Below, in pieces: positions 1 to 50,787 of a stretch of 50,787 bases of DNA. The stretch lies in contig PFJA01000286.1 in NCBI GenBank assembly GCA_002782905.1, forward strand, positions 1-50,787, given 5' to 3'. The notes beneath the pieces were generated by a model. The model saw only the letters and a program-made list of their open reading frames with translations. It was not told where the DNA came from and did not search any database. Position 1 is the stretch's first letter; the number at the start of each line of letters is the position of its first letter. This stretch comes from Lysobacterales bacterium CG_4_10_14_3_um_filter_64_11. Lineage in GTDB: Bacteria > Pseudomonadota > Gammaproteobacteria > Xanthomonadales > Xanthomonadaceae. The position numbers and the translations under genes were made by a program.

Positions 1-248
1 CTCATGCCACCGACGCTGGCGGTTACCGCATAGCCGCCGCACCAGCCGACGGCACAGGCATACGCCACCTGATCCATCCATTTCATCACCATGCCGCCGT
101 GCACCTTGCCACCCCAATTAACATCGGTCGGCTGCGAGATCCAGCGGAACAGGCATTCGCGCGGTCGGTTGGGCACGGTTCCACTCCATTGATGAATGCG
201 CCACAGTCTGCCGCAAGTGCCGTTGTTTGGCGACTCAACGCAGACCAA
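1..248 (-). CDS. partial ORF leaving the window at the left edge; unknown Cys/Trp/Gly-rich protein, start codon uncertain (TTG 248, GTG 176, ATG 92 or ATG 86)
   Basis: My own minus-strand translation is open from the TGA at 267-269 to the window edge: LVCVESPNNGTCGRLWRIHQWSGTVPNRPRECLFRWISQPTDVNWGGKVHGGMVMKWMDQVAYACAVGWCGGYAVTASVGGM... It is missing from the ORF track, presumably because it is truncated. GC3 is only moderate and I recognise no family. Confidence 0.25.
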   Translation of the reverse strand, partial: MVCVESPNNGTCGRLWRIHQWSGTVPNRPRECLFRWISQPTDVNWGGKVHGGMVMKWMDQVAYACAVGWCGGYAVTASVGGM

Positions 249-272
249 ATGCAGACTGGTGTGTGCTCAGGC

Positions 273-707
273 TCATTTGCAAGCGCGGGCGACCGTGTCG
301 TCGAGCTGGCGCAGGCGATCAAAGGTGATGGTGTACCAGTGCCGATCGCGTTCTTCTTCGGCGGCAGCACGCGCCCGTGCGCAGGCATTGACGTGCGCTG
401 TGCCGGTAGCCGCGGTGCGTACACGCACGGTTTTGCTGCGCGGCGCGGCCCGGCGAAGGGTTTGCGGGCGGGGCGCGGCCACGCGCGGCACCGGCTCGGC
501 CGTGACATCGCGCTGCCAAACCTGCTGCGCGTTTGCTGCGCAAGGTGCTGACTGGTAGCTGGTTACCGCATCGGCGGCTTGGCATTTGAAGAGTGTTGCA
601 GCATGTACGGCGGCCAACGGTGGCGCAAGGGCCAGCAGCATCAGGACAGCGCGTACCAGTGCCGAAACGCGGTGGCTGATGCCCCGCTTGATGGTTGCTG
701 TGCGCAT
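273..707 (-). CDS. exported DUF4124-like protein
   Basis: 144-aa ORF with signal peptide (LVRAVLMLLALAPPLAAVHA). It is followed by LFKCQ..(x)..TSYQSAPC, which is typical of DUF4124. AAGGGGG lies upstream of the ATG at 707. Confidence 0.6.
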   Translation of the reverse strand: MRTATIKRGISHRVSALVRAVLMLLALAPPLAAVHAATLFKCQAADAVTSYQSAPCAANAQQVWQRDVTAEPVPRVAAPRPQTLRRAAPRSKTVRVRTAATGTAHVNACARARAAAEEERDRHWYTITFDRLRQLDDTVARACK

Positions 708-832
708 TGCCTTGCCCCCTTTGAGTGCTGGCGTGCAGGCTATCGCAGTGCGCGCTCGCGGTCTGTCGGCGAGCGATGGAGCCGCGTGTCAGAAATCTCC
801 GACACGCGGGCGATCATCGCACAGCACCCGAT

Positions 833-2128
833 TCACGGCTGGCGGACGATCTCGCCTTGCTTCATCACCAGCAACGGGGTCTGGGTCGCACGGATAGTGC
901 TGAGCACATTGCCCGGCACCGCCAGCACATCGGCGAACTTGCCCACGCTCAGGGTGCCGGTCTGGGCGTCGATGCCGAGTAGTTTCGCCGCGCCTTGGCT
1001 GCTGCTGAGCAACGCCGCCGACGGCGACATGCCGATATCCACCATGTCGCCGAATTCCTGCGCGTTGAGGCCATGCGGATAGACTGCCGCATCGGTGCCA
1101 AACGCGATCGGCACGCCGATCTGCAACGCCTTCTTGAACATTTCGGTGTGGGCCTTGGCTGCGGCGCGCGCCTTGTCGCCGATCTTCGGCGGATAAGTAT
1201 CGGCCTTGGCGTTCACCCACACTTGGGTCATCCGCGTCGGCACCAGATACACGCCCTTCGCCTTCATCAGTCGCAGCGTGTCGGCGCCCAGAAAGCTGCC
1301 GTGTTCGATCGAGTCCACGCCGGCTTCCACCGCCAGCCGAGCGGCGCGATCGCCATGGCTGTGTGCCGCCACCTTGCGGCCCCAGGCATGGGCCTCGGAC
1401 ATGATGGCGCTGAGCTCGGCCGGCGTGAGCTGCGGTACATCGACCGGGTCGGACTCCGACAACACCCCACCCGAGGCGCAGATCTTGATCACGTCGGCTC
1501 CCCACTTCATCTGGTAGCGCACTGCCGCCCGACATTGCTCCGGGCCATTGCAGACACCCTCGATCGGCCCGGACGGCTTGACCCGCTCGGGTGGAAACGG
1601 TGAATTGTCGCAGTGGCCGCCGCTGGAGCCGATGGAGTGACCCGCAACCAGCATTCGCGGACCTTGGGTCAGGCCATCGTTGATCGCATTGCGCAACGCG
1701 ATATCGATAAAATCTGCCGCGCCGACCTCGCGTACCGTGGTGACCCCGGCCTGCAGCGTGACCTTGGCATTGCGTGCGGCGTGCAACGACTGCTCCACCG
1801 GGAAGCGCAACATGCCCTCGTAAAAACCCTGCGCCCAATCGTCGACGTGATCGTAGGTGATGTGGGTGTGGGCATCGATGATGCCCGGCATCAGGGTGGC
1901 ATCGCCGAGGTCGATGATCGTGCTGTCCGCCGGAATCGCGGCACCGGCGCCCACCGCGATGATGCGCTGGCCACGCACCACCACCACCCCGGGTTCGCTC
2001 AGCCGACCGCTGGCACCATCAAACAGGTGCGCAGCCTTGAGCACGGTCACCGGCTCCGCCGGCGCTTGCGCCAAGGCAAGCCCGGCGCCCAGCGCACTGG
2101 CAAGAAACAACATCCTGTGGTGTTTCAT
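833..2128 (-). CDS. exported metal-dependent amidohydrolase (imidazolonepropionase / Xaa-Pro dipeptidase-like superfamily)
   Basis: Start chosen at the internal MKHHRMLFLASALGAGLALAQA signal peptide (ATG at 2128). Motifs IDAHTHI, AAHSHG and FGTDA are typical of the amidohydrolase fold. Confidence 0.85.
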   Translation of the reverse strand: MKHHRMLFLASALGAGLALAQAPAEPVTVLKAAHLFDGASGRLSEPGVVVVRGQRIIAVGAGAAIPADSTIIDLGDATLMPGIIDAHTHITYDHVDDWAQGFYEGMLRFPVEQSLHAARNAKVTLQAGVTTVREVGAADFIDIALRNAINDGLTQGPRMLVAGHSIGSSGGHCDNSPFPPERVKPSGPIEGVCNGPEQCRAAVRYQMKWGADVIKICASGGVLSESDPVDVPQLTPAELSAIMSEAHAWGRKVAAHSHGDRAARLAVEAGVDSIEHGSFLGADTLRLMKAKGVYLVPTRMTQVWVNAKADTYPPKIGDKARAAAKAHTEMFKKALQIGVPIAFGTDAAVYPHGLNAQEFGDMVDIGMSPSAALLSSSQGAAKLLGIDAQTGTLSVGKFADVLAVPGNVLSTIRATQTPLLVMKQGEIVRQP

Positions 2129-2184
2129 CACGCACTCCCCCAACCATGGACGGAACGGTGAGTGTAGGCGATCTGCAGCGCCGA

Positions 2185-3669
2185 TCAATCCAACCAGTGA
2201 TATGGCGCCGGGTCGAAACGGCGCAGGCGATGGCGAAAGACAAAGGTGAAGTCCGGCCATAGCGTGGTGTTGAGGCCGTCACGGGTGCGGTACCAACTGC
2301 TACAGCCGCCGGTATTCCATACCGTGCGTGCCAGTCGTCGTTGCAGTGCGCTGTTGTAGTTGCGCTGCACGGCGGCATCCACCTCCAGCGCCGCGCCCGG
2401 GCGCTGCGCCAGTTGCGCGATGGCGTCGATGACGTAATTGGCCTGCGCTTCGATCATGTACACCATCGAGTTATGGCCCAAAGCGGTGTTCGGCCCAGTC
2501 ATGATGAACAGGTTGGGAAAACCGCTGACCGTGGTGCCCAGATACGCATTGGGGCCGTCGCGCCAGGCACTATCGAGGTCGACGCCGCGGCGCCCGGTGA
2601 CCGGGAATGGCGCGCATGCTTCGGCCGCTTCAAATCCGGTGCAGGCGATCAGCACATCGAGTGGGTGCTGAACCCCATCGCCGGTCACGGCCGCAGTGGT
2701 AGCGATGCGCGTGATCGGTGCGGTGACGAGTTGCACGTTGTCGCGGCACAGTGCCGGATAAAAATCGCTCGCCAACAACACCCGCTTGCAACCGACGCGG
2801 TAATTCGGTGTCAGTTGCGCGCGCAGTTGCCGATTGCGCACTTGCCAGCGCAATTGCAGGCGCGGCAGGATTTCCAACACGCGCAACAGTGCCGGCAGGC
2901 GGGTGAAGGCTACCGCGAACAGTTCATGCCGCCAGTAGTTGAACACCCGGCTGATGCGCTGCGTTGACGGCCAGCGCCGGTACAGCGCCTTGCGCCAATG
3001 CGGTGCCGCCCAGTTGGGTTTGCCGATGATCCAGGCCGGGGTGCGCTGGAACAGCGTTACCTGCGCCGCCTGCCCGACGATGGCCGGTAGCACCTGGATC
3101 GCGCTGGCACCGGTGCCGATCAGGCCGACCCGCTTGCCGGCCAGCGTGATGTCCGCCGGCCACCGTGCGCTGTGAAAGCTGGCGCCGGCAAATTGCGCGA
3201 TTCCCGGAATGTCCGGTAGCTTGGGTCGGCTCAGGCCGCCGGTTGCCAGAATCAGCGAACGCGCGTGAAAGACCTGCGCCGCGTTGGCAACCTCGATTCG
3301 CCAATGCCGCCGCTCCTCATCAAAACGTGCGGCGGTTACCGGGTGATTGAAGCGCATCTGCGCGCGCACGCAAAAACGATCGGCGCACTGGTTGAGGTAC
3401 TTCTCGATTTCCGCTTGCGCCGGATACGCGCGCGACCAGTCGGGGTTGGGCGCAAACGAAAAGCAGTACAGGCTGGACGGGATGTCGCAGGCAGCGCCGG
3501 GATAACGATTGGCCTGCCAGGTTCCGCCGAGGCTCGGTGCCTGCTCCAGCAACACGAAACGCTGCCCGGCCTGGCGCAGGCGAATCGCCATGCACAAGCC
3601 GGCAAAACCGGCGCCGACGATCACGGCATCGTATTCAGGCGGCAACGCAGCGGGATTGGCATCGGTCAT
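2185..3669 (-). CDS. FAD/NADPH-dependent Baeyer-Villiger-type flavin monooxygenase
   Basis: Rossmann motifs GAGFAGL and GTGASA are present. The type I BVMO fingerprint FxGxxxHxxxWP appears as FAGASFHSARWP. Start set at MTDANP (ATG 3669). Confidence 0.85.
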   Translation of the reverse strand: MTDANPAALPPEYDAVIVGAGFAGLCMAIRLRQAGQRFVLLEQAPSLGGTWQANRYPGAACDIPSSLYCFSFAPNPDWSRAYPAQAEIEKYLNQCADRFCVRAQMRFNHPVTAARFDEERRHWRIEVANAAQVFHARSLILATGGLSRPKLPDIPGIAQFAGASFHSARWPADITLAGKRVGLIGTGASAIQVLPAIVGQAAQVTLFQRTPAWIIGKPNWAAPHWRKALYRRWPSTQRISRVFNYWRHELFAVAFTRLPALLRVLEILPRLQLRWQVRNRQLRAQLTPNYRVGCKRVLLASDFYPALCRDNVQLVTAPITRIATTAAVTGDGVQHPLDVLIACTGFEAAEACAPFPVTGRRGVDLDSAWRDGPNAYLGTTVSGFPNLFIMTGPNTALGHNSMVYMIEAQANYVIDAIAQLAQRPGAALEVDAAVQRNYNSALQRRLARTVWNTGGCSSWYRTRDGLNTTLWPDFTFVFRHRLRRFDPAPYHWLD

Positions 3670-3725
3670 CACGGCGCATCGATGGCACGGAGCCGCCAGC
3701 ATAGCGCGTCACTGTGATGCGGCAA

Positions 3726-5213
3726 TCAACGTGCGCCCAGTTGCGCCGGCGTTACCGGCGTTTCCGGCGTCGTCATGATCTGCCGACGCAGCGCGAGTGA
3801 CTGCGCCTCGTCTGACAACTTGGCGCGATCGGAATCCACGCGCAGCCCCAGTGCCGCGTAGCTGCCGTTGAGGCTGGGGAAATGCCGCGATGTGGCGTGT
3901 CTGAGTGCCAGCCGCGAAAACACGTCGCTCTCACTGAGCGCATCGAGGCGGGCGATGAACGCATCGGGATCGACTCGGCCCGCCTCCGGCAGACAACACC
4001 GCGAATACGCAGCGAGCACTTGCTCAAGGCCAAGGCCGCGTTCGCGGTGCAGGGCGATATCCGCCTCCAGCCAGAATGCCGCGCCGCCCCAATAGATGCG
4101 CATCACCGGCCAGCCACCACGCTGACCTGACGCCCGCTGCCGCGGAGCACGGCTGATTTCAGCCAGTGAAACGCCCGCGGCGGCGTTGCGGCCACGGCCA
4201 AAGCCGGCGTCGAGTTGTTCCCAGGCATAGGCTTCGCTGACGATGCCAGCGCGCGCGCGCAGCACATTCTGGTAATAACTGGCCAGGCCCTCGGCCAGCC
4301 AGCGCCCACTGTTGCCCAGATACGGATGAAAGAAGTGGGAGAACTCATGGATTGCGGTCCAGTCGTCACGCAGTTGCGCAACCGTGGCATCGCGGCGCAC
4401 GAACAATTGCACCGCCACCCCGGCGCCGCGCGTGGTTTGGCCCCAGGGCACGGGGCTCTTGCTGCGCGAGCTGATCTCGATCACCAGCACCTGCGCGCTG
4501 CGCACCGGAAACCGCCGGTAAGCGGTGAGCGTTGCACTCGCCACTTCCCGCAGCCATCCGTGCAACGCATCGGCGCGCTGCCGCGAGCGCGCATCGATCA
4601 CCGCGATGCGAAGCTCGCTGCCGTCGCCCGCCGCAACGATGCGTTCATCCACCGCACCGAACACCGCCCACGCAGGCCAATCGCCACCACCTGCTTGCAG
4701 CACGTAGACTCGCCGCGAACGATCGCGTGGCTGCCAGGGCAACGATGCGTGCATGCCCGGCGGCAGGTCCAGCGTCACCGTGCCGGCCTCATCGGCGCGC
4801 CACAGCAAAACGCCGGCGCTGATCATCCAACTGCCACTGGCGGTCTGGATGCCCTCATCACGGCCATTGGAGCGACTCGCGCGCGCAGCCGCAATCCGGT
4901 AATGGATGCAGGCACCCGCCGGCACTGCGCCCGCGATCAGGCGATCGCCGCTGCGCTGCAATGCACCGTCATCGCTGCGGGCGTAGCCGAGCAAAAAATC
5001 AGTGGCGCCTTCCTGCGCACGCAATTGCAACTGCGGGTAATCACGATCGGCGCACGCCGCGACGCGCAACTCGCCAGCGGCCTTGTCGATGGAAACCCGG
5101 TAATCGATCGCGGCACTCGCCGCAGTGGCAAGCAATGCACCGGCAACACCCAGCAACATGCGGGCAGTGCGCCAGATACAGCGCCGGTTTCGCGGTTGGT
5201 ATTGGGCTGACAT
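3726..5213 (-). CDS. exported MA-clan zinc metallopeptidase (M61-like)
   Basis: Signal peptide (MLLGVAGALLATAASAA). HEFSHFFHP...WLAEGLASYY resembles the HExxH...EG.TxYY arrangement of M61 glycyl aminopeptidases. Start set at MSAQYQ (ATG 5213). Confidence 0.7.
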   Translation of the reverse strand: MSAQYQPRNRRCIWRTARMLLGVAGALLATAASAAIDYRVSIDKAAGELRVAACADRDYPQLQLRAQEGATDFLLGYARSDDGALQRSGDRLIAGAVPAGACIHYRIAAARASRSNGRDEGIQTASGSWMISAGVLLWRADEAGTVTLDLPPGMHASLPWQPRDRSRRVYVLQAGGGDWPAWAVFGAVDERIVAAGDGSELRIAVIDARSRQRADALHGWLREVASATLTAYRRFPVRSAQVLVIEISSRSKSPVPWGQTTRGAGVAVQLFVRRDATVAQLRDDWTAIHEFSHFFHPYLGNSGRWLAEGLASYYQNVLRARAGIVSEAYAWEQLDAGFGRGRNAAAGVSLAEISRAPRQRASGQRGGWPVMRIYWGGAAFWLEADIALHRERGLGLEQVLAAYSRCCLPEAGRVDPDAFIARLDALSESDVFSRLALRHATSRHFPSLNGSYAALGLRVDSDRAKLSDEAQSLALRRQIMTTPETPVTPAQLGAR

Positions 5214-5252
5214 GAAAACCTTGATGTGCAACAACGCGCAGCGTGTCATTGT

Positions 5253-5292
5253 CCCCCTCCCCCGCGTGCGGGGGAGGGCCGGGGTGGGGGAG
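5253..5292. repeat. GC-rich palindromic intergenic element (CCCCCTCCCCCGC-GTG-CGGGGGAGGG followed by CCGGGGTGGGGGAG)
   Basis: About a 10-bp perfect stem read directly. This sequence type (reads as ...PLPRAGEGRGG... when translated) is a common REP-like intergenic element in high-GC proteobacteria. Confidence 0.4.
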
Positions 5293-5410
5293 CGATCATG
5301 GCGAATGGCCGTTGCATCATCCGGGGTGGCGATTCGCCATGCACGTTAGTAACACGGTAGCGGCCAAGGTTCCGTGAATGGCGGCGGAGCCGCCCGGCTA
5401 CAATGGCGGC

Positions 5411-7573
5411 ATGGACGTTTCCCACCTGCTCGACCCGCTCAACCCGGCGCAGCGCGCCGCCGTTGCCGCCGACCCCGGCCACTATCTGGTGCTCGCCGGT
5501 GCCGGCTCGGGCAAGACCCGCGTGCTCACCCACCGCATTGCCTGGTTGACCGAAGTGCTGGGCGTGCCGAGCCACGGCGTGTTCGCCGTCACCTTCACCA
5601 ACAAGGCCGCTGGCGAAATGCGCGCGCGGCTGCAAGAGCAACTGCGCGATGGCATACGCGGCATGTGGGTGGGCACCTTTCATGGCATCGCCCACAAACT
5701 GCTGCGCATGCACTGGCAGGAAGCCGGGTTGCCCGAATCGTTTCAGGTGCTCGACAGCGACGACCAGTTGCGCCTGATCAAGCGGGTGATGGCCGATCTG
5801 GAAATCGATGACACCCGCTTCCCGCCGCGCCAGGCGACGTGGTGGATCAACGCACAAAAAGATGAAGGCCGGCGCCCGGACAACATCCAGACCAGTGGTG
5901 ATTTTCTGGCGCAGACGTTCGTTCGTGTGTATGCCGCGTACGAGGAACGCTGCCGTCGCTCCGGGCTGGTCGACTTCGCCGAACTGCTGTTGCGCGCACA
6001 CGAGTTGCTGCGCCAGCAACCCGCGCTGCTGGCGCATTACCAGAGCCGCTTCGGCCACATTCTGGTGGACGAGTTTCAGGATACCAACGCCATTCAGTAC
6101 GCGATGATCCGGGTGCTGGCGGGCGAGCGCGGGCAGGTGTTCGTGGTCGGTGACGATGATCAGGCGATCTACGGCTGGCGCGGTGCACAGGTCGAAAACG
6201 TGCAACGTTTCCTGCGTGATTACCCCGGTGCCAGCACCTTGCGGCTGGAGCAGAACTACCGCTCCACCGGCAGCATTCTGGCTGCCGCCAATGCGGTGAT
6301 CACGCACAACCCCGACCGCCTTGGCAAACAGTTGTGGACCGCGGCCGGCGAGGGTGAACCGATCGATCTGTACGCCGCCTACAACGAAATCGACGAGGCG
6401 CAGTACGTGATCGGCCGGATTGCCGCCTGGGTGCGCAATGGCGGCAGCCACGGTGATTGCGCGGTGCTGTACCGCTCCAATGCGCAGTCACGGGCGTTGG
6501 AAGAGCAACTGGTGCAGGCCGATATGCCGTACCGGGTGTACGGCGGCCTGCGCTTTTTCGAACGTGCCGAAATCAAGGATACTCTCGCTTACCTGCGCCT
6601 GATCGCCAACCGCAATGACGATGCCGCATTCGAACGCGCGGTGAATACGCCGACCCGTGGCATCGGCAGCCGCACACTGGATCTGGTGCGTCAGCTCGCA
6701 CGCGCGCAGGCAAGCTCGCTATGGCAAGCCAGCGAGCAACTGAGCACCGATGTCAGCCTGGCTGGCCGCGCCCGCAATGCCTTGCGCGGCTTCATCGAAC
6801 TGATCGCTGCGCTGGCCATCGAGCTCGATGCCATGACACTGGCCGAACAGATCGATCATGTGCTGGCGCGCTCGGGCCTGCGCGCGCACTACGCAGAAGA
6901 ATCGCGCGGCACGCTCGATGCGCGCACCGACAACCTCGACGAGTTGGTGTCGCTGGCAACGCGTTTCGTGCGCAGCGACGACGAAGAGTTGCAGGGTATG
7001 TCCGATTTGGTTGCCTTTCTCGCCCATGCCTCGCTGGAAGCCGGCGACGGCCAGGCCGAGGCCGGCAGCGACGGCGTGCAGTTGATGACACTGCATTCGG
7101 CCAAAGGCCTGGAGTTCGATCTGGTGTTCGTCACCGGCCTCGAAGAGGGCCTGTTTCCGAGCGCTCGCTCGCTGCAAGAATCCGGTCGGCTGGAGGAAGA
7201 ACGTCGCCTGGCCTACGTCGGCATCACCCGCGCCCGGCAACGGCTGGTGCTGAGTTATGCGCAAACCCGGCGCATCCACGGCAGCGATGCCTACAACCCG
7301 CCTTCGCGTTTTCTGCGCGAGATCCCGCCCGCGCTGCTGCACGAAGTGCGCGCCACGGTGCAGACCGCGCGGCCACGATTCGACACCCCTGCGCGATCGC
7401 CATCGGGCGGCAACGGCTTGGCGCTCGGCCAGCGCGTCAGCCACCCCAGCTTCGGCGAAGGCGTGTTGGTCGATTGCGAGGGCAGCGGCGCACACGCACG
7501 GGTGCAGGTGAACTTCGAGCAGGCTGGCTGCAAATGGCTGGTGTTGGCCTACGCCAAATTGAGTGCGCGGTAA
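5411..7573 (+). CDS. uvrD: ATP-dependent DNA helicase II (UvrD)
   Basis: SF1 helicase motifs are present: AGAGSGKT, VDEFQDTN, LEQNYRS, LMTLHSAKGLEF and VGITRA. Length is about 720 aa. Start set at MDVSHLLDPLN (ATG 5411). Confidence 0.95.
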   Translation: MDVSHLLDPLNPAQRAAVAADPGHYLVLAGAGSGKTRVLTHRIAWLTEVLGVPSHGVFAVTFTNKAAGEMRARLQEQLRDGIRGMWVGTFHGIAHKLLRMHWQEAGLPESFQVLDSDDQLRLIKRVMADLEIDDTRFPPRQATWWINAQKDEGRRPDNIQTSGDFLAQTFVRVYAAYEERCRRSGLVDFAELLLRAHELLRQQPALLAHYQSRFGHILVDEFQDTNAIQYAMIRVLAGERGQVFVVGDDDQAIYGWRGAQVENVQRFLRDYPGASTLRLEQNYRSTGSILAAANAVITHNPDRLGKQLWTAAGEGEPIDLYAAYNEIDEAQYVIGRIAAWVRNGGSHGDCAVLYRSNAQSRALEEQLVQADMPYRVYGGLRFFERAEIKDTLAYLRLIANRNDDAAFERAVNTPTRGIGSRTLDLVRQLARAQASSLWQASEQLSTDVSLAGRARNALRGFIELIAALAIELDAMTLAEQIDHVLARSGLRAHYAEESRGTLDARTDNLDELVSLATRFVRSDDEELQGMSDLVAFLAHASLEAGDGQAEAGSDGVQLMTLHSAKGLEFDLVFVTGLEEGLFPSARSLQESGRLEEERRLAYVGITRARQRLVLSYAQTRRIHGSDAYNPPSRFLREIPPALLHEVRATVQTARPRFDTPARSPSGGNGLALGQRVSHPSFGEGVLVDCEGSGAHARVQVNFEQAGCKWLVLAYAKLSAR

Positions 7574-7585
7574 CCGATTACCGCG
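7566..7585. terminator. 8-bp perfect palindrome spanning the convergent stop codons of uvrD and the dipeptidase gene
   Basis: CGCGGTAA-ccga-TTACCGCG. The TAA of uvrD (7571-7573) and the TAA of the minus-strand gene (7578-7580) each form part of one arm. There is no U-tract. Confidence 0.35.
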
Positions 7586-8732
7586 TCTGCACGGCCGTGA
7601 ACACGCGCAGGAAATTGCCACCGACCAGCTTGGCGACCTCGTCCTCGGCAAGGCCGCGCTGGAATAGGCCAGCCACATAAACCGGCAGCTTGGCATAGCT
7701 GTCGAGCACCGGTTTGTAGTTGGCATCCATGTCGGTACCCAGGCATACGTGATCGATGCCGACGCGATCGATCAGCTCCAGGGTGCGGTCGACAAACCCA
7801 TTCAGATCGCTGATCCCAATGCCGGCCGGCCAGGCCCCGATCACGCCGCCGCCAGCGCTGGCGGTGGCGGTTGCCAGTTCTTGCGAAATGAAACGCGGTG
7901 GCGCACCCGCTGCGTGTTGATGGACATGGGTGTGCGAGGCCATGACCGGGCGGGTGCTGACCGCCAACGCGCCGAACGCAGTGGCCTCGCTGGCGTGGGC
8001 GAGATCGACGATCATGCCGACCCGGTTCATCTCGCGCACGACGGCGGTACCGGCACGAGTGAGGCCGCCATGGCGCGGTGCTTCGGTCATGATGTCGCCC
8101 AGTTCGTTGTGGCGGTAATGCATCAGGGTGATCGAACGCACGCCATCCGCGTACGCTTCGCCCACCCGTTCGGGCTTGCCTTCGAGAAAGTCGCCGCCCT
8201 CGACGGTGAGCAACGCGCCGATCTGGCCTTGCGCTCGCACTGCCGCGATGTCGGCCGGCCGATCGATGCGCTGCACCCACCCGGACCCAACCAACGCATT
8301 GAGGTTGTCGATCTGGCGGCGATAGCTGGCCCACGCTTCGCCCGGTTCGAACGCGCGCGCACTGGTCAAGCCGGTAGCATCGGACAATGCGAGCGTTTGA
8401 AAATCGGCAACGGCAGCGAAGGCGGCGACATCGACGCCACCGGCACGCATATCCGCCAACGTGCGCCGTTCAAAAGTGCCGCGCCACGCATACAGCCGCA
8501 CCATGCCGCGGACATGTTCGGCACCGCGCACAAAGGTGCGGCCCGGATGGGCGTGCGCATCGATGACCGGGTGTGCGGCAAGAAATGCCTGCGCCCGCGC
8601 CAACTCATCGTCGCGGTAGGCAAAGCCGGTCGGTGCGGTGGGTTGCCGCAACAGCCACCAGCCAGCGCTGCCGATTGCGAGCAACACGGTACTGCCACCT
8701 ACCAGCAGGCGGCGGCGGGTCAGCACGGCCAT
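7578..8732 (-). CDS. Tat-exported membrane dipeptidase, peptidase family M19 (renal dipeptidase / dehydropeptidase-like)
   Basis: M19-like blocks VIDAHAHP, ITLMHYRHN, GMIVDLAHASE, GTDMD and NFLRVF. A twin-arginine leader MAVLTRRRLLVGG follows a GGGAGGG RBS (ATG 8732). The longer track ORF would overlap the upstream gene. Confidence 0.85.
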   Translation of the reverse strand: MAVLTRRRLLVGGSTVLLAIGSAGWWLLRQPTAPTGFAYRDDELARAQAFLAAHPVIDAHAHPGRTFVRGAEHVRGMVRLYAWRGTFERRTLADMRAGGVDVAAFAAVADFQTLALSDATGLTSARAFEPGEAWASYRRQIDNLNALVGSGWVQRIDRPADIAAVRAQGQIGALLTVEGGDFLEGKPERVGEAYADGVRSITLMHYRHNELGDIMTEAPRHGGLTRAGTAVVREMNRVGMIVDLAHASEATAFGALAVSTRPVMASHTHVHQHAAGAPPRFISQELATATASAGGGVIGAWPAGIGISDLNGFVDRTLELIDRVGIDHVCLGTDMDANYKPVLDSYAKLPVYVAGLFQRGLAEDEVAKLVGGNFLRVFTAVQTR

Positions 8733-8754
8733 TACCCTCCCAAGGTCAGGTGAT

Positions 8755-9240
8755 TCATGGCGATGTCGGTTGTTCGGGCTCGCCGACAAAGGCGATGGCG
8801 TCGATTTCGATCAAAATCGGTGCCGTGCCGAAATCGACGCCGGGGATGGTGGTGCGTACCGGCAACGGTTGCTGCGTGAAATAGCTTTGATAAACCGCGT
8901 TCATTGCCGCCATATCGGTCGCCGAGCGCAGCAAGACCGTGGTTTTCACCACGTCGGCCAGACCCACGCCTTCGCCCGCCAGTGCCGCCTTGAGGTTGTC
9001 GAGCACCAACCGGGTCTGGCGGTCGATATCACCGCCATGTCGCCATTGGCCAGTGGCCGGATCGCGCGGGATCTGCCCGGACACGAACACCCACGCGCCC
9101 ACCCGCCGCGTTACCGCATACGGGCTGGCAGCGGCCGCGGTGGCGGCTGCGGCCACGCGGTCGTGTGCCGCAACGCAAGCTGGCGTTAGCGCCAGCAACA
9201 GCACCAGCGCGCCGCAACCGGCTGACGCACGATCAACCAT
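8755..9240 (-). CDS. exported RidA/YjgF/UK114-family enamine/imine deaminase
   Basis: RidA fold blocks VFVSGQIP, DIDRQTRLVLDNLKAAL, VVKTTVLL and IEIDAIA. The N-terminus is signal-peptide-like (ALVLLLALTPACVAA). The start ATG overlaps the receptor stop (TGATG at 9238-9242). Confidence 0.8.
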   Translation of the reverse strand: MVDRASAGCGALVLLLALTPACVAAHDRVAAAATAAAASPYAVTRRVGAWVFVSGQIPRDPATGQWRHGGDIDRQTRLVLDNLKAALAGEGVGLADVVKTTVLLRSATDMAAMNAVYQSYFTQQPLPVRTTIPGVDFGTAPILIEIDAIAFVGEPEQPTSP

Positions 9241-11486
9241 CAGAACGTGTGCCACAACTCGATACCGTACGATCGCGGCTCGCCACGGGTGACGAACTGG
9301 TTGCCGAAGAAGTCGCGGCCACGGTTGTCGAGAAACGTTTCCTTGAACACGTTACGGCCCCACAGACTGATCCCGAAATTGCCGGCATCGGTGCTGTAAG
9401 TGAGCCGGGCATTGACCAGGTTGCGGCTGCCGATGCGCTCGTACAGCGGGTCGTTGGTGGCGCCGCTGAAGTAATTGCTGCGGTAGCTGTACTCGCCGAA
9501 GAAGTCGATGCGGCCACCCAGCGCCGCCACCGGTACACCATAATCGATGGTGACTGCGGCGGTGGTGTCCGGCGCCGGCAGATCGTTGCCGGACAAATCC
9601 TGACCGCCGGGGCCGCCGTTCGGGAAGCTGTCGAAGGTGGCATCGACGTAACCGGCATTGGCACCCAGACGCAGGTTTTCGTTGACCTGCAAGCTGATGC
9701 TGCCCTCGATGCCCTGCGACTCCACGCGCGCCGCGTTGCGCAATTGCAACACCGTGGTGCCACCGCCCAGAGCGATGAACTGGAATTGCTGGAAATCGCT
9801 GAACTCGTTGTAGAACGCCGCCAGATCGAAGCGCAGGCGGCGATCGAGCACCAGTCCCTTCAAGCCGGCTTCGTAGCTGTCCACGGTTTCGGTATCGAAA
9901 TCAAAGCCGGTGGCGATCTGCCCGACATTCAGGAAATCGGTGTTCCAGCCGCCGCTCTTGAAGCCGCGCGCGTATTTCGCGTAGACGTTGACATCGTCAT
10001 TGAGTGCGAAGGTGAGCCCGGCGGTCGGGGTGAACTTGTTGTCGGTACGGTCATCGCGGAAGTTGTCGAGCGAGCCGATGCGGAACGCGCCGCTGCGGCT
10101 GCCATCGAGGTTGAACACGATGTCCTTGGTCTCGTGGGTGTAACGGGCACCGAGGTTCAGGGTCAAGCGCTCGCTGATATCGAAATCCAGCGAACCGAAA
10201 CCGGCGAGATTCTCGGTTTCGATGTTGGCGATGGCGGGAACCACGGTGCCGGCGGTCACCCCGAACGCCAGCCCCACCGGCGCGAATGGAAACGGCGAAC
10301 CAGCGGGCAGCGCGACGATGGTGTTCATGTCCTGGCCGATGGTCACCCGGCGATCCGAATCGGCCTGCTCGTTGAGGTAGAACACACCCAGCACGTAGCG
10401 CAGGCGGCGGTCATTGGATGAGGCGATGCGCAACTCCTGCGAGAACTGCTCGAACTTGTCGTTGAAGTTGATGCGGATGATGTCGGCGGCGCTGTAATCG
10501 GTGTCGTTCTGGCGCTGCTGCTTGGTGTTGCGGTAGCCACTGATCGCGGTCAGGGTGTCGCCGTTGTCCATGTCATAGCTCACCTTGACACTGCTGCCAT
10601 ACAAGGTGGCGTTGATGAATGGCGTGGTGTTGAAGTCCACGTTGCGATCGGGCAGGTTGCCGCCGGCTATCGGGCTATCGAAAAACGCGGTGATCGGCTC
10701 GCCGATGATGGTGTTTTCTTCGCTATCCGAGTAGTCGCCGTAGACATCGATGGTGAGCTTGTCGCTGACCAGAAAGCTGAGCTGGCCACGGGTACTGAAG
10801 CGATCCAGATTGTCCAGATCATCGCCATTGAACTGGTTGCGGGTGTAGCCGTCGCGGGTCTCGTAGGAGGCGGCGATCTTGCCCAGCACCGCTTCGCTGA
10901 TCGGGCCGGTGACGCTGCCGTAACCTTCAAATGCATCATTGTTGCCGTACACCGCACGCAACTTGGCATCGAAGAACGGGCTCGGCGCGGCAGTGGTGAC
11001 GTTGACCGCGCCGGACACCGTGTTGCGGCCGAACAAATGCCCCTGCGGGCCGCGCAATATCTCCACCTGTTCGATATCGAACAGAGGCATGTTCAGCGCT
11101 GGCGACTGGCCCAGATAGACGCCATCGAGATACATGCCGGCGCGCGTATCAAAACCGATACTGCGTCCGCCACCACCGACACCGCGAATGGTGATCGAGT
11201 TGAAGCCGGCTTTGACCAACTGGAAGTTTGGCGCCAACTGCTGCAAGTCGAACAGTGTGCGGCCACGCTCTTTCTCCAGCGTTTCGCGATCAATCACAGT
11301 GATCGCAATCGGCACGTCTTCCAGCGCCTGGCTGCGTTTTTGCGCGGTCACGACCACGTCGTCCAGACGCGTGGGGCTGGCAGCACCCGCCTCCTGCTGC
11401 TGCGCCCATACCGCTGGCGCCAGCGCCATCGCCACGGCCAGCGCCAATACCCGTGGTTGCAATTTCCCAGCTTGCCTGTATTGCAT
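9240..11486 (-). CDS. TonB-dependent outer-membrane receptor
   Basis: Signal peptide ends AVWAQQ, followed by a TonB box DDVVVTA and plug/barrel blocks. The C-terminus ...YGIELWHTF ends in an aromatic residue. A strong GGGAGGGAG RBS precedes the ATG at 11486. Confidence 0.9.
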   Translation of the reverse strand: MQYRQAGKLQPRVLALAVAMALAPAVWAQQQEAGAASPTRLDDVVVTAQKRSQALEDVPIAITVIDRETLEKERGRTLFDLQQLAPNFQLVKAGFNSITIRGVGGGGRSIGFDTRAGMYLDGVYLGQSPALNMPLFDIEQVEILRGPQGHLFGRNTVSGAVNVTTAAPSPFFDAKLRAVYGNNDAFEGYGSVTGPISEAVLGKIAASYETRDGYTRNQFNGDDLDNLDRFSTRGQLSFLVSDKLTIDVYGDYSDSEENTIIGEPITAFFDSPIAGGNLPDRNVDFNTTPFINATLYGSSVKVSYDMDNGDTLTAISGYRNTKQQRQNDTDYSAADIIRINFNDKFEQFSQELRIASSNDRRLRYVLGVFYLNEQADSDRRVTIGQDMNTIVALPAGSPFPFAPVGLAFGVTAGTVVPAIANIETENLAGFGSLDFDISERLTLNLGARYTHETKDIVFNLDGSRSGAFRIGSLDNFRDDRTDNKFTPTAGLTFALNDDVNVYAKYARGFKSGGWNTDFLNVGQIATGFDFDTETVDSYEAGLKGLVLDRRLRFDLAAFYNEFSDFQQFQFIALGGGTTVLQLRNAARVESQGIEGSISLQVNENLRLGANAGYVDATFDSFPNGGPGGQDLSGNDLPAPDTTAAVTIDYGVPVAALGGRIDFFGEYSYRSNYFSGATNDPLYERIGSRNLVNARLTYSTDAGNFGISLWGRNVFKETFLDNRGRDFFGNQFVTRGEPRSYGIELWHTF

Positions 11487-11678
11487 GATCTCCCTCCCCA
11501 GGGTGTTTGAGCAACGAATCCAGCACATTGGCTGCACTCATGGTGCCGCAAAGGCCACGACAAGACGTGGCTGCTATCATTCTCTGTGCAGTGGCAAGGC
11601 GTTGTTTTTGCGCGCCCGCCGAACCAAGTCCGCTTGCAGTGTGCCAGTATCGATGCAAACCCTATTGACCCAAGCCCG

Positions 11679-12734
11679 ATGCCATTGACCCCAAGCACCG
11701 CACCGACCCGGGAAACCGCCATCGTGGCGGTGCATCTGGTGCGCTTGGTCACCGAGTACGCAGCGCAGCACGACGTGGACGTGGCACCGCTGCTGGCCGA
11801 GGTGGGTTGGTCGCCAGTGCTGTTGGACGACAGCGAAAACCGGTTGCGTTTCAGCGATTTTGCGACGTTGTGCGAACGCATCGCGCAAGTGCTCGATGAC
11901 CCATTGCTGGGGCTGCACGCGGGCGTGCAGGTGAAGGCCGGACATCTGGGCTCGCTCGGTTTTGTGTTGATCAGTTGCGCGACGGTCGGCGAGGCACTGG
12001 ATCGCTCGCGCCGCTATTCGGGCATGGTGCTCAACGCGTGCAGTAACGAACTGGAGCAACAAGGCGACCTGTGCGTACGCTATTGGCGCAGCCGGTTGCC
12101 CAATCACGAACCGCTGGGACGTCTGCAGGACGAGTTGAACATGGCCGCCTGGATCACGCTGGGCCGCTGGATGACCGGGCGTGCCGACTTGAAGGCAACC
12201 TGGGTCGCGTTTCGGCACCCGTCGCCGCCGCTGCACCAACACGGCGACTATGAGCGCCTCTTCGGCTGCCCGGTTCGTTTTTCCGCACCGGAGACTGCGA
12301 TTGCCATTCCCGCCGCGATGCTCGATTGCGCGTTGCCGCAGGGCAACCCAGCGGTGCGGCGCATGCTCGACGCGCTATGCGAACGCACCTTGCATCGCTA
12401 TGCCAATCACAACGACCCGATCTGGCTGGGTAGCGTCCACAAGGCGATTGTGCAGGCATTCGAGACCGGTGGCCCGGAACTGGGCGCGGTCGCCGCCGCG
12501 GCCGGATTGCGCAACGATGAACTGACCGCATTGCTGACCCGGCGCGGCACCAGCTTCCGTGCGCTGGTGGACACCTTGCGCCAACAACTGGCGTTGAGTT
12601 ACCTCGCCGACCCCAGCCTGGGCCTTGCCGAGATCGCCTATCTGCTCGGCTTTTCCGAACAAAGCGCGTTCCAGCGCGCGTTCAAACGCTGGACCGGCAA
12701 GGCGCCCGGCGCCTATCGCGGCAATGCGCAATGA
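11679..12734 (+). CDS. AraC-family transcriptional regulator, divergent from the receptor operon
   Basis: C-terminal double HTH with the typical ...LGFSEQSAFQRAFKRWTGKAPGAYR. Start set at MPLTPST (ATG 11679). Confidence 0.85.
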   Translation: MPLTPSTAPTRETAIVAVHLVRLVTEYAAQHDVDVAPLLAEVGWSPVLLDDSENRLRFSDFATLCERIAQVLDDPLLGLHAGVQVKAGHLGSLGFVLISCATVGEALDRSRRYSGMVLNACSNELEQQGDLCVRYWRSRLPNHEPLGRLQDELNMAAWITLGRWMTGRADLKATWVAFRHPSPPLHQHGDYERLFGCPVRFSAPETAIAIPAAMLDCALPQGNPAVRRMLDALCERTLHRYANHNDPIWLGSVHKAIVQAFETGGPELGAVAAAAGLRNDELTALLTRRGTSFRALVDTLRQQLALSYLADPSLGLAEIAYLLGFSEQSAFQRAFKRWTGKAPGAYRGNAQ

Positions 12735-12740
12735 GGCCAT

Positions 12741-13304
12741 TTACGGTTCCAATTCCACCAGCATTTCGATTTCCACCGGGATATTGAACGGCAACGACGC
12801 CATGCCCACCGCCGCCCGCGCATGCCGGCCACGTTCGCCGAACACCGCCACCAGCAGATCCGACGCGCCGTTGATCACCTGCGGGTGCTGGCTGAACTCC
12901 GGCGTGGCGTTGACCATGCCGAACACGCGCACTATACGATGTACATTTTTCAGATCGCCCACTTCGGCCTTGAGTGCGGCGAGCAGGCAAACTGCCGTGC
13001 GCCGCGCCGCCCGGTAACCGTCCTCGACGCTGCGCTCGGCGCCGAGCTTGCCCAGCTTGTCCGGCTGCATCTCAGCGCATGGCCCCATGCCGGAAAGAAA
13101 CACCCAATTGCCGCTGCGCACCGCCGGCACATAGTTGGCTACCGGCGGGCTGCGTGCCGGCAGTTCGATACCCAACTCGGCCAACCGCGCCTCGGGATCG
13201 TATGCCGGCGTGTCGGCAACCGGCGGCTGCGCCACACAGGCCACCTGTGCCAGCGCCAGCAGCAACGCCAACAGGCTGAAACGTGCGTGCAAAGTCATGG
13301 TCAT
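12741..13304 (-). CDS. second exported RidA-family protein
   Basis: Signal peptide (FSLLALLLALAQVACVAQ). RidA-like blocks WVFLSGMGP, AARRTAVCLLAALK and VEIEMLVEL. Confidence 0.8.
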   Translation of the reverse strand: MTMTLHARFSLLALLLALAQVACVAQPPVADTPAYDPEARLAELGIELPARSPPVANYVPAVRSGNWVFLSGMGPCAEMQPDKLGKLGAERSVEDGYRAARRTAVCLLAALKAEVGDLKNVHRIVRVFGMVNATPEFSQHPQVINGASDLLVAVFGERGRHARAAVGMASLPFNIPVEIEMLVELEP

Positions 13305-13340
13305 GTTCGATCCTACCCGGATACGGAACCTGGCGAATTG

Positions 13341-13631
13341 TCAGACCGAGCGACCGCGATTGCGCCAACCGATCCATAGCCAGCCGCCCGCCCCACCAGC
13401 GATGGCGCCCCACCAACCTCCTGCCGTGAAGCGTTCGCCAGCAAAGTGTGCAACGGCTGCTCCCACGGCGAACCCAACCAGCATGAGCAATGCAACCTTG
13501 CGCCTGCCGGCAACCGCCAAATCTGCCTTGGCTCGCTTGCGACGCAGGGTTTCCTGTGACTCACTATCCGGCGCGAGAATGGCGTGGGCAATCGCGTCTG
13601 CTTTGGATTTATCCACCGGCCTGTACTCCAT
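13341..13631 (-). CDS. small membrane protein (96 aa), unknown function
   Basis: Internal ATG (MEYRPVDKSK...) of a longer track ORF. It has a charged N-terminus followed by two Gly-rich hydrophobic helices (VALLMLVGFAVGAAVAHF, GGWWGAIAGGAGGWLWIGW). Confidence 0.45.
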   Translation of the reverse strand: MEYRPVDKSKADAIAHAILAPDSESQETLRRKRAKADLAVAGRRKVALLMLVGFAVGAAVAHFAGERFTAGGWWGAIAGGAGGWLWIGWRNRGRSV

Positions 13632-13824
13632 TTGAGGCTTGTCTGCGGCAACGAATTGGACGCCGAATTTCCAACAAAGGTACCTGCGACATGCCTTTGG
13701 CTCAAGCACTATCGCCCAAGCACGGGCAACCGCCGCAGGCGCTGGGTGCCAGCGTGCGCCGGCATGGTGATCGTGACTTGCGTGCGCGGTGTACGATGAT
13801 GGCAAAACCCCGGAACCCTTGTGC

Positions 13825-14916
13825 ATGAATCGACGCGAGCTCCTGCGCGCCTCTGGCCTGGCTGCGGTTGCTGCCAGTCTGGCGGCCTGCTCAGCCACAG
13901 ATGGCAACAACCAGGCCGCCAGCGGGTCGCGCCGGCATTGGAAAATGATTACCTCGTGGCCGAAGGACTTCCCCGGCCTGGGCACCGGTGCGGCCACGCT
14001 TGGCGCGCTGATCAGTGAGGCTTCGGCGGGTCGGTTGACGGTGAAGGTGTACGGTGCCGGCGAGCTGGTGCCGGCATTTGAAGTGTTCGATGCGGTCAGC
14101 CGCGGCGTTGCCCAGATGGGTCATAGCGCGGCCTATTACTGGAAAGGAAAGGCCGCCGCAGCGCCGTTTTTCTGCGCGGTGCCATTCGGCCTCAACGCAC
14201 AGGAAATGAATGCCTGGCTGTACGCTGGCGGTGGTCTGGAATTGTGGCGCGAACTGTACGCGCCATTCAATCTGCTGCCGTTTCCGGCCGGCAACACCGG
14301 GGTACAGATGGCTGGCTGGTTCAATCGCGAAATCCGTTCGGTGCGCGACCTGGTCGGCCTGAAGATCCGCATTCCCGGCATCGGTGGCGAGGTGATGGCG
14401 CGGCTCGGCGCCACGCCGGTGAATCTGCCCGGTGCGGAAATCTTTACCGCGATGCAATCGGGGGCGATTGATGCCACCGAATGGGTCGGCCCCTGGAACG
14501 ATCTGGCGTTTGGCCTGCATACCGTCGCCAAGCATTACTACTACCCGGGCTGGCAAGAGCCGGGGCCGACGCTGGAATGCATGATCAACAAGTCCGCCTA
14601 CGAGACGCTGCCGAAGGATCTGCAAGCCGTGGTCAGCGCCTGCTGCGGTGCGGTGAACGCGGCGATGCTGGCCGAGTTCACGGCGCGCAATCAGGACGCG
14701 CTCGACACCCTGATCCGCGAGCATGGCGTCGATGTGCGGCCGTTGCCGCCCGATGTGCTGACGGCATTGCGCCGTGCCAGCGAGCAGACGCTGGAAGCGA
14801 TTGCGGCATCCGACGCCATGGCGCGGCGTTGCCACGATTCGATGCGCGTGTTCCGCGCCAAGGCGCAGGCCTGGCATCGCATCTCGGAACACGCGTTTTA
14901 TCAGGCGCGGGACTGA
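13825..14916 (+). CDS. TRAP-transporter solute-binding protein (DctP-type) with Tat/lipoprotein-like leader
   Basis: MNRRELLRASGLAAVAASLAACS leader. Conserved DctP-family blocks are WPKDFPGLG, AYYW.GK, GLKIRIPG and ATEWVGPWND. No dctQ/dctM membrane partners occur in the window. Confidence 0.85.
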   Translation: MNRRELLRASGLAAVAASLAACSATDGNNQAASGSRRHWKMITSWPKDFPGLGTGAATLGALISEASAGRLTVKVYGAGELVPAFEVFDAVSRGVAQMGHSAAYYWKGKAAAAPFFCAVPFGLNAQEMNAWLYAGGGLELWRELYAPFNLLPFPAGNTGVQMAGWFNREIRSVRDLVGLKIRIPGIGGEVMARLGATPVNLPGAEIFTAMQSGAIDATEWVGPWNDLAFGLHTVAKHYYYPGWQEPGPTLECMINKSAYETLPKDLQAVVSACCGAVNAAMLAEFTARNQDALDTLIREHGVDVRPLPPDVLTALRRASEQTLEAIAASDAMARRCHDSMRVFRAKAQAWHRISEHAFYQARD

Positions 14917-14922
14917 ACACCG

Positions 14923-16113
14923 ATGCCGGCATTTCATTATCAGGCGCTGAGCGCGAATCACCGCACCGAAAAGGGCGTGCTGCAGGCGGACACCCCACGC
15001 GCGGCGCGCGCGGCATTGCGCGAGCGTGGCCTGACGCCGCTGAACGTGGTGCTGGTCGAAGCCGACAGCGGCCACGGCACGCGCTTGTCTGCCACCATGC
15101 TGGTGCTGCTCACCCGGCAGTTGGCCACCTTGTTCGGCGCCGGTCTGCCGCTGGACGAAGTGCTGGCCGCCGCTGCCGAGGGTGCCGATGGCAGCATGCG
15201 CACGGTGACTCTGGCTTTGCGCGCGCGGGTGATGGAGGGCAGCAGCCTGGCACAGGCGTTGGCGGAGTTTCCAGCGACGTTCTCGCCGTTGTACCGAGGC
15301 AGTGTTGCCGCCGGTGAACAGGCCGGACGGCTGGGGGTCGTACTGGCGCAACTCGCCGCGCATCTGGAGGCGCGCGACGTGCTGCGACGGCGGGTGATCG
15401 CGGCACTGGCGTATCCGATCCTGCTGCTGTTTTTCGCGTTGCTGGTGGTCAGCGGACTCATGCTGTACGTGGTGCCCGAGGTTACTGGCGTGTTTGTGCG
15501 CAATGGCCAGAGCTTACCGTGGGCGACGCGCACCCTGCTGGCGATCAGTGCCGGCCTGCAAGCCGGGGTGTGGTGGCTGTTGGCGCTGCTGCTGGCTGCG
15601 CTCGCCGGGCTGATGGCCAGTTGGCGACGGCCGGCCTTCGAACGCTGGCGGCATCGCAGTTGGTTGCGCGTGCCGCTGCTGTCGCGCCTGTTGATTGCGC
15701 TCGATAGCGCGCGCTACGCCCGCACCCTGGCCCTGCTGGGAGCATCGGCGGTGCCGTTGCTGGACGCCATGAATCTGGCCAATGCAACGGTTGCCAATCG
15801 GCAACTGCGCGATGCCTTGAGCCACGCCGCGGCGCGGGTGCGCGAGGGCGCACCGTTGGCGCAGGCGCTTGCCGGCACCGGCTGGTTTCCACCACTGGCA
15901 CTGCGTCTGATTGCCAGCGGCGAACGCGCTGGCCGGCTGGATGCCATGCTCGATGAAGCGGCGGCGCAGCTCGAACGCGAATTGGATACCGTGCTGTCGG
16001 TGCTGATGGCGGCGCTGGGGCCGGTGGTGATCATTGCCGTCGGCGGTCTCGTGCTGTTCATCGTATTGGCGATATTGTTGCCGATCTTCCAGCTCAATCA
16101 ACTGGTGCGCTGA
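14923..16113 (+). CDS. gspF: type II secretion system inner-membrane platform protein GspF
   Basis: N-terminus MPAFHYQAL...KGVLQADTPRAARAALRERGLTPL is typical of GspF. It has two GspF repeats and three TM segments over about 396 aa. The stop TGA (16111-16113) directly abuts the ftsE ATG. Confidence 0.85.
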   Translation: MPAFHYQALSANHRTEKGVLQADTPRAARAALRERGLTPLNVVLVEADSGHGTRLSATMLVLLTRQLATLFGAGLPLDEVLAAAAEGADGSMRTVTLALRARVMEGSSLAQALAEFPATFSPLYRGSVAAGEQAGRLGVVLAQLAAHLEARDVLRRRVIAALAYPILLLFFALLVVSGLMLYVVPEVTGVFVRNGQSLPWATRTLLAISAGLQAGVWWLLALLLAALAGLMASWRRPAFERWRHRSWLRVPLLSRLLIALDSARYARTLALLGASAVPLLDAMNLANATVANRQLRDALSHAAARVREGAPLAQALAGTGWFPPLALRLIASGERAGRLDAMLDEAAAQLERELDTVLSVLMAALGPVVIIAVGGLVLFIVLAILLPIFQLNQLVR

Positions 16114-16818
16114 ATGGCCGAAGCACCCCCGCAACCCGTGCTGCGCTTTGATGGCGTCAGCAAACAGTATCCCGGCGGCCAAGCGGCACTGCGGGACATC
16201 AGCTTTGCGGTGGCGCACGGCGAGATGGTTTTCGTTACCGGCCATTCCGGTGCCGGCAAGAGCACCTTGCTGCGTTTGATCCATCTCGCTGAACGCCCGT
16301 CGCAGGGCGCGGTGCTGTTCGATGAAAAACACCTCGCCAGCGTGCGTGGCTGGCGGGTGGCGTTGCACCGGCGCCAGATTGGCGTGGTGTTTCAGGATCA
16401 CCGGCTGCTGACCGACCGCAGCGTATTCGACAATGTCGCGTTGCCGTTGCTGATCAATGGCAGTGCGCATGGCGAGGTCGGCAAGCGCGTGCGGCTGGTG
16501 CTCGACAAAGTGGGCCTGGCTGGCCGCGAGCGCGCGCTGCCGGCTACATTGTCGAGCGGCGAACAACAGCGCGTCGGCATTGCCCGCGCCGTGGTGGCGC
16601 AACCGACGTTGCTGATTGCCGACGAGCCGACCGGCAATCTCGACCCGCAACTATCGGCTGAGATCATGCAACTGTTCGCTGCGCTGCCGGCACAAGGCAC
16701 CGCGGTGCTGGTCGCCAGTCACGATCTACACCTGATCCGGCGCATGCGCAAACGCGTGCTGGTGCTCGATCACGGCCGTCTGGCCGACGATATTTCCGCT
16801 GCGGATCTGGCGTCGTGA
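16114..16818 (+). CDS. ftsE: cell-division ABC ATPase FtsE
   Basis: Walker [10 protein letters not shown], signature [14 protein letters not shown] and Walker [13 protein letters not shown]. It is followed by ftsX with a GTGA overlap. Confidence 0.92.
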
Positions 16819-17783
16819 GTGTCTCGGGCAGCCGCCGACACAAGCCCGCCAGTGCCCAGCGCAGCGCCGGCAGCAAGCTCGGCCCGCGCCTGCGTGCGTG
16901 GCGTGATCTCCATCTGTATGGTCTGGTCAGCAGCATCGGCCGCATGGGCCAACGGCCGTGGGCAACCTTGCTGACGGTTTCAGTGATGGCGCTGGCGGTG
17001 GCGTTGCCGATGGGCTTGTGGCTGGTGCTGCAAAACGTCGAGCAGTTTTCCGGTAGCGTCACCCAATCGCGCGACATCAGCGTGTTCTTGCGGCCGCAGG
17101 TGGACGGCCGGCGTGCGCAACAACTGGCACAGGACATCGGTCAGCGCGCACAGGTGTTGTCAGTTACCCTGCGCAGCCCCGAGCAAGGCCTCGCCGAGTT
17201 GCGCGCGATGAGTGGGCTGGCGGCAGCACTGGATGTGCTGGAACAGAACCCGTTGCCGTACCTGTTGCAGGTCAGTCCGCGCGATGATGGCGATGCCACG
17301 GCCGCGGCGCTGCGCGATTTGCCGGAGGTGGAAATCGTGCAGCACGATGCGCAATGGCGGCGGCGGCTGGATGCCTGGCTTGGTTTCGGCAGTCGAGTGG
17401 TGCTGGTGGTGGCGCTGCTGCTGGGCGCGGGTGCCCTGTTGGTGGTTGGCAATACGGTGCGCCTGGATATCCAGTCGCGCGCCGAAGAAGTTTCGGTTTT
17501 GCGCCTGCTCGGCGCGACCGATGGCTTCGTGCGGCGGCCGTTCCTGTATCTTGGTGCCTGTTACGGCCTCGGCGCCGCGCTGCTGGCGCTGCTGGTGCTG
17601 TTGTTGGCGGCGCGGGCATTGGCGCCGCCACTGGCCGGGTTGCTGGCCAGCTACGGCAGCGAGTTTGTGCTGCTCGGGCCGGGCGCTGCCGGATTGCTTC
17701 GGTTTACGCTCGGTGTGGTGTTTTTAGGTTGGTTGGGTGCCTGGTTGGCGACCGGGCATCATCTCCATCGTACGCAGGTGTGA
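16815..17783 (+). CDS. ftsX: cell-division ABC permease-like protein FtsX
   Basis: FtsX topology: an N-terminal TM, a periplasmic loop, then three C-terminal TMs. It lies directly after ftsE. Confidence 0.9.
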   Translation: MSVSGSRRHKPASAQRSAGSKLGPRLRAWRDLHLYGLVSSIGRMGQRPWATLLTVSVMALAVALPMGLWLVLQNVEQFSGSVTQSRDISVFLRPQVDGRRAQQLAQDIGQRAQVLSVTLRSPEQGLAELRAMSGLAAALDVLEQNPLPYLLQVSPRDDGDATAAALRDLPEVEIVQHDAQWRRRLDAWLGFGSRVVLVVALLLGAGALLVVGNTVRLDIQSRAEEVSVLRLLGATDGFVRRPFLYLGACYGLGAALLALLVLLLAARALAPPLAGLLASYGSEFVLLGPGAAGLLRFTLGVVFLGWLGAWLATGHHLHRTQV

Positions 17784-17790
17784 TCTGTTC

Positions 17791-18642
17791 ATGAATACAT
17801 CCTCCATCCGTCATATTGGCCCGCACTCGGCGCGAGTGATGGTGGTCGACGGCTCGAAAATGGTGCGCATGATGATCGCGCAGGTGCTGCGCGAAGAACT
17901 GCCCGATGTCGCTGTGGTCGGCTGCGGCACCGGCCAGGAAGCGCGCACCGCGCTGGAGCAAGGCACCGTCGACCTGGTGACCACCGCGCTGCGGCTGCCC
18001 GACATGGATGGTCTGGAGCTGGCGCATTACATCCGTGAACACGCGCCGCAGGCGTACATCCCGATCATCGTGGTTTCCGGCGATGTCCAGGAGCGGCTGG
18101 AAAATCGCAGCTTTACCGACGATGTCACCGATTATTTCGACAAGGAACTGGGTTTTGCGGCATTGGCCACGTTCATCCGCGGCTACATCCGCCCGGAAAC
18201 CGAAATCGGTGGTGAGGTGCTGTATGTCGAAGACAGCCGTGTGGTGGCGATGGCGACCCGCCGCATGCTGGAGAAACACGGCCTGCTGGTGACCCACGCG
18301 CCCAGTGTCGAGGACGCCATTGCCCTGCTCGATCAGGCGGTACAGCAAGATCGCGCGCCGGGTTGGGATGTCGTGCTGACCGATGTCTACCTGAAGGGCG
18401 ATCTCAGTGGCAAGGACCTGCTGCTCAAGCTGCGTCGCGAATATCGCTATGCCAAAGGCCAGTTGCCGGTACTGGTGATGACCGGTGATGCCAACCCGGC
18501 CAACCAATCGGACCTGCTGCGTGCCGGCGCCAACGACTTGGTGCAAAAACCGATCGAAGAGCGCCTGCTGGTAACCAAGCTGCTGTTCCAGTTGCGTGTT
18601 GGCCGCATGTTGCGCGAGCGAGTGCTGGCCGCTGGGACCTGA
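17791..18642 (+). CDS. response regulator made of two receiver (REC) domains, no output domain
   Basis: Two CheY-like repeats: VMVVDGS...PIIVVSG and VLYVEDS...VVLTDVYL...PVLVMTG...LVQKP. The start is 8 nt after the ftsX stop. Confidence 0.8.
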   Translation: MNTSSIRHIGPHSARVMVVDGSKMVRMMIAQVLREELPDVAVVGCGTGQEARTALEQGTVDLVTTALRLPDMDGLELAHYIREHAPQAYIPIIVVSGDVQERLENRSFTDDVTDYFDKELGFAALATFIRGYIRPETEIGGEVLYVEDSRVVAMATRRMLEKHGLLVTHAPSVEDAIALLDQAVQQDRAPGWDVVLTDVYLKGDLSGKDLLLKLRREYRYAKGQLPVLVMTGDANPANQSDLLRAGANDLVQKPIEERLLVTKLLFQLRVGRMLRERVLAAGT

Positions 18643-18649
18643 GCCTTGC

Positions 18650-20212
18650 TCAACCCAACTGAAACACCTTCACCGACGCGCCCAGGCTGGCTGCGCGATC
18701 TTGCAGCATGCGCGCTGCAGCGCTCAGCTCCTCGGCCAGCGCCGCATTGTGCTGGGTGGTCTGATCCAGGCTCGCCACCGCGTCATTGATCTGGCCGACA
18801 CCGCTGGCCTGCTCGCCCGCCGCGTGGCTGATCTCGCCGATATGGGCGCGCACCTTGGCGGCCATGGCGACGATACCGTCCACCGCCGCGCCGGCCTTGC
18901 CCACCAGCTCGGTGCCGCTTTGCACTTGCGCCGCCGAGCGCGATATCAATTGCTTGATCTCACCCGCCGCCTGCGCGCTGCGCTGCGCCAGATCGCGCAC
19001 CTCGCTGGCCACCACCGCAAAGCCGCGCCCCTGTTCGCCGGCGCGCGCCGCTTCCACCGCCGCATTGAGCGCGAGAATATTGGTCTGGAACGCGATCGAA
19101 TCGATCAGGCCGATGATTTCCGATATCTGTTTGGACGCAGCGCGGATTTCATTCATGGTGGTCACCACCTCGGCCATCAGCCGGCTGCCGTCATCGGCCG
19201 CCTCGCGGTTCTTGTCGGCCAACTCATTGGCGCTGCGTGCAATCTCGGTGGTTTGCTGCACGGTGGCGTTGAGCTCGTGCATTGATGCGGCGGTCTCCTC
19301 CAGACTTGCCGCCTGCGATTCGGCGCGGCCGGACAGGTCGTCGCTGCCATCGGTGATCTCGCTGGCTGTGCCATCCAGGCCCTCGATTTCGCGGCGCACA
19401 TCGCCGACCACCGCCTGCAGGTTGACCCCCAACTGATGAACCGCGCGCAGCAGTTGCCCCAACTCATCGTTACCCAACGCGGTATCATCGTGCGCGCGAA
19501 GGTCGCCGGCCGCCAACGCGCGTGCGCGCAGCGTTGCGGCATTGATCGGGCGGATCACACTGCGCCGCAGCCACAACAAAGCCGCCGTGAAGGCCAAGGC
19601 AAACACCGCAAGCCGAGCCGCAATCTGCCACACGCCACTCAACGGCAAAAACTTCGCCGCTTCGTTGGCGCAGATGGTCACAAGCAATGCCGCCGCCAGT
19701 TTGCCCAGCAAAGGGAGATGGCTGAGCCGATGCCACAGTGCTCTCGGCCCGCGCCGCTGCAACTGCCCACGATGCAGGCGCATCTTCGCGGCACCCTGCT
19801 GATTGGCCTCGCGCATTTTGGCGTACAGCGCGTCGGCAGCCTCGATCTGCTCGCGGCTGGGCTTGGTGCGCACCGACATGTAGCCCACCGGCTGGCCGTG
19901 CAGCAACACTGGCGTGACATTGGCGCTCACCCAGTAGTGGTCGCCGTTCTTGCAGCGATTCTTGATCATCCCCGACCACGGCTCGCCGGCCTTGATCGTA
20001 TCCCACAGATCACGAAAGGCCTCGGCCGGCATGTCGGGGTGGCGGATGATGTTCTGCGGCTGGCCGAGCAACTCCTCGATCTGAAAGCCGCTGATTTTCA
20101 CGAAGGCGGCGTTACAGTGACTGATCTTGCCTTTCAGATCGGTGACCGAGACGATGGTGTCGCCGTCAGGAAAGGTGGTCTCATGCTGGGTGACCGGTAG
20201 ATTCTGGCGCAT
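18650..20212 (-). CDS. methyl-accepting chemotaxis protein with N-terminal PAS domain
   Basis: PAS block ([24 protein letters not shown]...[11 protein letters not shown]). It is followed by TM/HAMP segments and the conserved MCP signalling hairpin ([34 protein letters not shown]). Confidence 0.88.
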
Positions 20213-20317
20213 TACGCTGACTCCTTTGTATTGCTTCGTACAAGCCACACGATTGATCTGTGATACGGCAAGATGCCAATTCAATTGTCGGCAGGATCGG
20301 CGATCCCCCCAAGAAAT

Positions 20318-20389
20318 GTCGTCACCCCGGCGAAAGCCGCTGTCCGGGCTATTGATTTCGCTGTATTCCTGCTTTCGCTGGCATGACGG
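20318..20389. repeat. palindromic REP/MITE-like element of the GTCAyCCCGGCGAAAGCCGG type (translates as ...PAKAGIQ...)
   Basis: Left arm is GTCGTCACCCCGGCGAAAGCCG. The right arm, reverse-complemented, is CCGTCATGCCAGCGAAAGCAG. It lies in the MCP/ung divergent intergenic region, and both arms are decayed. Confidence 0.4.
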
Positions 20390-20462
20390 AAACCCACTTG
20401 TTCAGAGCGTCTCCAAGCTCATAATCGACCATGCACAATGGCTCTTGAGGAGCATGTGACGA

Positions 20463-21236
20463 ATGTGTGAAGACACAAGCAAATTGGCCCACCTGGGCAA
20501 CGACACCAAGCCAGCGGTGCGGCTGGCCGCTTCCTGGCGCGAGCGCGTCGGCGACTATCTGCGGTGCCCGCAGATGCAGTCGCTGGCGGCGTTCCTGCGC
20601 GCTGAACGCGCGCGCGGGGTGGTGATTTACCCGCCGGGTGGGCAGATGTTCGCGGCCCTTGACGCCACGCCGTTTGACGCAGTGAAGGTGGTAATCCTCG
20701 GCCAGGACCCGTACCACGGCCCCGGCCAGGCACATGGCCTGAGTTTTTCGGTGCCGCCGGGCGTGCCGGTGCCGCCGTCGCTGCGCAACATCTTTGCCGA
20801 GATCGAACGTGATCTTGGCATCGCGCCGCCGGATCACGGTTGCCTGCTGCCGTGGGCAGCGCAGGGCGTGCTGCTGCTCAATGCCGTGCTGTCGGTGCAG
20901 GCCGGGCAGGCCGGTTCGCAACAGGGCAGGGGTTGGGAAGGTTTCACCGACCATATTGTCGAAACCCTTGGCCGCGAGCGCGAAGGATTGGTGTTCATGC
21001 TCTGGGGCAGCTATGCCCAGGCCAAGGGGCGCATCATCGATGCACGGCGCCACTGCGTGTTGCGCGCACCGCACCCCTCACCGCTGTCGGCGCATCGCGG
21101 CTTCGTCGGCTGCGGCCATTTCGGCAAGGCCAATCGCTGGCTGCAGGGCGCCGGCTCGACGCCGATCAACTGGCGCCTGCCGGCGCGTGCGCAGCTGCCG
21201 TGTTCACCCCCGCCTCACGTCGATACCGTAGAATAA
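20463..21236 (+). CDS. ung: uracil-DNA glycosylase
   Basis: Family-1 UDG motifs VVILGQDPYHGPGQAHGLSFSV and HPSPLSA. Confidence 0.92.
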   Translation: MCEDTSKLAHLGNDTKPAVRLAASWRERVGDYLRCPQMQSLAAFLRAERARGVVIYPPGGQMFAALDATPFDAVKVVILGQDPYHGPGQAHGLSFSVPPGVPVPPSLRNIFAEIERDLGIAPPDHGCLLPWAAQGVLLLNAVLSVQAGQAGSQQGRGWEGFTDHIVETLGREREGLVFMLWGSYAQAKGRIIDARRHCVLRAPHPSPLSAHRGFVGCGHFGKANRWLQGAGSTPINWRLPARAQLPCSPPPHVDTVE

Positions 21237-21264
21237 TGGGGCGCACCGGATATACCGGGCGCAT

Positions 21265-21382
21265 CCCTACAAGGGGAGTAGCTCCCAATCGGGCGGATCG
21301 TCAACACGAGCGCACAGCTCCGGTCCGTCAGGCAGTCCACTGCGGCTTCAGGCCGCAACCCTGCGAGCGAGACCTTGTCGCC
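21265..21382 (+). promoter_or_regulatory. yybP-ykoY (Mn2+-sensing) riboswitch aptamer in the leader of the TerC/Alx gene
   Basis: Conserved GGGGAGUAG (21273-21281), GUCAACAC (21300-21307) and GAGACC (21369-21374). The closing helix pairs ACAAGG (21269-21274) with CCUUGU (21373-21378). It lies about 120 nt upstream of a TerC-family ORF, the classical context. Confidence 0.8.
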
Positions 21383-21504
21383 GTGACCCGCTGCGGATGC
21401 GTCCGCGCAGCGGTCGTGCGATGTCTCGGTTGCAGGCGCTCACGCCGCACTGCCTCCCTGGCATCGCACACCGGCACCCTGTCGCGGACGCGTTGAGGAT
21501 GGGT

Positions 21505-22485
21505 ATGGAATCGATTGCTACATGGTGGCTGTGGCTGGGTTTCGCGGGTTTCGTGCTGGTGGCGGTAAGTGTGGACCTGGTGGTCCTGCGCACACAGGGC
21601 GCGCATCGGGTGTCCAATCGCGAGGCATTGCGCTGGACCCTGCTGTGGGTGGCACTGGCGCTGGTGTTCTGCGCCGGGTTGTGGGGCTGGCTCGATTACA
21701 GCAGCGGCCGCGAGTTGGCCAACCGCAAGGCCACCGAGTTTCTCACCGGTTATCTGATCGAAAAATCGCTGTCTGTGGACAACATCTTCGTGTTCCTGAT
21801 GCTGTTCACCTATTTTTCGGTACCGGCCGAATTCCAGAAACGCTTGATCGTGCTCGGCGTAATCGGCGCCATCGTGCTGCGCGCGCTCATGATCCTGCTC
21901 GGTGCGTTGCTGATCAGCCGTTTTCATTGGATTCTTTACGGGTTCGGGCTGTTTTTGCTGGTCACCGGCGGCAAGATGCTGTGGTTCGCCGACGCCAACC
22001 CTGATCTCGAACGCAACCCGGCGCTGCGCTGGATGCGTGGCCACCTGCGCATCACCGCGGATTTTCATGGCGAGCGCCTGAGCGTGATCAAAAGCGGCCA
22101 ACGCTGGTTCACGCCGCTGTTTGTGGTGCTGGTGCTGGTGGCGGTTACCGACATGATTTTCGCGGTGGATTCCATCCCCGCGGTGTACGCGGTGACCCAG
22201 GACCCGTTCATCGTGATGACCGCCAATATCTTCGCCATCCTCGGCCTGCGTGCGCTGTATTTTCTGCTGGCCGACATGAAGGAGCGCTTCCATCTGCTCA
22301 CCTACGGGCTGGCGCTGGTGCTGATCTTCGTTGGCACCAAGATGCTGATCGCCGGTTGGGTACTGGTACCGCCGCTGTGGTCGTTGGGCGTGGTGATCGG
22401 CATTCTGGCCAGTGCCATCGTCATCAGTGTGATGGCCCCGGCAGCGGGCGGCAGGGCGGTACGCAAGGCGACCAACAGTGATTAA
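21505..22485 (+). CDS. TerC/Alx-family integral membrane protein (putative Mn2+/redox-modulated exporter)
   Basis: TerC blocks YLIEKSLSVDNIFVF and AVDSIPAV...FIVMTANIFAILGLRALYF. Start set at MESIATWW (ATG 21505), 6 nt after GAGG. Confidence 0.88.
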   Translation: MESIATWWLWLGFAGFVLVAVSVDLVVLRTQGAHRVSNREALRWTLLWVALALVFCAGLWGWLDYSSGRELANRKATEFLTGYLIEKSLSVDNIFVFLMLFTYFSVPAEFQKRLIVLGVIGAIVLRALMILLGALLISRFHWILYGFGLFLLVTGGKMLWFADANPDLERNPALRWMRGHLRITADFHGERLSVIKSGQRWFTPLFVVLVLVAVTDMIFAVDSIPAVYAVTQDPFIVMTANIFAILGLRALYFLLADMKERFHLLTYGLALVLIFVGTKMLIAGWVLVPPLWSLGVVIGILASAIVISVMAPAAGGRAVRKATNSD

Positions 22486-22634
22486 GGATGGTCTGAACAA
22501 GTCCATCCTGGATTTTTCAGACTCGCCGAGCCCGGCATCGCCGGACTCGGCACTTCCGGATCAATCACTTGCGTAATTGATCCGCGTGCAGGCCAGCCAC
22601 GGCCTGCGGAAACACGGGCTTGATCAGCGTTTCC
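22486..22634 (+). mobile_element. 149-bp IS5-family-like MITE (copy A) flanked by TTAA direct repeats
   Basis: Terminal imperfect inverted repeats GGATGGTCTGAACAAG and CTTGATCAGCGTTTCC match at 11 of 16 positions. TTAA lies at 22482-22485 and at 22635-22638. A hand alignment to the inverted copy at 45160-45279 gives 104 of 119 identical positions. Confidence 0.5.
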
Positions 22635-22666
22635 TTAAAGCCCTGTTTTTCAAACAAAATATGAAT

Positions 22667-22694
22667 GGAACTTCAACTCCGCTTAGCACTCCAA
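22667..22694 (+). promoter_or_regulatory. sigmaE (RpoE/AlgU)-type promoter upstream of rpoH
   Basis: GGAACTT (22667-22673), a 16-nt spacer, then TCCAA (22690-22694). This compares with the consensus GAACTT-N16/17-TCnnA. It lies about 45 nt upstream of the rpoH ATG. Confidence 0.45.
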
Positions 22695-22738
22695 ACGGTG
22701 GAGTGCTAAAATCGACAAACCCACCGAGGAGATCCCCC

Positions 22739-23602
22739 ATGTCGGTCAACGCGTTGGTTGCCAACAATCTGCCGATCCCCAGTGCCATCGGTTCACTCGA
22801 TGCCTACATCGGCGCGGTAAACCGCATTCCGGTTTTGACCGCCGAAGAAGAACAATCGCTGGCGCGGCGGTTTCGTGACGAGGACGACCTCGATGCCGCC
22901 AAGCAACTGGTGCTCTCGCACCTGCGTTTCGTGGTGCATGTCGCACGCGGCTATCAGGGTTACGGCCTGGGCATGGGCGATCTGGTGCAGGAAGGCAACA
23001 TCGGGCTGATGAAGGCGGTCAAGCGCTTCGACCCCGATCAGGGCGTGCGCCTGGTCAGCTTTGCGGTGCACTGGGTGCGCGCCGAGATGCACGAGTTCAT
23101 CCTGCGTAACTGGCGTATCGTCAAGGTCGCCACCACCAAGGCACAGCGCAAGCTGTTCTTCAATCTGCGCCGCGCCAAGAAGCGTCTTGGCTGGCTCAAC
23201 GCCGAGGAAGTGCGCGCGGTCGCCAAGGACCTCAACGTCTCCGAGCGCGAAGTGCGCGAGATGGAATCGCGTCTATCCGGCCGTGATGTCGGCTTTGACC
23301 TGCGCAACGACGACAACGACGACGCGCCGCCGGCGCCGTCGGCCTACCTGATCGATCACGGCGCCGACCCGTCGCTGAGCTACGCCATCGAGGATCATGA
23401 GGATCATCAACTGGGGTTGCTGCGTGAGGGGATGGCCGAGCTTGATCCACGCTCACGTGACATCGTGCGTCGGCGCTGGCTGGATGACGACAACAAGGTT
23501 ACCTTGCAGGATCTCGCCGACGAATACGGGGTTTCCGCAGAGCGCATCCGCCAGATCGAAGCCGCTGCAATGAAAAAGATGCGGGCGCTGTTTACCGCCT
23601 GA
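22739..23602 (+). CDS. rpoH: RNA polymerase heat-shock sigma factor sigma-32
   Basis: Sigma-70 family regions 2-4 are present, with an RpoH-box-like segment ([15 protein letters not shown]). Start set at MSVNALV (ATG 22739) after a GAGGAG RBS. Confidence 0.93.
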
Positions 23603-23660
23603 CGGCGATGTTTCAATCGGCAATATCGCGCCGCGAGTTTCTGGGGTGTGCGTGGCAGCG

Positions 23661-23703
23661 TTGCAAAACAAACGGGGCAACCCCGGCCAAGGCCGGGGTT
23701 GCC
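23661..23703 (-). terminator. intrinsic terminator (13-bp GC stem) for the minus-strand small gene, possibly also stopping rpoH
   Basis: GGCAACCCCGGCC-aa-GGCCGGGGTTGCC. On the minus strand the stem is followed by CCGTTTGTTTTGC. On the plus strand there is no U-run. Confidence 0.55.
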
Positions 23704-23810
23704 GGCATCGCTGCACGGTGCCGGTTGGGGGTGTGCCTATCGCGCCGTTGCAACCCACTCGTGGCCCATCGAAAGCTGACTGCAATCGAAGTCGTTTGGC
23801 TAACGCATGC

Positions 23811-24197
23811 TTACTTTTCCCGGGTTCCGCCAGTCACCTGGATTCTCACCTCAACGACATTACCCCCCGGCCCGGTAATGATGATCAGGTCGTAACCGCC
23901 CTGATGAATGATCGTCGCAGAGCCACCGCCGGGTAATGGGTAGGATTCCTGCCCAACATCCATACCGGCAAGCGAGAGGAACTGCCCATCGACGCGCTCA
24001 TACGACAACAACAGGTCGTGCGCCGGCCAATACAGTTCACGAGCAACGGCAGCATCCACGCGCTTTGAATCGGTGGCTAGCACATTACCGGCGGCATCAA
24101 GCGCCGCGACGATCACCAAACCATCGACAGTCTGATGCAGCGTGACACAGCCGTTGCTGCAGGGGTTGTTATCGCGCGACCGCGCCTGCGCGCTCAC
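23811..24197 (-). CDS. small exported protein of unknown function; the annotated frame starts at GTG, and the signal peptide appears split off by a frameshift
   Basis: 128-codon ORF (…SAQARSRDNNPCSNGCVTLHQ...). A 21-codon ORF upstream (24194-24259, AAGGAG RBS plus GTG) encodes MTVVTVKMFVSAIVLAVLFSV. One extra T in the T6 run (24202-24207) would fuse the two. Confidence 0.5.
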   Translation of the reverse strand: MSAQARSRDNNPCSNGCVTLHQTVDGLVIVAALDAAGNVLATDSKRVDAAVARELYWPAHDLLLSYERVDGQFLSLAGMDVGQESYPLPGGGSATIIHQGGYDLIIITGPGGNVVEVRIQVTGGTREK

Positions 24198-24509
24198 ACT
24201 GAAAAAAGAACGGCCAAGACAATCGCCGAAACAAACATTTTGACGGTCACAACCGTCACTTTGACTCCTTGGAGCGGGGGCATTCCTACGCTTGAAAAGG
24301 CACTCATTGGCAATACTCCTTGAGTTTTATGGTTATCAAGCAATACCGAGCGCATCACGCACCGCAATATAAACCACGCCACGCGCATTGCAGGGTGAAA
24401 CTTACCCCCCCACCGCAAGTGTCAACCCGTTCTCAGCCAGTCGCGTTGTTGCGACAGGCGATGAACGGTGAGAAGCTGCGGGGCACGGAATTCGGCGATA
24501 GGGCACACC

Positions 24510-25667
24510 ATGAACCGGCTCGCATGGGTATTTTCCGGCGGTGGCGCCAAGGGTGCATTTGGTGCCGGAGTGTTTCAGCGCATCCTTGAAATCTATCCGA
24601 CACTGCGCTGGCAGATCGTTACCGGCACCAGCACCGGCAGCCTGATCGCACCGTTTGCGGCGCTGGCAGACGCTGATCGCGCACGAACAGCTCAACTCGT
24701 CGAGTTGTATGGCGGCATTCGCAAGAAAGACGTATTCCAATCGAATTTTCTATTCAACCTGTTCAACCTGCCCGAAGGCCTGGTCAACCTAAAGCCCTTG
24801 CGCAAAGTAGTGAACGCCGCACTGCCGCTCGACGCGCAGGCCGCACTCGCCGCCGGCACGGTTGATCTGGTGGTGCCAACGGTCAACCTGCAAACGGCAG
24901 CGCTGACGCTGTGTACCCAGGAGCGCAATCAGCAACGCATTCGCGACTGGTACGCACAGCAACAAATCCCGGTGCCGCTCGAGTTCTGGCCGTTCGCGGA
25001 TTTGAACGAGGCTTTGCTGGCCTCCTCGGCGGTGCCGCTGGGTACCGCGCCGATCCAAAACGACAACCGCCGGTACGATTACAAAAACAAATCGAAGCGT
25101 CATCAGTATGTCGATGGTGGCGTGTTCGACAAGGCACCGCTGCGCGAGGCGCTGGCGTTGGGTGCCAGCGAGGCGATCGTGGTACTGATGTCGCCGACCC
25201 AGCCGTCACCCAAACTCAAGCCCTTCAGCAACCTGATCGAGGTAGGGCTGCGCGCGGTGGACCTGCTGCAAGATGAATTGCTGCGCGGCGATATCGACAA
25301 CTTGCGACTGGCACAGGTGATGTACGACCAGGGCGTAAGCGCCGAGGCACTGGCGGCAAAACAGATCGCGCCGGAAGTGTGTGGCTACCTGCACGCGCTG
25401 GAATCGTCGCGCGCTGCCGCGACGAGTGCCGCGATGGCGAACCCGCAGATGCAGCCGATCCTCATCGAGCCGCCCATCGGCATCGGCAGCGGCGAGGATT
25501 TCGACAGCACGGTTGCCGACGGCTGGCCGGACGCGCCCGCATCGGGCAAGGCCGTTCCGATCATGAAGGCGCGCATCGCCTACGGCCAACGCGTGGTCGA
25601 CGCGCTGCTCGATGATGCCGGCAGCCCGTTGCGTCGCGTGCTCGACAAAGCGGTGGTGCAGATTTAG
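24510..25667 (+). CDS. patatin-like phospholipase
   Basis: Oxyanion motif SGGGAKGAFGAG, nucleophile elbow GTSTG and catalytic Asp motif DGGV. Start set at MNRLAWV (ATG 24510). Confidence 0.85.
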   Translation: MNRLAWVFSGGGAKGAFGAGVFQRILEIYPTLRWQIVTGTSTGSLIAPFAALADADRARTAQLVELYGGIRKKDVFQSNFLFNLFNLPEGLVNLKPLRKVVNAALPLDAQAALAAGTVDLVVPTVNLQTAALTLCTQERNQQRIRDWYAQQQIPVPLEFWPFADLNEALLASSAVPLGTAPIQNDNRRYDYKNKSKRHQYVDGGVFDKAPLREALALGASEAIVVLMSPTQPSPKLKPFSNLIEVGLRAVDLLQDELLRGDIDNLRLAQVMYDQGVSAEALAAKQIAPEVCGYLHALESSRAAATSAAMANPQMQPILIEPPIGIGSGEDFDSTVADGWPDAPASGKAVPIMKARIAYGQRVVDALLDDAGSPLRRVLDKAVVQI

Positions 25668-25763
25668 CGGGCTTGCAGGTGCAGTGGATGTTTCGCCACG
25701 CTGCACATTGCGCACCGTCATCCCCCACTGGCACGCAAGGCTGGCTGCGGTGATACTGCCGCC

Positions 25764-27500
25764 ATGAGCCCGCGCCATTCCCACGTTGCGTTCGCCCGCG
25801 AGGCCGCCGAGTTGCTGGTCGACGCGTTTGCCGACTACAACGCGCGCTTTGCCGACATCACCCGCCGCGCGCAGCGCCATTTCGAGCGTCGCGACTGGCT
25901 GGCGGCACGCCGTGATGCGATTGCCCGCATCACTTTGTACGATCACAGCGTCGCGGAGACGTTTGCGCGCCTGGAGCAGCGCATGGGTGAGCGCATATTC
26001 GCGCATGCACTATGGGTGCAGGTAGCGTGCGAGTACGGCGCACTGATCGCGTCATTGCTCGATTCGGAGTTGTACAAGACCTTTTTCAACACGCTGACGC
26101 GACGCTTTTTTCGCACCCGCGGTGTCGATCCGGATATCGAGTTTGTTGCGCTGGATATCGAGCCGACCGATCACATCACCCATCCGGTGGCACGCCACAG
26201 CTATGTCGCTGCGGCCGGGCTGACGGCGCTGTTCGAACGGGTACTGGCGGATTATCCATTCGCTGTGCCGTTCCGCGATGCCGCGGCGTGTGCCGGCGCA
26301 ATTGCCGCCGCGCTCGATGCGCGCTTGCGCAGTTGGGGCACGGTGCCGGTAGTTGCGGTGGAGCTGCTGGAAACCGTGTTCTATCGTGAGCGCCGCGCCT
26401 ATCTGGTGGGCCGCGCAATCGGCCGCGAACGGCATGCGCCGTGCGTGATTGCGTTGGTCAATGACGATGACGGATTGCGGGTGGATGCCGTACTGACCGC
26501 TGGCGATCAGGTCGCGGTGTTGTTTGGCTATACCCACAGCTACTTCCATGCCGACCTGCCGACCGTGGGCGATGCGGTGGTGTTTTTGCGCACGCTGCTG
26601 CCCGCCAAGCCGGTCGATGAGCTGTACACCGTGTTGGGCCGCGCCAAGCAGGGCAAGACCGAGCGTTACCGGCATTTCTTCCGGCACCTGGCGTTGCACT
26701 GCGACGAGCCGATTCGTGCCGCCGACGGCATTCGTGGCATGGTGATGGCGGTATTTACCCTGCCCAGCTACCCGCTGGTGTTCAAGGTGATCCGCGATCG
26801 CTTTGGTTTCGGCAAGTCGGTAGCACCCGAGCAGGTCCACGAAAAGTACCGGTTGGTGGCGCACCATGATCGGGTCGGTCGACTGGTCGATGTGCAGGAG
26901 TTTCGTTACCTGCGTTTTTCACGCAGGCAGTTCGCCGCGGACATGCTTGCGGAGCTGGAAGTGGAGTGCGCGCAGCGGGTATTGCGCGATGGCGACGACG
27001 TCGTATTGCTGCATTGTTACGCCGAACGGCGGCTGCGGCCGCTCAATCTGTATCTGCACGAAGTGGCGTCGGCCGAGGCCGAGCGGGCGCTGCTCGATTA
27101 TGGCCAGGCGATCAAGGATCTGGCGCGCAGCAACCTGTTTCCCGGCGATCTGCTGCTGAAAAACTTCGGCGTTTCGCGCAGTGGGCGCGTGGTTTTTTAC
27201 GATTATGACGAATTGTGCCTGGTCACCGAATGCCGGTTTCGCACGCTGCCAACGCCACGCCACCATGAAGACGAAATCGCCGACGGTGCCTGGTTTTCGG
27301 TCGGCGAGCATGACGTGTTTCCGGAACAGTTTCCGCGCTTTCTCGGCCTCGATGCGCAGCGCCGGCAGGTGTTGTTGGCTGCGCACGGCGAGATTTTCGA
27401 TCCCGAATGGTGGCAGGCGCTGAGCACGCAACTGCAATCGGGTGCGTATGTCGATGTGCCGCCGTACCCGCAGTCGGCGAAGGTGTTGAAAACCGGTTGA
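25764..27500 (+). CDS. aceK: isocitrate dehydrogenase kinase/phosphatase
   Basis: Full-length (578 aa) similarity to AceK by recognition. Recognised segments are the N-terminal ...LLVDAFADYNARFADITRRAQRHFERRDW, the kinase core ...VMAVFTLPSYPLVFKVIRD... and ...FPGDLLLKNFGVSRSGRVVFYDYDE. Confidence 0.93.
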   Translation: MSPRHSHVAFAREAAELLVDAFADYNARFADITRRAQRHFERRDWLAARRDAIARITLYDHSVAETFARLEQRMGERIFAHALWVQVACEYGALIASLLDSELYKTFFNTLTRRFFRTRGVDPDIEFVALDIEPTDHITHPVARHSYVAAAGLTALFERVLADYPFAVPFRDAAACAGAIAAALDARLRSWGTVPVVAVELLETVFYRERRAYLVGRAIGRERHAPCVIALVNDDDGLRVDAVLTAGDQVAVLFGYTHSYFHADLPTVGDAVVFLRTLLPAKPVDELYTVLGRAKQGKTERYRHFFRHLALHCDEPIRAADGIRGMVMAVFTLPSYPLVFKVIRDRFGFGKSVAPEQVHEKYRLVAHHDRVGRLVDVQEFRYLRFSRRQFAADMLAELEVECAQRVLRDGDDVVLLHCYAERRLRPLNLYLHEVASAEAERALLDYGQAIKDLARSNLFPGDLLLKNFGVSRSGRVVFYDYDELCLVTECRFRTLPTPRHHEDEIADGAWFSVGEHDVFPEQFPRFLGLDAQRRQVLLAAHGEIFDPEWWQALSTQLQSGAYVDVPPYPQSAKVLKTG

Positions 27501-27771
27501 GCAATGGATTTCATCGCCGCTCACTGCGGGCTTCGCCGCGAGTACCGGCCGAGCACGTGCAACAGCGCTCCGCAAAGCACGCAAAAGTCGAAAAATGTTC
27601 CCGATTGGCGTCGAATCCTTGGCGTCGTTTGCGTCCTTCGCGAAGCCAATGCGTTTCAAGGCCACGATGGGTTTCGCTCCGCGCTACCCATCGCGCCGGC
27701 TGTGTTAGGCTCTTTCGCCACCAGCCGGCGATATTCTGTGCCGGAAACCGACGCACTACCGGGAGACAGCC

Positions 27772-28647
27772 ATGATCCGAACCACCCTTGCCGCCGCGAT
27801 GCTCGTCACACTTGCTGCCTGCTCGCCATCGGGTGAGCCCACTGCCAGCACGGAAACGGCGCCTCAGGCCAGCACGGCTGCCGCCAAGCCCGCGCAATCG
27901 CCGCTGGACGCTGCGCTTGCCGGCAACTGGCGCGACCCGGCCAATGTCGCGCGCGACGGGTGGCGGCATCCGGCGCAGACTCTGGCATTTTTTGCCGTGA
28001 CACCCACGCAGAGCGTGATCGAAATCACCCCCGGCGGTGGTTGGTACACCGAGATTCTGGCGCCGATGCTGCGCGACAACGGCCATTACATCGCCGCGGT
28101 GATGGACCCGGAAAGTGCCACCAGCGAGGGTGCCAAGGGCTACTATGGCAAGCAGATCGAAACCCTGAAAGCCAAATTGGCGAGCGCGCCGGAAGCGTAT
28201 GGCGCGCCGGAGATTCGCACGTTTGATCTGGCCAATCCGGTATTTGGCGAGCCCGGTTCGGCCGATGTGGTGCTGACCTTCCGCAATGTACACAACTGGC
28301 AGCGTTCGCAAACGGCCGAGGTGATGTTTCAGGGGTTCTTTGCCGTGCTCAAGCCCGGCGGCACCCTGGGTGTGGTCGAGCATCGTGCCAATGGCGATGT
28401 TGCCGCCGGCGATGCGTCGGGTTATGTCGGCCAGGATCAGGTGATTGCCATGGCCACAGCAGCCGGCTTTGCGCTGGAAGCGGCGAGCGAGATCAATGCC
28501 AACCCGGCCGATGGCAAGGACCACGAGGCTGGCGTGTGGAGCCTGCCGCCGGTGCTGCGTCTGGGCGACAAGGACCGCGAAAAGTATGCCGCAATCGGCG
28601 AAAGCGATCGCATGACCTTGCGATTCCGCAAGCCTGCCATGCAATAA
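27772..28647 (+). CDS. lipoprotein-leader class I SAM-dependent methyltransferase-fold protein (COG4798-like)
   Basis: Lipobox LVTLAAC after a GGGAGA RBS. It has a methyltransferase-like core (VIEITPGGGWYTEIL..., VLKPGGTLGVVEH). Confidence 0.8.
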   Translation: MIRTTLAAAMLVTLAACSPSGEPTASTETAPQASTAAAKPAQSPLDAALAGNWRDPANVARDGWRHPAQTLAFFAVTPTQSVIEITPGGGWYTEILAPMLRDNGHYIAAVMDPESATSEGAKGYYGKQIETLKAKLASAPEAYGAPEIRTFDLANPVFGEPGSADVVLTFRNVHNWQRSQTAEVMFQGFFAVLKPGGTLGVVEHRANGDVAAGDASGYVGQDQVIAMATAAGFALEAASEINANPADGKDHEAGVWSLPPVLRLGDKDREKYAAIGESDRMTLRFRKPAMQ

Positions 28648-28653
28648 GCTGTT

Positions 28654-30435
28654 TCACACCGGCGCCGATACCTCGCCCGTCTGCAAACGCCACAACGCGG
28701 CGTACGCGCCGTTGGCCGCGAGTAGCTGCGCATGGCTTCCGCTTTCGCTGATCCGGCCGTCATCGATGACGTGAATGCAGTCGGCGTGGCGCACGCTCGA
28801 CAGGCGATGAGCGATGATCAGGGTGCTGCGTCGATGGGCCTGGCGCAGCAACGAGCGTTGAATGGCGGCTTCGGTTTCGTTGTCCACCGCCGAGGTGGCT
28901 TCATCGAGCACCAGCAGCGCCGGTTCGCGGTACAGCGCACGCGCCAGTGCGATGCGCTGGCGCTGGCCGCCGGATAATTGGCTGCCACGCTCGCCGACCG
29001 GGTTGTCGTACCCGTTTGGCAACGCCACGATGAACGCATGCGCCTCGGCGGCACGCGCCGCCGCCTCGATGCGCGCGCGGCTCGCCAGCGGGTCGCCATA
29101 GGCGATGTTGTCTGCCACGCTGCCATCGGTGAGAAAAGGCTCCTGTGCGACATAGCCGATGGCTCGGCGCAGCGCGATCGGGTCGATCTGGCGGGTGTCG
29201 ATGCCATCGAAACTTATCACGCCGCGATCGGGTTGATGAAAGCGCAGCAGCAACTTCAACGCGGTTGATTTGCCGCTGCCGGTGGCGCCCACCAGCGCCA
29301 CGCTGGCGCCGGCCGGTATCCGCAGCGTGAAATCATCGAGTACCCGCTGCGCACCATAGGCAAAGCACACACCAGCAAACGTGACCTCACCGCGTACCGG
29401 CTTGGCCAGCGCCAGCTCACCGGGTGTGGCCACCGGTATCGCCAGCAAGGCGAATACGCGCTGCACCGAAGCCATGGCGCGGTTGTACAGGTCGGTGATG
29501 TCGGCCAGGTGGGTGAGCGGCCACAGCAACCGTTGGGTGAGGTACACCAGCGCCGAGTAGCTGCCGACACCCAACTCGCCGCGCAGGGTCAGCATGCCGC
29601 CGTACAACAACGTGGCGACAAACCCGAACAGGATCGCAATGCGGATCACCGGCGTGATCGCGGCGGAAAAACGGATCGCCGCGACATTGCGCGCACGGTA
29701 TTCATCCGACGCTGCCGCCAGATGCGCGGCCTCGAAACGCTCGGCGGTATACGCCTGGATCGTGGCCATGCCGCCGAGGTTGTTGGCCAGCCGCGCCGAC
29801 AGGGTGCCGGCAGCCTCGCGCATTTGCGCGTAGCGTGGTGCCAGACGGCGCTGGAACCAGAACGCGCCAAACACGATCAGCGGCACCGGCAACAGCGCCA
29901 GCACTGCCAGATTGGCGGTGAGCACGAAGAAAATGCCGCCGACCAGCAGCGACGACATGAACACCTGGATCAGCTCATTGGCGCCGGTGTTGAGGAAGCG
30001 TTCGATCTGGTTGATATCCTCGTTGAGTACCGCCATCAGCCGGCCGCTGCGGGCGCTGGTAATGGCATCTGGCGGCAAACGTTGCAAGTGCTCGTAGCTG
30101 TTTTGCCGCAGCACGTGTTGCAGGTCTTGCGCCAGGTTGCGCCAGCGCACCGCATACAGATACTCGAACAACGACTCCAGCGCCCAGATCGCCACGGTCA
30201 GGCCGACCAGCACCAACAACTGCTGCATCGGATCGGGCAAACCCAAGCGCGCGATGAACGATTCGCGCTGATTCACCACCACATCCACCGCCACACCGAT
30301 CAGCAGTTCGGGCAGCACATCGAATAGCTTGTTCAGTGCCGAATACAGGCTGGCCAGTACCGCGCTGCGGCGAAACGGGCGCGCATAACGAAACAGTTCG
30401 ACCAGCGGATGGCACTGCGGCAGGGCGTTGCTCAT
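28654..30435 (-). CDS. ABC transporter, fused permease/ATPase (MsbA/exporter type)
   Basis: Six-TM exporter domain followed by Walker A GATGSGKST, signature LSGGQRQRIALARAL and Walker B LLVLDEATSAVD. Start set at MSNALPQ (ATG 30435). The 808-aa track ORF is an artefactual upstream extension. Confidence 0.88.
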   Translation of the reverse strand: MSNALPQCHPLVELFRYARPFRRSAVLASLYSALNKLFDVLPELLIGVAVDVVVNQRESFIARLGLPDPMQQLLVLVGLTVAIWALESLFEYLYAVRWRNLAQDLQHVLRQNSYEHLQRLPPDAITSARSGRLMAVLNEDINQIERFLNTGANELIQVFMSSLLVGGIFFVLTANLAVLALLPVPLIVFGAFWFQRRLAPRYAQMREAAGTLSARLANNLGGMATIQAYTAERFEAAHLAAASDEYRARNVAAIRFSAAITPVIRIAILFGFVATLLYGGMLTLRGELGVGSYSALVYLTQRLLWPLTHLADITDLYNRAMASVQRVFALLAIPVATPGELALAKPVRGEVTFAGVCFAYGAQRVLDDFTLRIPAGASVALVGATGSGKSTALKLLLRFHQPDRGVISFDGIDTRQIDPIALRRAIGYVAQEPFLTDGSVADNIAYGDPLASRARIEAAARAAEAHAFIVALPNGYDNPVGERGSQLSGGQRQRIALARALYREPALLVLDEATSAVDNETEAAIQRSLLRQAHRRSTLIIAHRLSSVRHADCIHVIDDGRISESGSHAQLLAANGAYAALWRLQTGEVSAPV

Positions 30436-30501
30436 GACGAGGGTGGGCCTTGGGTCGGGGTTGGGCAGGCACGCTGCGGTGGTGTGCCGTAGAATACGCG
30501 A

Positions 30502-31047
30502 GTGCTGGTCGCTCTCAACAAACCGTATGGCGTGCTGTGTCAGTTCACTGACAGCAGCGCGACTGCGCGCCCGACGCTGGCTGGCTTTGGTTTGCCGCCA
30601 GGGATTTACGCCGCCGGGCGCCTGGATATCGATTCCGAAGGCTTGTTGTTGCTCAGTGACGACGGCAACCGTATTGCGCAGATCAGCTCGCCGCGATTCA
30701 AATGGCCGAAGACCTATGTGGTGCAGGTCGAGGGCACGCCCAGCGCCGAGCAGATGGCCGCACTCAAGGCCGGCCCGGTGCTGAAGGATGGGCCGACCGA
30801 GGCGGTTCGCGTGCAAGTGCTGGCGCATCCGCCGGAATGGTTGTGGCCACGCGATCCGCCGGTGCGCAAACGCAAAACCGTGGCCGACCATTTCATCGAG
30901 ATTACCATCCGTGAAGGGCGTAACCGGCAAGTGCGCAGGATGACAGCGGCGGTGGGGTTGCCCACCCTGCGCCTGATCCGGATCGCCATTGGCCCGTATC
31001 GCCTCGATGGCATGCAGCCAGGGCAGTGGCGCAGCGAAGCCGAGTAG
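30502..31047 (+). CDS. rluE: 23S rRNA pseudouridine synthase E (RsuA/RluE family)
   Basis: ALNKPYGVLCQF...GRLDIDSEGLLLLSDDG catalytic-Asp motif. About 180 aa with no S4 domain, which fits RluE. GTG start. Confidence 0.85.
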   Translation: MLVALNKPYGVLCQFTDSSATARPTLAGFGLPPGIYAAGRLDIDSEGLLLLSDDGNRIAQISSPRFKWPKTYVVQVEGTPSAEQMAALKAGPVLKDGPTEAVRVQVLAHPPEWLWPRDPPVRKRKTVADHFIEITIREGRNRQVRRMTAAVGLPTLRLIRIAIGPYRLDGMQPGQWRSEAE

Positions 31048-31078
31048 GCGGCGCAAACAAACGCCAGCACAGGTGCGC

Positions 31079-31840
31079 ATGGCTGACTTCGCCGATCACT
31101 TTTCCGCACATGCCGCGCACTACGCCAGCGCACGGCCGTGTTATCCCGACGCCCTGTTCGCGTGGCTCGCGCAGCACTGTGCAGCGCACGATCTGGCGTG
31201 GGATGCCGGTTGCGGCAATGGCCAGGCCAGCAGCGCGCTGGCCAAGCATTTCACGCACGTGTATGGCAGCGATCCAAGCCGCCAGCAGATCGCACAGGCG
31301 CCGGCGCATCCACGCGTTCGCTATGCCGTCGAAACAGCGGAAAACTGTTCGCTCGCCGATGCCAGTGTCGATCTGATCAGTGTCGCGCAGGCCTATCACT
31401 GGTTCGCGCAAACGCGGTTCTGCGATGCAGTGCGTCGCGTCGCACGCCCCGGCGCGCTGCTGGCGATCTACAGCTACCAGCGTTCGTCGGTAAACGCAGC
31501 GGTCGATGCCCTGTTCGAACATCTCTATCACGACGTGCTCGGCCGGTACTGGCCGGCGCAGCGCGTGCAGGTTGAAACGGGGTATCGCGAGGTGTGGTTT
31601 CCGTTTGCCGAACTGCACGACATGCCCGTCTGGCAGTTGCGCTGCGATTGGACGTTGCCGCAGTACCTTGCCTACCTGCGCAGTTGGTCGGCCTGTCAGA
31701 CGTGCCTCGCTGCCACCGGCAACGACCCGTTGCACGCCATGCAACCTGCATTTATCCAAGCCTGGGGCGAGCCGACCCGCGTGCGCCGGGTGGTCTGGCC
31801 ATTGAATCTGCGGGTCGGACGGATTGCTGCGTCGGGTTGA
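31079..31840 (+). CDS. class I SAM-dependent methyltransferase
   Basis: Motif I LAWDAGCGNGQAS and post-I/II blocks (DLISVAQAYHWF, RPGALLAIYSY). Start set at MADFADHF (ATG 31079). Confidence 0.8.
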   Translation: MADFADHFSAHAAHYASARPCYPDALFAWLAQHCAAHDLAWDAGCGNGQASSALAKHFTHVYGSDPSRQQIAQAPAHPRVRYAVETAENCSLADASVDLISVAQAYHWFAQTRFCDAVRRVARPGALLAIYSYQRSSVNAAVDALFEHLYHDVLGRYWPAQRVQVETGYREVWFPFAELHDMPVWQLRCDWTLPQYLAYLRSWSACQTCLAATGNDPLHAMQPAFIQAWGEPTRVRRVVWPLNLRVGRIAASG

Positions 31841-31857
31841 GTCGGGTCGGCCGCAGC

Positions 31858-32074
31858 GCCTGCCCCCGACTTGATCTGGGGCAGGCTCCTGAAATTGCGC
31901 CTTGAAGCACCCCTGGAGCCACTGTGTCGCCCGCCGGGGCAAGCCCGCTTTTCTGCGGCGGCCGGCCAGCCGGCGAACGAACTGGCGAAAGTGCTTCGCG
32001 CGCAGGTGCACTCCCACAAGAGCCGGTCACCCACGTACAAGTAGCCGACCCTGTGGGCGACTGCATGCAGCGAA
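31858..32074. repeat. cluster of REP-type modules (TGTGGGAGC...GCGAA family and a TTGATCTGGG module)
   Basis: Module 31858-31889 (GCCTGCCCCCGACTTGATCTGGGGCAGGCTCC) resembles 43271-43303. Module 31970-32020 is roughly 80 percent identical by eye to the reverse complement of 43216-43266. Module 32050-32074 (CCTGTGGGCGACTGCATGCAGCGAA) resembles 41626-41651. Confidence 0.5.
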
Positions 32075-32081
32075 ACCCGCC

Positions 32082-32915
32082 CTACAACCAACGCGCGCTA
32101 GTCACCCGCTCGCGTTGCTCCAGATCGAGCGCGGTGCACACCTCGACAAAACCGTGGGCGGCGAGCAACGCGCGCACCGCCTCGCCCTGCGTCCAGCCGT
32201 GTTCCAGCAGCAAGTAGCCGCCGGGCGTGAGGTGCGACGGCGCATCGGCGATGATGCGGCGGATCGCGTCCAGGCCGTCGTCGCCGGATGCCAGTGCCAA
32301 CGCCGGCTCGAAGCGCAGATCGCCCTGTTGCAGATGCGGGTCGTCCGCTGCCAGATACGGCGGGTTGCTGACGATCACGGTAAAGCGCTCGCCGGCCAAC
32401 GGCGTCAGCCAATCACCGTGACGAAACACCACGTTGCCAATCCCCGTGGCGGTGGCGTTGCGTTGCGCCACGGCCAAAGCATCGGTGCTGATGTCCACAG
32501 CGGTGACGTGCGCCGCGGGCCGTTCGCTGGCAATCGCCAGCGCGATGGCGCCGCTGCCGGTGCCCAGATCGGCGAGCCGGCCATCGCGCGCCAATCGCGG
32601 CAAGGCCAGCTCCACCAGCAACTCGGTTTCCGGGCGTGGGATCAACACCCCGGGCTGCACCGCCAGATCGAGCGTCCAGAAACCGCGCGCACCGATCAGG
32701 TAGGCGACCGGCTCACCGCCGATCCGGCGTTCAAGCAGCGCAGTGAACGCGGTTTGCTGCGCGACGGCCAGCGACTCGTTACCGTGCGCAAACAACCAGG
32801 CGCGATCACGGCCCAGCGCATGGCCAAGCAACAGCTCGGCCTCGAACCGCGGCTGTGGCCCGGGCAATCGCGCTGCTGCCTGTAGCAGCGCGATGTCCAG
32901 CCGCCACTCAGTCAT
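32082..32915 (-). CDS. prmC: release-factor glutamine N5-methyltransferase (PrmC/HemK)
   Basis: Blocks GEPVAYLIG...F, LIPRPETE and [10 protein letters not shown], plus the catalytic NPPY. The start ATG (32915) overlaps the upstream ORF stop by 8 nt (ATGACTGA). Confidence 0.88.
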
Positions 32916-35900
32916 GCTTGGTTGCGGTTGAATCGGTCGGCACGGGCGATGCGGCCGGCTTGCGTGCCTGCGACAGCCAGACGCCGCCGCTGCTGAAACA
33001 TTGCCAGCCCCAGCGCAGCCAGCCGAGCAACGCGTTGGCCAGCCACAGTGCCCACAGCAACACGGCGGCCTTGTACGCCCACAGCGGCAGCGTCCAGGCG
33101 CTCGCCACCGGCAACTCGCCGTTGGCACTGCGGTCATGGAACCATTGCAACACACTGCCACTGGAGCCATTGCCACGCACGCCCATGTCCGGGCTGCCGA
33201 GCAGGCCCGCCGGCACCGCCAGCACCAGGCTCAGCAACGCCGCCACGCTGAGCACCAGCAGCAGCACCTGGCCCAGGTTGAAGCGCAGTGGCTGCGCGTG
33301 CTCGACCGGCAGGCGCGCACGCTGACCCAGTGCCAGCAGCCAGCCGGCGACAATCAGTGCGGCCCACCAGGAAACCGTGGCGAACCCCAGCCCCAGCAGC
33401 AACCACTGTGGCCAGCGCAGTGGCGTGCCGCTCCAGCGCCCGAGCACCGGCGCCAACAACGCCAGCAGCGCCAGCTCGCTCCACAGCAGCACCGCCGGCC
33501 CGATCTGCGGCCCGCCGGTCAGCAGCAGCCAGCGATCATCGGGCAAGACCAGTGACAGTTGAATGTCGGCCACCGAACGCCCAAGTTGCAGCGCCGCCGT
33601 GCGCAAGGCAAAGCCGCTGTCGCGATTCTCGCGCCAGGCGACTTGCACCGTTTGCATGCCATTGCGCACCGGCACGGTGACCGCACCATCGGCCAGCAGC
33701 AGTGGCAGCGCGACGCCATCGATCGCCAACGACTGCAACTGGGCACCTGCCGGCAACGGCAGGCGCAGTTCACCGGTACGGGTGGCGCGCACGATAAACG
33801 CCAACTGCTGGTCGCTGGCGCGCTTGCCGGGGTTGGCGCGCAATTGCAGGTTTTCGATCACCTGATCGTTGCCCTTGATCGCCGCGGGGCGGTTGATCGC
33901 CAGTTGCAGTTGCTCGCCCGGCAGCGGCAGGAAGTGCCAGTAGCCGCCGTCGTCGATCACGCCTTGCTGATCCAGTGCCAACGGCACACCCTGCGCGCTG
34001 GCGTGCAGCAGCGGGCTCACCGCCACATCCCAGCGCTCGCTCAGGTCGGTGCGCTTGCTGGCTTGCAGGGTCAGCGTTGCCGCCGGGTTCAACTGCGAAC
34101 TCCAGGTCACCGCGTTGCTGCCGGCAGCCATCGCCACCTGCGCCACGCCATCGGCAATCGGTGGTGCCTCGCCGATGATCGTTTCGCCGGCCAGCAACGG
34201 CACCGCAATGCTGAATCCGGCATCGGCGGGTGCCAGCCGCAGCACCCGGGTGTCGAGCAGCCACTCGCGGTCGAAGCGGAAACTGCGCACCACTTGCACG
34301 AACGCCGGTGCCTGCACCGTAGCGCGGGTGTCATCGCTGCTGACGGTGGCGGCCAGCGGCGGCGTCAGGCTCAGCGTGTTGCCGAGCAGGCGGCCGCGAT
34401 CCAGCCCGGCAATGCCGAAGCCGGGCGCCTGCACGCTGACCCGTGCCGGTTGCTCGGTAAAATGCAGTCCGAGCGGGCCGCCCTGCAAACGATAACGCAG
34501 CAGCACGGAATGGGCGCCGCGCGCGACCCGCACACGGGCGGTGCCAGCGACCCCCAGAACTGCTGGGGTGGCGCCATCCAGCGACACCGCCGACAGGCTG
34601 CCGGCATCGAGTCGTGGCAGTGCCAGCACGCCATCGGCCAATGCTTGCACCTGCAAACGCGCGCTCAGCTCGCGTGCGCTCGCCTGCACTTCGGCCAGCT
34701 CGATGGCGAGGCAGTTCGTGCCGCAGCGCGGGTCGGGCGCGAGCAGGCGGGCACGCAATTGATCGAGTAGAGCCGCATCGGGGATCGTGCCCTGTGCCTG
34801 TGCCGCACTGGGCGCCGCGAGACTGGCCGAAAACGCCAGCACCACGACCAGCATGGCCGCACTCGCGCCGGCCGTGGAGCGGCTGGCCTGCGGCATCGCG
34901 GCAGCCGCGCGCAATGCCGGCAAGCCGCGCAGCAACTGCCACAGCAAGGTCGCCAGCAACACCACCGACAGCAGCCGCCACAGCGCGGTCAGCCACGGCG
35001 GCGAGACCATGATGCCAAGCGCGTCGTCGGGCAACAACGGCCCGGCCCAGCTCAGGGTGTGTTGCCGCCAGTGCCACGCCGGCATTGCCGAACCGGCCTG
35101 CGGAATGGCGTCATCGGGGTAGCGGAACAAGTCTTCAACGCTGATGTGCGATCCGCTGACGGATAGGCGTTCCAGCGTGTCGCTGGCGGCGCTGCTGTTG
35201 GCCTTTGCCGGCCGCGGTGGTGCCGGGGTTGCCGGCGCTGGCGCCTCCATGGCCATCGGCATTGCGTCCTCAAAGCGTGTGGCTTCGTCCGGCGCCGTCG
35301 CACGCCTGGCGCTGACATACGGTTGCATGTCGGTTGCGCCCACCTGCACCGTGGCGCGTTCCAATTGCGGATGCAGCGCCAATCGCAACTGGCTGGCCGC
35401 GAACGGCAAGCCCAGCAACACAATGCCGGCCAGCACGGCGCGTTGCAGCCAGGCGGTGCGCTCATGCCACGGCCCCGCTGCGGTCAGCCGCAACACCACC
35501 GCCAGTGCCAGCGCGATCAACAACGTGATGCGCGGTGCTGACGGTTCGTGCCAGACCAGCAGCACGTAAGCAAGCAACAATCCGGCGCTGGGCCAGCGGC
35601 CCAGCCGCCAGCCCAGCAATACCAGCAGGCTGCCGAGGAACAGATCGAGCAGGGTCCACGCATCCCACCAACTGCCCCAGGCGCGTTCGGCACCGAACGC
35701 GGCGAGCAGGCGATAGCCCGGCGGCAGATTGAGTAAGACATCGGCGCTGTCGAACGGTTGCGCCCAGCCGCTGCCGGCGCTGCCGGCAGCAATCCGTGCC
35801 TGCGCCTGCAACTGGGCTGTTTGCGTGCGCAGCTCCACCCCCGCGCTGGCGTTGCTGTCGCCGGACGTGACCAACAGTTGGTCGGTGCCGCTGCGCACGC

Positions 35901-37113
35901 TCTGCAGCTGCCATGGCGCGCGCATGTCCAGCCGGCGCAGGCTACCGATGTCGCCGCTAATCTGGTCGCTGATGCTGTAGCCGGCGCCGTCGAAATCCAG
36001 CCACAGTGCGCGTTGCAGATGCAACTGCGACGGCCGCGATTCGGGCAGGCCACGCTGGCGCACGCTGACGGTGGCGGTGTCGCGCGGCTCAATCAGATAG
36101 GTTGGCCAGTGCGCCGGGTCGATCTCGCCCCATGCCGCACGGCCATGACCGGGAAACAGGGTGTCGATGACGCTGGCCCAATCCGGCATGATTGCTTGTT
36201 GTGGATCAAGGGCGCGCAATCCCTCCAGTTGCGCGATCCGAAATTGCGTCATTCCAGCAAACTGCACGACCTCTTGTGGCGGCCATGGCGCCGGCAGCGC
36301 CGGCACCTGCAAGGTGCTCAGCGCACCCGCTGCGCGCGCGGCGAGCAGCACGTCGTGCGTCCCCGGCTGCACCTGCACCAACAGTGTGCCATCGGCCAGC
36401 ATGCGGGTGCTCAGGCCACCAGCCATCGCCAGCAGGGTGTAGCCCTCGGGCAGAACCCTGCCGACGCTGATTTCGCGTGGCCGCCCGGCCACCGACAACT
36501 GAATCCAGGTGCTCAGCGTCGCCGGCAGACCATCATGCAGCAGTCGCGCCACATTAATCTGCAGACTGTCGGCCTCATAACGGGTGCTGTCGCCAAATGC
36601 CAGCGTGCCGTCATCGCTGCGCTGCACCGCGAGCACATCGCGGCCATCGACGCGCAGCGTCAGCAGGGCAATGGCTGGCGGCAACGCCAGCTCGGCCGGG
36701 CGCTGGTTCCACACGATGCGGCCGCTCAGGCGATGGCTGCCGGCATCCAGATGCACCATCGGCGTGCCGTTGCGCAGCAGCACGGGCGCCGCGCGACCAT
36801 CGACGATCAGGCTCTCCGGCTGCCAGCGCGCATCGCCAGGTAGCGGCACCCAGTCCGCCGCGACCATCTCCCAGCGCTGCGCAAAGCGTGCGCCGTTGCC
36901 ATCGACTTCAAGATCGAGCACGCCGGGCCAGCCACACGCTTTGGCGTTGCCGCTGATGCGCACGCTTGGGCACAGCTCGCGCTCGTGTCCGTGCAGCACC
37001 CAGCCGGTCCAGTCGCGCAGCGCCGGTGGAATGGCGATATCACGGGGCGCAGCGGTCAGCGACGCCGCCAGGGCAAGCAATGCCAGTACCAGTAAAACCC
37101 GTATCGTGCGCAT
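32908..37113 (-). CDS. 1401-aa polytopic envelope protein of unknown function, internally duplicated
   Basis: Uninterrupted 4206-nt ORF with genome-typical codon bias and a GGGAGA RBS. It has a signal peptide (aa 1-22) and TM clusters at about aa 484-580, 706-770 and 1196-1370, separating two roughly 430-460-aa soluble regions. I recognised no catalytic motif or family. Confidence 0.8.
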
Positions 37114-37217
37114 TCCCCATTCTCCCGGCAGGCGGCGATTGCCGCTGCCGAGAGTTTAGGGCTAAAGCGGGTGTCGGCGCAGCCACGCCGGGTCACGGCA
37201 TGGCTGCATAGCCAACG

Positions 37218-39893
37218 CTAAAGTCCCAGCCCTTTGGGTTGCTGCGCGGCCTTGAGCGCGGCACACAAACGAATGCCCTCTATCGACTGCGCCAAACGCC
37301 GTGGGCCACCTTCCACTTCACGCAGGCGCGGTTCGTGCCAGGTCGAGATTTCATCCGCTTCGGCATCCGAACAGCGCGCGAAGGCGTCGAGACGGACGAA
37401 ACCACCGCCCAGCCCACGCGGGCCTTTCTTCATCAGCGCGTCGTAGGCGCTGCGCAGCCACGCACGGGTATCGGCGCGCGATTCGCGCTCCCCCAGTTGG
37501 CTGAAGGCGACCAGAGTGAGCTCGTTGGAGCGGGTGTTCTCTTCCAGCGAAAGGGCGCGCGCCCGTGCCGCTAGCGCCGGGTCGGTGAAGCGGCCCAGCG
37601 CACTCAGCAACTGCCCGCGCAACACCGAGTCGGTGGACCCGCGAAAGGCGTTAGCCATGGCGTCAAACAGTGCGCCATCGCCGCCGACGGCGGCCATTTC
37701 CAGCGCCAGTGCACGCTGGTCGGGGGCAACCGCATCGGGCTTTAGCACACCATCGCCGTCAAGGCCGAGCACGGCACGGCCGCGTTGCGCGAGGGTGGCG
37801 CGCAGTGCTGGATCGTGGGCGAAATCGGCGAGCAGCCCTTGCAGGGTAGCGCGCAGCAAATGCGCGTCGTCGCTCTCGCCGGGCTTCGCGTCGAGGCCCA
37901 GGGCATCCAGACGCGGTTGATAGACGGCACGTACTTTGCCGTACAAGGCGGCGCGCTCGGCGCCATTGCGTGCCACGTGTTCGTCCATCCAGTACAGCGT
38001 GCTGATCGGGGCTGTCACCACCTGCCGCGCCGACGCACTCGCCAGCTTCGGCAACGCCGACAGGTAGCTCGTCGAATCGATCGCGCCGGCTTCAAATGCC
38101 GCTTCCAGCGAGTCGGCATAGACGCGTTGTTCGGTGTCGCTGAGCCGCTCGAATGCCGCATCGAGCCGCTGCTGGTCAGCGGCCGCCAGCGCAAAGCGGT
38201 AGTAACCGGCGGCATCGGCGTTTGGCATTAGCCAGTCCGGGCAGCTCGCGCTGTCCAGCGTGATGCGGGATTGCGTGTCGCTGATCAGACTGCATTGCGT
38301 CTTGACCGCTTCGCCCGCGCCATAACGCAGGCACAGCGGCACGCCCCAATGCTGGCCGGAGGCGGCGCTGGAGCCGAGCGGCAGATAGCGGCTCTGGGCG
38401 ATGTCCAGGGTGGGTGCCTTGCCGGCGTCGCAGTGCAGCGCAACGCGCAGGAACGGCACGCCGGGCTGATCGACAAAGCTGCTGAAAGCAGCAAACACGC
38501 CCTCGGGGTCATCGGACTTGGCCGCAACGGCAGCAATCAGGTCGCGGCTGGTGGCGTTGCCGCCGGCGTGCTCGACCAGATATTGATGGATGCCGGCGCG
38601 AAAGTTTTCGGCGCCGATGAAGTGCTCGAACATCGCCAGCACCGCGCCACCTTTCTGGTAGGTGATGCCGTCAAACGCCGCCGCGATTTCGGTGAAGTCG
38701 TCGATCGGCTCGCGCACCCGGCGCGTGCTGGCGAGGCTGTCGCCGCCCATTGCCGCCAGCGTGCCTTCCAGCTTGCCGCGCTCGCCGCCAAACTCCGGCT
38801 TGATTGCGCGAATGGTGCGCGTCGCCATCCAGGTGGCGAAGGCTTCATTCAGCCACAGGTCGTCCCACCACGGCATGGTGACCAGATCGCCAAACCACTG
38901 GTGCGCCAATTCGTGCGCGTGCACGTTCCAGTAAGCCTGGCGCAGGCCGGTGGGCGAGCGGTCGTTGGCGAACATCAGGCTGTCGCGGTAGGTGATCAGG
39001 CCGGCGTTTTCCATCGCGCCGGCGGCAAAATCCGGCGCCGCCAGGATGTCGAGCTTGTCGAACGGGTAGGCGATGCCGAAGTAGCGCTCCAGTTCCTCGA
39101 CGATCTGCGCGCTGTGTTCCAGCGCGTAGTGCATGTCCTTGCCGCGGCCCTTGGCGGCGACGCCGCGCAAGGCGAGCGGCGTGTTGCGCACCGCATTGGC
39201 GGGTATGTCCTGCCACTCCACAATGTCCCACGGCCCCACCGCGAACGCAATCAGGTAGCTCGGCAGGTTTTCGGTGCGGGCAAAGCGCAGCCGCTTGAAA
39301 CCGTCGGCGAGCTTGGTTTCTTCGACCAACCTGGTGTTGGCGACCGCATTTTGCCCTTGCGGCACGATCAGGGTGATGTCCCACGGCCGCTTGAACGCCG
39401 GCTCGTCCATGCCGGGAAACGCCAGCCGTGCACCGAGCGGTTCCATTTGCGTCATCACGTACGATTCGCCGGCATGTACCAGCTTGTAGGCGCCTTCGAG
39501 CTGGCGATTGAACGGCGCGCGGTATTCCAGCACCAATGTCGCCGGCCCAGCCGGAATGTCGGCCGCCGCGGTCAGTTCGATTACCCCCGACACGTGCACT
39601 TGCCTGGCGCTCAGACTGAGCGATTCGCCGCCTTTCGGGGTAATCGTGGCGTGGCTGATCTGCATGTCGCGGCCATGCACGAACAGCGTATGGGTGGCCT
39701 TGCTGAGTGTGCCATCGATGCGCGAAACGCCAGAGAAATCGTCGTCGCGCGGATCGATGCGCAGTTCGATGGCGAAGGCCTCCGCCTGCAAGGTGTCGGG
39801 CAGTTTGCCGCTGGGGACATCGGCCGCAGTCGCCGAAAAAGCGACTGCGCACAGGGTGGCCTGAGACAACAATGCAGTGAGGAAGCGAGGCAT
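37218..39893 (-). CDS. exported M1-family aminopeptidase (aminopeptidase N-like)
   Basis: GAMEN exopeptidase motif and HELAHQWFGDLVTMPWWDDLWLNEAFA (HExxH-x18-E). Signal peptide MPRFLTALLSQATLCAVAFSATAA. The ATG at 39893 is preferred because AAAGG lies 7 nt upstream; the alternative start is 39908. Confidence 0.9.
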   Translation of the reverse strand: MPRFLTALLSQATLCAVAFSATAADVPSGKLPDTLQAEAFAIELRIDPRDDDFSGVSRIDGTLSKATHTLFVHGRDMQISHATITPKGGESLSLSARQVHVSGVIELTAAADIPAGPATLVLEYRAPFNRQLEGAYKLVHAGESYVMTQMEPLGARLAFPGMDEPAFKRPWDITLIVPQGQNAVANTRLVEETKLADGFKRLRFARTENLPSYLIAFAVGPWDIVEWQDIPANAVRNTPLALRGVAAKGRGKDMHYALEHSAQIVEELERYFGIAYPFDKLDILAAPDFAAGAMENAGLITYRDSLMFANDRSPTGLRQAYWNVHAHELAHQWFGDLVTMPWWDDLWLNEAFATWMATRTIRAIKPEFGGERGKLEGTLAAMGGDSLASTRRVREPIDDFTEIAAAFDGITYQKGGAVLAMFEHFIGAENFRAGIHQYLVEHAGGNATSRDLIAAVAAKSDDPEGVFAAFSSFVDQPGVPFLRVALHCDAGKAPTLDIAQSRYLPLGSSAASGQHWGVPLCLRYGAGEAVKTQCSLISDTQSRITLDSASCPDWLMPNADAAGYYRFALAAADQQRLDAAFERLSDTEQRVYADSLEAAFEAGAIDSTSYLSALPKLASASARQVVTAPISTLYWMDEHVARNGAERAALYGKVRAVYQPRLDALGLDAKPGESDDAHLLRATLQGLLADFAHDPALRATLAQRGRAVLGLDGDGVLKPDAVAPDQRALALEMAAVGGDGALFDAMANAFRGSTDSVLRGQLLSALGRFTDPALAARARALSLEENTRSNELTLVAFSQLGERESRADTRAWLRSAYDALMKKGPRGLGGGFVRLDAFARCSDAEADEISTWHEPRLREVEGGPRRLAQSIEGIRLCAALKAAQQPKGLGL

Positions 39894-40069
39894 GAGTTTG
39901 CCTTTCATTCAGAGGGATCACGCCAGCATAACAGCGCCATGTGCATCAGCTATCGGCCGAAGGTCACGGGCGCAACTGCTGCGCGGACCGATGAGGCGAA
40001 CCGTATTCGATACCATTGGCTGATTGCCATGATATTTTCAATAGCTGGCGTGTATCAATTGGATGTTCG

Positions 40070-41038
40070 ATGAACCTTCGCGACCTGCGCTATCTCGTGG
40101 CTCTGGCTGAGCACCGCCATTTTGGCCGTGCCGCGGCGGCCAGCTTTGTCAGCCAGCCCACGTTATCGACCCAGCTCAAGAAGCTGGAGCAGGAGTTGGG
40201 TATCACCCTGATCGAGCGCGCGCCGCGCAAGGTGATGCTGACCCCAGCCGGGCGCGACATTGCGCAGCGCGCGCGGCACATCCTCAGTGAGGTCGATCAA
40301 CTCAAGGAGTCGGCGCGCCGACAGCTCGACCCGGAAGCCGGCACCGTGCGTCTGGGCCTGTTTCCAACCCTTGGCCCCTACCTGCTGCCGCATGTGGTGC
40401 CCAATATCCGCGCCCGCTTTCCGCGCCTCGAGCTGTTGCTGGTCGAGGAAAAAACCGAAACCATCCTGCGCATGTTGCGCGAAGGACTGCTCGATGCCGG
40501 GGTGCTGGCGTTGCCACTGCACGATGACATGCTGCATATCGAGCCGTTGTTTGCCGAGCCGTTCGTGCTGGCGGTGCCCCTCGGCCATGCGTTGGCCGCA
40601 CGCGGCGAGATCAGCCTGAGCGATCTGGCGCACGAAAGCCTGTTGCTGCTGGAGGATGGCCATTGCCTGCGCGATCAGGCGCTCGATGTGTGTCAGCTCG
40701 CCGGTGCCGGCGAGCGCAGTGGGTTTCGCGCCACCAGCCTGGAGACCCTGCGCCAGATGGTCGCCGCAGAGGTAGGCATCACCTTGCTGCCCATGCTTGC
40801 GGTGAAGCCGCCACAGGCGGAAAACCGCGCCATCCGGTTGCTGCCATTCAAAGGCAAGCCACCCACCCGACGCATCGCCATGGTGTGGCGGCGCAGCTCG
40901 GCAATGGCTGTGTTCCTGCGCCGTCTGGCTGAGAGTTTGCGTGAGTTGCCGGACGGGTTGCTTGATACCCGGACGCTGCCAAAAACGACCGCAAAGCCGC
41001 ACGCAATCGCGCAGCCGCGGCGCGCAAGCGGAAAATGA
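40070..41038 (+). CDS. oxyR: LysR-family hydrogen-peroxide sensor OxyR
   Basis: N-terminal HTH MNLRDLRYLVALAEHRHFGRAA..VSQPTLS. The redox pair context is LLLLEDGHCLRDQALDVC, equivalent to Cys199/Cys208. Confidence 0.88.
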   Translation: MNLRDLRYLVALAEHRHFGRAAAASFVSQPTLSTQLKKLEQELGITLIERAPRKVMLTPAGRDIAQRARHILSEVDQLKESARRQLDPEAGTVRLGLFPTLGPYLLPHVVPNIRARFPRLELLLVEEKTETILRMLREGLLDAGVLALPLHDDMLHIEPLFAEPFVLAVPLGHALAARGEISLSDLAHESLLLLEDGHCLRDQALDVCQLAGAGERSGFRATSLETLRQMVAAEVGITLLPMLAVKPPQAENRAIRLLPFKGKPPTRRIAMVWRRSSAMAVFLRRLAESLRELPDGLLDTRTLPKTTAKPHAIAQPRRASGK

Positions 41039-41042
41039 ACGA

Positions 41043-41079
41043 TAGCCATGCTCAATTGAATCGATATGAACAATCAATT
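41043..41079 (+). promoter_or_regulatory. candidate OxyR tetramer operator upstream of the rubrerythrin gene
   Basis: ATAG-N7-CAAT-N7-ATAT-N7-CAAT, compared with the OxyR consensus ATAG-N7-CTAT-N7-ATAG-N7-CTAT. That is 13 of 16 core positions with exact spacing. It sits in an AT-rich patch 85-120 nt upstream of the ATG at 41163. Confidence 0.45.
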
Positions 41080-41162
41080 TTCCAGCGCGACTGCGGCGCG
41101 TTATTCTGTTTGTTCCCCGGCCTGTGCCGGGCCGCCACTTCGCCACGCACCAGGAGGTCATC

Positions 41163-41579
41163 ATGTCGCTCAAAGGTTCCAACACCGAAAACAATCTGAA
41201 AGCCGCGTTCGCCGGTGAGTCACAAGCCAATCGCCGTTATCTGTATTTCGCGCAGAAGGCCGACGTGGAAGGCTACAACGATGTCGCCGCGGTATTCCGC
41301 TCAACCGCCGAAGGCGAAACCGGGCACGCGCACGGGCATCTGGAATATCTGGAGACCTGCGGCGATCCGGCCACCGGCCTGCCGTTCGGCAGCACCAGCA
41401 ACAACCTCAAGACCGCGGTTGCCGGCGAGACCCACGAATACACCGACATGTACCCGGGCATGGCCAAGACCGCGCGCGATGAGGGCTTCGATGAAATCGC
41501 TGATTGGTTCGAGACTCTGGCCAAGGCCGAGCGTTCGCACGCCAATCGTTTCACCAAGGCGCTGAACGAACTGGCTTGA
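41163..41579 (+). CDS. rubrerythrin-family diiron protein (no rubredoxin domain)
   Basis: ExxH diiron ligand pairs in the four-helix pattern: [27 protein letters not shown] and [18 protein letters not shown]. Confidence 0.88.
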
Positions 41580-41625
41580 CGCTGCGCAGCGCCCGCGCGT
41601 AACGCGCGCGTAACGGTGGTGTGTC

Positions 41626-41694
41626 CCTGTGGGAGCCAGCTCTGTCAGCGAACGGTTTCGCCAGTGGCTTCGTGCGCGGGCGCGCTCCCACAGG
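41626..41694. repeat. REP-type palindromic element
   Basis: Perfect 11-bp terminal inverted repeat: CCTGTGGGAGC (41626-41636) and GCTCCCACAGG (41684-41694). The internal ...CAGCGAA... is typical of TGTGGGAGC-type REPs. Confidence 0.55.
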
Positions 41695-41798
41695 ATTCGC
41701 GCGGCTGCTGCCATCGTGTCGCGCGCAGAGCCCGTCCCAGAAAGGGTCTGGGGTGGGCTTCTACAGCAACCGGCATCTGCGCCGGTACGAGGTAAGCG

Positions 41799-43142
41799 AT
41801 GAGCAACCCAACCACCACCGCGCGCGAAGGCAGCCTCGCTGCGCCCACCCGGCATCCGCTGGATTGGCAAAGCCCGGCGTTTTGGGATCAAGACGCGCTC
41901 GATCACGAACTGCAACGGGTGTTCGACCTGTGCCATGGGTGCCGTCGTTGCGTCAGCCTGTGTCACGCGTTTCCGACCCTGTTCGACCTGGTCGACAATT
42001 GCGAAACCATGGAAGTGGACGGCGTAGCCAAGGCCGATTACGGCAAGGTGGTGGAGCAGTGCTACCTGTGCGACCTGTGCTACCAGACCAAGTGCCCGTA
42101 CATTCCGCCGCACGAATGGAACATCGATTTTCCGCATCTGATGTTGCGCGCCAAAGCGGTACAGTTTCGCCGCGATGGCGCACCGGCGGCGGCCAGGCTG
42201 CTGTCGGCTACCAAGACCGTCGGCAAGCTGGCCTCGATCCCGGTGCTGGTGCAGGCGGTGAACTGGGGTAATCACAACAACGCCGTGCGTGCCGTGCTGG
42301 AAAGCACGCTCGGCGTGCATCGCGATGCCGCGGTACCCGAATATCACAGCGACAGCGCCGAGCAGCGCGTGCGCGACGACGACAGCGGCGAGCATGCCGT
42401 CGCCGCCGGCCCGACGCGTGGCAAGGTGGCGGTGTTCGTCACCTGCTATGGCCGTTTCAACCATCCGCAGATGGTCGAAGATCTGGTGGCGGTGTACCGC
42501 CACAACGGCATTGCGGTGAAGCTGATCCGCAAGAATCAGTGTTGCGGCATGCCCAAGCTGGAGCTCGGCGATCTCGACTCGGTCGATCGCTACAAGCGTG
42601 AGAATCTGCCCGAGTTGACGGCACTGGTTGAACAGGGCTGGGATATCGTGGCGCCGATTCCGTCGTGCGTGCTGATGTTCAAGCAGGAACTGCCGCTGAT
42701 GTACCCGGAAGACGCGCAGGTACAGGCGGTCAAGCGCGCGATCTTCGATCCGTTCGAGTACCTGATGCACCGCCACACTGCCGGTCAGCTCAACACCGAG
42801 TTTCGCCATGGGCTCGGCAAGGTGGCGTGGCAGGTGGCCTGCCACCAGCGGGTGCAGAACATCGGCCCGAAGACCAGGCAGGTGTTGGAGCTGGTGCCAG
42901 GCACCGACGTTATCGCGATCGAACGCTGCTCCGGTCACGACGGCACCTACGGCGTCAAGAAAGCCAGCTACGCACTGGCGCGCAAGATCGCCAAGCCGGT
43001 GGAGACGCGGGTACAACAGGCGCAGGCGGATCATTTCACCAGCGACTGCGTGATGGCCGGCAACCACATCGCGCACGGCCTCGGCGATGGCCGCAGCGCC
43101 GAACATCCGCTCAGTTTGCTGCGCCGGGCGTATGGCATTTAG
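41799..43142 (+). CDS. (Fe-S)-binding oxidoreductase, HdrD/GlpC-like (two 4Fe-4S motifs plus CCG domains)
   Basis: Ferredoxin-type motifs CHGCRRCVSLC and CYLCDLCYQTKCP. It also has a C-terminal Cys-rich region (CCG motif NQCCGMP). Confidence 0.85.
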   Translation: MSNPTTTAREGSLAAPTRHPLDWQSPAFWDQDALDHELQRVFDLCHGCRRCVSLCHAFPTLFDLVDNCETMEVDGVAKADYGKVVEQCYLCDLCYQTKCPYIPPHEWNIDFPHLMLRAKAVQFRRDGAPAAARLLSATKTVGKLASIPVLVQAVNWGNHNNAVRAVLESTLGVHRDAAVPEYHSDSAEQRVRDDDSGEHAVAAGPTRGKVAVFVTCYGRFNHPQMVEDLVAVYRHNGIAVKLIRKNQCCGMPKLELGDLDSVDRYKRENLPELTALVEQGWDIVAPIPSCVLMFKQELPLMYPEDAQVQAVKRAIFDPFEYLMHRHTAGQLNTEFRHGLGKVAWQVACHQRVQNIGPKTRQVLELVPGTDVIAIERCSGHDGTYGVKKASYALARKIAKPVETRVQQAQADHFTSDCVMAGNHIAHGLGDGRSAEHPLSLLRRAYGI

Positions 43143-43147
43143 GCGCG

Positions 43148-43306
43148 GTGGGCCGCATCTCGCGCGGCAACGTCCGATCGCGCATGAGGGGCCCCACGGG
43201 AGGAGCAGGTCAACGCTCGTGGGAGCGCATCTCGCGCGCGAAGCGTCTCGCCGCATTGTTCGCCGGCAGAGCCTGCCACAGGCTTGATCTGGGCTCGGCT
43301 CCCACC
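43148..43306. repeat. two tandem REP-type units
   Basis: GTGGGCCGCATCTCGCGCGGCAAC and GTGGGAGCGCATCTCGCGCGCGAAG are direct-repeat cores. Each is closed by a (G)GCCCCAC or GCTCCCAC inverted end. They belong to the same family as 31858-32074 and 41626-41694. Confidence 0.5.
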
Positions 43307-43362
43307 GCAACACTGGCTTGCATCAGCATCACGCGCTCAGCACAACCAAACCGAGGAATCGC

Positions 43363-43944
43363 ATGAACGCTTTGTCACGAACCGAGCTCTACACCCTTGA
43401 AGCCTATGCCAGTGCGCGCGCTGCATTTCGCGCCACAGTGATTGCGCACAAGAAGAACCGCCAGGTGCCCCTGGGCGAGCACATCACCCTGCTGTTCGAG
43501 GACCGTCTCACCATCCAGTATCAGGTGCAGGAAATGCTGCGCATTGAGCGCATCTTTGAACCCGAAGCCATTCAGGATGAGCTCGACACCTACAACGCCC
43601 TGATCCCGACCGGGAGCAATCTCAAGGCGACGATGTTGATCGAGTTCCCCGACGAGGCGCAGCGCCGCATCGAGCTGGCGCGGCTCGGCGACATCGAGCA
43701 CAAGGTTTATGCCGAAGTGGAAGGCTTGGGTCGCGCGTTCGCGATTGCCGACGAGGACATGCAGCGCAGCAATTCCGAAAAAACCGCGGCGGTGCATTTT
43801 CTGCGCTTTGAGTTCAGTGCCGAGCAGATTGCCGCGCTGCGCGCCGGTGCCGAGTTCGGCTTCGGCATCGATGATGAGCGCCTGCGCGTAGGCCATACCC
43901 TCAAGCGCGATACCCGCGCGGCATTGCTTGCGGATTTTGGCTGA
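43363..43944 (+). CDS. DUF3501-family protein
   Basis: 193-aa ORF, MNALSRTELYTLEAYASARAAFRATVIAHKKNRQVPLGEHITLLFEDRLTIQYQVQEMLRIERIFE... I recognise it from memory as DUF3501, a family usually adjacent to a rubrerythrin and an Fe-S protein. Confidence 0.7.
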   Translation: MNALSRTELYTLEAYASARAAFRATVIAHKKNRQVPLGEHITLLFEDRLTIQYQVQEMLRIERIFEPEAIQDELDTYNALIPTGSNLKATMLIEFPDEAQRRIELARLGDIEHKVYAEVEGLGRAFAIADEDMQRSNSEKTAAVHFLRFEFSAEQIAALRAGAEFGFGIDDERLRVGHTLKRDTRAALLADFG

Positions 43945-44085
43945 GCGATTGCCATCGCCCATTTTCGCGACGCGCCGTGTCGGTACCGGTTGTGGCGGGG
44001 TGTTGGCAAAAGCCGCGCCATGTGCACCCGCGCGGTGGGTTTTGAACGCGCTACGATGACCGCCTCGCGGCAAGCGCGGTAGCCA

Positions 44086-45147
44086 ATGCGCAAGATCCTC
44101 CACATCGACATGGACGCGTTCTACGCCTCGGTCGAGCAACGCGACGACCCGGCGCTGCGCGGGCGGCCGGTGGTGGTGGCATGGCGCGGTGCACGTTCGG
44201 TGGTGTGCGCGGCTTCGTACGAGGCGCGGCGCTTCGGCATCCGTTCAGCGATGCCGGCGCTGCGCGCCGAGCGGCTGTGTCCCGATGCGGTGTTCGTGGC
44301 GCCGGATTTCAGCCGTTATCGCGCGGTGTCGCGGCAGATCCGGCACATCTTCCTCAGCCATACGCCGCTGGTCGAGCCGTTGTCGCTGGATGAGGCGTAT
44401 CTGGATGTCAGCGACTACCGGCACGGTCTGTCCAGCGCCACCGCGGTGGCGCAGGCGATCCGCGCGCAGATCCGCGAGGTCACTGCGCTGACCGCATCGG
44501 CCGGGGTGGCGCCGAACAAGTTTCTCGCCAAGATCGCTTCGGACTGGCGCAAGCCTGATGGTCTGTTCGTGATCCGGCCGGCACAGGTCGAGGCGTTTCT
44601 CACGCCGTTGCCGGTGGGCCGCATCCCCGGCGTCGGCACGGTGACCCAGGCCAAGCTGGGCGGGCTGGGCATCGCTACCGTCGGCCAGTTGCGCGCGTGG
44701 ACGCAGCGCGATCTGCAAGCGCACTTCGGCCGTTACGGGCAGCGTCTGCACGAACTGGCGCGCGGCATCGATGCGCACCCGGTGTGCGTGGATCGACCGA
44801 CGCAATCGATCTCGGCGGAGGACACGTTTGCGCAAGACCTGCCCCTGACGGCGCTGCAACCGCCATTGCAGGCATTGGCCGAACGCGCGTGGCAAGCCGC
44901 CAGCAAGGAAGCGCGGGTGGGCCGCACGGTGGTGCTCAAACTCAAGACGGCCGACTTCCGAACCCTCACTCGCAGCCACACCGCGGACACACCGCCAGCT
45001 GACTTCGCACAATTCATGGCGATTGCCAAGGCCCTGTGCCGGCGTGTCGAATTGCCGCACGACACGCGGTATCGCCTGCTTGGCGTCGGCCTGTCGAATT
45101 TTGTCGCGCGCGACGCGCTGCCGCCGCAGGCAGAATTGTTCGATTGA
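44086..45147 (+). CDS. dinB: DNA polymerase IV
   Basis: Y-family motifs MRKILHIDMDAFYASVEQRD, SLDEAYLDV and GVAPNKFLAKIASD. Confidence 0.93.
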   Translation: MRKILHIDMDAFYASVEQRDDPALRGRPVVVAWRGARSVVCAASYEARRFGIRSAMPALRAERLCPDAVFVAPDFSRYRAVSRQIRHIFLSHTPLVEPLSLDEAYLDVSDYRHGLSSATAVAQAIRAQIREVTALTASAGVAPNKFLAKIASDWRKPDGLFVIRPAQVEAFLTPLPVGRIPGVGTVTQAKLGGLGIATVGQLRAWTQRDLQAHFGRYGQRLHELARGIDAHPVCVDRPTQSISAEDTFAQDLPLTALQPPLQALAERAWQAASKEARVGRTVVLKLKTADFRTLTRSHTADTPPADFAQFMAIAKALCRRVELPHDTRYRLLGVGLSNFVARDALPPQAELFD

Positions 45148-45159
45148 CCGCGGCCCCTG

Positions 45160-45279
45160 GGACATGCTGATCAACCCAGGGTTTTCGCAGGCCATGGATG
45201 GGCTGCACGCGGAGCACTCACGCAAGGGATTGATCCGGCGAGTCTGAAAAGTCCAGGATCGACTTGTTCAGACCATCCC
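45160..45279 (-). mobile_element. 120-bp IS5-family-like MITE (copy B), inverted relative to copy A
   Basis: Its reverse complement starts GGGATGGTCTGAACAAGTCGATCC directly after the dxs TAA. It fills the dinB/dxs convergent spacer. It lacks the 30-nt internal hairpin segment of copy A, and I see no clear target duplication. Confidence 0.5.
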
Positions 45280-47181
45280 TTACAGCCCCGCCACGTTGCG
45301 CACATCGGCAAGCGCCGGCCAGCGTGCCAGAATCGCCCGGCGAATGCCTGCCGCGTCGATACCGGCTTCGGCAAGCAGCTCGTCGCGGCTGGCGTGCTGT
45401 TGAAAGGCATCCGGCAGGCCAAGATGTAGAATCGGTACGGTCATCCCTTCCGCGGCCAGCAGTTCGGCCACACCGGCGCCCGCGCCGCCGGCGATGACGT
45501 TGTCCTCGATGGTGACCAGCGCCTCATGGCTGCGCGCCAGGCGCAGGATCAGTTCACGATCCAGCGGTTTGACGAAGCGCATGTTGACCACGCTCAGGCC
45601 GAGCTCGGCCGCCACCGTTTCCGCCGCTGCCAGCGGCGAACCAAACGCCAGCAGCGCGATGCGGCTGCCGTGACGGCGCAATTCCGCCGTGCCGATGGGC
45701 AGCGTATCAAGCGCCGCCTGCACCGCCACGCCGGGGCCATTGCCGCGCGGATAACGCACGGCCGCCGGGCCGGCATGCGCAAAGCCGGTGCTGAGCAGTT
45801 GCCGGCATTCATTTTCGTTGCTCGGCGCCATCACCAGCAGGTTCGGGATGCAGCGCAGAAAGCTCAGATCGAAGCTGCCGGCGTGGGTAGCGCCATCAGG
45901 GCCGACCACACCGGCACGGTCGAGTGCGAACAGCACGTCGAGATTCTGGATCGCAACATCGTGGATCAGTTGATCGTAGCCGCGTTGCAAGAACGTCGAA
46001 TAGATCGCGACGACTGGCTTCATGCCCTCGCAGGCCATGCCGGCAGCCAGCGTTACCGCGTGTTGTTCGGCGATGGCAACGTCGAAATAGCGCGCCGGAT
46101 ATTGCTTGCTGAAGCGGACCAGACCCGAGCCTTCACGCATCGCCGGGGTGATGCCGAGCAAGCGGCTGTCGGCTGCCGCCATGTCGCACAGCCAGTCGCC
46201 GAACACCTCGGTATAGCTGGGCTTGGCCGCTGCCGATTTTTTCACCACGCCCAGCTCGGGGTCGAACGGGCCGACCGCGTGGTAACCGATCTGATCGCCC
46301 TCGGCCAGTTCGTAGCCCTTGCCCTTGGTGGTGATCACATGCAGCAATTGCGGCCCCTTGAGGCCCTTGAGCGTGTTCAGCGCGGTGAGCAGTGCCGGCA
46401 GGTTGTGGCCATCGATCGGGCCGGTGTAGTGGAAGCCCATTTCCTCAAACAGGGTCGACGGCACGAACATGCCCTTCCAGTGTTCTTCCCAGCGCCGCAT
46501 GAAGCGCGCGGTGGGGCGGTTCTTGTCGCCGAGCAGGCGCTTGCCGCCCTCGCGCAGCGAATTGAGTGTGCGGTTGGTCATGATCCGGCCAAACATCTTG
46601 GTCAGGCCACCGACATTTTCGGAGATCGACATCTGGTTGTCGTTGAGCACCACCAGCAGGTTCGGCTCGGGCTCGACGCCGCCGGCATGATTGAGTGCTT
46701 CATAAGCCATGCCGGCCGTCATCGCGCCATCGCCAATGACCGCTACCACACGCCGCTCATCGCCGCGTTGCGCCAGCGCCAGTGCCATGCCCAGCGCCGC
46801 CGAGATCGAGGTCGAACTGTGGCCGACACCGAACGCGTCGTACGCGCTTTCCTCACGCTTCGGGAACGGCGCAATGCCGTCCTTGAGCTTCACGGTCTTG
46901 ATCCGGTCGCGGCGGCCGCTGAGGATCTTGTGCGGGTAGCACTGGTGGCCGACATCCCAGACCACGCGATCGTCCGGGGTGTTGAACACGTAGTGCAGGG
47001 CGACGGTGAGTTCGATCACGCCAAGGCCGGCAGCAAAATGGCCGCCCACCTTGGCGACCGTCTCGATCAGGTAGGCGCGCAGTTCATCGGCGACCGCGGT
47101 GAGCTGGTCTTCGGCAACGCCGCGCAGATCGCTGGGCACGGCAATCTGCGATAGCAAGGGGTAGCGGCTGGGGTCGATCAT
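45280..47181 (-). CDS. dxs: 1-deoxy-D-xylulose-5-phosphate synthase
   Basis: Full-length Dxs by recognition: [18 protein letters not shown], the TPP motif [15 protein letters not shown], and [13 protein letters not shown]. Confidence 0.95.
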
Positions 47182-47257
47182 TGCCTGTCACATCAGTGCA
47201 AAGCGTGATTTTCGGCCGTTCGGCCGGCCGCGGCAAGGCGCATCGCCCAATTGTGCG

Positions 47258-48262
47258 TTAGCGTTTGCCGCGCAGGCGGTCAAACAACCCGGTTTTTGCC
47301 ACTTGCTCGGGTTCGGGCTCGGGCACCCGCTCGACGTGTGCGAACCCGGAGGCGAGATTGGCATTGACAAAATCAATGACCTCGCTGACCGGCGCTGTGC
47401 TCAGCTCGGCAATCTCGGCAATCGTCGCCGGGCCCTTCATCATCGTCGTGGCGATGCGGAAATGCTTGGGGAACTCGCGTTCGATCTGTGGCCACTTGCT
47501 GAGCGAGAAGCGCTCGTCCAGGGAATACCCTTCGGCCAGTGTGCCTTCGCCCCCAACCAACGCAAACAACCAGCGCAGCCGCGCCATGGGTTGCGCGCCG
47601 CCTTTTTTGACCACCTCGGCGAAGGCTGCCGCATCGACGGTGCGCAGCTCGTGCGCAGGCATATCGCCCTGGCAGAAAGGCAGCAGTGCCTTGAGTGAGC
47701 TCGGCCCGAAATACACCCGCGTTTCCGGATCGAGCACCAACGGCTCGGCGCCACTGCGGGTAATGCAAACCGGCTGCTGCAACGCGCCCGGCACCAGATA
47801 ATCGCCCAGACGCGGCGCGCGTGGCGGTGGCGGCGGTGCTGGCGCCGCCGTGGCGGGGGCGGCAGCGCTGGCAACCGTGGCGGCTTGCTGCGGTATCGCA
47901 GCGGTGGGTGCCGCGGCGACCGCTTTCGCCGGTGCCGATGACTCGGCCAGCGGCGCGGCAGCCTGCACGGTGCGCATCAATTCGCAGAGCGCGTCTGCGC
48001 TCACCGGACGCGCCAGGCGCAAACCCGGTTCACTGCGGCTACCGGCAGTCAGCGGGATGACGGTTTGCTCGCCCTGCCGCGCACGCAGCCAGGTCATTTG
48101 CCCGTAAATCGAGTCGATATCGACCACCAGCACGTCGGCACTGCGTTCGTCACGCAATTGAAATGCGCGCCCAGTGCTGGCGTTGGCTGCATCAAATAGC
48201 ACGTGTAATCCATCGCGCTCGTCCGGCTCCATACCGGTAAAACACCATCCTCGCATGAACAT
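47258..48262 (-). CDS. hypothetical protein with a long Ala/Pro-rich linker, unknown family
   Basis: Start chosen at MFMRGW (ATG 48262) because GGAGGGGGA lies immediately upstream. Layout is an N-terminal module of about 100 aa, an A/P-rich low-complexity linker (aa about 105-160), then a C-terminal module of about 170 aa ending in a helix-rich segment (PATIAEIAELSTAPVSEVIDFVNANLASGFA). Confidence 0.6.
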   Translation of the reverse strand: MFMRGWCFTGMEPDERDGLHVLFDAANASTGRAFQLRDERSADVLVVDIDSIYGQMTWLRARQGEQTVIPLTAGSRSEPGLRLARPVSADALCELMRTVQAAAPLAESSAPAKAVAAAPTAAIPQQAATVASAAAPATAAPAPPPPPRAPRLGDYLVPGALQQPVCITRSGAEPLVLDPETRVYFGPSSLKALLPFCQGDMPAHELRTVDAAAFAEVVKKGGAQPMARLRWLFALVGGEGTLAEGYSLDERFSLSKWPQIEREFPKHFRIATTMMKGPATIAEIAELSTAPVSEVIDFVNANLASGFAHVERVPEPEPEQVAKTGLFDRLRGKR

Positions 48263-48352
48263 CCCCCTCCGGATTCGAGCGCGGCGCGCCATCAAAGCTG
48301 CGCAAGTGTCCGGGAATTGGCTACTTGCGTCAATTGGTTGCGGTGGTTGCGC

Positions 48353-49000
48353 TCAGCCGCTCAGCCGCGCCCGCCGCGGCAGATGGCTTTTCAAAAACGC
48401 CATTTGGTCGGCCAGGATGTTGCGGTTGGACAGGATCAGATGTTCCACCCAACTGGGCCGGAATGGCACCGCCAGCAGCGGCATGCTGGCCTGTTGCGGG
48501 GTGCGGTTGCCCTTGCGCGAATTGCAGCCGATGCAGGCAGACACCACGTTTTCCCAGATGTCGCGGCCACCGCGCGAAATCGGCTGTACGTGGTCGCGGG
48601 TCAGTTGATGGCGGCCGAGTTCATTGCCACAGTACAGGCAAAGATGGCCGTCACGGGCAAACAAGGCGGTGTTGGTCAGCGCCGGCGTTGGGTCGATGGC
48701 ACCCGCGCGCGCATGCCCGCGCGCGGCGATGATCGAGTGCAATTCGAGCACGCTCTGGCGGCCGCTGCCACGGTTGGTGCCGCCGCGCACCACCAGGCAG
48801 GGGATGCCCAGGGTCCAGACGACGGCATCACGTGCATACAGGCAGGCGGCATCCTGCCAGCTGATCCAGTTCAGGATGCGGCCATGGGCATCGAGCGAGA
48901 GTACGCGCGGCGGATGCGCGGTGCCGGCAAAAACCGGCTGTGCCGGGAACGGAACGATTCCGGCGGAGAGGTGGCGTGGACCGGTAATGACGGTATCCAT
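48353..49000 (-). CDS. HNH endonuclease-domain protein
   Basis: HNH/zinc-ribbon motif CLYCG...TRDHVQPISRGG...WENVVSACIGCNSRKGNR. An uncharacterised domain of about 120 aa lies N-terminal to it. Confidence 0.8.
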   Translation of the reverse strand: MDTVITGPRHLSAGIVPFPAQPVFAGTAHPPRVLSLDAHGRILNWISWQDAACLYARDAVVWTLGIPCLVVRGGTNRGSGRQSVLELHSIIAARGHARAGAIDPTPALTNTALFARDGHLCLYCGNELGRHQLTRDHVQPISRGGRDIWENVVSACIGCNSRKGNRTPQQASMPLLAVPFRPSWVEHLILSNRNILADQMAFLKSHLPRRARLSG

Positions 49001-49053
49001 TGCCCACTGAGCATAAAGCAAAACCGTGACGTTTTGTTGCTGATGGCGCGCGT

Positions 49054-49539
49054 TTACAGCGGTTTTGCCAGTCGCAGCATGTCAGTGTGGTAGCCGGCCG
49101 CCTGATACACCGCCAATGCCCGCGTGTTGCCCGGGAAAGCGCCCAGTGTCAGCCGCTCACAGCGATGCTCGCGCGCGAATGCCTCGGCGTAGTCAAGCAA
49201 TGCCCGGCCCAGGCCGCGTCCATCCCAGTGCGTCGCCACCGCAATGTCAGAGATATGACAATTCATCTTGCCCGAAAAATGATCGGTGACCAATTGCAGG
49301 TGCAAAAAACCGGCGGCGCTGCCATCGTCGGTTTCGGCGATCAGCAGAAAACTGCCGGGATGCGGTTCTTCGAGGTGCTTGAGCAGGTCGCGGTGGATGC
49401 CATCGGCCACCACTGGCCGCTTGCGCCCGGGCGGCAGCTCAAAATCGACGAACCGTGGCACCAGAGAAAGGATGAAATCATCATCACCGGGCTGTGCTGC
49501 GCGCATGAGCAACTCGGTGTCACCGACCTGGATATGCAT
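49054..49539 (-). CDS. GNAT-family N-acetyltransferase
   Basis: Acetyl-CoA binding motif A appears as IAVATHWDGRGLGRALLDYAEAFA. Length is about 160 aa. Start set at MHIQVGD (ATG 49539). Confidence 0.82.
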   Translation of the reverse strand: MHIQVGDTELLMRAAQPGDDDFILSLVPRFVDFELPPGRKRPVVADGIHRDLLKHLEEPHPGSFLLIAETDDGSAAGFLHLQLVTDHFSGKMNCHISDIAVATHWDGRGLGRALLDYAEAFAREHRCERLTLGAFPGNTRALAVYQAAGYHTDMLRLAKPL

Positions 49540-49748
49540 GCTGATTGGCGCTTTTTTGGGTTGGTTGGGCCGAACGTTGGCCGTGCTCACGCACAAGACT
49601 ACCGAACTGGCGCAAATGCGCAACTGCCAGCGGCTGGCCTTCACCGATATTTAACCCAAACTCACGCACTATCGCCCGCCGTGCAGCGCGCGGCACGGCG
49701 TTTGCGGCGTGTACACCGTTACCGATGTCATCATCAGGAAAACCCATC

Positions 49749-50759
49749 ATGAAAGATCGCTTGCCGTGTGCGCTGTGTCTGGTGCTGGGATTGGGGCATG
49801 CCATGGCCCAGGACGCCGCGCCGCCAGCGGCACCGGAACCGGCCACCACGCGCATGGCAACGCTCGTCGTCAGCGGCAAGCAACCCGGGCCGGGCCTTTG
49901 GCGGGTCAGCAAGGACGATCACGATCTGTGGATTCTCGGCACCCTGTCGCCGTTGCCCAAACGTATGCAGTGGGAATCGGGCAAGGTTGAGCGGCTGCTC
50001 GCGCGCTCGCAGGAGCTGCTGGCACAACCCGCGGTGACGGTCAATGCCAAGGTTGGATTTTTCGCGCGTCTGGCATTGATACCGACCGCGCTGCGCGCGC
50101 GCAACAACCCCGATGGCAGGCCGCTGCGCGACCAGGTATCGCCTTCCTTGTATGCGCGTTGGCTGGCACTGAAGCAGCGCTACATCGGGCGCAGCAAATC
50201 GATCGAGAAACGGCGGCCGATCATGGCGGCAAAAGCGCTGTACGAAGAAGCGCTCGATGACAACACGCTGAGCGAAAAAAACCGGGTCTGGCCGGTGCTG
50301 GTCAAGGCAGCGAAGAAACGCAAGCTGACGATTACCGTGCCGACGGTGAGCATCCAAATTGCCGATGCCAAGGCTACCCTGAAGGAGTTTGCAAAAACGG
50401 CGCTCGATGATGAGACGTGCTTTGCCACCACCTTGGAGCGGCTGGAAACCGACATGGACAACATGAAGGCGCGCGCCAACGCCTGGGCGGTGGGCGATGT
50501 GCCGGCATTGATTGCGCTGCCGCATCCGGATCAACGCGGCGCCTGCGACGATGCGCTGCTGGCGACGGCAATTGCCGAAAAGCAGGGCATGGCGGATCTG
50601 CGTGAACAAGTGCGCACGCGCTGGTTGCAGGCGGCCGACGCGGCGTTGCTCAAGAACGAATCGACGGTTGCCGTGATGGCAATCGAGAGCCTGTTGGGCG
50701 ACGACGGGTTTCTGGCTGCGCTGCGCGAGCGTGGCTACGATGTGGTGGCGCCGGAGTAG
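49749..50759 (+). CDS. exported TraB/GumN-family protein
   Basis: Signal peptide (LPCALCLVLGLGHAMAQ). PGPGLWRVSKDDHDLWILGT is typical of the TraB/GumN family. Start at ATG 49749. Confidence 0.8.
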   Translation: MKDRLPCALCLVLGLGHAMAQDAAPPAAPEPATTRMATLVVSGKQPGPGLWRVSKDDHDLWILGTLSPLPKRMQWESGKVERLLARSQELLAQPAVTVNAKVGFFARLALIPTALRARNNPDGRPLRDQVSPSLYARWLALKQRYIGRSKSIEKRRPIMAAKALYEEALDDNTLSEKNRVWPVLVKAAKKRKLTITVPTVSIQIADAKATLKEFAKTALDDETCFATTLERLETDMDNMKARANAWAVGDVPALIALPHPDQRGACDDALLATAIAEKQGMADLREQVRTRWLQAADAALLKNESTVAVMAIESLLGDDGFLAALRERGYDVVAPE

Positions 50760-50787
50760 CGGCAGGTTCTGCGGGCGACGAGGTGCT

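Follow-up and report, generated by a model that had tools for sequence, protein, structure and literature searches.

An exported RidA-type protein, an M19 dipeptidase and a TonB-dependent receptor in a predicted cell-envelope module of Lysobacterales

A minus-strand operon with a divergent AraC gene

The window that we analysed, a 50,787-nucleotide stretch of DNA from Lysobacterales bacterium CG_4_10_14_3_um_filter_64_11, carries three closely spaced minus-strand genes at positions 7578–11486 in the ORF listing, which encode an M19 dipeptidase, a RidA-type protein and a TonB-dependent receptor. The ATG of the RidA gene (position 9240) begins with the final base of the receptor stop codon, giving the overlap TGATG (ttcTGATGgtt), and the RidA stop codon at 8755–8757 is separated from the M19 gene by 22 nucleotides. 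The first-pass annotation had described this tight trio together with a divergent AraC gene, and the open reading frames confirm the layout in full. The overlap and the close spacing suggest translational coupling.

The AraC-family gene (11679–12734, plus strand) matches the Arabinose_bd (PF12625) and HTH_18 profiles and is read divergently from the operon. Its product has 351 amino acids, as does the orthologue at locus L001, and the position of the gene is conserved in Lysobacterales loci. AraC would be the regulator of the operon in Lysobacterales, and a TetR protein its counterpart in the Hyphomonadaceae variant. The 192 bp that separate the AraC gene from the receptor operon (11487–11678) form a putative divergent control region, in which no sigma-70 consensus was found.

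The receptor (9240–11486, minus strand) is a protein of 748 amino acids with Plug and barrel domains (63.3 and 146.7 bits in Pfam), a TonB box and a Sec signal peptide. Its longest open reading frame spans 9240–11537; we assigned the start to the ATG at 11486, just before which lies GGGGAGGGAG. The N-terminus as read from the sequence is MQYRQAGKLQPRVLALAVAMALAPAVWA followed by QQQ, with the junction at AVWA-QQQ and then the TonB box DDVVVTA, and the C-terminus is HTF, ending in phenylalanine. The receptor is without an N-terminal signalling domain, and no specific NCBIfam receptor type scored at or above its cut-off. Orthologous receptors adjoin the M19 gene at seven loci (L001, L004, L005, L010–L012 and L124). 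The first-pass proposal of a dedicated receptor stands in part: the receptor is often beside M19, but it is not a constant partner, as Sphingomonadales carry RidA and M19 without it.

Export signals and active sites

The RidA-type protein (8755–9240, minus strand; 161 amino acids) matches PF01042 at 91.6 bits (cut-off 27.3); it scores 91.1 bits against TIGR00004, under that profile's cut-off of 106.25. It begins with a leader of about 25 residues, MVDRASAGCGALVLLLALTPAC, ending VAA before HD, with 22 uncharged residues in a row followed by T-P-A-C and the sequence CVA-A. The 12-residue Kyte-Doolittle maximum of this leader is 2.60, versus 1.53 in the cytoplasmic RidA of the same genome. All of the RidA orthologues begin with about 30 additional, hydrophobic residues. 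While T-P-A-C departs from the canonical lipobox [LVI][ASTVI][GAS]C, close orthologues have L-P-G-C or L-A-A-C at the same site, the clade-A RidAs of Hyphomonadaceae have canonical lipoboxes (V-T-A-C, L-T-A-C and L-S-A-C), and alphaproteobacterial Rid relatives beside M19 have canonical lipoboxes or AxA sites. The signal peptide claimed for RidA is thus upheld, being conserved in kind across orthologues and of Sec type, and may be a lipoprotein leader.

In a rival reading no functional unit would exist: either the genes would be adjacent by chance, or the starts would be miscalled and the proteins cytoplasmic. An in-frame GTG at codon 29 of the RidA gene would indeed yield a leaderless protein of about 133 amino acids. 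However, this GTG has no Shine-Dalgarno sequence before it. Across orthologues, the upstream leader keeps its open frame, its hydrophobicity and its type, even where identity over the mature part is just 35–77% and both gene order and upstream genes differ. As co-occurrence is also far beyond chance (see below), we regard the absence of a functional unit as extremely improbable.

The catalytic arginine of RidA, R129 (PVRTT), is the equivalent of Arg105 and is invariant in 18 sequences; Y41, G55, N114 and E145 are also kept. In a tree, the RidA of the window and the exported RidAs of Hyphomonadaceae form their own clade (97/94), separate from cytoplasmic RidAs. The genome also encodes an ordinary cytoplasmic RidA on another contig (C276), which makes the exported protein an extra, specialised paralogue.

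A second exported Rid-family protein of 187 amino acids, encoded at 12741–13304 on the minus strand, matches PF14588 (YjgF_endoribonc) at 77.7 bits (cut-off 35). Its leader, MTMTLHARFSLLALLLALAQVACVA followed by QPP, is of Sec type, and its catalytic arginine, in HARAA, aligns with Arg105. In Robiginitomaculum, orthologues of this protein lie within the M19 operon, and PF14588 partners of M19 have RR motifs. This second Rid is a component of the module.

The M19 gene (7578–8732, minus strand) starts at ATG 8732 with GGGAGGG in front and encodes a predicted binuclear-zinc dipeptidase of 384 amino acids, matching PF01244 over residues 53–379 (174.5 bits, cut-off 26). The N-terminus, MAVLTRRRLLVGGSTVLLAIGSAGWWLLR, contains TRRRLL, 20 uncharged residues and then an arginine. 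The leaders of orthologues have RR in 65 of 75 cases and KR in most others, with about 20 uncharged residues. There is no AxA or conserved small-x-small site ahead of the conserved P-x-P-I-G-F domain start, so the leader is probably an uncleaved N-terminal anchor of Tat type. The twin-arginine leader that had been proposed thus holds as regards its RR motif and hydrophobic region, both conserved in orthologues, but not as a cleaved signal.

The bridging Glu, E178 (VEGGD), and two His ligands, H246 (DLAHAS) and H267 (ASH), line up with the corresponding motifs in Sco3058 and GliJ, and none of the three varies among 15 orthologues. D334/D336 (GTDMDAN), H205 (LMH) and R280 (PPRFIS) align with GGDYDG, LTH and HPRNIP of Sco3058; we take the first two to be the catalytic Asp and His, and R280 to be the binder of the C-terminal carboxylate of the substrate. 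By the zinc-ligand list of PMC9305348, four zinc ligands are retained; the catalytic residues are too, and HxH replaces HxD. The first metal motif, D58-A-H60-A-H62-P-G, does not match the usual His-20-x-Asp-22, and its correspondence is by position and not by structural alignment; the N-terminal 130 residues gave no sequence alignment to solved structures. HxH is found at this motif in 75 of 81 full-length orthologues. The other M19 paralogue of the genome (contig C245) has T-H-I-D there.

Association of exported Rid proteins with the M19 clade

We examined 80 species-level loci of the M19 clade, 44 of them outside Burkholderiales. At 23 of the 80, RidA is within 1 kb of M19; at 27, all of them among the 44, a Rid of any kind is found within 4.5 kb. 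We estimate chance adjacency at about 0.4% per locus, since the genome has four Rid genes in 2.9 Mb, and the observed frequency is far higher. Within the order, only 3 of 301 genomes have the M19 clade, and in all three an exported Rid and a receptor are adjacent. In the reverse test, 22 of the 37 metagenome loci with clade-A RidA had M19 within 1.5 kb. Across Lysobacterales, Sphingomonadales and Hyphomonadaceae, M19 and an exported Rid are arranged in no fewer than six gene orders and orientations. The co-occurrence of receptor, RidA and M19, a check set by the first-pass annotation, is thus borne out, with exported Rids near the M19 clade in related and distant genomes and in several gene orders.

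The pairing is not universal. All 36 M19-clade orthologues in Burkholderiales keep the leader and ligands with no Rid nearby, and in four such genomes no Rid paralogue examined has a signal peptide; the dipeptidase is therefore not strictly dependent on an exported Rid. A Rhodanobacter locus (L012) has receptor and M19, with RidA absent. Conversely, no M19 is in reach of clade-A RidA in at least 8 of the 37 loci. Five of those eight adjoin a receptor together with an FMN dehydrogenase, GntR and enolase-type gene set, and the other three have a rhamnosidase or aldolase context (L128, L130 and L139). Units of receptor, RidA and PF14588 protein occur without M19 at L131, L132, L135, L137 and L142, and exported Rids are distant from M19 in three alphaproteobacterial genomes. 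These patterns would fit a reading in which the Rids act on an imported compound or do a non-deaminase job (ligand binding, holdase or other hydrolysis), with M19 no more than a gene often found beside them in scavenging loci gated by TonB. Against this, the receptor-free pairs of RidA and M19 in Sphingomonadales are separated by gaps of only 39–41 nucleotides, three separate exported Rid clades adjoin, and were independently recruited by, one M19 orthogroup in the tree, and the deaminase equivalents of Arg105 and Glu are invariant across these three clades and canonical RidA. We consider the neighbour reading unlikely. The exported M19 and Rid proteins very probably cooperate in the periplasm.

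The first-pass annotation had named a lack of export signals and a lack of co-occurrence as findings that would refute its reading. Both were examined; export signals and co-occurrence were found. The reading as a whole is supported in part.

Known systems and a candidate route for unusual peptides

Renal dehydropeptidase-I (DPEP1, DHP-I) cleaves dehydropeptides, and Streptomyces Sco3058 reportedly cleaves L-Xaa-D-Xaa dipeptides, in work said to be that of Cummings and colleagues from 2010. The M19 protein shares with both PF01244, the metal ligands Glu-His-His, the two catalytic residues (Asp and His) and the Arg that binds carboxylate, with E-values of 1e-26 to 1e-35 against their structures. 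It differs in the first metal motif (HxH rather than HxD) and in localisation: it has a twin-arginine leader, in contrast to the GPI anchor of DPEP1 and the cytoplasmic location of Sco3058.

Periplasmic M19-like proteins beside TonB receptors are already described, as the PvdM family (Sugue et al. 2022, PMC9305348). The M19 fold, an N-terminal anchor to the periplasmic face, linkage to a TonB receptor (near-constant for PvdM in alpha-, beta- and gammaproteobacteria) and a proposed role with unusual, D-amino-acid-containing peptides are shared with the system described here. However, PvdM homologues are non-hydrolytic proteins that no longer have the bridging Glu or most of the zinc ligands, while here the Glu and catalytic residues are invariant; PvdM is partnered by PvdP or Tat-exported FAD oxidases, and M19 here by exported Rids. 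We rejected membership of the non-hydrolytic PvdM type for the M19 of the window, as E178 is invariant and not replaced by a hydrophobic residue.

The Rid proteins share the PF01042 fold, Arg105, Glu120 and other pocket residues with Rid1–3 deaminases (Salmonella RidA; Pseudomonas DadY, PA5083 and PFL_1385), as well as the principle that a Rid accompanies the enzyme producing its imine (PMC5619798; PMC9714295). The described members are all cytoplasmic, whereas those here have Sec, lipoprotein or Tat leaders and a peptidase partner. Signal peptides, the periplasm, peptidases and TonB all go unmentioned in a 2015 survey of the Rid family (PMC4433059), and we did not find the pairing of an exported Rid with a catalytic M19 in the literature searched.

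As judged from sequence and comparison, these genes make up a cell-envelope module that is conserved, has a patchy distribution and was probably spread by horizontal transfer. The TonB-dependent receptor would carry a modified peptide through the outer membrane, and trimming would leave a dipeptide with a C-terminal alpha,beta-dehydro amino acid (for example, dehydroalanine or dehydrobutyrine). M19 would split this dipeptide, as renal dehydropeptidase-I does glycyl-dehydrophenylalanine, and the freed enamine would tautomerise to a 2-imino acid. The Sec-exported RidA-type protein, possibly lipid-anchored, would act in the periplasm alongside M19, with the second exported Rid in the same compartment, and together they would turn the imino acid into a 2-oxo acid and ammonium ahead of uptake. 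All Rid partners of M19 keep the equivalent of Arg105, which predicts Rid deaminase activity (PMC5619798). We put the whole explanation, module and dehydropeptide together, at roughly 40%, its chemistry being what we infer. That the link between M19 and Rid is an enamine or imine freed by the dipeptidase itself is a tentative proposal. Enamines hydrolyse spontaneously in seconds, and there are few PLP enzymes in the periplasm to protect, which makes a selective advantage hard to see.

The imine could instead come from periplasmic oxidation, with M19 cleaving L-Xaa-D-Xaa, a separate exported flavin oxidase or dehydrogenase making the imino acid, and the Rids hydrolysing it. Cytoplasmic Rid2/DadY serves DadA and DauA in an analogous way, DauA is accelerated by Rid2 and Rid3 proteins (PMC5619798), and PvdM-type proteins near TonB receptors are often coupled to Tat-exported flavoproteins resembling D-amino-acid oxidase (PMC9305348). 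In Hyphomonas jannaschiana, some 20 kb away from the M19 gene, one operon encodes a flavin amine oxidase with a Tat signal, a cytochrome c and an exported Rid, an example of exported Rids acting in an imine context. However, no M19-Rid locus examined has an oxidase gene. None of the DAO-family flavoproteins of the window's genome has a leader, each beginning right at the FAD motif, and the genome has no homologue of the Hyphomonas amine oxidase, although one could be missed in an assembly that is 94% complete. With no exported oxidase found, we see no alternative source of imine in this genome, and we judge the oxidation route decidedly unlikely.

In a further reading, M19 would open a carbapenem-like ring and the Rids would process the resulting pyrroline enamine or imine. 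DHP-I is established to hydrolyse carbapenems, the periplasm is a site for such a defence, and the product is an enamine/imine pair; but the nutrient-type TonB receptor and the other peptidases (M61-like, amidohydrolase and DUF2817) point to catabolism, and we saw no resistance-gene context. Beta-lactam hydrolysis of this kind is very improbable.

The recurrence of an exported Rid with a periplasmic dipeptidase in several unrelated groups points to an undescribed extracytoplasmic route for degrading unusual peptides.

Gene arrangement and export signals

We find the module of TonB receptor, RidA and M19 dipeptidase genes to be real and conserved. Its host genome comprises 300 contigs (2.9 Mb, G+C 65%), and the nearest relatives of the genes in the window are found in Lysobacteraceae MAGs. 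The three tightly packed minus-strand genes described in the first-pass annotation lie where it had placed them. The receptor gene (9240-11486) starts at the ATG at 11486 following a strong Shine-Dalgarno sequence, and encodes 748 amino acids with a Sec leader (AVWA-QQQ), a TonB box, Plug and barrel domains, and a terminal Phe. The A of its TGA stop codon is also the A of the RidA ATG at 9240. The RidA gene (8755-9240) has its stop at 8755 and is separated by 22 nucleotides from the M19 ATG at 8732, which is preceded by GGGAGGG. The divergent AraC-type regulator (11679-12734, plus strand; Arabinose_bd and HTH_18 domains) was likewise borne out, with 11679 as the most likely start. A scan of the region for promoters and terminators gave no signal exceeding the shuffled background.

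A key element of the earlier proposal was that both enzymes are exported. We judged the leaders by their conservation among orthologues, together with simple measures such as hydropathy, and both predictions held. In RidA, a hydrophobic extension of about 30 residues is present in 14/14 close homologues from Rhodanobacter, Lysobacter and MAGs and is lacking in cytoplasmic RidAs; many of the 14 carry a Cys within L-P-G-C or L-A-A-C. Hydropathy maxima are 2.3-2.6 for the leaders versus 1.5 for cytoplasmic RidA. A downstream RidA start at an in-frame GTG (codon 29) was rejected, as it has no ribosome-binding site and leaves the conservation of the leader unexplained. The M19 leader has a twin-arginine pair that is invariant in an alignment of 15 sequences, followed by a stretch of some 20 residues without charge that ends at a basic residue; that alignment shows no AxA site. 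Of 75 orthologues, 65 have RR, and most of the remaining ones have KR in its place. An uncleaved anchor of the same kind has been experimentally shown to put the M19-related protein PvdM on the periplasmic face (PMC9305348). The Rid partners of M19 are all leader-bearing, the RidA types with a lipobox or AxA and the PF14588 types with an RR motif.

The RidA of the window (8755-9240) matches PF01042 with 91.6 bits, falls below the TIGR00004 cut-off, and retains the Arg105 equivalent (R129) and other pocket residues. Elsewhere in the same genome are a leaderless canonical RidA (contig C276) and a cytoplasmic Rid (contig C190). In a phylogenetic tree, three separate exported Rid clades adjoin a single M19 orthogroup: clade A of Lysobacterales and Hyphomonadaceae (support 97/94), clade B of the Sphingomonadales type (100/100), and a PF14588 clade (100/100). 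Since PF14588 Rids with leaders occur among the M19 neighbours and form their own clade, we assign the second Rid of the window, a PF14588 type at 12741-13304 (minus strand), to the module as well. One Rhodanobacter RidA (L005:8001-8660, P0009), called as 219 amino acids, runs on at its C-terminus for about 60 residues that are not seen elsewhere.

Association of exported Rids with one M19 clade

The combination of TonB receptor, RidA and M19 recurs beyond the window, in related as well as distant genomes and in several gene orders. Among the contexts of close RidA relatives, two loci (L001 and L002) share the synteny of the window. A Lysobacter contig has the order receptor-M19-RidA, and a Rhodanobacter contig (L005) carries AraC, receptor, RidA, M19 and an amidohydrolase. 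We scanned one genome per GTDB species, which yielded 368 M19 relatives, and analysed the best 80 loci. Of these best 80 of 368, 23 have a RidA-type ORF no more than 1 kb from M19, 27 have a Rid of any kind within 4.5 kb, and 12 have a receptor within 2 kb. By lineage, a Rid within 4.5 kb was found at 6/7 of these loci in Sphingomonadales, 10/20 in Hyphomonadaceae and relatives, 5/8 in other Alphaproteobacteria, 2/4 in Lysobacterales and 0/36 in Burkholderiales. The arrangements include membrane protein-RidA-M19, M19 convergent with RidA, M19-PF14588 Rid-RidA, and receptor-M19 with a divergent PF14588-RidA pair close by. Within the organism's own order (301 genomes, 88 genera), exported RidA is confined to the genome studied here and the M19 clade to three genomes; in the other two, an exported Rid follows M19 and an orthologous receptor flanks it.

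The reverse comparison started from 37 metagenome loci bearing the clade-A motif RTTIPGVDFG. In 22 of them M19 is found no further than 1.5 kb away, 11 have a PF14588 Rid as an immediate neighbour, and 18 contain a receptor. At five clade-A loci, receptor-RidA-PF14588 units flank FMN-dehydrogenase, GntR and enolase-type genes. Burkholderiales orthologues of M19 keep the leader and the metal ligands and have no Rid neighbour, and none of the Rid paralogues examined in four such genomes has a signal peptide. Rid is thus a frequent partner of M19, neither obligatory nor exclusive. In three alphaproteobacterial genomes where M19 has no Rid neighbour, exported Rids are encoded elsewhere.

Several further arrangements were seen. 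A Rhodanobacter locus (L012) has receptor and M19 with RidA absent, and at L128, L130 and L139 exported clade-A RidA lipoproteins adjoin genes for an alpha-L-rhamnosidase and an aldolase/short-chain-dehydrogenase fusion, with M19 absent. An FMN-dependent 2-hydroxy-acid dehydrogenase (PF01070; L068:2605-3753, L132:5028-6197) follows M19 by 8 nucleotides in some Rid-less Robiginitomaculum loci and also flanks receptor-RidA-PF14588 units without M19; this adjacency may reflect synteny shared with a sugar-acid pathway. Ten alphaproteobacterial loci have, immediately before RidA-M19 or divergent from M19, a gene for a multi-pass membrane protein (about 185 residues, no Pfam match; L044:5920-6471; L007:6905-7462; L009:7327-7893), which is absent from the genome studied here. 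At one locus only (L081:496-1665), a class I/II PLP aminotransferase with a twin-arginine leader and lipobox (ISRRFLLAGATGMGVAGATAC) adjoins a receptor-DUF2817 operon and M19. In the window, a DctP-type TRAP binding protein (13789-14916) has a twin-arginine leader and lipobox (NRRELLRASGLAAVAASLAAC), with no DctQM genes alongside. We considered it as a 2-oxo-acid importer and rejected it as part of the module, its co-occurrence being limited to the closest relatives.

The dipeptidase and a proposed source of the imine

The M19 protein (7578-8732) matches PF01244 with 174.5 bits and the structures of Sco3058, GliJ and human DPEP1 with E-values of 1e-17 to 1e-35. Residues E178, H205, H246, H267, R280 and D334/D336 are common to 15 orthologues (59-86% identity) and align to the bridging Glu, two His ligands, catalytic His and Asp, and carboxylate-binding Arg of the solved enzymes (metal-ligand list from PMC9305348). 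The first metal motif is D-x-H-A-H-P-G, not H-x-D, in 75/81 full-length orthologues. The correspondence of HxH to HxD rests on motif position because alignments of the N-terminal region are uninformative: residues 45-147 gave no useful sequence match to the solved structures, and an hhalign comparison with the paralogue from the same genome begins only at residue 91. That paralogue, a second exported M19 protein (C245:2080-3396), is 31% identical and has a Sec leader and a canonical H-x-D (T-H-I-D).

Rid proteins are known to be placed with the enzyme that produces their imine (PMC5619798). In Hyphomonas jannaschiana VP2 (contig 9, L163:4122-6672), about 20 kb away from the M19 gene, three genes form an operon that encodes a flavin amine oxidase with a Tat signal (PF01593), a cytochrome c with a signal peptide, and an exported Rid of the lipoprotein type. 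The operon resembles a periplasmic dehydrogenase system for amines or amino acids that brings its own imine deaminase, and would fit an extension of the same logic to the periplasm. We searched the window's genome for an exported oxidase and found none; the DAO-family matches all lack leaders, and there is no homologue of the Hyphomonas amine oxidase. A flavoprotein gene in the window (2185-3702), located between an amidohydrolase and an M61-like gene, was rejected as a periplasmic oxidase; its product is of the cytoplasmic FMO/Baeyer-Villiger type, and the gene is missing from the syntenic L001 and L002. Oxidase genes are also absent from the M19-Rid loci examined. With no exported oxidase in the genome or in these loci, the simplest source of the imine is the dipeptidase reaction itself. 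M19 would cleave a dipeptide with a C-terminal dehydro amino acid, freeing an enamine, which would tautomerise to an imino acid that the exported Rids could hydrolyse. The first-pass annotation had proposed this pairing of the two enzymes.

Hydrolases of the envelope or encoded close by are also consistent with peptide catabolism. An exported amidohydrolase (PF01979; 833-2128) and an M61-like HExxH protein (3726-5249) of the window keep their synteny with the module in L001 and L002 and may be accessory peptidases; an amidohydrolase directly follows M19 in the Rhodanobacter locus L005. DUF2817/M14-like and alpha/beta hydrolase genes occur in a TetR-type variant.

The first-pass annotation had interpreted the cluster as a possible periplasmic module for salvage of dehydro- or D-peptides and quenching of imines, which our analysis supports in part. 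A bolder reading is that enamine/imine chemistry takes place outside the cytoplasm: a periplasmic Rid branch, in which three lineages each gained Sec, lipoprotein or Tat leaders, would act with a membrane-anchored HxH-type M19 'dehydropeptidase' to catabolise TonB-imported dehydro-amino-acid peptides, which could derive from lanthipeptides, cyanopeptides or aged proteins. We hold this tentatively, at a probability of roughly one in three (0.35).

Relationship to known Rid and M19 systems

Rid proteins are understood as cytoplasmic protectors of PLP enzymes from 2-aminoacrylate, and to our knowledge few natural substrates have been described for bacterial M19 enzymes. In a 2015 survey of the Rid family (PMC4433059), signal peptides, the periplasm, peptidases and TonB go unmentioned, and our search of the literature on Rid export, a periplasmic location of Rid proteins and the pairing of Rid with a dipeptidase found no relevant paper. 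Sugue et al. (PMC9305348) described anchored periplasmic M19-like proteins with TonB receptors almost always adjacent and Tat-exported D-amino-acid-oxidase-like flavoproteins often adjacent. All of those PvdM-type proteins no longer have the bridging Glu and are non-hydrolytic, whereas the clade described here keeps it. Our finding extends the recently described link between M19-like proteins and TonB receptors to M19 proteins with intact catalytic residues.

The repeated joining of exported Rids to one clade of periplasmic zinc dipeptidases points to an unremarked envelope branch of the Rid family, a picture that the pairing of an exported Rid with a Tat-exported amine oxidase elsewhere also fits. 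Dehydropeptides become a concrete candidate class of substrates for bacterial M19 enzymes. If the bolder reading is true, bacterial M19 enzymes would act physiologically as dehydropeptidases, and Rid proteins would have a first function outside the cytoplasm. The module may also offer environmental bacteria a route to exploit modified, otherwise resistant peptides.
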